IMG/VR virus record: IMGVR_UViG_3300020045_001198
Span: 1 to 40,794 of that record
Strand: one strand, 5' to 3'
Length of the DNA stretch: 40,794 bases
Origin: a virus
Lineage: Duplodnaviria > Caudoviricetes
Shown here piece by piece: positions 1 to 40,794 of the stretch; the stretch's first letter is position 1, and each line of letters opens with the position of its first letter. Position numbers and translations under genes: made by a program. The notes beneath the pieces are model-generated. The model saw nothing but the letters and a program-made list of their open reading frames with translations. It searched no databases and had not been told where the DNA came from.

Positions 1-161
1 CTAATTTATATGGATGTTCCTGTTATGTTCAGTCGATAGGGGGGGGGGGCATGAAGCGTGAGGGTGTTGGTACGTAGAGAGAGGCCACTCTCACAATATT
101 AAAAAAAATTTGAATCATCACCTCTAAAATCGATTTTAAAGCCCGCTGAGACGTAGACAAT

Positions 162-189
162 AAAAAAGGCCCCCAGACACCTGGAGACC
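162..189 (-). terminator. Rho-independent terminator (leftward)
   Basis: Minus strand GGTCTCCAG-GTGT-CTGGGGGCC-TTTTTT: 9-bp stem with 2 G-U pairs followed by U6. Confidence 0.8.
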
Positions 190-331
190 TCTTAACCCGT
201 CTGTACGGGGCTTATTTCGCAATCTACGGCATATTGACAACCAATAAGGCCTCCCGAAGGTCGGCCCCCTCATTCATACGAGAGAGTTCACCCTTCAGAA
301 GGCCTTACAAAGACGTAGGATCACCTCCTTT

Positions 332-358
332 CTACGTACGAGACACAGAAACAATCAT
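332..358 (-). CDS. Mini-ORF MIVSVSRT (8 aa), possible leader peptide
   Basis: Very strong SD AGAAAGGAGG-GATC-ATG; the TAG stop overlaps a second, longer SD. Confidence 0.35.
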   Translation of the reverse strand: MIVSVSRT

Positions 359-401
359 GATCCCTCCTTTCTCTACAAAATCCGTGGTGTAGTATTCTAA
401 A

Positions 402-466
402 AATTATCTAGAAACTATCTAGATTATAACAGTTAATATTATTAATTGTTATATCTCTAGATAATT
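402..466. repeat. AT-rich nested inverted repeats
   Basis: AATTATCTAGA (402-412)/TCTAGATAATT (456-466) perfect IR enclosing a 14-bp IR 425-438/440-453 with one mismatch. Confidence 0.75.
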
Positions 467-503
467 CCTTATATAATATCTTATATATCTTCCTTGTATG
501 AAT

Positions 504-532
504 ATTTTATCATATTTTGAGGGAAATGTCAA
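504..532 (-). promoter_or_regulatory. Sigma70-type promoter, leftward
   Basis: TTGACA (532-527) - 17 bp - TAAAAT (509-504) with extended -10 TGn. Confidence 0.8.
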
Positions 533-590
533 GACAAAAATTACAAAATCATAAAAAATTATAAATTTCCCCTTCTTTGTACGATTTCTC

Positions 591-619
591 TTGACTTCTC
601 GTACGAAATATGGTATAAT
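591..619 (+). promoter_or_regulatory. Sigma70-type promoter for the packaging/virion arm
   Basis: TTGACT (591-596) - 17 bp - TATAAT (614-619) with extended -10 TGn. Confidence 0.85.
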
Positions 620-640
620 ATATGTAGAAGGCAGAGTTTC

Positions 641-979
641 GTGAGAAAAGATTCGTTCGATCCTAGGAAAATAGACGTAGAGGACCAACGCTCCTCCGTC
701 TTGTCGTACCTGATGGACTACCTCGACAAGTCCAGGAAGGGTCTTTCAATCATAGACGACATCCCCGATGTCATGGGGGAGTATCCTTCCTCCCCTCCTA
801 CCGATAACATCTCAGACACCCTATACAAGATGCTCGAATCTGCTGACACTGCCTTCCGTCGCAGGAACTTCCAGAAGAAGGAAGGAATATCAGACTTCCA
901 CGGCAACGTTTACAAAACCCTAGACGATTACATCATGAATCGTCGCCAATACCAGAGATCAAGAATAGATGGTCGATAA
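641..979 (+). CDS. Hypothetical protein (112 aa)
   Basis: GTG start just downstream of the promoter; stop overlaps terS start. Confidence 0.7.
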   Translation: MRKDSFDPRKIDVEDQRSSVLSYLMDYLDKSRKGLSIIDDIPDVMGEYPSSPPTDNISDTLYKMLESADTAFRRRNFQKKEGISDFHGNVYKTLDDYIMNRRQYQRSRIDGR

Positions 980-1535
980 AACTCCGAAACGAATCATCAA
1001 GAAGTGGGCGGATAGGAAGAACTGCGTCAAGCAGAACGTCCAGGCAGCCCTCGACGCGAACGACATGGACGCTTTAGAAGAGGCCATGCCCCCTCTCCAG
1101 ATGGCTTTCTGCCAGGAGTACATCAAAGACTTCAACGGATCAGCCGCCTGTGTACGGGCCGGTTCTACTTGCGCGACACCTGAAAGAATGGCTTACCAAT
1201 GGCTCGCCAATCCGGGAGTTAAAGCTGTCATCGCCCATCTCCTTGAAGAGCGTACGCAGAGGATGAAGATCGACCAAGGATACGTCATCCAGAAGCTCGT
1301 TCGTACGGTAGAGAAAGCTGAACTAGACAACAACCTCGCTTCGGTCCTTCGTGGCATCGAACTCCTCGCTAAACACCTCGGTATGTTCTCAGATAAGATC
1401 GAACTCACCGGTAAGGACGGCGAAGCCATCCAGATCGAAAAGGTACAAGAAGATGCAGAATCTCTCACCCGCGCAATCGCTGGCCTCGCTAAGCGAAGCG
1501 GAGAGGGAAGAGTGGCTGAGGACACTAAGCACTGA
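969..1535 (+). CDS. terS: Terminase small subunit
   Basis: FCQEYIKDFNGSAACVRAG HTH-like N-terminus; ELLAKHLGMF and ELTGKDG motifs; upstream of TerL. Confidence 0.9.
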   Translation: MVDKTPKRIIKKWADRKNCVKQNVQAALDANDMDALEEAMPPLQMAFCQEYIKDFNGSAACVRAGSTCATPERMAYQWLANPGVKAVIAHLLEERTQRMKIDQGYVIQKLVRTVEKAELDNNLASVLRGIELLAKHLGMFSDKIELTGKDGEAIQIEKVQEDAESLTRAIAGLAKRSGEGRVAEDTKH

Positions 1536-2862
1536 ACAACAAGCCGCCCTTCGATGGAAGTGGTCTTTCTGGGCACGTCCCAATCAAGTTCAGCCTGAAG
1601 GGGACTGGTCGACTTGGCTCATCCTCGCAGGACGAGGCTTCGGCAAAACAAGATGCGGCGCAGAAACAATCAGAGACTGGGTATGTGGAGACACACCCCT
1701 TTCGCCAGGGAAATGTTCCCGTATCGCACTTGTGGCTGAGACTGCCGCCGACGCGAAGAACGTCATGGTCGAAGGGGAGTCAGGACTCCTCGCAGTACAT
1801 TCTGCTGACTTCCGCCCAATATATCAAGTTTCAAACAGAAGGGTTACTTGGCCTAACGGCGCTATAGCAACTCTCTACAACGCTACCGAACCAGATCAGC
1901 TCCGTGGTCCTCAACATGACGGCGCATGGTGTGACGAACTCGCGAAGTGGCAGTACTGTCAAGAGACGTGGGATCAGCTCCAATTCGGTCTCCGGCTAGG
2001 GGACAATCCACGGTCGATAGTCACTACCACTCCTAGGCCTCTTCCTCTTCTTCGTAAGATGCTGTCCGATCCTAGGATTGCAGTAACCCGTGGTTCGACA
2101 TTCGATAACGCAGACAACATGCCGATGTCGTTCCTTCGAGAGATCGAAGACAAGTATGGCGGGACGAGGTTAGGTCGCCAGGAACTCGAAGGTGAACTCC
2201 TCGAAGATATCCCTGGCGCTCTCTGGACACGTTCTAGCATCGATGATAACCGACTCAGGAAGGTCCCAGACCTTGAGAGGATCTTCGTCGCTGTCGATCC
2301 CGCCACGTCATCCCACGAAGGTTCAGACGAAACAGGTATCGTCGTTGTTGGCTACGCCCGAGATGAAGACGGCTACGCCAGAGGTTACGTCCTCGCAGAC
2401 GGAAGTCTCAAGGGTACTCCCGAAGAGTGGGCTAGGAAGGCCGTCTCTCTTTACAGAGAGTTCAACGCAGACAAGATCATAGCGGAGAAGAACCAAGGTG
2501 GCCAGATGGTGGAAAGCGTTCTTAAGTCGGTTGATCGGGCCGTCCCTGTTGAACTCGTCCACGCCTCTCGCGGAAAGTACATCCGGGCAGAGCCGATATC
2601 TGCCTTGTACGAACAGGGGCGGGTACACCACTGCGGCAGGTTCGACAAGCTCGAAGATCAGATGTGTTTCTTCTCCATCGACAACCTCCGTGACACGAAT
2701 AATGGTTCGCCGGACAGAGTCGATGCCCTCGTCTGGGGACTGACAAAGATCTTCGATAAGATCACAGGACGTCGTCGGCTTACTGAGAACTCCCCCGACT
2801 ACCAGAACGTTCCGACAGAATACGACGCGTTAGAGAACGTACCCACTAGATGGATGGCTTAA
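1453..2862 (+). CDS. terL: Terminase large subunit
   Basis: Walker A LAGRGFGKT, LRGPQHDGAWCDE Walker B, VAVDP and SPDRVDALVW nuclease motifs; ATG 1453 preferred over GTG 1351. Confidence 0.95.
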   Translation: MQNLSPAQSLASLSEAEREEWLRTLSTEQQAALRWKWSFWARPNQVQPEGDWSTWLILAGRGFGKTRCGAETIRDWVCGDTPLSPGKCSRIALVAETAADAKNVMVEGESGLLAVHSADFRPIYQVSNRRVTWPNGAIATLYNATEPDQLRGPQHDGAWCDELAKWQYCQETWDQLQFGLRLGDNPRSIVTTTPRPLPLLRKMLSDPRIAVTRGSTFDNADNMPMSFLREIEDKYGGTRLGRQELEGELLEDIPGALWTRSSIDDNRLRKVPDLERIFVAVDPATSSHEGSDETGIVVVGYARDEDGYARGYVLADGSLKGTPEEWARKAVSLYREFNADKIIAEKNQGGQMVESVLKSVDRAVPVELVHASRGKYIRAEPISALYEQGRVHHCGRFDKLEDQMCFFSIDNLRDTNNGSPDRVDALVWGLTKIFDKITGRRRLTENSPDYQNVPTEYDALENVPTRWMA

Positions 2863-4985
2863 TGAAAGATGACAAGGACTTCAAAGTCAGGACGATTTCT
2901 GACTACGAAGACGACGTAAAGAAAGATTACGTCCCTGAAGGCTTTGAAGATGTCGAATCCTTCCTCAAGGATATGAGGGAGGACTACCAGACGTGTCAGA
3001 ACTCTGACGAAGCTAATCGTCGTGAGGCCGTGTCAGATAAGAAGTTTGCAGTAGGTGAGCAGTGGGATCCGGCAGTCCTCTCTATCCGTAAGGACCTTCC
3101 CTGTCTAGTAATCAATTCGATTCCACAGTTCACTGCCCAGCTCGTAGGTGACTGGCGACAATCTCGGAATGCCATCAAAGTTCTTCCGAATGAGAACGGC
3201 GATGTAGCAGTAGCTTCTCTCCGCGCCGACCTTATCCGAAGCATCGAATACAAGTCCCGTGCAGATCGGGTGTACGACTCGGCCTTCGAATCACAGGTCA
3301 TCTGTGGTGACGGAGCGTTCCGTATCGCTGTCGAGTACGCAAGAGACGACGTCTTCGATCAAGACATCTTCGTACGTCCAGTAGACGACGCGTTGTCTGT
3401 CACTTGGGACAACCTCTCCATCGACCCTACAGGCCGTGACGCAAGGAAGTGCTGGGTCGAGGATAAGATCCCTCGGAAGGAACACAAAGATAAGTGGCCT
3501 GACGCCGATCCTTCTACGCTGGGTTCTTCGACACAAAAGACTATGATGACGAGCGGCTGGTACGACGACCAGACAGTCCGCGTTGTAGAGTACTGGCGAA
3601 TGATCGAGAGGAAGCGCCTCCTCGGTCTCTTCGAAGATGGTTCGACACATGTCCTTGAAGGTGACACCCTTGACGATCTGATCGAGAAGCATGGTAATCC
3701 TGTCAAGACTAGGACAGCCCCTTGCTTGTACGCGCAGATGCATCTAGTGACCGGCTGGAAGATCCTCGCTGGTCCGTACGAGTACAAGCTGAATCGTCTT
3801 CCTATCATCCGTATGATGGGTCGAGTAGTCAACATCGAAGGTGAACGGATTCGTTACGGTCTCGTTCGTTTCATGAAGGACTCTGTCCGTCTCAGGAACT
3901 TCTGGAGGTCTGTCGCTGCCGAGCAGCTTGGCTATGCCCCGAAGGCCCAATGGATTGCCCCTGAATCTGCCGTAGCAGGCCGCGAGAGCGCGTTCAGGAA
4001 GGCCCACCTATCTAGAGACCCCCTCCTCGTTTATAACGACGACGCGACGTCCCCTCCCGAGCGTATCGATCCTCCCGCGATGCAGACAGCCCTCCTACAA
4101 GAGGCGCAGATCAACACTCAGGATATGAAGGACGTCACGGGGATACATGACGCATCCCTCGGTATTAAGAGTAATGAGACTTCTGGTCGAGCTATCATGG
4201 CCCGTCAGAAGGAGGGTGACGTAGCTAGTATTACTTTCTACGACAACGGTAACGCCGCCCTTCTAGAAGCCGGTGACGTCATTAACCAGTTGATCCCACA
4301 GATCTACGATGGTACGAGAATCGTACGGCTCGTAGGTGAAGACGAAGCGATTAAGCTTCAGAAGATCAATGATCCTTCAGACCCTGAGAGTCCCAATCTC
4401 TCTGTAGGGAACTACGACGTCCTCCTGTCGACTGGTGCGAGCTATACCACCCGTCGAGCAGAAGCCGCAGACGCTATGATGCAGGCCGTTCAGGTCTATC
4501 CTGAGATTATGCAACTCGCAGGCGATCTGGTAATCAAGGCCCAGGACTGGCCTGGTGCTGAAGAGCTTTCCGCTCGTATCAAGAAGACTATTCCTTCTCA
4601 GCTTCTGTCTCCTGAAGAGATGAAGCAGATCGAGGCTGAGGGTGGTCAGGCTGGTATTGATCCTCAGCAAGCAGCTATGGCTCAGGAGCAGATGCAGGAG
4701 ATGCAACAGCAGCTTCAGCAGTTGTCTCAAGAGAACCACGACCTGAAGCAGAAGCACGACATCGATCTTGAGAAGCTCGAAATCGAACGTTACAACGCAG
4801 AGACTCAGCGTATCCGAGCACTGTCAGACAACATGGTTGATGACACACAGCTCGAACAGAACGCCATAGCAGAAATCCTACAACATTCTCGTGAAGAAGC
4901 CGCTCGCGAACAAGAGATGGAAAAGCACGAGAAAGAAATGCAGGCTAGCGCAACAGCGACAGCCGCTCCCACCGAACAGGGTTAA
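2862..4985 (+). CDS. P22-like portal protein
   Basis: GEQW, PCLVIN, SGRAIMARQ motifs; Q-rich C-terminal coiled coil; TAATG coupling to terL (alternative start 2850). Confidence 0.9.
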   Translation: MKDDKDFKVRTISDYEDDVKKDYVPEGFEDVESFLKDMREDYQTCQNSDEANRREAVSDKKFAVGEQWDPAVLSIRKDLPCLVINSIPQFTAQLVGDWRQSRNAIKVLPNENGDVAVASLRADLIRSIEYKSRADRVYDSAFESQVICGDGAFRIAVEYARDDVFDQDIFVRPVDDALSVTWDNLSIDPTGRDARKCWVEDKIPRKEHKDKWPDADPSTLGSSTQKTMMTSGWYDDQTVRVVEYWRMIERKRLLGLFEDGSTHVLEGDTLDDLIEKHGNPVKTRTAPCLYAQMHLVTGWKILAGPYEYKLNRLPIIRMMGRVVNIEGERIRYGLVRFMKDSVRLRNFWRSVAAEQLGYAPKAQWIAPESAVAGRESAFRKAHLSRDPLLVYNDDATSPPERIDPPAMQTALLQEAQINTQDMKDVTGIHDASLGIKSNETSGRAIMARQKEGDVASITFYDNGNAALLEAGDVINQLIPQIYDGTRIVRLVGEDEAIKLQKINDPSDPESPNLSVGNYDVLLSTGASYTTRRAEAADAMMQAVQVYPEIMQLAGDLVIKAQDWPGAEELSARIKKTIPSQLLSPEEMKQIEAEGGQAGIDPQQAAMAQEQMQEMQQQLQQLSQENHDLKQKHDIDLEKLEIERYNAETQRIRALSDNMVDDTQLEQNAIAEILQHSREEAAREQEMEKHEKEMQASATATAAPTEQG

Positions 4986-5039
4986 TCTCCGTAAGGAGAA
5001 GGTTCACTCGGGCTTAGAGAGTTACAGCCTCTCTCTAAG
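4986..5039 (+). promoter_or_regulatory. Two hairpins in the scaffold gene leader
   Basis: TCTCC-GTAA-GGAGA (GNRA loop, 4986-4999) and CTTAGAGAG/CTCTCTAAG (5013-5039); no U-tract. Confidence 0.5.
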
Positions 5040-5075
5040 GGTACCTGCAAGAAAAGGCATCGGCAAGGACCGCTC

Positions 5076-6071
5076 ATGACTGATAAAACCGTCGCTCCGG
5101 ACACTGACAACCTCGGTGACTTCAAAGAGTTGTTTCACGGCAAGGCCAACGAAGCCCCTCCTGTAGAACAGGACGTGGTAGAAGACACTCCCGAAGACGA
5201 GGTAGAAGAAACGGAAGACACCGAGGATGATACCCTCGCACCGGTAGATGAAGCTGAAGATGAACCAGAGCCTGAAGAGGTCTCTGACAAGCCGAAGAAG
5301 AAAACTGCCCAAGAACGTATCAATGATATGCGGGCAAAGCTCGGGGAAACCGAACGGGCGGCAGCGGCTGAGAAGGCCGCTTACGAACTCCGTCAACGGG
5401 ATCTTGAAGCGAAGCTCGCCGAGACATTGGCAAAACTTGAAAAGCCCAAATCAGAACCAGAAGCTAAGGCCCCGGTCTCAGCAGAAAGTCCTGATCCTAA
5501 TGCGACTAACGAAGACGGTACAGATAAATACCCCCTCGGAGAGTTCGATCCGCAATACCTGAAAGATGTGGTGAGGTTCACCCTCGATCAGGAAACGGAA
5601 GCACGGCGAGCTGAAGAAGCTTCTCGTATCGAACAGCAGAAAGCTGAGGAATCTGTCACCGCCCTACAGACGAATTGGGAGACCAAACTCCAAGACGTAG
5701 AAAAGGAAATCCCTGACCTCCGTACGAAAAGCGTCGATCTCGTGAATGAGTTTTCATCTCTAGAGCCCGAATACGCGGAGTATCTTGCGACTACTTTAAT
5801 GCAGATGGATTCCGGTCCTCAGGTTATGTACTACCTGTCTCAACACCTTGACGAGGCGAAGCAGATCGTCTCTAAAGGACCTGTCGGTGCTACTATTGCA
5901 CTTGGTCGACTGGAGGCTCAGTTCTCTGCGAAGACCGAAAAACCTAAACCCGTCGTATCGTCGGCACCAGAACCTATCGAGACGCGCACTCGTGGCGCAG
6001 GAGGGAAGTTCGATACTGCTCCAGATACGGATGACCTAAAAGCGTTCAAGCAGATATTCTACAAGAGGTAG
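5076..6071 (+). CDS. Scaffolding protein
   Basis: Acidic N-terminus, QERIN coiled coil, GPQVMYYL...IALGRLEA and SSAPEPI motifs; lies between portal and coat. Confidence 0.85.
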   Translation: MTDKTVAPDTDNLGDFKELFHGKANEAPPVEQDVVEDTPEDEVEETEDTEDDTLAPVDEAEDEPEPEEVSDKPKKKTAQERINDMRAKLGETERAAAAEKAAYELRQRDLEAKLAETLAKLEKPKSEPEAKAPVSAESPDPNATNEDGTDKYPLGEFDPQYLKDVVRFTLDQETEARRAEEASRIEQQKAEESVTALQTNWETKLQDVEKEIPDLRTKSVDLVNEFSSLEPEYAEYLATTLMQMDSGPQVMYYLSQHLDEAKQIVSKGPVGATIALGRLEAQFSAKTEKPKPVVSSAPEPIETRTRGAGGKFDTAPDTDDLKAFKQIFYKR

Positions 6072-6106
6072 AAGAGACTGCAAACGCATAAAAAGAAAGA
6101 AAGAAA

Positions 6107-7411
6107 ATGGCTACTATTACTGTTGACCAACAGAAGTTGGTTATGAATGCGTTTGCAGCGCAGTTCGAGAATAACCTCGTTACGACTGAGTGCGTAACCT
6201 GGAAGCAGTTCGACGGTGAAATGGACGACCGTAATGGTCTTACCGTTTCTGAACAGGTCGGTCCCCGGTACTCTGTCACTACCACGACTTCAGGTGTTAA
6301 AGACCTGACGGCCGGTGTACAGGGTTCGGTGTTCGGTTCTGAACAGTTCACCGTTAATAAGACGTTCGGTACCAGCATGGGTTGGGCAGATTTCGTGAAG
6401 ATTCGCGACATCGGTTCTGCTCGTGAATCGGTGGCACTGAAGAACGCCGCCACCAACCTCTCCGAAGCTATTGACAGTTATATCTTCGGTGTGATGCAGA
6501 AGGCCAGCAATAACTGGCTCGGCACTCCCGCCAACGGTGTCTCGGCTTGGGCTGATGTCATGCAGGGTTATACCCGCCTGAAGAACGAAGGTGCTTCTGA
6601 TTCTGATCTTCGTGCAGTTCTTACGTACGACGACCAGCAGGCTCTTGGTTCGGCAGTCCTCGGATATGCCGCTCCTGACGGGATGGTGACTGACACGTAC
6701 CGTAAGGGCTTCCAGGGTCAGATCGGTGGTATCCCGCTGTTGTTCACGCAGCAGCTTCCGGTACTTACCGCTGGTACCCGAGTAGCCTCTGGTGCTGCTC
6801 AGGTCGATGGTGCTGCCGAGAACGTCAACTACGCCGACGTCGCCGTCTCCGGTGCTGCCGGTCGGTACATGTCTCAGGTGATCTCGATTAAGAACCTCAC
6901 CGGTACTAAGACGATTGAAGCTGGTGCGGTATTCACTATCGCGGATGTCTACGCTTACGACAACCGTGCTCAGGTGACTACGACTCGTCTCCAGCAGTTT
7001 ACGGTTATCGATGCAGTCACTTCTGCTTCGGGTATCGTAGATGCACGTATCTTCCCGGCGATTATCGTTCCGGGTTCGGGTTCGGGCGACAACGTCTTGA
7101 TCAACACCGCCCATGCCACCGTAGGTACTATCCCGGCTGACTCTGCCGCGATCACCTTCATCGGTACGGCCAGCACTGCATACCGCCCTCGCGTTCTCCT
7201 TGAGAAGCAGGCGATTGTGGTCAACACTGCATCGTTGATCAAACCGGCAACTGGTATCTCTAGCTCGATCTCGCTAGAGAATGTCCCTCTGTCGGTTCGT
7301 ATGTGGCAGCACAGTGACTTCGCGACGGGTGCTCATAGCGTCCGCTTCGACGTTGCCCTCACTGCTAACATCCGTGATCGTCGTCGGATCATCCGCATCA
7401 ACGGCGCGTAA
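6107..7411 (+). CDS. Major capsid protein (P22 coat-like)
   Basis: 434 aa after scaffold; GAVFTIADVYA...LQQFTV and VRFDV features of the P22 gp5 family; followed by a terminator. Confidence 0.9.
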   Translation: MATITVDQQKLVMNAFAAQFENNLVTTECVTWKQFDGEMDDRNGLTVSEQVGPRYSVTTTTSGVKDLTAGVQGSVFGSEQFTVNKTFGTSMGWADFVKIRDIGSARESVALKNAATNLSEAIDSYIFGVMQKASNNWLGTPANGVSAWADVMQGYTRLKNEGASDSDLRAVLTYDDQQALGSAVLGYAAPDGMVTDTYRKGFQGQIGGIPLLFTQQLPVLTAGTRVASGAAQVDGAAENVNYADVAVSGAAGRYMSQVISIKNLTGTKTIEAGAVFTIADVYAYDNRAQVTTTRLQQFTVIDAVTSASGIVDARIFPAIIVPGSGSGDNVLINTAHATVGTIPADSAAITFIGTASTAYRPRVLLEKQAIVVNTASLIKPATGISSSISLENVPLSVRMWQHSDFATGAHSVRFDVALTANIRDRRRIIRINGA

Positions 7412-7417
7412 TACCCT

Positions 7418-7458
7418 GGGGAGGCTTCTGGCAATAGCTGGAGGTCTCCCCTCTTTTT
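7418..7458 (+). terminator. Rho-independent terminator after the capsid gene
   Basis: GGGGAGGCTTCTGGC-AATA-GCTGGAGGTCTCCCC then TCTTTTT. Confidence 0.85.
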
Positions 7459-7469
7459 GAGGATTAGTA

Positions 7470-8099
7470 ATGGCTATTTCAACTGTAGATTTTTATGTTA
7501 AGGCGACTGACGGTTGGACTCTGGTCGCTACCAGTCCGACAGCTCTTACGGTTAAGCCGTCTGAGTTCCATCCTTGGTACGTCGCGTTGACTGCTTCAGG
7601 GGCTCCTGCTACAGGGACTCAGGCTACTGGTACGTTGACATTGGCGGGTAACGCCATAGCAGACGAAACAGTTACTGTCGGTGCCACCGTCTTCACATGG
7701 AAGGCATCCGCCGCAAGCTCTACGGAAGTTACTATCGGAGCTAGCGCGTCTGACAGCATCGACGCTCTGATTGCAAAGATCAACGCACACCCGACCGCCT
7801 CTCTAGTAGTAACCGCTTCGGCAGGTTCTGGTGACACTATGGTAGTCACTGCTTCTGCGACGGGTACAGCAGGCACGGGCGTTGTAACGACTGAAACCAT
7901 GACTGACGGTTCGTGGGGTTCTGGTGCTACCGCAGGAGGTGTTAACGCTGTCGAAGGTCTTGGAATGAGCAAGGACGACAACAACCGATTCGAAAGTTTT
8001 GAAACCGGCGCTGTGACAGGTAATGTCTACATCCGTGTAAAACGAGACAAGAACGGGGACAGTCGCGGGTATCACTTCGGCGTTATCAGGGACCAGTAA
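7470..8099 (+). CDS. Putative virion structural/decoration protein with an inserted Ala/Thr/Gly-rich domain
   Basis: GAGG SD; position after coat; beta-rich; internal domain resembles the insert in 9586..10845. Confidence 0.7.
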   Translation: MAISTVDFYVKATDGWTLVATSPTALTVKPSEFHPWYVALTASGAPATGTQATGTLTLAGNAIADETVTVGATVFTWKASAASSTEVTIGASASDSIDALIAKINAHPTASLVVTASAGSGDTMVVTASATGTAGTGVVTTETMTDGSWGSGATAGGVNAVEGLGMSKDDNNRFESFETGAVTGNVYIRVKRDKNGDSRGYHFGVIRDQ

Positions 8100-8830
8100 T
8101 GAAATTCAATCTTCCAGTCTTTGGGTTCTGTTCTAGAGGAACTTCCTTCAACGTAGTACCTGCCCCTGAAGAAGGTGGAGGCGAAGGTCCCACCCCACTC
8201 GTATTCTCCGACTTCAAGAACGGGGTCTACGCTATCTCGGGCGTTAGCAAGACGCTGGGTCAGGTGTGGGAAAGTAATGCGACTTGGAGCCCTACAGGCT
8301 TCAATCCTGCTCTGGTTGTGGGCGGGGTAGGTTATGTAGTGCCAGAAATTGCCGACGCCCCGGCACTTACCAGCGCGGCAACAAGTGCGGTTGCAAACGG
8401 CTACGTCGTAGTGGTCACAGCAAATTTCCAATCAGCCGGAAGTGTATGTTCGATAGTATTGGAAGCCGTCAATGATCCATCTTGGACTCTAGACTGGTAT
8501 CTATCAATGGTGCAAGGGGCCGGCGTTGGAACTGTATTTATGCAGGACGCGGGCAACAGCAACGATCCTTATGTTGACTCCGGCGTTTCTCTAACAACTG
8601 ACGGCCTGCACAAAATAGCCGCGAGGGCAGAGCTAAACAGCTTTGCGATTTCTGTTGATGGTTCGTCCCAAATTTCGGACACGGCTGCCTCGGGATCATC
8701 CCTACCTCTTAATTTAGTTGGGCTGAATGTGAACGCCCCCGATGCAGGGCAGTCTATCACTATTGAAAAAATCGAGTTCTTCTCCCTCTCCGACTACGAC
8801 GCCACCGACCTGCCAACACTCTCCGCGTAA
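8099..8830 (+). CDS. Putative virion protein, lectin/concanavalin-like beta fold
   Basis: TAATG coupling; DFKNGVY N-terminal motif; HKIAAR...AISVDG lectin-like strands. Confidence 0.6.
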   Translation: MKFNLPVFGFCSRGTSFNVVPAPEEGGGEGPTPLVFSDFKNGVYAISGVSKTLGQVWESNATWSPTGFNPALVVGGVGYVVPEIADAPALTSAATSAVANGYVVVVTANFQSAGSVCSIVLEAVNDPSWTLDWYLSMVQGAGVGTVFMQDAGNSNDPYVDSGVSLTTDGLHKIAARAELNSFAISVDGSSQISDTAASGSSLPLNLVGLNVNAPDAGQSITIEKIEFFSLSDYDATDLPTLSA

Positions 8831-8839
8831 GGACTAAGA

Positions 8840-9586
8840 ATGACCACTCTTTCTACTATAGTCTCTGATGCTTTTCGTGAGAGTAATCTCATTGCCATCT
8901 CTGCCGATCCTACAGCAGATGAAATCGAAGAGGCTCTTCGTCTTCTCAATAGAAATATCTCATCTATTATCGGATACGACCTAGGGGAGTCTTTAGAAGA
9001 TACTCCTTACGGAAGAGCTAGTGTTACGAGAACTTCTGAAGAAAATTACGCGTACGACACTCTTCTGGATTCTTCATACGCGAGAGAAAATACACGGATT
9101 GTTCTTAATCTAGAAGAGAACAAGACGGTGTATCTTCCTCCTGTTCCTCAAGATGGCGCAAGAATCGCCATTACTGATCCATCGAATACAATATCGTCAT
9201 ACACTTTCACATTGAACGGTAATGGGCGTACAATCGAGGGGGCAGCCTCTGTATCTATTTTAGCAGGAACTATCGAAAGTGCCTGGTTCTACAGAGCAGA
9301 CATCAGCAACTGGGCCCGAGTTGATACTTTGACTGCTGTTCAAGATTCCCCTTTTCCTAGTAAGTACGACGACCTTCTTGTAATAGGTCTCGCTATACGA
9401 CTTAATCCTAGGAATGGCCAACCAATAGATCCACAATCTCTTGAAGTTTACCGGAATTTGATGAAGCAGTTCAGAGCACAGTACAAACAAAATAGGGAAA
9501 TGTCTTCCGAGGAAGGCCTTCTTCGTATGTCTTCTCGGTATGGACGAGATGGAACAGACAGTAACACGTTTTATAGAGGCTGGTAA
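8840..9586 (+). CDS. Head-to-tail adaptor (P22 gp4-like)
   Basis: IVSDAFRE...EEALRLLN N-terminus and LAIRLNP C-terminus; inserted beta domain VYLPPVPQDG...TLNGNGRTIEG. Confidence 0.75.
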   Translation: MTTLSTIVSDAFRESNLIAISADPTADEIEEALRLLNRNISSIIGYDLGESLEDTPYGRASVTRTSEENYAYDTLLDSSYARENTRIVLNLEENKTVYLPPVPQDGARIAITDPSNTISSYTFTLNGNGRTIEGAASVSILAGTIESAWFYRADISNWARVDTLTAVQDSPFPSKYDDLLVIGLAIRLNPRNGQPIDPQSLEVYRNLMKQFRAQYKQNREMSSEEGLLRMSSRYGRDGTDSNTFYRGW

Positions 9587-10845
9587 TGACTAACGTCCCA
9601 CTCGCTATGACAGATTGGAAGAGACTTGTCGCTGACGAGGCCCAACTTCTTATCAAGAATCGTTACTTTGAAAAGAACCCTACTAATCCCGAGACACAGA
9701 CAGCTCTGCTGTCCCGCCCCGGTCTTCGTAGATGGCTCTTAGTTGGTGATGGTCCGATAACTCAGGTGTACTCACAGCCGGGTTCATTCGACGGTTGCTT
9801 GTTCGTAGCCAGTGCTGACGATTTATACCGTGTGGATACTGATGAAACTATAACGTTGATAGCATCAGGCATCTTTACAAACGGTGCAGACGGAACACCT
9901 GAGATGGTGGCGACAGGTGAGATCGGTGGAGACCCTCCCTACCTTTTTGTAACTGACGGAGGAATACTCTGGTGTTACTCAGAAGAAGGTTGGGCTGCAG
10001 GAGCATTGACAGCTTCTGGTACAATCTCTGTGGCTGATGTAGTTCGTATCGGTGATGTGTATTACTCTATCGAGACGGGAAGTCTAGATACTGGTACTCC
10101 TGCCGGGACGGTTGGGAATCCTTGGAAGGTCCTTAAGGGGGCCGACAACGCGGCAACACTCCAGAATCTTTTCTACGCAATAAACGAAGAAGGTACTGCC
10201 GGTACTACGTACTCTACAGATCTTGTAGCTAACCCGGATATCACGGCTAGTACTGTAACGGCTACTGTCCTTTCCGTACGGGCCAGAACAGCAGGTACTG
10301 CTGGCAACGCTTTTATCACTACTGAGACGTCGGCGGGATTGTTGTGGGGAGCGGGAACTCTAACAGGCGCAGGTTCTCCAGCAATAATTGCTGTTCCTAC
10401 TCCAGATAACGTAGGTATGATATCTTTAGGGTATATCGCCAGCTATGTTATTTGTGTCCCTGCACAAAATGCAGGAGTCAACGGAAGATTTTACTGGATT
10501 CAACCAGGAGAGACCACCATAGATCCTCTCGACTTTGCTACAGCAGAGAAATCTCCTGACGCCATCCTTCAGATGAAAGTCATAGGAGACCAGTTCTGGC
10601 TCTTTGGTTCAAACTCTACCGAAGTTTGGTATCCTTCTCAAGACCCTGACGCCCCTTTTAATCGCGTACAAGGCCGTCTTTTCGAAAGAGGTATTGTTGG
10701 AGGAACTGCCGTACAGATCAAGGATTCGGTTATGCTTGTGGATAACACAGGTGTTGTATACCGTCTTGAAGGGACTCCGACTGAAGTTAGTGATAATTCA
10801 ATCTCCGAAAGAATTCGGCTTGTGCTGAAAGAAATAGCAGAGTAA
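9586..10845 (+). CDS. Tail hub / packaged-DNA stabilization protein, N-terminal part (P22 gp10-like)
   Basis: LLSRPGLR, DPLDFATAEKSPD, WLFGSNSTEVW motifs; ends where the gp10 C-terminal half would begin. Confidence 0.8.
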   Translation: MTNVPLAMTDWKRLVADEAQLLIKNRYFEKNPTNPETQTALLSRPGLRRWLLVGDGPITQVYSQPGSFDGCLFVASADDLYRVDTDETITLIASGIFTNGADGTPEMVATGEIGGDPPYLFVTDGGILWCYSEEGWAAGALTASGTISVADVVRIGDVYYSIETGSLDTGTPAGTVGNPWKVLKGADNAATLQNLFYAINEEGTAGTTYSTDLVANPDITASTVTATVLSVRARTAGTAGNAFITTETSAGLLWGAGTLTGAGSPAIIAVPTPDNVGMISLGYIASYVICVPAQNAGVNGRFYWIQPGETTIDPLDFATAEKSPDAILQMKVIGDQFWLFGSNSTEVWYPSQDPDAPFNRVQGRLFERGIVGGTAVQIKDSVMLVDNTGVVYRLEGTPTEVSDNSISERIRLVLKEIAE

Positions 10846-12209
10846 TGGCAGATATTGAATTCGTCGGCTGGCAAGGTTACGACGCCGGGGATGCCGAAGC
10901 CCCTACTAATGTCGCGTTTGCATTGGCGGACGGTCTAGATACTGTGCCTGCGGAAGACGACATTGTTCTTATACTTCAGTCAACAATAATTGCCCCTATA
11001 TATGGCGGAACGGTGGACCCGGTGCCCACCACCAGTGGATATTCCAGGGCGTTTCCTATTGTTCCAATAACCGGAAATCCAGCGTACGGGTCGACTAAAT
11101 ATCATAAAATGGGTATGTGCCTACACTATAAATTTATGGGCGCAACGCCCGACACCACTTGGTCGGGGCAAAGCAACGGCTTTAGCAATGGCGCTACAGG
11201 ATGGTTAATTCTTGTCTTTAGGAATGTCAATCAGATTGAGCCCTTTCTAAACAATGTTATAAACGCCTACCAAGATACTGGCAGCTATAGTGGACTTAAT
11301 CCTCCAGACATAGATGTCTATGACAATACTATTGACCCTGGAGAACTTAGCACTACTTCTTTTCCTAAGAGTTATTCAGGTATTACGTTTGCGCTGCAAT
11401 CCGCAGACGAACTTACATCTCTTGTTCTAGCGGGCGGAGCAATATGTTCAAGAGACGAGGTTGTTACTGGAAACTTCACTGACGTTTTCTGGCAGGACGG
11501 ATTAGACGCCCGCACAATTACATCAGTGCTTGCCTTTAATATTCCTGCTGAGATTGCTCCAGAAGTTGAGCCCCCTGTAGAACCTCCTGCACCTACAGTA
11601 GGTAATCCTTTTCTTAGAGTTTGGGGCTTCTCTTTAGACGGTCATGACTTCTACGTCATCAGTCTTGGAGAAACATCTACTCTTGTGTACGATCTAACGA
11701 CTGGGCAATGGAGTGAGTGGTTCTCTCCCGAAGAGACTGTATGGAAAGCGCATACAGGTACGAACTGGGTCTCGCTGGGTCTAGATACTTACACTACATG
11801 GGACGCGACTAGTAATGTAATTGCTGGAGATAACAATTACGGTGTCCTATGGATGGTAGATCCTGACGTAGGGACAGACGAAGATCCAGTGACTGCTGTA
11901 GCTACGCCGTTCAGTCGTCAAATTACTGGAGGTATCCAGCAGAAACTTCGAGAGACTCAAGCAGTCGGAGCAGCATATCTACTTGCTTCAGCGGGCTCTC
12001 CTCAAGTAACTGGGTCGTCATTTACTTTAAGAACGAGTGACGACGCAGGTAAGACCTGGACTAATCATGGGACGGTTACTGCTGAACTCGCTAACTACTC
12101 ACAAGAGTTTGTCTGGAGATCTCTCGGGCTTATCAAACAACCGGGTAAGCTTTTCGAAATCACCGACTCTGGTGCCTCAATCAGAATAGATAGTTTGGAT
12201 ATCCGCTAG
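10845..12209 (+). CDS. Unknown N-terminal domain fused to the C-terminal part of a P22 gp10-like hub
   Basis: FSLDGHDFYVI...TLVYDLTTGQWSE, SDDAGKTW, WRSLG motifs after a Pro-rich linker. Confidence 0.75.
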   Translation: MADIEFVGWQGYDAGDAEAPTNVAFALADGLDTVPAEDDIVLILQSTIIAPIYGGTVDPVPTTSGYSRAFPIVPITGNPAYGSTKYHKMGMCLHYKFMGATPDTTWSGQSNGFSNGATGWLILVFRNVNQIEPFLNNVINAYQDTGSYSGLNPPDIDVYDNTIDPGELSTTSFPKSYSGITFALQSADELTSLVLAGGAICSRDEVVTGNFTDVFWQDGLDARTITSVLAFNIPAEIAPEVEPPVEPPAPTVGNPFLRVWGFSLDGHDFYVISLGETSTLVYDLTTGQWSEWFSPEETVWKAHTGTNWVSLGLDTYTTWDATSNVIAGDNNYGVLWMVDPDVGTDEDPVTAVATPFSRQITGGIQQKLRETQAVGAAYLLASAGSPQVTGSSFTLRTSDDAGKTWTNHGTVTAELANYSQEFVWRSLGLIKQPGKLFEITDSGASIRIDSLDIR

Positions 12210-13147
12210 TGGTAGATATCAGTAAAATCCCCCCTCTTGACTGGCAGTTTCCTATCGTCACTAAAGACGGAACACCTTCTCCGCAGTTCATTCGATTGTG
12301 GCAGGAGATGTTCTTCAATGACAATCGGATTAACTCCGGTCTTGACGAAAAGGTGACTGGCCCAGGAAGCTCAACGGACAACGCGGTTGCGAGATTTGAT
12401 GGAATTACAGGTAAGCTACTTCAGGATAGTCTTGCCACTCTCGACGATCTTGGCAATCTTTCTGTTACTGACCTTGCGTACGACGCAACGACTTGGAATG
12501 GCTCGTTGGTGGTTCCGACAAGGAACGCCGTTCGTGATAAAATAGAAGATATTCTCGACGGCCAAACCTTCACGGGTGATGTTATCGTTCCTGATGAAGC
12601 TTATGATGCTACGGGATGGAATGGAGATTTGTCTGTTCCAACTAAGAATGCCGTACGAGATAAGATTGAAGCATTAGGCGTGGTGGCTTACGCGAGTATC
12701 TCCGAGACTAGTACAGGTACTGAAACTGCAAAAGCAGTGACGCCTGACGGTTTAGCAGGTTCGATATTTGGTACGGCTGTTATTACTCTTCTTGTGACTG
12801 ATCCTAACGGTTCGGCAATAACTACAGGAGACGGCAAGGCGTATTGGAGAGTTCCCTCAGTGTTGAACGGAATGAATCTAGTAGCTGTTGCTGCGCACGT
12901 TACAACTGTTTCGTCGTCTGGTCTGCCCACCGTCCAAATCGCCAACGTCACACAGGCGGTAGATATGCTTACCACTAAGATAACTATTGATGCCAGTGAG
13001 AAGGATAGCAGTACTGCGGCGACTGCCGCTGTAATCGATACGGCCAATGATGATGTTGCGACTGGAGATGAAATAAGAATCGACATTGATGTTGCTGGAA
13101 CAGGGGCTAAGGGCCTTATCGTCGAAATGCAGTTTCAATTGCCATGA
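12209..13147 (+). CDS. Tail needle/fibre-like protein
   Basis: GTPSPQFIRLW N-terminal motif; GPGSSTDNAVARFDG.TGK and KAVTPDGL fibre motifs; internal 24-aa repeat. Confidence 0.75.
   Translation: MVDISKIPPLDWQFPIVTKDGTPSPQFIRLWQEMFFNDNRINSGLDEKVTGPGSSTDNAVARFDGITGKLLQDSLATLDDLGNLSVTDLAYDATTWNGSLVVPTRNAVRDKIEDILDGQTFTGDVIVPDEAYDATGWNGDLSVPTKNAVRDKIEALGVVAYASISETSTGTETAKAVTPDGLAGSIFGTAVITLLVTDPNGSAITTGDGKAYWRVPSVLNGMNLVAVAAHVTTVSSSGLPTVQIANVTQAVDMLTTKITIDASEKDSSTAATAAVIDTANDDVATGDEIRIDIDVAGTGAKGLIVEMQFQLP
12476..12670 (+). repeat. Two-copy intragenic protein repeat
   Basis: AYDATTWNGSLVVPTRNAVRDKIE / AYDATGWNGDLSVPTKNAVRDKIE, 123 nt apart. Confidence 0.85.
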
Positions 13148-14067
13148 TAGTTCAGACAATCAAATGTTTCTTTAATACTGCGGGGCACGCTTATTGGCGC
13201 GTCTTCTGCACCGATAATTGGGGCGACGCGACCGGGATTATCATTGCAGAGGTCGAGTTTCTAGACAGCGTAGGTGCTGTCATAACAGCGACGGGCGGAA
13301 CGGCCATCGGTTCGGATGACGTGGGGGGCAATGAATTCAGCAAAGCGTTCGATGGAACGGCGACGGCATGGTTCGCCAATTCTGCTCCAACGAACCAGTG
13401 GGTAGGCTACCAATTTTCTTCCAATGTTGCCGCTACAGGCGTTCGACTAACGATGGCTACGAGCGGTACGAACTTTCTTACTAGGATGCCGAAAAACTGT
13501 AAGTTAGAATATTCTGATGATGGGTCTAGCTGGACTACAGTCTACAGTTTTGTAAATATGAGCTTGTCTGGCAGCGTCCAAACAACGCCTGAGACTCCCC
13601 CTGCGTCTGGCTATCATAAGTTGTGGCGGGTATTTTGTGTAGATAATAACGGTGGGACCACGTTGATCGTTCTAGACGAAATAGAATTCCGCGCGACAGC
13701 GGGTGGCGCTGATCAGATTGCTGCGATGACCAGCAATAATGGCACGGCGTCCCAACGTGTGGACGGAAGTTCTATTGCCACCGTCGGTAACGAAGGTTGG
13801 CGCGCCTTCAATGATATCACTGACTCAGCAAATGACTGGGCGGCAAACGGAACAACAAACCAGTGGATCGGCGTGATTGTTTCCACGGCGATCAAGGTCG
13901 AGGAGGTGCTGCTCAAGTGCGGTAATACGACCAACGACCGAAACCGCGCACCCAAAAACATGCGAATTGAGTACAGCGACGACGGCACGACCTGGACGAC
14001 TCAAAAGACACTGGCGGCGCAGACAGCTTGGGGTGTGAATGAATCTCGTGTTCTGGCGGCGGTATAG
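13144..14067 (+). CDS. Tandem discoidin (F5/8 type C-like) domain protein, putative receptor-binding protein
   Basis: Two copies of WRVFC.DN.G...EVEF...AF.......W...NQW.G...R.PKN...EYSDDG..WT. Confidence 0.8.
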   Translation: MIVQTIKCFFNTAGHAYWRVFCTDNWGDATGIIIAEVEFLDSVGAVITATGGTAIGSDDVGGNEFSKAFDGTATAWFANSAPTNQWVGYQFSSNVAATGVRLTMATSGTNFLTRMPKNCKLEYSDDGSSWTTVYSFVNMSLSGSVQTTPETPPASGYHKLWRVFCVDNNGGTTLIVLDEIEFRATAGGADQIAAMTSNNGTASQRVDGSSIATVGNEGWRAFNDITDSANDWAANGTTNQWIGVIVSTAIKVEEVLLKCGNTTNDRNRAPKNMRIEYSDDGTTWTTQKTLAAQTAWGVNESRVLAAV

Positions 14068-14072
14068 CCTTA

Positions 14073-14462
14073 ATGTACCGGTCATTTAATATCTTAGCAC
14101 TATCTGAGGCAATGGCTCCAAGAGTGCCTTACATCATGGGATTTGAACCTGAGGAATGGCTCGGTAATCCCGATTACATCGCGTTGACAAACGACGACAA
14201 GTCTTTCGGGCTGTTTGAGAAGAGAGCTTCTCGACTGTACACGGGGCACTACGCCTTCTCTGTAGGAGGCAGAGAGGCAATAGACCTTGGTAAGGAGATG
14301 CTCGTGTTTATGGAGCGTCAGTACGGTATGGAAATCTGTATAGGTATGACACCTGTTAATTTGAAACACGCCCTCTGGATGAATCGGAAATTGGGTTTCG
14401 TACGAATAGAAGAGATTGATACTGTGAACGGACGTCACGAACTTTTTATAAGGAAGAATTAA
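14073..14462 (+). CDS. GNAT-like virion-associated protein
   Basis: YTGHY...GREA, GMTPVN...A...NRKLGF GNAT C-terminal pattern; usual position before ejection genes. Confidence 0.7.
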   Translation: MYRSFNILALSEAMAPRVPYIMGFEPEEWLGNPDYIALTNDDKSFGLFEKRASRLYTGHYAFSVGGREAIDLGKEMLVFMERQYGMEICIGMTPVNLKHALWMNRKLGFVRIEEIDTVNGRHELFIRKN

Positions 14463-14986
14463 TGGCTGGGATCTTAGGTGCTGTAGGAGGAATCGCTTCA
14501 GGGCTCTTCGGAGGTTCTTCGAAGAAGGAAACTTCTGAGTCTGGGAATAAGGCTTACTCCAGCCTGAACACGGCATTGATGCCAGCCGTTAACAACGGTG
14601 TAGGAGCTAGTAACTCCCTCGCTCAGATGCTTGGGATGGGTGGATCGGCGTCTCAGAACGAGGGCTTCGCCAACTACAGGAAGAACGGAGGGTACGACTT
14701 CCTTATGAACGAGGGTATCAGAGGTATCACCGGTAATGCGGCATCCCGTGGGCTTCTCCGGTCAGGCTCGACGTTGAAGGGGATAAGTAAGTACTCGTCT
14801 GGTCTGGCTAGTACGTACCTCGACAACTACCTCAAAAACCTCCTCGGTCTTGGTCAGCTTGGTACTGCCAACGCTGGTATTCTGTCTGACGCAGGTAAGT
14901 ACTCAACCGGTTCTGCTTCAGGCAGCAGTAATGACGGTGGTCTCGGTAAGTTCCTCGGTAGCCTTCTCGGCGGTATCGCCAAGTAA
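14462..14986 (+). CDS. DNA ejection (pilot) protein
   Basis: Gly/Ala/Ser-rich; GYDFLMNEG...AASRGLLRSGSTLK motif typical of P22-like ejection proteins. Confidence 0.8.
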   Translation: MAGILGAVGGIASGLFGGSSKKETSESGNKAYSSLNTALMPAVNNGVGASNSLAQMLGMGGSASQNEGFANYRKNGGYDFLMNEGIRGITGNAASRGLLRSGSTLKGISKYSSGLASTYLDNYLKNLLGLGQLGTANAGILSDAGKYSTGSASGSSNDGGLGKFLGSLLGGIAK

Positions 14987-14998
14987 GAAAGAGATAGA

Positions 14999-15919
14999 AT
15001 GTCTTTCATAGATGATTTCCTTTCAGGATACTCTCCGGCGTCTGGGAACGCGCCTTCTCTGGCGTCTGTAGTCCCTAAGATTGACCCTTCTCTTATGGAG
15101 CCTACGAAGCCTAAGAGCAGCTTCTGGGGATTGCTTGCAGACAGCTTGTCAATCGGGGCAGGAGGAACTCCTACGTACGCCCCAAGGAAGGAACGAGAGG
15201 CTCTAGAATTTATCCTGAAGAAGGGTCTGTCTCCTGAAGAGACGTACTCGGAGATGTCCGGTGTTAACACCAAGGCAGCTCAAGACTACCTTAAAAACTA
15301 CCAAGAAAGTCAGAAAGACGCCGTAGCCCAACAGACTGCGTTACAGGCTCTGGCGTTTAAGGCCAGGGATAGGATCGCTTCAGGTCTTCGTGCTACTCGT
15401 GGTAAGAAGGAAGACTTCGACAGGTTCCTTCCTATCGCTCAGGCCATGGCCGATAAGTACGGTATCCCTCGTAGTGAGATTCCAACGGAGTACAATCCTG
15501 AGTTGATTGATCGGTTTGTCCTAGAGTCCGTCCCTGTTGATAAGCAGATCGATAACGAAGAGACTGTCCGTTCACATACGACGAACGAAGATCTTGCCCG
15601 TCGTAAGGCAGAAGCTGAAGTTCTCCTCTCAGGGGGTCGTCTCCGTGTTGCTGGTGCAAACGCCAGAACTGCTGGAGCTAACGCGGTGACTGCCGCAGCC
15701 AACGCTAGGACAGGCTCTGCACGGGCCATGACTGGTGTGTCTGAGGCAGGCAGTAAACAAAACCAGAGAACTTGGAACCAGCAGAATCCTAGCAAGAACA
15801 GAGTAACTTCGAAAGGAGACTCCTCAGCCCCTCCTCGTCCGGGCAGGTTTGTAGGCGAGCCTGTCGTTAACCAGAGAACTGGTAAGACGTATCGTTGGGA
15901 CGGGAAGGACTGGAAGTAA
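14999..15919 (+). CDS. DNA ejection protein
   Basis: Helical, Ala-rich; C-terminal GKTYRWDGKDWK; position in ejection cluster. Confidence 0.7.
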   Translation: MSFIDDFLSGYSPASGNAPSLASVVPKIDPSLMEPTKPKSSFWGLLADSLSIGAGGTPTYAPRKEREALEFILKKGLSPEETYSEMSGVNTKAAQDYLKNYQESQKDAVAQQTALQALAFKARDRIASGLRATRGKKEDFDRFLPIAQAMADKYGIPRSEIPTEYNPELIDRFVLESVPVDKQIDNEETVRSHTTNEDLARRKAEAEVLLSGGRLRVAGANARTAGANAVTAAANARTGSARAMTGVSEAGSKQNQRTWNQQNPSKNRVTSKGDSSAPPRPGRFVGEPVVNQRTGKTYRWDGKDWK

Positions 15920-18900
15920 TGTCTGACGAATGGGTCTTTCCAGAGACTGACTACTACTCCGATCTCCAACGGACTATCCCCGGCGTACGATTCACTACAG
16001 GGTTCCGTACGAAGGAGTATCAGGCTGATATGCGCCGTCGTGGGTACAAGCCTGCGGAGAACTCTCCCCACCTTACAGGTGAGAAGCTAGATCTTCTTCC
16101 TCCTGAGGGGAAGTCCATGGCTTGGCTTCGTGCCGAGATACAGAAGCATTACCCTGAAGGGCAGATCAACCAGAACGAGGGGGATCATGTAGACATCCGC
16201 TTCCCTGGGTATAAGTGGGCACCTGCCGTAGGTAACGCCGCTAAAGCCGGGATTACGAATCCTAACCGTCCTGATGGCGCTGAGTGGTTCTTCCCTGAAG
16301 AAGGGAGAGCCCCTCCCGAATCTGAAACTAAGCAACCTCCTGCTCCTAAGGCGGGGGGTTCTGTCGTGTCTGGAGTAGAGAATCCGTTAGGTGATACTCC
16401 TACTAATCTGAACGACCCTCTGACTCGACAACTTCTAGGAGAGCAGACTCCTGAAGCAATACAAAGTATGGTTGAAGGTAGTCAGGCCGCAGGATCGACG
16501 CTTGGTCCTACCCCTGAGGGAGACTGGGGAGAACGTGTATGGAACGCCCTTCAGACTGGCGTCCTTCCTGAAGAGTATGCGAGACAGAATCCGTTGATGG
16601 GTGGAATCGATTCCCTCCTCCGTGTTATGACTGCGGGTACGGAAGCGATACGTGGTACTCCTCTTGAAGGTTTGGCAACTGCATCACCTCTCGGCGGTAT
16701 GGAGGTTGGTGGGCTGTCAGCTTTGGGACGTATTCCTAAGACACCTATGCGGTTGTCGCCTGAAGTAGAGGCAGGATGGAAGGGTGTTCTAGAAACAGGA
16801 ACACCTGAAGACATTGCCACGTACGCCAGACAGAACAACTTCGACATCCGCGAAGACATGATCAACGACTGGGTCGCAGGTAGGGAAGGTCAGAAGGCTG
16901 AGGCCGTCTACGCCAACGCTCCCGAAGGGGCTCCTCGTGCAGACGTAGGAACTGACCAAGTCCTCCAATCTCCTCGTGCTGAGGGACAGTTCCGTACGGT
17001 TAAAACGTACAACGATGAAGAACTCCTCCAGCGATTGACTGGCGAGAAAGTTCCTGAGGCTCCTGTAGAAGTGCTGGAAGCCGCTCCCGCAGAAGGTCGA
17101 TTGTCAGTCGCTGATATCCAAGGACACGTTCAAGAAGTAATGGGTTCGTGGAAGAACGCCCCCGAGACGAGCATCGTCCAGAAAGCTGACGAACTCCCTG
17201 AAGAAGTCCTAAACGACATCAAAGACCAGGGTCTTGAGAACGACGTCATGGGCTTCGAGCACAACGGCAAGATCACCTACATCGCCGACAACATCGATCC
17301 TGAACTCCTGTCTACCGTGACTTACCACGAAGCGTTGGGTCATCACGGATTGAAGCAGCAGTTCGGTCGGCATCTCGATACTATCGTTAAAGAGATGTAT
17401 GACGGGAATAAGGCGTTCAAGGCAGAGGTAGACGCATGGCGGAAAGATCCCGCTAACCACGGTGCGTACGAAGAATACGACAATCCGATAGCCCGTATCG
17501 CAGAGGAAGTTCTCGCTGAGAAAGCCAACAACGGAAAGATCGATTCAGGCACGTTCAGGAAGCTGGCGACGCTGGTGAAGCAGTACGCTAGAAAGATGGG
17601 CGTAAAACTCAACTACTCCGACAACGAGATCATGTCCATCTTGAGCATGTCACACGACCGGGTCATTAATGGAGAGAAATTCTCGAACTCGGGAGACTTC
17701 CGTCTTCTGATGAAGCCCGCGTTTATGGTACGGACGAGTCCTATCGGCGATGTAACTAAGTTCAATGATCGTATAAAAGAGCTGTCAGGAAAACCTTTAA
17801 CTGATGACGCAGTCGCCGAACTAGAAACAGAGATGGCGCGTCTTCATAATCTTCGTGGAACTTCCAAGACGTTTGATGATGCGCTGGATAAAGCTAGCAA
17901 GAGATTGACCGATCTCGAAGACTCTTCTAACTACAAGTACATGATCCGTAAGAGCAAGGGTCGTGCCCTTCTCGAACAGAAGAAAGCCGCTCGTGCCGAA
18001 CAAGCTCGGAAGACCGCTGAAGCAGAAGCGAAACGTACGAAGTACGCAGGCAACATCAACATGTCTCACTTCCGGGCTGACGACAAAGTCATTGAGACTA
18101 TCCGTGAAGCTGCCGAGTCACTGCCTGAACGGGACGTACAGCCACACCTAGAGACTAAGATCAAGGCGAAGGACCTGCATCTTACAGAGGAAGACGTCGT
18201 AGCTCTGGCAGAACGTGGTCTTAAAGCTGAAGAGATTTACGGTGCTGCTAACGTCTCCCTCCGTTCTGGTACGAGGATTACAAAGCTCCTTGACCGTATC
18301 GCAGAAGGCGACGAATCTCCTCAGACTATGAAGGAATTCAAGTCGGAGATGGCGCAGTTCGAGAAAGTCATGACTGCACTGTCCGATATCCGTGGAGACC
18401 TCGGTCGTGGCTTCAACGCGTTGAACATCGACGCTAAGAGAACCCCCGCCTCAGACGCTAGATTTATGGCTCGCGCTATGGAAGAGCTTGGAGCAGGCCC
18501 TGACGCCAGCCCTGATCTCCTTCGTAAGGTGCATAAACGAGCTAAGGAGCTTATCCGTCAGAGCAACTTCCAAGAGAAGTCGTCGACCTTCTGGAACGAA
18601 GTCATAAACCTTCCGAAGAGTCTGATGTCGTCGGTCGATCTGTCCGCCCCTCTACGGCAGGGGTTGTTCCTAATAGGAAGCAAGGCGTACTGGAAAGCCT
18701 TCGGCAGCATGTTCAAGTTCGCCGTGTCTCAGAAGTCTTTCGATGGGTTCATTGCAGAAGTTAAAGCGAGAGATACCTTCCCGAATATGAAACGTGGTGG
18801 TCTAGCCCTTACCGACATTACAGGAAGCCTCACCCACAGGGAAGAGGCCTTCATGAGTCATATCCAGAACAAGATCCCCGTACTGAAGCACGTCTTCCTC

Positions 18901-19761
18901 GGTGGTGAGAGGGCGTATCTCGGCTTCCTGAACAAGCTCCGTGCAGACGCGTTCGACTCGTTGTACCGTGACTACAAACGTGCCGGGATTACGGTGACTC
19001 GTGAGCACGAGAAGGCCATCTCGAAATTCATCAACACTGCGACAGGTAGAGGAAGCCTTGGTTCCCTCGATCACGCTGCCGTCACCCTGAACAAGGCGTT
19101 CTTCTCGCCTCGGTTGATCGCAAGTCGTGTCCAATTACTACGTCCGAAGTTCTATAAAGACCTTCCTCCTATCGTACGAGGGAAGGCCTTGAAATCTCTC
19201 CTGTCATTCGGCGGGATAGCAGGAACAGTCCTCGGTCTTGCCAGTCTGTCAGGTCTTGAAGTAGGGACAGACCCTACCGATACTGACTACGGTAAGATTA
19301 AAGTCGGCAACACCCGGTACGACATCTTCGGAGGGTTCCAACAGTACGTAGTCCTAGGTGCTCGACTTATCGAGTGGGCTAAAGAACACAAAGATACAAT
19401 GACAGGAGAAGGTCCTGATCCTAAGTTCGGTGAGACGACGGGTAAGGATCGATTCATCAACTTCTTCTTGAACAAACTTGCTCCTGTCCCGGCTTTCTTC
19501 ACGAGTTTCTTCCGTGGTAAGAACACCATAGGAGATAAGTTTAACGGAGAGGAAGAGGCGAAGAAGCTTGTCATTCCGTTGTTCCTGCAAGATCTTTGGA
19601 AACTGTACGAAGACGGCGGAATGGAAGCTGTTCCTATGGGTATCCCTGCGGCATTCGGCGTAGGTATCTCAACGTATGAGAGGAAGAGTAAGAAAACTGA
19701 AGAAGAGCCTGTCGAAGACGAATGGTCTTTCCCGGCAGATCAACTACAACCTGCAAACTAG
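15919..19761 (+). CDS. Large internal virion/ejection protein with N-terminal peptidase M15-like domain and central zincin-like motif
   Basis: TTGFRT...SPHLTGEKLD...GDHVD; YHEALGHHGL; TAATG coupling gives start 15919. Confidence 0.8.
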   Translation: MSDEWVFPETDYYSDLQRTIPGVRFTTGFRTKEYQADMRRRGYKPAENSPHLTGEKLDLLPPEGKSMAWLRAEIQKHYPEGQINQNEGDHVDIRFPGYKWAPAVGNAAKAGITNPNRPDGAEWFFPEEGRAPPESETKQPPAPKAGGSVVSGVENPLGDTPTNLNDPLTRQLLGEQTPEAIQSMVEGSQAAGSTLGPTPEGDWGERVWNALQTGVLPEEYARQNPLMGGIDSLLRVMTAGTEAIRGTPLEGLATASPLGGMEVGGLSALGRIPKTPMRLSPEVEAGWKGVLETGTPEDIATYARQNNFDIREDMINDWVAGREGQKAEAVYANAPEGAPRADVGTDQVLQSPRAEGQFRTVKTYNDEELLQRLTGEKVPEAPVEVLEAAPAEGRLSVADIQGHVQEVMGSWKNAPETSIVQKADELPEEVLNDIKDQGLENDVMGFEHNGKITYIADNIDPELLSTVTYHEALGHHGLKQQFGRHLDTIVKEMYDGNKAFKAEVDAWRKDPANHGAYEEYDNPIARIAEEVLAEKANNGKIDSGTFRKLATLVKQYARKMGVKLNYSDNEIMSILSMSHDRVINGEKFSNSGDFRLLMKPAFMVRTSPIGDVTKFNDRIKELSGKPLTDDAVAELETEMARLHNLRGTSKTFDDALDKASKRLTDLEDSSNYKYMIRKSKGRALLEQKKAARAEQARKTAEAEAKRTKYAGNINMSHFRADDKVIETIREAAESLPERDVQPHLETKIKAKDLHLTEEDVVALAERGLKAEEIYGAANVSLRSGTRITKLLDRIAEGDESPQTMKEFKSEMAQFEKVMTALSDIRGDLGRGFNALNIDAKRTPASDARFMARAMEELGAGPDASPDLLRKVHKRAKELIRQSNFQEKSSTFWNEVINLPKSLMSSVDLSAPLRQGLFLIGSKAYWKAFGSMFKFAVSQKSFDGFIAEVKARDTFPNMKRGGLALTDITGSLTHREEAFMSHIQNKIPVLKHVFLGGERAYLGFLNKLRADAFDSLYRDYKRAGITVTREHEKAISKFINTATGRGSLGSLDHAAVTLNKAFFSPRLIASRVQLLRPKFYKDLPPIVRGKALKSLLSFGGIAGTVLGLASLSGLEVGTDPTDTDYGKIKVGNTRYDIFGGFQQYVVLGARLIEWAKEHKDTMTGEGPDPKFGETTGKDRFINFFLNKLAPVPAFFTSFFRGKNTIGDKFNGEEEAKKLVIPLFLQDLWKLYEDGGMEAVPMGIPAAFGVGISTYERKSKKTEEEPVEDEWSFPADQLQPAN

Positions 19762-19770
19762 GGGGATGCC

Positions 19771-20022
19771 ATGCCTGATACAAGTTTAGAACGACTCCGA
19801 GCACTTGAGGTACAGATCAGTACCTTAAATAAGGAGATGACACAGCATTTCGTAGACGACAGAGTCTTCCAAGAAAGTGTAGACGGGAAGTTAGACGAAC
19901 TCCTAGAACTCAGGAATAAAGGGATTGGGGCGTTCTGGCTTGTCTCTACTATCATAGGTGGAGGCTTTGTCGGCGCAGTCATCACGCTTCTGAACTGGTT
20001 GAAACATGCGATTTATAACTGA
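19771..20022 (+). CDS. Small coiled-coil plus C-terminal TM protein (holin/antiholin-like)
   Basis: ERLRALEVQI coiled coil; hydrophobic C-terminal segment; GGGGG SD. Confidence 0.65.
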   Translation: MPDTSLERLRALEVQISTLNKEMTQHFVDDRVFQESVDGKLDELLELRNKGIGAFWLVSTIIGGGFVGAVITLLNWLKHAIYN

Positions 20023-20263
20023 AGTTAAGGTCAGGGTTTATGCTACTCAAGAGATTCTGCTTTGCTTGGTACGTAAGTGGTGGCGACCTCTTGGTTGCGT
20101 TATCCTTGTCGGTTCTGTCGCTGTAAACTGTATCATCATACCCATACAAAAGGGCGAAGGAGTTGATCTTACCGGGTTAGCGGCAGTGATCGCGTCCTTC
20201 GCCCCGATAGTGGCGATACGTGCTTGGGAGAAGAAGGGTGAGTCTACTCCGGATGATCTCTAG
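20006..20263 (+). CDS. Putative holin (GTA 3TM-holin-like)
   Basis: WRP motif, two hydrophobic segments, C-terminal R.WEKKG. Confidence 0.7.
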   Translation: MRFITEVKVRVYATQEILLCLVRKWWRPLGCVILVGSVAVNCIIIPIQKGEGVDLTGLAAVIASFAPIVAIRAWEKKGESTPDDL

Positions 20264-20549
20264 GCCAGCCATTGGCATGACCAAGCTCGTGACAAGCAAG
20301 TCTTGCATACTCTTCCCTGTCTCCGTACAGACAAGGATTAGGTAGGACAGTCGCCCGATTCTGCATATCTGTACAGCCTAGGATATTCCAAGGGAAGTCT
20401 CCCTGCCCGTTACGACACACTTCGTCTACGGAAGTAGGAGCAAGGTAGAACACAGTGGCGTAGCCGTCCTGTTGGAACCTCTTCGGAGGCATGTCGTCTG
20501 ATACGATACCCGCCATTGCAGTAACTAAAATTAGAAGCCATTCAATCAT
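20244..20549 (-). CDS. Small secreted Zn-metallopeptidase-like protein
   Basis: Hydrophobic N-terminal signal-like segment; CHELGHANGWPRDH; four Cys; coupled to endolysin stop. Confidence 0.7.
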   Translation of the reverse strand: MIEWLLILVTAMAGIVSDDMPPKRFQQDGYATVFYLAPTSVDEVCRNGQGDFPWNILGCTDMQNRATVLPNPCLYGDREEYARLACHELGHANGWPRDHPE

Positions 20550-21070
20550 AGTATTTTCTCCAGCAGGGGCAGCAAGTCTGCCCTTTTTCCGTGCCTGAAA
20601 TCTGGTTCATAGGAAGGTTTCTTAACAGGGTAGATCGGACATGACATATCCTTAGGCCATTGATCCTTGAAGAATAGGAGTTGCTCCCTGTTCCTACGAG
20701 AGATTAATACCCTCGGTGTACGCCATTGAGACGCCTCCTCGAACCCTCCCAGTTCTATAGCCCTACCGATCTTCCCCGTATTCCAATGGAATCCCAGAGC
20801 TGCCGCTAACTCCGATTCGGATAGAGGTGCTTGGTCGAACGCTCCGTAGACCGAAGGCAGGTACTTCTCCTCCAGAAGCCACACCGTAATCTCCAGACAC
20901 TTCTCCAACGTCTGTGGCTTGTCCTTGTACCTCGGGAAGACTTCGTGTCCTGACTTGTTCGTCACTCCCCCCGCCCATGTCCACACTCCTACCGAGTCCT
21001 TGTACGCTTCCAGTACTAGTCCCTCCTCCGATAGTACGTACTGTACGATCTTTGGTGTCAATTTGTACAT
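20546..21070 (-). CDS. Endolysin, lysozyme (GH24-like)
   Basis: E-8x-D-5x-T catalytic pattern EEGLVLEAYKDSVGVWT; LISRRNRE. Confidence 0.9.
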   Translation of the reverse strand: MYKLTPKIVQYVLSEEGLVLEAYKDSVGVWTWAGGVTNKSGHEVFPRYKDKPQTLEKCLEITVWLLEEKYLPSVYGAFDQAPLSESELAAALGFHWNTGKIGRAIELGGFEEASQWRTPRVLISRRNREQLLFFKDQWPKDMSCPIYPVKKPSYEPDFRHGKRADLLPLLEKIL

Positions 21071-21521
21071 TCTGTTCCTCTTGTATTTCTAGTTGCTTCG
21101 TGTAGAACTCTTGCCAACCCTCTGCGAGGAGGGTGTTGACGATACAGATTTCCTTGTCCTTCAAGTCGGAAAGAACGACGGGCGCTGGACCTTCTCCATC
21201 AGTACGTCCGGGGCCGAAGGCAATCTCGGGCAGATCGGGCTCCCGGCTTTGACTGTCGTGCAGCTTACCAAGAGCAGAAGTAATCCTACCCCTGACAGTA
21301 ATTTCAGTCGTTGAGACATTCTTCTTACTCCTATTCTCTACGATGGTCTTCGTCTTCTTCGCATCTGTGTTTACGGCAATGACAGCATCCTTACACTGGA
21401 CCGTCTTCTCCGTCTGATGCTTCAGCATGTAGGTGAGACCTACGTTACCAGCTATGGAAAGGCCTAACGCCCCCCCGAGAAGGGAGAGGGCGTTTCCTTG
21501 TATCCAGGACAGAGGCGTCAT
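20763..21521 (-). CDS. i-spanin (Rz-like) with long C-terminal overlap on the endolysin gene
   Basis: N-terminal TM, periplasmic Cys, embedded lipoprotein gene; ATGA coupling to upstream gene. Confidence 0.7.
   Translation of the reverse strand: MTPLSWIQGNALSLLGGALGLSIAGNVGLTYMLKHQTEKTVQCKDAVIAVNTDAKKTKTIVENRSKKNVSTTEITVRGRITSALGKLHDSQSREPDLPEIAFGPGRTDGEGPAPVVLSDLKDKEICIVNTLLAEGWQEFYTKQLEIQEEQNVQIDTKDRTVRTIGGGTSTGSVQGLGRSVDMGGGSDEQVRTRSLPEVQGQATDVGEVSGDYGVASGGEVPAFGLRSVRPSTSIRIGVSGSSGIPLEYGEDR
21161..21319 (-). CDS. o-spanin (Rz1-like lipoprotein, 52 aa) embedded in the i-spanin gene; not in ORF track
   Basis: AGGAG SD; MSQRLKLLSGVGLLLLLVSC lipobox then Pro-rich TTVKAGSPICPRLPSAPDVLMEKVQRPSFFPT. 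Confidence 0.85.
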   Translation of the reverse strand: MSQRLKLLSGVGLLLLLVSCTTVKAGSPICPRLPSAPDVLMEKVQRPSFFPT

Positions 21522-21739
21522 TGAAGGGTTCCGGCTACTTCCTCACTCATTGAAGAAAGGATCACTTCCCGTGTACGAGAGAAGTACTCTAGGAAGCCCA
21601 TCATATACCCCGTCTTCCACTCGTCTGACGGATTACCTCCTACAACTGTAAGAGTGTGCTTATACAACCCCTCTGCCGCTCCTACGCCATCCTCGAAACC
21701 CTTCTGGGCTGCATCGACATCTACTTCTGTACTATCCAT
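21518..21739 (-). CDS. Hypothetical protein, possible Rmf-like helical hairpin
   Basis: GGAG SD before ATG 21739; AAQKGFEDG...NP..EWKTGYMMGF. Confidence 0.6.
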   Translation of the reverse strand: MDSTEVDVDAAQKGFEDGVGAAEGLYKHTLTVVGGNPSDEWKTGYMMGFLEYFSRTREVILSSMSEEVAGTLQ

Positions 21740-23714
21740 CTTGAACTTCTCCAATTCCTACTATCTCACATACGTTTCCAGTACAGGCGAATTCCTGAGC
21801 TCCGGTTGTGTTGTCTTCGAACTCGTACTTGCTTAGATCTTCCCAATCAATCTCAGGAAGAGGATGATCTATGAGCCACTTCTCGTATTCTTCTTCCGTT
21901 ATTTCTTGGTAAGGAGCTTGCTTGTACGTTCCTCCATCATACGGGAGAAAGCTAACGCCAGATAGCTTATCGAACTTGTCGTAGACCCAAGCTCCAACTT
22001 CCATCCATTCATCTTCTCGGACAGAGATCGTTGCCGAAGGTTTGTGTTCACACCACTCATCTTGTAGAAGCTCCCAAGTTTCTAACGCTTCAACAGCCGT
22101 TTCACCTTCTCGGACAAGCGCCCCAGTAGGTGACTTCTTCGCGAAGTAAAAGACCGTAGTACTCCCCGGAGCCATTGCGTCAGGCTCTGAGTAAACCCCT
22201 TTGTCTTTAAGAAAGGAAGTAACAGGATCTTTATTATCAGCTCGAATAGTCCGCAGATAATAAGGACTGTGACGACGGTGTAGACCACTTGAAGCATCAA
22301 CCAACTGAGAGACAGTTCCAGAAGGCTTATTGCAGGTGATCGCCGCAGACTGGGGGATTCCCAAGCGCTCAGCCCAGATTTTATTAGTCTCGACAGCGAC
22401 TGCACGAAGCTCATTCAATAGATCCTTATTCAGAATACTCGGGTTATCACAAACCCCAGTAAGACTAACACCCAGAAGACGTTCTTCGTCACAGTTCTTT
22501 TGCCATATCTTTCTTAGGTATTTGAAATCCGTAAATGTCGATTGGATGGTGCCAAGGATAGTCGCAATACGCACCTTTCGTCGTAGTCCCTCGAGGGTAT
22601 CTCCACTGCGTACGACAACCTCTGTGAGATTACAGAACTGGAAAGGTCTAAGTATGATTTCAGAACATGGGTTAGTGCCGAAATCGAACGCATGATCTCG
22701 TCTTCCATTTCGTTTTGCAATTTCTTGACATGCGAAGCGTGAGAAGAATCCTCGTTCACCTGATTTACTGTCATACAAAGCTTTCCATTCTTTCAAAAAC
22801 AAACCTGTATCAGGCCTACGCCTAGGATAGACAGCGCTGTTGTTAGCAAGACGCCTGTAACCAAAACCTTCATACCAAGCTCCTGTCTTTGCGTCACGCA
22901 TCCTTTCATCTGTCACGTCAGACAATGAGATCATCGCCGAACGACGTACACCACCAACGACTACGATGTCAGCTATCTTGCACATCAGGTCATGACATTC
23001 AAGAGTCGTTAGTCGCCGACCCGCTGCTCCAACGAAGACACGCACAGCGAACTCAAAAAGTTCGACCAGTGGTTCCGGTCCTGAAGCCCTTCCTCCAAAT
23101 GTTTTAAGTCTTGCTCCAGCAGGGCGTACTCCAGATACGTCCCATTTGGGGATTTGACCACTAATGAGTAGGGAAATAAGTTCTCGGAGGGACTTTGCCC
23201 ATCCTTCTTTACTATCTGCAACTCTAATGATAGTATCGGTGCTTGAGAACTCTTCAGATATTTTAGGGAGTTGTCTGACATATTCTTCTTCCACTGAATA
23301 TCCTACACCTGTCCCGCACATAAGAATGTACATAGCCTCGTCAAACGAACGAGGATTATCGACAGGGAGGTAGGCGCAGTTATAGGCTGCTACGTTGCAT
23401 CGTTCAAGGGCTGGGCCTGCCGTCATCAAGGCCCTCATACTTGGCATTACTTCTAGATTATAGATCGCGTCGTAGATGTCTGTAAGGACGGAGTGTTCCC
23501 CTTGATCGAACGAGAGGAAGTCGTATCGGTCTTTTACCTGTTTATAATAGAACGACGTCAGACGTTGAACTGTCTCATTCCAATCCTCTCGACGATCTTC
23601 ATTCCATCGTGCATACCTCGTCTTATAAATAATTTCCTCATAGAGTGTCGGGAAAGGATTCGTCTTCTCTCTCATAGTCTGCGTATTTCCATTTCTTTTC
23701 TTTACGTTCAACAA
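21732..23714 (-). CDS. nrdJ: Class II (adenosylcobalamin-dependent) ribonucleotide reductase
   Basis: PSMR, AYNC, VVGGVRRSA, TNPCSEI, KPSGTVSQL, C-terminal ACTGNVCEI; no beta subunit nearby. Confidence 0.93.
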   Translation of the reverse strand: MLNVKKRNGNTQTMREKTNPFPTLYEEIIYKTRYARWNEDRREDWNETVQRLTSFYYKQVKDRYDFLSFDQGEHSVLTDIYDAIYNLEVMPSMRALMTAGPALERCNVAAYNCAYLPVDNPRSFDEAMYILMCGTGVGYSVEEEYVRQLPKISEEFSSTDTIIRVADSKEGWAKSLRELISLLISGQIPKWDVSGVRPAGARLKTFGGRASGPEPLVELFEFAVRVFVGAAGRRLTTLECHDLMCKIADIVVVGGVRRSAMISLSDVTDERMRDAKTGAWYEGFGYRRLANNSAVYPRRRPDTGLFLKEWKALYDSKSGERGFFSRFACQEIAKRNGRRDHAFDFGTNPCSEIILRPFQFCNLTEVVVRSGDTLEGLRRKVRIATILGTIQSTFTDFKYLRKIWQKNCDEERLLGVSLTGVCDNPSILNKDLLNELRAVAVETNKIWAERLGIPQSAAITCNKPSGTVSQLVDASSGLHRRHSPYYLRTIRADNKDPVTSFLKDKGVYSEPDAMAPGSTTVFYFAKKSPTGALVREGETAVEALETWELLQDEWCEHKPSATISVREDEWMEVGAWVYDKFDKLSGVSFLPYDGGTYKQAPYQEITEEEYEKWLIDHPLPEIDWEDLSKYEFEDNTTGAQEFACTGNVCEIVGIGEVQDG

Positions 23715-24115
23715 CCTTCTTCGCGAATTCCCCAGAAGAGAGCATCTTCGCCATAGGGTTCCTCTTCCTTAACCGCCCTTTGCCCTTCAGTACCATCTAG
23801 AAGAATCTCCAACCGGGCGAGGGCGTTCCAAGCTGCGTGTGTAGCATGAAGTAGCCCGCTGTCACTGTCGTACGCACTCTCCTGTTCCTTCGTTAGATGT
23901 CTAGAGAGGGCATCCGAGTAACGGTTATAGCCATCTGGTACGCTCCTCCATCCGCCCCAAGTGTATTTATTAGCTCCAAAAGCTGAGACCTCAGCAACTC
24001 TTTCGAGTGCTCGGGGGAAATAACATACAACGCCTCGATAAAGTGAAGGCTTTCCTGCATCGAGTTTACTACCTTCTTCCTTTGAGGACTTTCCGAACGG
24101 ATCACTTTCAGTCAT
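23708..24115 (-). CDS. dATP/dGTP diphosphohydrolase (DUF5664-like)
   Basis: GSKLDAGK, FGANKY...W, DALSRHL, DSDSGLLH..HAAWNAL; start re-called at ATG 24115. Confidence 0.85.
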   Translation of the reverse strand: MTESDPFGKSSKEEGSKLDAGKPSLYRGVVCYFPRALERVAEVSAFGANKYTWGGWRSVPDGYNRYSDALSRHLTKEQESAYDSDSGLLHATHAAWNALARLEILLDGTEGQRAVKEEEPYGEDALFWGIREEGC

Positions 24116-24275
24116 CTCCGGTTTCATACCCTTGGAGGTCTTCCCAGTCTTTGTTAGCGTCGAGGAGAGACCTGACTCGGTCTTCAAACTGTCCTTCAGT
24201 AAGCTCTTCGAGTTCGCCGTCAGCTCCAACCCAGTAATACACTTCGTTGCCATTCTCATTCTTCTCCGTCGTCAT
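24108..24275 (-). CDS. Hypothetical acidic protein (55 aa); not in ORF track
   Basis: MTTEKNENGNEVYYWVGADGELEE...YETGDD; overlaps both neighbours by a few nt. Confidence 0.6.
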   Translation of the reverse strand: MTTEKNENGNEVYYWVGADGELEELTEGQFEDRVRSLLDANKDWEDLQGYETGDD

Positions 24276-24444
24276 ATCCTATGTCCTCTTCAATCATTGG
24301 AAGATTATCGAGTATCCTTTCTTCGAAGGCTTCCACGATATCTTCGATACCAATATCTAGCAACTCAACCAACTGCCATCCGTAGTAATAGTCTGTAATG
24401 GCAGCCTTCAAGAACTCCGGGATTTCATCATCCATTACCATCAC
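24256..24444 (-). CDS. Hypothetical acidic protein (62 aa)
   Basis: LVELLDIGIEDIVEAFEERI pattern; AAGGA/operon packing. Confidence 0.7.
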   Translation of the reverse strand: MMVMDDEIPEFLKAAITDYYYGWQLVELLDIGIEDIVEAFEERILDNLPMIEEDIGYDDGEE

Positions 24445-25183
24445 CGTATTCTTTCTTGATCCTGTCGATACCGATCCAACGGATATCGTACAGCCCGTCT
24501 TCGACGTTGTCCTTGATTACAACACCAGACGAGAACATCTCATTAGCTTGTCCGGCGTAAGCAAGTTCGAAGTCGACGTAACAACCTACCTGACAACCCA
24601 TCAGAGATCTTCCCGGAGTCTGGTCCACCTTGTAATCAAATAGATGACTATGTCCTGCCGTACGAGATTCGTGCCCCTTCATAATCATGGAATAAGCAGG
24701 GTGTATCCCCCCAATAGGACGACCGAGAACGCCACTAGGGAAGTAGTGAGCATACGCAACGCCGTCAATTCGGACGGGTTCAAGGAAGGGGTAAACCTCC
24801 CAACCAAATTCTTCAAACTTGTTGTCATTATTACTAATCCAATCTTGAAATCTGGGGTTCTCATCTACAAACCTCTGTGGGCGGATGTCGTGATTTCCCA
24901 AAGTTAATACCCAACGGGGCTGTTTCTTCTTATGTTTTCGCACCTCGTTGAACAGCTTCTCCTGTGCATCCCAACCGGCTTCTAGATCAGCTAAGTACCT
25001 CCCTCGTTCGACTTCAAGAGGTTTGGCATGAGCACAAAGGGTGGCGTGGTCTATGAGGTCTCCTATACAGACCACGACGTCTGGTTTCACGTCATGTATC
25101 AACTTACCGAGCCAGACGAACCTGTCGTTGTTGAAATCAGGGTGTGCATGAGCGTCAGGGATGATTAGATGTCTACTGGCCAC
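24428..25183 (-). CDS. Calcineurin-like metallophosphoesterase
   Basis: PDAH, GDLID, GNHD, GHSH motifs; start re-called at GTG 25183. Confidence 0.9.
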   Translation of the reverse strand: MASRHLIIPDAHAHPDFNNDRFVWLGKLIHDVKPDVVVCIGDLIDHATLCAHAKPLEVERGRYLADLEAGWDAQEKLFNEVRKHKKKQPRWVLTLGNHDIRPQRFVDENPRFQDWISNNDNKFEEFGWEVYPFLEPVRIDGVAYAHYFPSGVLGRPIGGIHPAYSMIMKGHESRTAGHSHLFDYKVDQTPGRSLMGCQVGCYVDFELAYAGQANEMFSSGVVIKDNVEDGLYDIRWIGIDRIKKEYGDGNG

Positions 25184-25649
25184 GGTTTGGTTTCCTTTTC
25201 TTTGTTTTCTTTTCACGCTTAGGAACAAACCACCCGGTGCCCTGTTCAATATAATTTGCGATCTTACGAAGAAGTTCACCATCTTTATGTTGCCCAACTA
25301 CTCGATGATTGCAGTAGGTACAAAGAGCGCCACGTATCTCACCTGTAGTATGATTGTGATCAACACATAAACGTTTTGTAAATTCTCTTTCATGCCTTTC
25401 ACAAATAAAACAGCGGCGGTCCTGTCTATCTAAAAGTTCATCATACTGTTCTTCAGTGATACCATAATTATGTTTTAAGTAACCTCTACGATTAATTGCT
25501 GCATTCTTTTCTGGATTATTTTTACGCCAGATTTGAATCTGTATTTTCTCACACTCTTTACAATGGGAGTTTTTCTTATCCTTAACAAAGCGTCTATTGA
25601 AAAACTCAGTCAGTTCTTTTTCTTCTCCGCAGTTTGTACAAATCTTCAT
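25173..25649 (-). CDS. Recombination endonuclease VII-like protein
   Basis: N-terminal CxxC...CxxC; YGIT..QY, CFIC, VDHNH.TG.IRG.LC..CN. Confidence 0.9.
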   Translation of the reverse strand: MKICTNCGEEKELTEFFNRRFVKDKKNSHCKECEKIQIQIWRKNNPEKNAAINRRGYLKHNYGITEEQYDELLDRQDRRCFICERHEREFTKRLCVDHNHTTGEIRGALCTYCNHRVVGQHKDGELLRKIANYIEQGTGWFVPKREKKTKKRKPNRGQ

Positions 25650-26485
25650 ACTTCAAATTCCGGTACATCTGGAGTTTTAATTACCCGAGTTAAATATCGG
25701 GGTCCTCCCGAATACGCAAACCCTCTTAGAGTAGGATAGCAGTGTTTTTTGTATCCGCAGTACGAGCAACCTACTGAAAGCTTCCTATTTCCGCTCTTTC
25801 CCTCTTCTTCGTCTGGATAACAACGGGGAGGGGGCTCCGGGTTAGCAAGGACTTCTTTGAGATGCGCAATCCTCTCTTCCGGTTTATGATCAGCGGCAAT
25901 GCTTGAAGAGATCGGAAGGAGGCAAATATCTCCAGAGACCTTGTTAAAGGCAAGGAAGGCGGGAGAATGACCAGGGGTGAGGACGTTGCTGTATCCGCAT
26001 AGTTGGTCGATATATTGTTTAGAAAAGATATCTCCGTATATGTTGTTCTCCGCAAACTTCTTGTACGACAACGGAGAAGCACTCTTGACATCAACTACGA
26101 CACCGTCGATAACCGCATCGATATGTCCTTTAACACCTAGTACCTCTACCTCTGCCTGTTCGTGAGTGACTTCATGTCCTGCTTCCTTAGCTAGGAAGAG
26201 ACAAAGCTGTTCGATGACATCCCCGTACAGGAAGAGGAAGTACGTCCTACTCTTCAGTTCTTCTTCTTGGAGACCTTGTCCTTTGTACCAGATTTGCCTG
26301 TCCGGCTTACCCAGAGAGGAAAACCGAAGGGGGGATGAAAAGTCTTCTCGTTGTGACAATCTTGTTCGAAGGAGGTCTTTGATATTTTCTGCGAACTCGG
26401 AGAGGTTTTCTTCATCTGGTGTATGGGTCTTCTTAGGGTCGAACAAATCGTAAATGTCAGTGACTAAGGTGCTGATTTCCGCCAT
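25646..26485 (-). CDS. PD-(D/E)XK Cas4-like exonuclease
   Basis: GHIDAVIDGVVVDVKS, Y..QL..Y, C-terminal CSYCGYKKHC. Confidence 0.85.
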   Translation of the reverse strand: MAEISTLVTDIYDLFDPKKTHTPDEENLSEFAENIKDLLRTRLSQREDFSSPLRFSSLGKPDRQIWYKGQGLQEEELKSRTYFLFLYGDVIEQLCLFLAKEAGHEVTHEQAEVEVLGVKGHIDAVIDGVVVDVKSASPLSYKKFAENNIYGDIFSKQYIDQLCGYSNVLTPGHSPAFLAFNKVSGDICLLPISSSIAADHKPEERIAHLKEVLANPEPPPRCYPDEEEGKSGNRKLSVGCSYCGYKKHCYPTLRGFAYSGGPRYLTRVIKTPDVPEFEV

Positions 26486-26598
26486 TCGGAATCCTTCTTC
26501 TGGAGTTCTTCTAACCTTTTATGATTGTTGGGATTCATCTCATTATTGAGAAGCTCCCACTGAAGAAACCAAAGTTCCTTCTGTTCTTCATCAGTCAA
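26464..26598 (-). CDS. Hypothetical protein (44 aa); not in ORF track
   Basis: GGGAG SD, TTG start, MTDEEQKELWFLQWELL...; fills the gap between neighbours. Confidence 0.55.
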   Translation of the reverse strand: MTDEEQKELWFLQWELLNNEMNPNNHKRLEELQKKDSEWRKSAP

Positions 26599-26806
26599 TT
26601 TTATCGAACTCCCATTCCTCTTCATCGTACTCCATACTCGTTGGTATGAACTCTGAGAACTCCAACCGTCGAGCCTTTTCTACAACTTCATCCCAGTCTA
26701 CGGGCTCGTCGACATCGACACATGCCCCTCCCCGCATCTCGAAGGTTCCCTTTCGGGTGAAAGCGACATTCACCCTACTCGTTTTGACAGACTTGAACTT
26801 AGACAA
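26591..26806 (-). CDS. Hypothetical protein (71 aa)
   Basis: TTG 26806 overlapping SSB stop is a more plausible start than 26929; acidic C-terminus. Confidence 0.55.
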   Translation of the reverse strand: MSKFKSVKTSRVNVAFTRKGTFEMRGGACVDVDEPVDWDEVVEKARRLEFSEFIPTSMEYDEEEWEFDKID

Positions 26807-27380
26807 CTTCGTCTTCGTCCTCATCCTGCCCAATGTCAGAAACGGAATCGTCAAGACCGAAGTCCTTCTTAAACCCCGAGAGTTCGTCCTTCTTCCGTCG
26901 TGCTTCGGCAGCCTTCTGGAAATATTCATCCTCTTCGTTGATCGGTTCGAGCTTCTCTCCGTTGTACGGAACTAGATCGAGGACTCGTACAGAACGGATG
27001 TATACGCCGTGCTTCATTCCCGGACCGTAATCAACTACATCGAACTTGACGTCTACGACAGAGCCGTTGCCAATCAGGGTGTCATCATCCCAAGGATCAC
27101 CGAGGATATCTGTGACTTTGATAGGCTTGTTCTTATCGCCCTTGTTATTCAATTCACGATGACGAAAGTGGAGATAGGGAGCGCCGTCTGCGTAATCATC
27201 CTTCTGCTTTACTCGGTCGCCGACACCCAGAGCCTTCATCTCCTTGATGACTGACTTGTCTACAATGAGGTCCATCTTCCATTCGAGGCCGTCCTTATTA
27301 TAATTAGGGATCGGCTTGCCGAGAATCTTTGCGTAATTTGCCTTGCCACGGAGGACGAGGGTTGTGCTCTTACTTGCCAT
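26799..27380 (-). CDS. Single-stranded DNA-binding protein (T7 gp2.5-like)
   Basis: G.A.YA, IGNGS.V.V, VRVLDLVPY motifs; acidic tail; own promoter. Confidence 0.85.
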   Translation of the reverse strand: MASKSTTLVLRGKANYAKILGKPIPNYNKDGLEWKMDLIVDKSVIKEMKALGVGDRVKQKDDYADGAPYLHFRHRELNNKGDKNKPIKVTDILGDPWDDDTLIGNGSVVDVKFDVVDYGPGMKHGVYIRSVRVLDLVPYNGEKLEPINEEDEYFQKAAEARRKKDELSGFKKDFGLDDSVSDIGQDEDEDEVV

Positions 27381-27409
27381 AAATTTACTTTTCCTTTTGC
27401 CTATACTGT

Positions 27410-27438
27410 ATTATAACATGTTACTAATGGTTTGTCAA
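27410..27438 (-). promoter_or_regulatory. Perfect sigma70 consensus promoter upstream of SSB
   Basis: TTGACA (27438-27433) - 17 bp - TATAAT (27415-27410), extended -10 TGn. Confidence 0.9.
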
Positions 27439-27596
27439 GGGTTTTCGTACCTTTTACACTCTTCGATACATTTATCTATCTCCTTGTCAACAGATATATA
27501 TTTCATTCCTCTTTCCATCCTGTTTTCATTTTCTTCTCCTAATTGATAAATCTTATCTAGAAGTTTACGAAGTTTCTCTTCAGATACCATTAACAT
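27435..27596 (-). CDS. Hypothetical protein (53 aa); not in ORF track
   Basis: GGAGG SD; MLMVSEEKLRKLLDKIY...KRYENP; directly follows upstream stop. Confidence 0.6.
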   Translation of the reverse strand: MLMVSEEKLRKLLDKIYQLGEENENRMERGMKYISVDKEIDKCIEECKRYENP

Positions 27597-28304
27597 TTAT
27601 ACCTCCACCGTGATAGGTTTCCATTCCGGATTTTCTCCAGGATACCCTCTAGGGTTACATACCACTCGAACACCTTCTACAACCTTATCTGCACCCTTAT
27701 GGGTATGACCGTGGCACCACACAAGGATGTTGTCAGAGTAGTCTTTCAGAAGTTGACGCATATGTAGATTGTAATACCAGTCGTTGGAGAAGTGTCCTTC
27801 GTACTCAGGATTCAACGTCTCTGTACAAGGGGCAGTATGGGTTACAACAACACCCTTCAGTTGGTACCTCTTCCAGTTCAGCAAACTCTCCTTGATGTAC
27901 TTATAGTCCCTGTAGGCTAGCTCGTTCACATGCTGCGCGGTGAGGACACACCTGTTACTGTCATTCATGTACCCCTTCCATACGTCTTCGTCTGTGACGC
28001 AGTACCACCCGTTCCTTGCCACGAAAGGTACGCCCTCGACTACGCCCTCTGCTTTGTGGTCTTCTCGGAATCTCGCAGACGTCTCAAGACAGTCCCGGCT
28101 TTGGGAGTAGTTCGCGTAATGCTCGTGGTTCCCGTCAGTGGCTATGACGGTGAATCCCTTGTTCTTTAACTTCTGAAGAAACTTCAAACCTTCTAAACCG
28201 TTACTAGTATCTCCAGCTACTACGACGATTTCTTCTAATAGGTCGTAAGGAGTTCTATCTTGTGGGAAATCCACATGCATATCACTTATCAATGAAAATT
28301 TCAT
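27597..28304 (-). CDS. Calcineurin-like metallophosphoesterase (second)
   Basis: SDMH, AGD, GNHE, THTAP, HGHTH, NPRGY. Confidence 0.9.
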   Translation of the reverse strand: MKFSLISDMHVDFPQDRTPYDLLEEIVVVAGDTSNGLEGLKFLQKLKNKGFTVIATDGNHEHYANYSQSRDCLETSARFREDHKAEGVVEGVPFVARNGWYCVTDEDVWKGYMNDSNRCVLTAQHVNELAYRDYKYIKESLLNWKRYQLKGVVVTHTAPCTETLNPEYEGHFSNDWYYNLHMRQLLKDYSDNILVWCHGHTHKGADKVVEGVRVVCNPRGYPGENPEWKPITVEV

Positions 28305-28314
28305 ACGTACCTTT

Positions 28315-30186
28315 CTAATGCGTCTCCGCCCACGTCAATCCAACCTTCGAGTCACACTCAATGGGCAGATTGTAATTGAAGAAATGTCCGGCTTTCGCGA
28401 AACTCGATCTACAAAGTTCCTCAAATCTCTCAACGTCACAGAGTTTGACGTCGTATTGCCATTCGTCGTGGATATCTCCACATTTAATAGCGTCCAATCC
28501 CAGACGTCTAATACCTTCTGTGACATAAATAGAAGCCTTCTTCATTATACGAGACTCATCTCCTTGTAGGAGATAACCCAATCTCGTATGCATTTGTTTG
28601 ACTAGGACAGGTGTTCCGTCGCAAAGGACAACTCTTCCAGTTCGCTCCACCTGTCGTTTAAGGTCAAGCAGTAGACGTTCAAGTCCTGGAAAATTTCCGA
28701 TAAATCTTGCTTTAGTTTGTTTGCCGCTTTTCGGCGTTCCTCCAGTGATGACACCGACCTTTGCGTCACCTGCTCCCAACAAGAATGCGTAGATAAAAGT
28801 CTTCGCGACACTCCTTGTTGCAAAGCCTCCAATTTCTTGGTTGTAAGAGTGTGGGTCTCCGTTGAGTACTGCATCTATGAACTCCTTGTTATTTAGGTGA
28901 TGAGCGAGAACACGTAACTGAATACCTTTGGCGTCAACGCCAACCAGACGCCTATTGATACGATCCCTAGTAGTCCAAAGATCACGCGCTTCATATGTGA
29001 ACACACCGTCCACACCACGTAACGGTTCCTCGGACTTAGAGAGGCGTACAGCCGGTATATTCGCGGTGTTAGGATTGCTATGCCTGTAACGGAGAGTATT
29101 AGCCAACCAGAGACGGCCATGTATGCATCCAGTGGTATCATCATACGCCTCTATCCAAGTGTTTATCATGTTTGCACGAGAGTTGTATTCCAACCACGAT
29201 GCGATCAGTACAATTTCTTCGCATCCTTCACCTCCTTCGTCAACATATCGTTGGAGAGAAGGTACGAGTTGACCCTTCTTAGTCGGCGTAGGAGAACCTT
29301 TCTCTCCTTTACGAGTTCCGTTCTTGATGACAGTCCATTCATCGTCTAGCGGTTCCCATCCAAGTTCAAGGAGTTTTGCAACTCTTTGAGCTGGGCTTCC
29401 AACATTGAAATGGACGTAGTCAAAACCTGTATATCCTCCGTCTGCATCGAGGGAAACAGACTGATATTGATCAATGTGCCGAGCATAGTTCGCAGTAAAT
29501 GTGCCGTCTTTCTTACGTGCTTTGCCGAACTTTCTGACAGGTAACAATTCCGGAGGCCATCTCCGTTCGATTCCAGCGAGTAACTCATTCTCTATTCCTC
29601 TCAACTCTACGTACAGAAGATGGGCTTTCTTGATGTCGAAAGGGAAGCCGTTCTGCTGTTGCCGTTGTATGATCTGCCAACTACGATGTTCAATATCTAG
29701 ACCTACGTTAGTGAAGCCAAGCGAGGACATCCTCTCAGACAGGACTTGGTAAAGGAGGACGTTCAGCCGGACGTCATTCATGCAGTACTCTTCCATCTCA
29801 GGAGAGTACTTAGAGAAATCCGAGAAATCTCCTTTAGCATGACCAAGCCGACGACCCCAGTCTCCCAATCCGTGACCACCTTCAAGAGAAGGACTGTACA
29901 CCATACTCATCAACATCGTGTCGATAATACGACCTATGGTTATCTTCGTACCTACCAACCTGTTCAGGGTCGGGGCGTCGTATCCGATAAAATTATGACC
30001 GACAAAACGGCAGTCATCACTGATCCTAGAAGTACACCACTCGCGAATATCAACATAGTCTCTTAACCTTACCTCCTCACCTGTCCCTATGTTCTTGGCG
30101 CAGACACAGTACACGACCGTGCTAGGTATGAGGTCGCCTTCTATGTCAACTATCCAGAGCTTCTCTGGTGGTGTTGTCAGGTACAT
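28315..30186 (-). CDS. DNA polymerase family A with 3'-5' exonuclease (T7 gp5-like)
   Basis: DIEGD, GHN..GYD, YC.ND exo motifs; DAKGIQLR, R..AKTFIY, HDE, W.ETH. Confidence 0.95.
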   Translation of the reverse strand: MYLTTPPEKLWIVDIEGDLIPSTVVYCVCAKNIGTGEEVRLRDYVDIREWCTSRISDDCRFVGHNFIGYDAPTLNRLVGTKITIGRIIDTMLMSMVYSPSLEGGHGLGDWGRRLGHAKGDFSDFSKYSPEMEEYCMNDVRLNVLLYQVLSERMSSLGFTNVGLDIEHRSWQIIQRQQQNGFPFDIKKAHLLYVELRGIENELLAGIERRWPPELLPVRKFGKARKKDGTFTANYARHIDQYQSVSLDADGGYTGFDYVHFNVGSPAQRVAKLLELGWEPLDDEWTVIKNGTRKGEKGSPTPTKKGQLVPSLQRYVDEGGEGCEEIVLIASWLEYNSRANMINTWIEAYDDTTGCIHGRLWLANTLRYRHSNPNTANIPAVRLSKSEEPLRGVDGVFTYEARDLWTTRDRINRRLVGVDAKGIQLRVLAHHLNNKEFIDAVLNGDPHSYNQEIGGFATRSVAKTFIYAFLLGAGDAKVGVITGGTPKSGKQTKARFIGNFPGLERLLLDLKRQVERTGRVVLCDGTPVLVKQMHTRLGYLLQGDESRIMKKASIYVTEGIRRLGLDAIKCGDIHDEWQYDVKLCDVERFEELCRSSFAKAGHFFNYNLPIECDSKVGLTWAETH

Positions 30187-31811
30187 CAGAAGGGTATCTG
30201 GTCATCAGTCAAGGCGTCTCCCCTTTCATAAATATCTATATGCTCTTCGGAAAGTTCTGAAAGACGTCCCGTCGAAGGGTTATACCAAACCCAAAGGCAC
30301 GGGCCAGTTTTTCCACTAAATCTATTTTTCTCTATAACAATTTTGGAAACGTTTCTTCGCCACTCATTGCGGTCTTTCCTATCCCTGTGAAGAGACATGT
30401 GTATATTGGCAACCTGCTCAGGTCCTGCGCTTCCTCTTGCAGTTCCTTGACGATTTATATGGATTACACAAAAAACTGCAATGTCTAGCTCAATAGTCAT
30501 TGTCTTCAACTTGGTACTTATCTCGTCAAGCTCTTTACGTTCGTCTCCTGACTGATCAGACACAATAATAGAAAGGTGATCGATAAAAACATACCGACAT
30601 CCTAGCGCCACCATGTTCCTCACTTTATCGATAATAACATCAATCTTGTTACTGCCGAATGAATCGTAAAGAATAGCCCTTGAGTCCCCGAAAACTTCAG
30701 CATGGGCTGAAGAAATTTCTTCCGGTGTTTTATATGTGTCTGGCAAATGTAAAGGCTTATTTGTATGAATTGAAAGAAGACCTAGAGCAGTGTCGTAGTT
30801 TGGTTCTTCAAGATGAAGAAAACCCACTCCGTAACCCTTTTCCTTAATTTCAGGGTTTCGTAAAAGAGAGTACTCAATTTCTTTCAATATAGAAGTCTTT
30901 CCAGATCCTGTTTCAGCCATGAGAAGCACTGCTTCAGAAAGGCGAATACCGTATGTCATATTATTCAAAGAGGGCCAGGGGTAGGGCACTGAGAAATGTT
31001 GGGGGCGATTGAGAATATCCACTAACATGTCTTTAGCTAGGACAAGACCATCAGGCTTATGCTCTGGTGCGTCCCACCATTCCTTTACGAATGACGTCTC
31101 CTTACTGAGGACGTAATCGTTAGGGTCCTTACCTTTCCGTAGGGTCATGATCTTGACCTTACCGAGAGGGAAGCCTATGTTGGCTACTTCGGAAGCTGCC
31201 TTCTTTCCTGCTTCGTCATTGTCAAAACAGAATACAATCGTTGGGAAGGAGTTCAGGTACTCGAAGTCTGCCTTACAGTCCCGTACGGCGGTGCTGGCGC
31301 TGTGTACGGACACGGCAGGATACTTACTGCCAAGGAGCTGGAATGCCGCCATAGCGTCGTCCTGGCCCTCACAGACGGTAATAGCTTTAGCACTGCCGGG
31401 AGGGAAGGCATGACGTCCGAAGAGACCTAGGTTACGGGCCGAGCCTTCGTACGCAAACCTTTTATTGGGGGAGCGAATCTTGTTCCCGACGTGTTGCCCT
31501 TCAACATTAAACATCGGGTACTTAGCTTCGTACGACGCAGAGTCATTCCCTACGTCTACTTTGTAGCGTTCGATTGTCTCACGCTGGAGACCTCTGGCCG
31601 TAAAAGGCCTAGCTACGGGAGATAAAGGTGAGAACGGCGATGGTCTACTTTCTTCTTGTCTGACCTCAGCGTCGTTGTCATTGTCGTCCCCTTCAGGGGG
31701 GAAGTTCGTACCACAAGAGAAACACTTCTGCCATCCATTTTTCTGGATCGACAGAGCGTCACTCGAACCGCACTTCTTGCAGGGTAGGTGTGTTTTTGTT
31801 TTCATTTTCAC
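30186..31811 (-). CDS. Primase-helicase (T7 gp4-like)
   Basis: CxxC..SDA..CFSC zinc ribbon; TOPRIM EG.DD and FDND; AETGSGKT, IDHLSI, KNRFSG.TG. Confidence 0.95.
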   Translation of the reverse strand: MKMKTKTHLPCKKCGSSDALSIQKNGWQKCFSCGTNFPPEGDDNDNDAEVRQEESRPSPFSPLSPVARPFTARGLQRETIERYKVDVGNDSASYEAKYPMFNVEGQHVGNKIRSPNKRFAYEGSARNLGLFGRHAFPPGSAKAITVCEGQDDAMAAFQLLGSKYPAVSVHSASTAVRDCKADFEYLNSFPTIVFCFDNDEAGKKAASEVANIGFPLGKVKIMTLRKGKDPNDYVLSKETSFVKEWWDAPEHKPDGLVLAKDMLVDILNRPQHFSVPYPWPSLNNMTYGIRLSEAVLLMAETGSGKTSILKEIEYSLLRNPEIKEKGYGVGFLHLEEPNYDTALGLLSIHTNKPLHLPDTYKTPEEISSAHAEVFGDSRAILYDSFGSNKIDVIIDKVRNMVALGCRYVFIDHLSIIVSDQSGDERKELDEISTKLKTMTIELDIAVFCVIHINRQGTARGSAGPEQVANIHMSLHRDRKDRNEWRRNVSKIVIEKNRFSGKTGPCLWVWYNPSTGRLSELSEEHIDIYERGDALTDDQIPF

Positions 31812-31900
31812 CCTTGTACTCTAGAGAGTATCTTAATTATTATTACTAATCATAAGTTAATTAATTATCTATATATCTCTTAACCTATCCTTATAGGATA

Positions 31901-31929
31901 AGTATACCATACAAGGATAGGTTTGTCAA
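31901..31929 (-). promoter_or_regulatory. Sigma70-type promoter upstream of primase-helicase, overlapped by an inverted repeat
   Basis: TTGACA (31929-31924) - 17 bp - TATACT (31906-31901), extended -10; IR 31882-31892/31913-31923. Confidence 0.85.
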
Positions 31930-31938
31930 GAGAAATCT

Positions 31939-32148
31939 TCACTCGGTAAGAACGTCTTCAACTTCGTCAGGTAGGAGGTATTCTCCCCACTCCTGTACGA
32001 GTTGCTCCGATACCTCGTCTTCGGAGAAAGGTTCAAAGATCTCGTTTATGATTGATAGACATGTACCACAAGGTTCAAAATCTTGATGGTTTTTATTCTC
32101 TTTAATCTCTTCTTCAGAGAGAATCGAGTTGCAGATGTGGCAACGAAT
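31939..32148 (-). CDS. Small C4 zinc-finger protein (69 aa) with apparent ATT start; not in ORF track
   Basis: AAGGA SD then ATT-RCHICNSIL...PCGTCL, acidic tail; in-frame TGA five codons upstream. Confidence 0.7.
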   Translation of the reverse strand: MRCHICNSILSEEEIKENKNHQDFEPCGTCLSIINEIFEPFSEDEVSEQLVQEWGEYLLPDEVEDVLTE

Positions 32149-32183
32149 GGTGAATTCCTTTCACTCTTATTGTTACTAATTGC

Positions 32184-32591
32184 TTACCACTTAAAGGGAC
32201 GTTTTGTACGAGTCTTCGCTCCTGTCGTAAGATGGAGGACGTTACAATGATTACCTGAATTACTATTAAGGAAACGAGTCACAAGCCTGAAGCCCTTCTT
32301 CTTCAGTGTCTCGGCCCACATCAGCATCTGCTGATCTGTAAGAACAACCTTGATGAGATGGTTGACTTTCCAATTCTTTGGAAGCTCTTCCGGAAGAGGG
32401 CTTTCGTCGTGCCAACCTCGTCGACTTGAAATAGTATCGATGTAGTTCTGGAGTACGTTTTCTCGGATTTCTCTGTAAGATTCGTCCAGAGTTCGATCTA
32501 GTGCAGTCTCCCAGATAGGGGAACACTCGTAAGGAAAGTTTGAAACGTGAGAGATACCACAACACCCTCCGCCGTGCTCGCCATAGTTCAT
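32184..32591 (-). CDS. Unknown 'CCG...NxNSGN' family protein, paralog 1
   Basis: HGGGCCGISH, LTDQQ...W...L...GF...RFLNSNSGN; ATGA coupling. Confidence 0.8.
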   Translation of the reverse strand: MNYGEHGGGCCGISHVSNFPYECSPIWETALDRTLDESYREIRENVLQNYIDTISSRRGWHDESPLPEELPKNWKVNHLIKVVLTDQQMLMWAETLKKKGFRLVTRFLNSNSGNHCNVLHLTTGAKTRTKRPFKW

Positions 32592-33163
32592 AGGAACTGC
32601 ACTCCTGCGACAGTGTTATATTCTTGTAAAAATTCTCTCCAAGAAGAGTTCGGAGGGGTGACTGCTGGAAAAGGTCGTGGCATTACGGTAAGTTCTTCAA
32701 CCTTTTCAGGAGTAGCTTCTTCAGGAGTGTCTTCATCGCTATCCCAATCAAAGGGTGGGGGATCATTAGGCGTCTCCTCAGGAACATACGTCAGCAGTGA
32801 TACGTAATTCCCTGAGTTGTCGTTGAACCACCTCCGATGGAACTTAAAGCCGATCTCTTTCAGTGGTTTCTTCCAAGCGATGACCTGCTTGTCAGTCAAT
32901 GTGATCTCGATTAGGAAGGAGTAATCACGACCTACCCATCGGAAGTCTGACTCCTTATCCCAAGGACGAGTTCGACCGTCTTCTGTGTAACCGTCTGTCC
33001 CGTGGAATGAACGATTATTCTTCGTCTTCTGCTCGGCGTTTTTAAGTGCTCTAAAAAGAGAACTCTTGAACTCCTCGACGCGTTCTTTCTCCGCGTTGAA
33101 TCCGAAGGAGTAAATGTGGTTTGCTCCGCAGCACGAGCCTCCGTGACTAGTTATTTCAAACAT
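32588..33163 (-). CDS. Unknown 'CCG...NxNSGN' family protein, paralog 2
   Basis: HGGSCCGANH, LTDKQ...W...L...GF...RWFNDNSGN; GGAG SD. Confidence 0.8.
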   Translation of the reverse strand: MFEITSHGGSCCGANHIYSFGFNAEKERVEEFKSSLFRALKNAEQKTKNNRSFHGTDGYTEDGRTRPWDKESDFRWVGRDYSFLIEITLTDKQVIAWKKPLKEIGFKFHRRWFNDNSGNYVSLLTYVPEETPNDPPPFDWDSDEDTPEEATPEKVEELTVMPRPFPAVTPPNSSWREFLQEYNTVAGVQFL

Positions 33164-33164
33164 T

Positions 33165-33956
33165 TTAATTCTCCAAAGAGTTGAAGTAGTTCTTGTAATC
33201 TATGATGGTTTGCCCCTCCAAACCGGGGGCAGTATTAACTTCGAGGACGGTTGCTCTCCCTTTCGTTTCATTCCATATAACGTCTACTGCTCCGAAGTCA
33301 AGGTCAATTCTGTCAAAGACGACACGCGCCGCATCAAGACACTGATCAGGCATAGTAAAGCCACCCCTGATGAAGATAAACCCATTGTGATGGTTACGGA
33401 CTCTCCAGTCTGTAGGTTCTTCACCGTGACGTGTCGCTTTCTTTTGGATTGCGATGGTTTCAAGGGTGTTATCAAACTGTGCTGATCTACGGTCGCCTTC
33501 GGCGGATACCCGACGGAAGACTCGCTTCTTTCCGAGATGGATTCGGAACTCTTCTTTCTTCTTAAGATATTCCACGTACAACGAGGCATCTACAAGCTCC
33601 TGTCTGTTCTCGGCGATGACTATACCGCGTCCTGAGTGACCTTTCAGGACTGTCCTACATACGATAGGAAAGGCGTCGTCAGGGATACCTCTACGATCCT
33701 CCCAGAACCTTGGTATCACATCGGTATCTCCCATCCTACGAAAGAACTTAAGCTTGTTCGTAGCGGTGGAGAGTTCTTCTGCGTTACCGTTCAGACTTGG
33801 GAAAGGAGGGGGTCGGGAGTTCCCCCAGTTCACTATGAGATCCCTTTCCCGGTACCTGTACCTACTTCCTTCTAGCAGTAGAACACGTCCTCCTAACACG
33901 TCTGCTAAAGCTCGGGCAGACCTCGACCCTTGCTTGTATGGATATATCTTAATCAT
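33165..33956 (-). CDS. ATP-grasp ligase (RimK/glutathione synthetase-like, phiEco32 type)
   Basis: NWG, NKL, GHSGRGI, EFRIH, RNHHNGF, DFGAVDV, LEVNTAPG. Confidence 0.9.
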   Translation of the reverse strand: MIKIYPYKQGSRSARALADVLGGRVLLLEGSRYRYRERDLIVNWGNSRPPPFPSLNGNAEELSTATNKLKFFRRMGDTDVIPRFWEDRRGIPDDAFPIVCRTVLKGHSGRGIVIAENRQELVDASLYVEYLKKKEEFRIHLGKKRVFRRVSAEGDRRSAQFDNTLETIAIQKKATRHGEEPTDWRVRNHHNGFIFIRGGFTMPDQCLDAARVVFDRIDLDFGAVDVIWNETKGRATVLEVNTAPGLEGQTIIDYKNYFNSLEN

Positions 33957-35353
33957 CCAAAATCCTCATCCGCATCTTCGTTTCTTTCTAACCTTGCGTT
34001 TTCGATCTGCATCTCTGCCATAGTTCGTACCACACCTTGAGCAGGGACTCTATTTCTGATACGAGGAGTGACATCAAAATCTTCTGATCCTTCGAATGTG
34101 CCGTCTTGTCGATACCAATACGGATCTCCTACATTAATTCCATTAATGATCAGTTCGTTATTTTCCGATACTACGCAGTACAACCTGTTTTGCCCTTGCC
34201 TTGGAGATATATATAATCTCGCAGCATCGCCTGTAGTGAACTCAATAGGGAGATTGTAATCTACGTCGTCTCCTCGAAGGATGACGTCAAAGTCATGTTG
34301 CTGAGGAACTTCCACAGGTTCCGGAACTATAAATCTGTCCAACCCTCTAAGAGGATCACCTCGTCTAATACGAATGCCGGGGTCAACTCTAGTGAAAGAT
34401 GACCCCTTACTTGCAAAAGGGTTTGGGATGTACTCCTCATGAATCATCGGCTGCCATACTGACCAAGGATATCCTAGAACAATCTTCTGTGTCCTGCGGA
34501 ACCCGTCGAGACACATCCTGTCGAAGGCAGTGTTGTCGGGATGGTCTAGAACAGACTCGGTAAACCTTGGATGGAGGTTCTTACACACCTCCTTGAACAG
34601 TTCTCGTCCTCCCTTCTCCGACACACCAGAAGAAAGCAGAGACGGATTGGGATTGGCACTGGCGTAGTCGAACAACGCATCTACGAACAACGCCCAATCG
34701 ATAATTGGCTGGGGATCTTCGCTGGCCCTCATAACACGGAACTCGAAAGAACCCAACGTCGACATAGTTACTATGTTCAAGCCGGAGTACTTCATCTGTC
34801 CCTCGTCAAGAGGGTCACTACGTCCTTGTAGGTACTTGTCCCACCAGTCTGTAACGACTGTCTGCTCCGACGAAGGAAGACAGAAATGGTTTACCTTCCT
34901 TTCGTCTCCACACCAGTTAATCAGACACTCTTCGAAGATCGTCCACAACGTAATGACAGTCGTCAATTCGTCGAGACGCTTCCCTCCTACGTTCCTATGG
35001 ACGTGAGTAGAACACCGATTACTAAGATTGAATCGGATACCTGACTTCTGCATGGCGTCGTACAAACCGAGGACAAGGGTAGGGACTTCTCCCGCGTTAC
35101 AAGGTCGGTCAAGGACGTACTCGATAGCTTCCCCACGGAGCGACCCGTCAGCCTTGCCGAGCCACCTAGCACCTGTCTCAGGGCCGATAAGGAAGTCGAA
35201 CGTCGCGGGAGCAGGAAGGTTGTTCGCCTCAATCTCCAGTTCAAGTCCGATATCCCCTAGAAGATTCTTAGCAGCCACTGGCTGGTTCATCTTTCTTCCG
35301 GGGATACCGGAGACTTCCTTAATCCCTTCTTTATACACTTCAAGAAATGACAT
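33953..35353 (-). CDS. Putative amidoligase (Amidoligase_2-type COOH-NH2 ligase) with C-terminal extension
   Basis: GLELEIE, DGSLR, EY, STHVH, KYSGLN, GSFEFR. Confidence 0.9.
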   Translation of the reverse strand: MSFLEVYKEGIKEVSGIPGRKMNQPVAAKNLLGDIGLELEIEANNLPAPATFDFLIGPETGARWLGKADGSLRGEAIEYVLDRPCNAGEVPTLVLGLYDAMQKSGIRFNLSNRCSTHVHRNVGGKRLDELTTVITLWTIFEECLINWCGDERKVNHFCLPSSEQTVVTDWWDKYLQGRSDPLDEGQMKYSGLNIVTMSTLGSFEFRVMRASEDPQPIIDWALFVDALFDYASANPNPSLLSSGVSEKGGRELFKEVCKNLHPRFTESVLDHPDNTAFDRMCLDGFRRTQKIVLGYPWSVWQPMIHEEYIPNPFASKGSSFTRVDPGIRIRRGDPLRGLDRFIVPEPVEVPQQHDFDVILRGDDVDYNLPIEFTTGDAARLYISPRQGQNRLYCVVSENNELIINGINVGDPYWYRQDGTFEGSEDFDVTPRIRNRVPAQGVVRTMAEMQIENARLERNEDADEDFG

Positions 35354-36001
35354 TTAGAACTCCGTCATTGATGTGAAAGAAACTTCAGGACTTTCAAGAA
35401 TCTCTTCCTTCAGATACGAGAACTTACTGGTAAGAAGTAGCGACGACACACCTGTAAAAACTCCGACTGTGTCCTTGTGGTAATGTAAACGACGAAGTCC
35501 TTCGTTGTCCATGCTTATAGCGAGTTTGTTTGACAATGCGATTACCCCTTCAGGCTTGATAATCCGAAGAACTTCTCGCATATCAGGGAAGTCATTATTT
35601 ACAGCCTGAGAGTAACCTTCATCTTGTACGACGTTACCAAGATCGTAGTCTCGCCAGTACATTTCGAATATAGGAGGTGAGATATTTCCGACCTTGGTAT
35701 TGGTCGTAGTCATGCCGTGTTTCGTAGTTCGTACAGCACCTCGACTGAGGTACAACGCTCTCTTAGCGGAGTAACAATTCGTCCACCCTTTAGGAAGTGT
35801 CTTCCTGAAACGGTGAAAGCCTTTATCATTCAACGGGAGGAACGAATGCTTCTTGGTTGGGTAGATGTTGGCGGCTGCTACAGGACCGTCACGTCCTTCC
35901 TGAACTTCACGGATGTAAACGACAGCCCCGTTGTAAGGGACATAAGACCCAGAGAGTCTATCGTTCGCTTGAGCTAGGTCTTCCCAAAAGAAGTCAGTCA
36001 T
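35354..36001 (-). CDS. Hypothetical protein within the amidoligase cluster
   Basis: TAATG coupling to upstream gene; abuts downstream gene; 215 aa. Confidence 0.8.
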   Translation of the reverse strand: MTDFFWEDLAQANDRLSGSYVPYNGAVVYIREVQEGRDGPVAAANIYPTKKHSFLPLNDKGFHRFRKTLPKGWTNCYSAKRALYLSRGAVRTTKHGMTTTNTKVGNISPPIFEMYWRDYDLGNVVQDEGYSQAVNNDFPDMREVLRIIKPEGVIALSNKLAISMDNEGLRRLHYHKDTVGVFTGVSSLLLTSKFSYLKEEILESPEVSFTSMTEF

Positions 36002-36969
36002 TAGAACGGACCTGGAGTGGCAGTGTTATACGTTGTTGAGAAGGCTGTAGTCATAGAAGCTGCCTTACTCTTCTTCTTGTTCTTTACAGAGACTTCACCT
36101 TCCGGGGTGACACGAAGTTTGTACTCCTTAGAGATGCAGTTCCAGACATTGTCACCAATATAACCACGTTCCCGCAGATAACGAAGCCAGTCGTAAGCAG
36201 TTCCGTAGTCTCCTTCGTTGACAATATCTTGCTGGCTCAGCCGAGTCCACTTAGAGAACAGTTTCTTCAAACTTTCGGAGTGTGTCGTCGCGCTTCTCGT
36301 CAACTCGTAGATGACATACGCCCTCTCACCAGACTTCAACCACACGTTGGAGGGGGTACGGTACTCGACGCCGTAGCTCTTAGGGCGAAATGCTCCCGCC
36401 TTACCGTAAAGTTCTCGACGACGAGGGTCTGTGTCGATGATAGTCATGAACATACCGACTGTGAGGTCCAACGACTGGACGAAATCAGCACAGATTTTGA
36501 CATGTTCGGGATGATCGGCAGGAATACCTGCGTCCCACCCTACGTGGATATGCCCTGCTGCTGTGCGGATATTACCGGTCCTGTCAGGACGGGGATTAGG
36601 AGCGAGGGTGTATGCGTTGTAGTCGGGATCACAACCAAGATCAAGGGCCTTACGGGGAAAGGTAGCCATGTCCTCGTCGGTGTATTCCTGTACCGAAGAC
36701 AGGTTGAATTCAAGTGTAGAATCAACCGTACCAACCTGCCGTTGCAGTTGTCCCATAACCTTCTGGCACCGCTTCCACAACGACGTAGCATTACTCCCAT
36801 CGAGAGGGATAGGGTCGATGTTGAATTCGAGGGCAGTACCATCGACTTGGATAGCCCCTTCATCGACAGGATAAGGATTCCGCTTCGTACCAGGGATGGT
36901 TCCGTGGCCAGAAACGGCCTTGCCAGCCCGAGTGAGAAAGATTTCAGGATCAGCACCAATAGTAAACAT
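36001..36969 (-). CDS. phiEco32-like COOH-NH2 ligase type 2
   Basis: TIGADPE, GTK..P, D...EFN, GCDPD, GHIHVG, RRELYGKAG.FR.K.YGVEYRT.SN. Confidence 0.93.
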   Translation of the reverse strand: MFTIGADPEIFLTRAGKAVSGHGTIPGTKRNPYPVDEGAIQVDGTALEFNIDPIPLDGSNATSLWKRCQKVMGQLQRQVGTVDSTLEFNLSSVQEYTDEDMATFPRKALDLGCDPDYNAYTLAPNPRPDRTGNIRTAAGHIHVGWDAGIPADHPEHVKICADFVQSLDLTVGMFMTIIDTDPRRRELYGKAGAFRPKSYGVEYRTPSNVWLKSGERAYVIYELTRSATTHSESLKKLFSKWTRLSQQDIVNEGDYGTAYDWLRYLRERGYIGDNVWNCISKEYKLRVTPEGEVSVKNKKKSKAASMTTAFSTTYNTATPGPF

Positions 36970-36989
36970 AAAACCTCTTTCTTAGATAG

Positions 36990-37024
36990 TTATTAATATT
37001 AATATATATATATATAAATATATA
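36990..37024. repeat. 35-nt A/T-only tract with a palindrome and TA dinucleotide run
   Basis: TATTAATATTAATA perfect palindrome (36991-37004) followed by (TA)n. Confidence 0.7.
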
Positions 37025-38407
37025 CTACGCTATGGCGGGTACCGTACATGACGTACACACGAACGACGCCGTCGTGTAATCACCGTCCGTTGTAATCATT
37101 TCTGATACATCGGAAAGATCTCCTATCGGAGTATCACACCACGAACAAATTCCGTTTGTAAGTTCTTCGAAACGTTTGAGAGTCATCTCTCGTCCTGTAC
37201 GATTGTCAGTGATAAACTCGATCCCTGCCATCCTCCTCCGGGACACTCCCGACTTGTTCCTTTTCGACCTCCTTCCTATGTCTACGTCGCACCTCGAAAT
37301 CAACCCGTCGCAATCTCTTGAGACATTTCCGCTGCTTCCCGACTGACCATTGGGTAAACTCAAGACGGGGCGGGATACCGTTTCTCGTAAGTAGTTCAGT
37401 CGCTTCCTCAAGACCTCTGCCGAATCCGTACTCAGAAGTGAAGAAGGAGACGAGTCCGTCGTTGAGGAAGTCGAAGGTGTCGACTCTTCCAGATTCTGCG
37501 TAAGTTCCAGCGGGCTTTGGCGGTGTTGGAGGTTGCTTCGGACGAACGGTATATCCGGTTCCAGTAGATCGTCGTCCAGAAAAGGGCTGGCTACCTGCCC
37601 TCCGCCGTGTAGTCGTGTTACGTTACCACCCCCAATGTTCCCACGGACCCCGCCCTGAAAGTTTCCCGCGTAACGTCGGACCTCCCCTTCAACCTTGCGA
37701 GGAGCTTTCAGTGTGAAGATGTCGTTTCCTGTGTTAGCAAAGCCGTCGACTTCATACTTGAACCACATATTCTCTTTCAACGGGTAAGGCCCTGATTCGT
37801 CTAGATCTTTCCCGACACGACGTTCAATTACGGAGAACATCCAAGGTTCAGAAGCCCAGTAGATAGCCTTCGTATCCTTTGAGTGGCAGAACCACAACGG
37901 ACGTTTGTCATTCCGTAGGAAGTTCATCGTCTGATCGTTGCCGTCCCACCATGCAAGAGCCCAAGCACCGTCATTGTCGAGGCCTGTAATAGTCTCCTCG
38001 ACGCCGTACTTGGCCATGTGACTGTAAAGGAACTCTGAATCGGTGTCGTACTCACGACCTCCGTCCATGTTACAATACCCTTGGAGAGTACCGTTATGGA
38101 CTCCCCACAGGTCGTCAGCCTTGAAGGGATGGGCATTCCGAGGGTGATTATCTCCTATCGTCTTCGCTCGAACATGTCCGAGGAGTACCTTCGGCATCCC
38201 ACTTTCAATGTCCTTATCGTAACTCTTCCGGTCGAAGAGAGTATCAGGAAGCCCGACATCCTTCAGGAGGTTGACAGCACCGTCGCACTTCACTCGAAGA
38301 ACACCCGTAGCGTCCTTACCACGAAGTGTAGCTACAGTCATCAAATCCTTGAAGACTGCTTTATGGGTAACATCAAGATTACCCATAACACCTACTATTC
38401 CACACAT
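37025..38407 (-). CDS. Class II (Ntn) glutamine amidotransferase with C-terminal extension and C4 zinc motif
   Basis: MCGIVG, RG.DATG, GHVR.KT, NAHPF, HNGT, TDSE, RN.KRPL, WASE; C-terminal CSWC...CTSC. Confidence 0.92.
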   Translation of the reverse strand: MCGIVGVMGNLDVTHKAVFKDLMTVATLRGKDATGVLRVKCDGAVNLLKDVGLPDTLFDRKSYDKDIESGMPKVLLGHVRAKTIGDNHPRNAHPFKADDLWGVHNGTLQGYCNMDGGREYDTDSEFLYSHMAKYGVEETITGLDNDGAWALAWWDGNDQTMNFLRNDKRPLWFCHSKDTKAIYWASEPWMFSVIERRVGKDLDESGPYPLKENMWFKYEVDGFANTGNDIFTLKAPRKVEGEVRRYAGNFQGGVRGNIGGGNVTRLHGGGQVASPFLDDDLLEPDIPFVRSNLQHRQSPLELTQNLEESTPSTSSTTDSSPSSLLSTDSAEVLRKRLNYLRETVSRPVLSLPNGQSGSSGNVSRDCDGLISRCDVDIGRRSKRNKSGVSRRRMAGIEFITDNRTGREMTLKRFEELTNGICSWCDTPIGDLSDVSEMITTDGDYTTASFVCTSCTVPAIA

Positions 38408-38411
38408 ATTA

Positions 38412-39203
38412 TTACCCCAGTTGAGTCAGAACTTCTTCGACGATTTCTTTATGAGTGGAAGTAGGAGGTTTAACAGCCTCCCAATCCATAACGAAATCAT
38501 GCAATTTCGTCATACACCACGACCGATATTCAGAGTCTCCGACCTCGGGATGCCCTTGAACGAAGAAACACTTCGTATCGGGATAACATCCTGCCTCGAT
38601 CTCAAGCTCGTGTGAGTTCGTACCGAGAGTTGTAGTCGATGTGTCGTCACGGAAGAATCGGCTAACCTGTTCCTCAGTAACAGCAATGAGCGTCATCGTG
38701 TCGTTCATACGAAGCATCTGGTGATGGATGCTTGTAGATAGGACACGCTCGTCAGTCTCAATATCGACGATGTAGTGGTCCTTACCGCCGTGGCCATCTA
38801 CATGTTGCCACAGCTTACCTCCGTTCATCGCGTGAAGGAATTGAGCACCTCGGCAGATGCCGAACATGACCTTACCAAGACGGACACATTTGTGATAGTA
38901 TGTCTCCTCTACGATATCCCGATCAGGATCGAAGTATGTAGTAGGAAGGGCTGTCTCTCCGTACAGTTTCGGGTTGATATCATCGCCTCCTGCGAAGACG
39001 ATGACGTCAGACTCTTCGACTGTCCTACCACGACTGAAACCTGCCTCAGCCATAAGCTGGACGATTGCGCCGTAAAAGGCTCCGGGAAGTACGAAAGCCT
39101 TCATACCTTTGAACGATGGAATGTCCTTACGGACCCAATCCGTCGTGCCTTGGGATACTACAGTCCCCTCCGGGGTAATTCCCGAACTGGCTTTACTTGA
39201 CAT
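38412..39203 (-). CDS. Class I glutamine amidotransferase / gamma-glutamyl hydrolase (peptidase C26-like)
   Basis: GG.DINP..YG, RD..E, GICRGAQ, HHQ, QGHPE catalytic triad motifs. Confidence 0.92.
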   Translation of the reverse strand: MSSKASSGITPEGTVVSQGTTDWVRKDIPSFKGMKAFVLPGAFYGAIVQLMAEAGFSRGRTVEESDVIVFAGGDDINPKLYGETALPTTYFDPDRDIVEETYYHKCVRLGKVMFGICRGAQFLHAMNGGKLWQHVDGHGGKDHYIVDIETDERVLSTSIHHQMLRMNDTMTLIAVTEEQVSRFFRDDTSTTTLGTNSHELEIEAGCYPDTKCFFVQGHPEVGDSEYRSWCMTKLHDFVMDWEAVKPPTSTHKEIVEEVLTQLG

Positions 39204-40146
39204 TAAAATGACCTTTCTCCTTCATGTACGGCAGGACTATGCCGTGTAGTTCTTCATAAGTTGGTTCACTTGTCTTCAAACTCATTCCATTAAGAGGCGG
39301 AAATACTTTAATGAAAGGATTCACGATGCAAGAACCCTCTAGACGAAGTTCTTTCATTCTGCTTTCTGCATAAGAACGGAACTCTGTATCCTTCATTAAC
39401 TCGTGGACGAAAGTGCTGTTACTATACGCAGCACTTTCTAGACAGTACTGACTCCCACCGTGTACGGTGTGATAGTTCCTATATAAGTTTCTATCCTCCC
39501 AGTTTAACCTATGCCCGAAATCTCCAGAGATGAAGTTGAACAACTCTTTCAACAACGAAAAGGTCCCCCATACACGGTGGAAAGGACTCGACTTGACGAG
39601 TCGGAAGTGTTTCGGGTCCAAGGTAGAAGACAACGGAGTGCAAAAAGCGAGATGAAAGGCTACTTCCCCTCCGTACAAGCCCTTCAACCTTGAGAACTCT
39701 TCGAAGGAGAGTTTTGTACACTCCAGAGTATGCCGACTCATTATGCAGATGTTCTGCAACAGCGCAGACGGTATGTCTGAAGAGATAACCCAACCGAAGT
39801 TGGAACACTCTTCGATGTCGTCACTATTTAAGATAAACCGAGAGAAGAAACTCTCTTGAGTAACCCACAGAACAAAGTCAAGGGTGGCTTCTGACAAGTC
39901 CTCCCTATAATTGTTCATCCGGGATAGATCGACGTTCGTAGCTACACATTCGACGTCCTGTAAACCACACAAACCTATCCCGGAATGACAACCGTTTTCT
40001 AGGTATTCATTCATTTCAGTATTCGTGAATACCGCGTAGTTACCTATACACTTAGTGGGACGGGGAAGGTCTCGGAGCCATTTCCTGGCCTTGGCTAAAG
40101 CCTCCGGAGTACACTTCGGCTTGAAAGGAGCTTCTTTGATGTTCAT
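39193..40146 (-). CDS. Hypothetical protein (317 aa)
   Basis: Long ORF overlapping both neighbours in the operon; no motif recognised. Confidence 0.8.
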   Translation of the reverse strand: MNIKEAPFKPKCTPEALAKARKWLRDLPRPTKCIGNYAVFTNTEMNEYLENGCHSGIGLCGLQDVECVATNVDLSRMNNYREDLSEATLDFVLWVTQESFFSRFILNSDDIEECSNFGWVISSDIPSALLQNICIMSRHTLECTKLSFEEFSRLKGLYGGEVAFHLAFCTPLSSTLDPKHFRLVKSSPFHRVWGTFSLLKELFNFISGDFGHRLNWEDRNLYRNYHTVHGGSQYCLESAAYSNSTFVHELMKDTEFRSYAESRMKELRLEGSCIVNPFIKVFPPLNGMSLKTSEPTYEELHGIVLPYMKEKGHFNVK

Positions 40147-40556
40147 CCCGACACCGCCAGCGGCTGAAGATTCACTGAGTCGTGAGTAGGATCAAATACT
40201 TGATAACCATCACCAATTTTCCCTGTGTATTTGTGGTACATCGTACAGAAATTGCCTGAATTTGAATTCAGAAACCGACAAACTTTTCGGAAACCCCTAC
40301 CCTCAATGATTTCACCCCACGATTCAATCTGAGGATCAATCAAGACGATTTCGAACAGATGTTCAAATCCTCTAATCTTTTCTGTGTCGTCGAAGTATTT
40401 GTTGAAATGATTAAAGTCTGCGTCAGTCACTGGGAAAGGAACTAGAGACGTCTCTTCATCAGAATCATAGTCCTCTTCATTCTCAACCTCTTCGTATCCT
40501 TTCATGTGAGATACGACGGTTATGCCGCAGCAGTTAACGTGTGGTACGAAGTCCAT
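40143..40556 (-). CDS. Unknown 'CCG...NxNSGN' family protein, paralog 3
   Basis: HVNCCGITV, LIDPQ...W......GF...RFLNSNSGN; GGGGTG SD. Confidence 0.8.
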   Translation of the reverse strand: MDFVPHVNCCGITVVSHMKGYEEVENEEDYDSDEETSLVPFPVTDADFNHFNKYFDDTEKIRGFEHLFEIVLIDPQIESWGEIIEGRGFRKVCRFLNSNSGNFCTMYHKYTGKIGDGYQVFDPTHDSVNLQPLAVSG

Positions 40557-40582
40557 AATTCACCCCATCATAGGAGGCTGAT

Positions 40583-40794
40583 ATGCCCGATCTTAAGAAG
40601 GCTTACGTCTTTGGACGTGAACGGAGAAACCCTTCCGGGTTGACTGTCACCCTTGGAAACAATCTTGCTCAAGGTCTTTATGCAGGAACTGTTACGGGAG
40701 GTTCACAACCTCAAAACACAATTCTTGTTGATCTTTTCGACGAGTGGAGATATCACTGCGACTGTCCTGACTTCCAGTTCACGTTCTGGCCCAA
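40583..40794 (+). CDS. Partial SWIM-type zinc-finger protein (runs off the window end); not in ORF track
   Basis: AGGAGG SD, ATG, open to the edge: MPDLKKAYVF...YHCDCPDFQFTFWP. Confidence 0.65.
   Translation, partial: MPDLKKAYVFGRERRNPSGLTVTLGNNLAQGLYAGTVTGGSQPQNTILVDLFDEWRYHCDCPDFQFTFWP

What the first reader, a model, noticed from the sequence alone, without database searches (positions are those of the whole stretch)
313..372. Perfect 16-nt complement of the 16S rRNA 3' end in a hairpin loop, paired with a second super-SD and an 8-codon mini-ORF
Seen: the plus strand at 318-333 reads GGATCACCTCCTTTCT, the bacterial 16S 3'-terminal sequence (established; this form is typical of Alphaproteobacteria among others). 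The leftward RNA therefore carries AGAAAGGAGGUGAUCC, displayed between ACGUAG/CUACGU arms, with no well-spaced start codon after it. A near-copy (AGAAAGGAGGGAUC, 372-359) drives MIVSVSRT*, whose UAG overlaps the long SD. The gene SDs I checked elsewhere in this phage are far shorter. Inference: a 30S-capturing device (ribosome sponge for host shut-off, a STAB-SD-like stabiliser, or a post-termination ribosome trap), or an anti-SD mimic if the plus strand is transcribed. This is my best candidate for an undescribed system.
Basis: partly seen in the sequence, partly recalled or inferred. Interest (0 to 1): 0.85.

Follow-up and report, generated by a model that had tools for sequence, protein, structure and literature searches.

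The report
Phage copy of ribosome-docking mini-mRNA
An uncultured phage carries two unusually long matches to the tail of 16S rRNA in a short non-coding stretch, closely copying the ribosome-binding site of a known but unexplained small mRNA family of alphaproteobacteria (rre) except for a crippled start codon, so its RNA likely holds ribosomal subunits in place rather than making much protein; related phages lack it and nothing has been tested.

Summary
The sequence is as described: minus-strand SD2 (333-318, 16 nt perfect) and SD1 (372-359) are the two strongest 16S-tail sites in the genome (-29.8, -22.1 kcal/mol; gene RBSs -2 to -12), lying between a sigma70-type promoter and a terminator. 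Three corrections. The 'SD in a loop' is not predicted on the minus strand: SD1 and its ORF pair with SD2 until SD1 is occupied. SD2 is followed by ACG-TCT in the register where alphaproteobacterial rreB/rreR/CC2171 mini-mRNAs have GTG/ATG-TCT. SD1 also has a well-spaced TTG opening 19 codons. So it works like an rre ribosome-docking mRNA (Hahn 2017: binds 30S, barely translated, no growth effect on overexpression) but fails membership. Against a shut-off system: absent from the same strand in 45 of 45 distant relatives. It fits a wider viral class: perfect SD fused to a stop codon, then a near-cognate start (usually ATC). The scan noted similar elements before on other DNA. No reads or RNA data were listed. 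New variant of a known kind; interest 0.5.

The parts
504..532 (-). sigma70-type promoter P1 (TTGACA-17-TAAAAT, TG extension); predicted start about 497
   Evidence: 11 of 12 matches; a leftward promoter pattern in 26 of 45 relatives
394..452 (-). two weaker promoter-like sites (452-423, 10/12; 421-394, 9/12) in AT-rich DNA; the second would start about 15 nt before SD1
   Evidence: consensus matches only
359..372 (-). SD1: 10-nt perfect plus 4-nt extension after a 1-nt gap; -22.1 kcal/mol with the 16S tail; 5' seed partly unpaired
332..358 (-). ORF1a MIVSVSRT* (ATG at 4-nt spacer; in-frame ATT at 7 nt); stop TAG fused to first two bases of SD2
295..354 (-). ORF1b, alternative frame from TTG at 8-nt spacer, 19 codons, reads through SD2
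318..333 (-). SD2: perfect 16-nt complement of the 16S 3' tail, -29.8 kcal/mol
311..332 (-). 22-nt rre/CC2171-type RBS motif: extended SD, 1 nt, ACG in the start-codon slot, TCT
305..316 (-). putative ORF2 from near-cognate ACG: ACG TCT TTG TAA (3 codons)
   Evidence: use of ACG is inferred
306..376 (-). predicted rod in which SD1 and ORF1 sequester SD2 (-21.8 kcal/mol, z -2.7)
313..337 (+). plus-strand 8-bp hairpin (313-320/330-337) with anti-SD loop 321-329; relevant only if the plus strand is transcribed
245..307 (-). strong hairpin right after SD2 (-38.3 kcal/mol, z -6.4); its 3' arm holds the clade-conserved GA/GA hairpin motif (248-266)
158..193 (-). intrinsic terminator-like hairpin and U-run
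591..619 (+). divergent late promoter for gp1/terS/terL (context)

Best explanation
The phage carries, between a leftward promoter-like site and a terminator-like hairpin, two extended Shine-Dalgarno sequences 39 nt apart, the second matching the ribosome-binding site of alphaproteobacterial rre small mRNAs with ACG in place of the start codon, and the RNA likely works as a two-step ribosome-docking mini-mRNA that is predicted to hold a 30S subunit rather than yield protein. Shown: the motifs, their rank, the register match to rre, minus-strand folding bias. Predicted: in naked RNA SD1 and its ORF pair with SD2; only SD1's 5' seed is partly open, as in rre. Inferred: a 30S loads at SD1 and initiates (8 or 19 codons), which opens the rod; SD2 then binds a 16S tail over 16 bp, taken by the ribosome terminating on the fused UAG or by a second 30S; ACG supports very little initiation, so the complex is long-lived. 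Inferred outcome: ribosome occupancy sets the stability or processing of this leftward terminal-region RNA (as for rreB and STAB-SD), not global host shut-off.
For: Rfam CC2171 consensus aligns over GAAAGGAGGUGAUCC-N3-GUCU independently of my pattern (E 9e-5 within the genome). That pattern has about 5,500 hits in GTDB, the listed ones almost all Alphaproteobacteria; 115 of 120 use the phage's 3-nt gap although 0-4 was allowed, 119 of 120 have GTG/ATG/TTG there, 113 of 120 ORFs are 14-26 codons. Named endolysin homologues are Novosphingobium/Alphaproteobacteria at 49-52% and top TerL hits are Brevundimonas phages. Strand: 158-400 folds at z -5.1 with 16 G-U pairs on minus against z -2.3 and 7 on plus. 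Switch: blocking 375-345 raises unpaired probability of SD2's first three bases from 0.0 to 0.7-0.8; host rre sites show the same open seed (0.55-0.83, n=117). rreB experiments (PMC5711450). ACG initiates weakly but measurably in E. coli (10.1101/063800). Independent recurrences: identical 22-mer plus 4 codons and a hairpin in an intergenic region of metagenome contig L371; same double-SD, 9-codon ORF, stop fused to SD2, mutual sequestration in L396. Wider viral class: 11 of 19 non-coding start-less 16-mer families have ATC-T in the start slot (controls 0-1; better-pairing ACCT 0 of 19); 21 of 46 such families have a long frame's stop fused to the SD (controls 0-4).
Against: Not conserved: best minus-strand duplex -10.2 to -21.6 in 45 relatives; none below -21 in 24 capsid-related loci; one perfect 15-mer in 48 records, on the other strand. 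ACG is not a host start (0 of 120; 0 of 23 hits in 201 genomes) and the ACG variant is rare (5 viral hits, none clean; 2 metagenome hits). The GTCT match could come from the phage's own AGACGTAG repeat (3 of 6 copies in the first 700 nt). Only 1 of 6 tandem-SD hits shares the architecture. A downstream terminator was found in only 6 of 26 relatives with the leftward promoter. Rfam score 23.6 against a cut-off of 75. No transcript evidence.
Confidence: 0.48

Rival explanations
1. SD1 is simply a strong RBS for a small peptide (19 codons from TTG, or 8 from ATG), and SD2 is an internal pause or attenuation site or a recent duplicate of SD1.
For: TTG at 354 has textbook 8-nt spacing and gives a 19-aa ORF, the size of rre peptides. 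SD1 and SD2 look like a 39-nt tandem duplication. 18 of 63 viral 16-mer families are followed by a canonical start; relatives L158 and L191 use this RBS type in front of their first late ORF or terS.
Against: SD2 is the more perfect copy and would sit inside the ORF; 16 perfect bases are not needed for coding; no peptide homologue could be searched (too short).
Confidence: 0.2
2. The plus strand is transcribed and shows an anti-SD loop, acting as an antisense RNA against host rre mRNA or strong RBSs.
For: A TTGACA at 234-239 is kept in 19 of 20 relatives that have the GA/GA hairpin.
Against: No plus-strand promoter match upstream; the TTGACA has no -10 at fixed spacing; folding and G-U asymmetry favour minus; no cuckoo-family Rfam hit.
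Confidence: 0.12
3. A dedicated 30S sponge for host translational shut-off.
For: Up to two very strong aSD duplexes per RNA behind an 11/12 promoter; the phage's own RBSs are weak.
Against: 20-fold rreB overproduction did not alter growth because ribosomes are in excess; captured subunits are lost to the phage too; SD2 is predicted occluded; absent in relatives.
Confidence: 0.1
4. A neutral insertion in a hypervariable spacer of the genome-end region (a decayed host rre or rRNA fragment), or an assembly artefact.
For: The site lies in a stretch that is variable and unalignable among relatives; no conservation; the contig is an 85% complete linear record and the site is 320 nt from its end.
Against: The match stops before the rRNA/primer continuation seen in the 3 rRNA-fragment families; two different copies pair with each other and their spacer; same designs occur in L371 and L396.
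Confidence: 0.1

Closest known systems
rreB / rreR small mRNAs of Alphaproteobacteria (Hahn et al., RNA Biol 14:1353, PMC5711450; abstract and parts 1-4 of 5 of the main section read, supplement not read)
   Same: 16-17-nt complement of the 16S tail, weak start codon 7 nt after AGGAGG, tiny ORF, SD sequestered by the RNA's own ORF with a 5' seed open, terminator.
   Different: Phage-borne; two SDs in tandem; ACG instead of GTG/ATG; 3 codons after the perfect SD; SD2 is not at the 5' end and has no AAC leader; stop codon of an upstream mini-ORF fused to it.
Rfam RF01867 CC2171 (Caulobacter sRNA; expression also shown in Methylorubrum, 10.1101/2022.01.24.477521, passages read)
   Same: 5' motif GAAAGGAGGUGAUCC-N3-GUCU; three of my rre-pattern loci score 91-120 bits, so CC2171 is an rre-type mini-mRNA (my inference).
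   Different: Window scores 23.6 bits against a cut-off of 75; only the 5' motif and a terminal hairpin align.
STAB-SD of Bacillus thuringiensis cry3A (review PMC4113751, passages read)
   Same: SD that binds 30S without productive initiation and could block 5'-3' decay.
   Different: No gene lies downstream before the terminator; RNase J blocking in this host is untested.
Extended SD with non-canonical starts in Staphylococcus aureus (PMC13009471; abstract and passages read)
   Same: Extended, start-proximal SD supporting weak near-cognate starts (AUU, AUA).
   Different: Those drive real genes; ACG and AUC do not occur in that main text.

Membership tests
rre small mRNAs (rreB/rreR) | at least 16 nt complementary to the 16S 3' end | tested here: met
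   333-318, 16 nt
rre small mRNAs (rreB/rreR) | GTG or ATG start directly after the extended SD | tested here: not met
   ACG in that slot; hosts 0 of 120 and 0 of 23 ACG
rre small mRNAs (rreB/rreR) | sORF of about 14-26 codons from the extended SD | tested here: not met
   3 codons from SD2; 8 or 19 from SD1; hosts 113 of 120 in 14-26
rre small mRNAs (rreB/rreR) | SD close to the transcript 5' end | tested here: inconclusive
   SD2 at least 54 nt from any predicted start; SD1 about 15 nt from the weakest one; AAC leader in 102 of 117 hosts, absent here
rre small mRNAs (rreB/rreR) | SD sequestered with 5' seed single-stranded | tested here: inconclusive
   predicted for SD1; for SD2 only once SD1 is blocked
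rre small mRNAs (rreB/rreR) | co-sediments with 30S, weakly translated | not testable with these tools
   needs experiment
Rfam CC2171 (RF01867) | score above gathering cut-off 75 bits | tested here: not met
   23.6 bits
STAB-SD | SD that does not direct canonical initiation | tested here: met
   no ATG/GTG/TTG at normal spacing after SD2
STAB-SD | lies in the leader of a downstream gene | tested here: not met
   no SD-led ORF between SD2 and the terminator other than 1-9 codon frames
STAB-SD | blocks RNase J and defines a stable 5' end | not testable with these tools
   no RNA run listed
anti-SD loop sRNAs (cuckoo type; features recalled) | anti-SD displayed in a hairpin loop | tested here: met
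   plus strand only, predicted
anti-SD loop sRNAs (cuckoo type; features recalled) | own promoter on that strand and Rfam match | tested here: not met

The most novel reading that the evidence does not exclude
The phage has built a crippled tandem mimic of its host's rre mRNA, one example of a widespread, undescribed viral device in which a perfect Shine-Dalgarno is fused to a stop codon and followed by a near-cognate start (ATC, here ACG), so that terminating ribosomes are caught as stalled 30S initiation complexes; this would act as a decoy for initiation-proofreading (IF3) or for whatever host factor acts on rre, and would give the first handle on what rre is for.
Probability: 0.2. Interest if true: 0.82.

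Novelty: new variant of a known kind. Interest (0 to 1): 0.5.

Why it matters
rre mini-mRNAs are conserved across Alphaproteobacteria, yet the one paper on them in the library found no function. A phage version with the start codon crippled and the site doubled is a natural variant that separates ribosome docking from peptide synthesis, and is easy to test in Caulobacter or a sphingomonad. The side result, a recurrent stop-fused perfect SD plus near-cognate start after unrelated phage genes, points to a general post-termination ribosome-loading element that gene callers cannot see. The lack of conservation in relatives limits how central this copy can be to the phage.

Tried and rejected
blastn of 1-700 against 50,697 phage records: no match. 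terS search in viral contigs: one distant locus, 42%. Sequencing runs: none was listed, so no read or RNA check was possible. Literature: the 15-mer as text gave 110 papers, the 40 listed being taxonomy or genome reports by title; searches for ribosome sponge/30S sequestration in phages and for ACG + IF3 + strong SD gave none; 'extended Shine-Dalgarno + phage + small RNA + 30S' gave 9 listed and 'perfect Shine-Dalgarno + phage' 1, none describing this element by title or abstract. Idea that ACG-start rre is a common family: rejected. Idea that the ATC class is a toxin-antitoxin module: rejected, the 29 upstream ORFs scanned are unrelated (lysozyme, amidase, holins, PhoH, HNH, glutaredoxin) and 20 loci had no Rfam hit but a tRNA. 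Idea that the element sits elsewhere in relatives' genomes: 1 perfect and 3 two-mismatch hits in 48 records, the latter about what chance gives (my estimate). Primer or rRNA carry-over: rejected as unlikely, not excluded without reads.

Full report
Setting. The window is a whole 40,794-nt linear virus record, 85% complete by CheckV: a podovirus-like phage with terS, terL, P22-type portal and capsid on the plus strand and polymerase, primase-helicase, RNR, amidotransferase and ligase genes on the minus strand. No named phage exceeds 60% protein identity. Named endolysin homologues are Novosphingobium or unclassified Alphaproteobacteria and the best TerL hits are Brevundimonas phages, so an alphaproteobacterial host is likely but inferred.

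Observation. The motifs, arms and 8-codon ORF are as written. A 16-mer is expected 1.9e-5 times per genome. Against the 16S tail, SD2 (-29.8) and SD1 (-22.1) are the two best sites on either strand, and 44 gene RBS regions score -2.2 to -12.1. SD1 beats 300 of 300 shuffles of its own unit, though one unrelated site reaches -21.7. Both lie between a minus-strand promoter match (532-504, 11 of 12) and a terminator-like hairpin (193-164). The 158-400 stretch folds much better on minus (z -5.1, 16 G-U pairs) than on plus (z -2.3, 7).

Corrections. The minus-strand loop display is not predicted: from any of three candidate starts the arm pair has probability 0.000, while SD1 pairs with the 3' half of SD2 and ORF1 with its 5' seed (0.997-1.000). 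Blocking SD1/ORF1, as a ribosome would, frees SD2's first bases (0.7-0.9). The arms do form on the plus strand, with a free anti-SD loop. SD1's ATG is only 4 nt from AGGAGG; an in-frame ATT (7 nt) and an out-of-frame TTG (8 nt, 19 codons through SD2) are alternatives, and SD2 has ACG at 7 nt, opening 3 codons.

What it resembles. Rfam gave one weak but specific alignment, to the 5' motif of CC2171 (23.6 bits, cut-off 75). A scan of GTDB for the shared letters with a 0-4 nt gap estimated about 5,500 stretches; the 120 listed are almost all Alphaproteobacteria. Of these 115 use the phage's 3-nt gap, the codon before TCT is GTG 70, ATG 48, TTG 1, other 1, and 113 ORFs have 14-26 codons. The pattern fixes 19 of 22 letters, so similarity counts are circular; the gap length and the Rfam consensus are not. 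A second search that left the codon free found GTG/ATG/TTG in 23 of 23 hits among 201 genomes. This is the rreB/rreR family of Hahn et al. (PMC5711450; I read the abstract and parts 1-4 of 5 of the main section, not the supplement): the RNA co-sediments with 30S, is barely translated, needs its 5' seed for binding, stays on ribosomes and lasts 37 instead of 10 min when the start is changed to a stop, and does not slow growth when overproduced 20-fold. Three of 17 loci scanned pass the CC2171 cut-off. ACG supports low initiation in E. coli (10.1101/063800, passages).

Conservation, the main result against. Of 80 TerL-related loci, 3 hold a match of 10 nt or more, all on the plus strand; in L158 and L191 it is the RBS of the first late ORF or terS, with TTG-TCT or CTG-TCT. 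I took the 47 of 80 loci with at least 1 kb upstream and 59% or more identity; in the 45 with a locatable late promoter the best minus-strand duplex is -10.2 to -21.6 (four windows were shorter than 500 nt, several loci are near-duplicates). 24 capsid-related loci and 48 whole records, 14 near complete, add nothing. The frame around the element is conserved (leftward promoter pattern 26 of 45, GA/GA hairpin 20 of 45, terminator 6 of 26); the SDs sit in its variable insert. No close relative is available, so recent origin and neutrality cannot be separated.

Recurrences elsewhere. The ACG form is rare: 5 viral hits, none clean, and 2 metagenome hits, of which L371 has the identical 22-mer, four codons and a hairpin in intergenic DNA. 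Of 6 tandem-SD hits, L396 has the same design: SD1, 9 codons, stop fused to a perfect SD, both sequestered in one rod. The 119 listed viral 16-mer hits fall into 63 families: 23 inside long ORFs, 18 with a canonical start, 3 rRNA fragments, 19 start-less; 11 of the 19 have ATC-T in the start slot (0-1 at eight control offsets) and none has the better-pairing ACCT. The 14-mer is followed by ATCT in about 280 stretches, GTCT in 48, ACGT in 5. Of 76 families in the 120 ATCT loci returned, 46 are non-coding, and 21 of those have the stop of a 50-codon-plus frame fused to the SD (0-4 in nine control windows); upstream genes are unrelated. This pattern was noticed post hoc; hairpin pairing (GGAGGU with AUCUCC) may contribute. 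Earlier scan notes describe similar elements on other DNA; they are unchecked and not counted as support.

Mechanism and verdict. Most likely a leftward RNA of 230-340 nt in which a ribosome loading at SD1 unmasks SD2, where a 30S is held over a near-cognate start and governs the RNA's stability or processing (0.48). Rivals: plain small-peptide RBS (0.2), plus-strand antisense to host rre or strong RBSs (0.12), shut-off sponge (0.1), neutral insert or artefact (0.1). It works like rre but is not a member. I found no description of a phage-borne or tandem form in searches; subscription papers and unread supplements may hold one. New variant of a known kind, interest 0.5.

Noticed in passing
window 234-266; TerL relatives L122-L197: Conserved terminal-region motif: minus-strand hairpin GGGC/GGCC-GA-stem-GA-GCCC/GGCC with a covarying inner stem in 20 of 45 relatives, followed by GTCAA (plus-strand TTGAC without a fixed -10) in 19 of 20; likely an origin or packaging signal (inference).
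   Followed up: partly
window 504-619: Divergent sigma70-type promoter pair upstream of terS; the leftward one recurs in 26 of 45 relatives and faces the genome end with no gene before it.
   Followed up: partly
L158:512-530 and L191:3426-3444: Two relatives use an rre-type RBS with TTG-TCT or CTG-TCT for their first late ORF or terS; L158 also has an 11-nt anti-SD on the leftward strand in the same variable insert, complementary to that RBS.
   Followed up: partly
viral loci L408-L525: Undescribed-looking class: perfect SD, 0-4 nt, ATC-T, often fused to the stop codon of unrelated phage genes; no Rfam match in 20 loci.
   Followed up: partly
L293, L252, L274: Rfam 'sRNA' CC2171 matches loci that have the rre RBS and a short ORF, so it is probably an rre-type mini-mRNA.
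   Followed up: partly
L371:2593-3060: Bacterial metagenome contig with a tRNA-Ile(TAT) divergent from the 22-mer identical to the phage's; rreB also neighbours a tRNA gene.
   Followed up: no
window 149, 311, 673: AGACGTAG occurs three times in the first 700 nt, of six copies in the genome.
   Followed up: no
window 33165-39203: Cluster of ATP-grasp (RimK-like), amidoligase, COOH.NH2 ligase and two amidotransferase genes.
   Followed up: no
L343:3001-3060: Viral contig with a canonical rre-type RBS and an 11-codon basic ORF just after a gene, possibly a phage-encoded rre.
   Followed up: no
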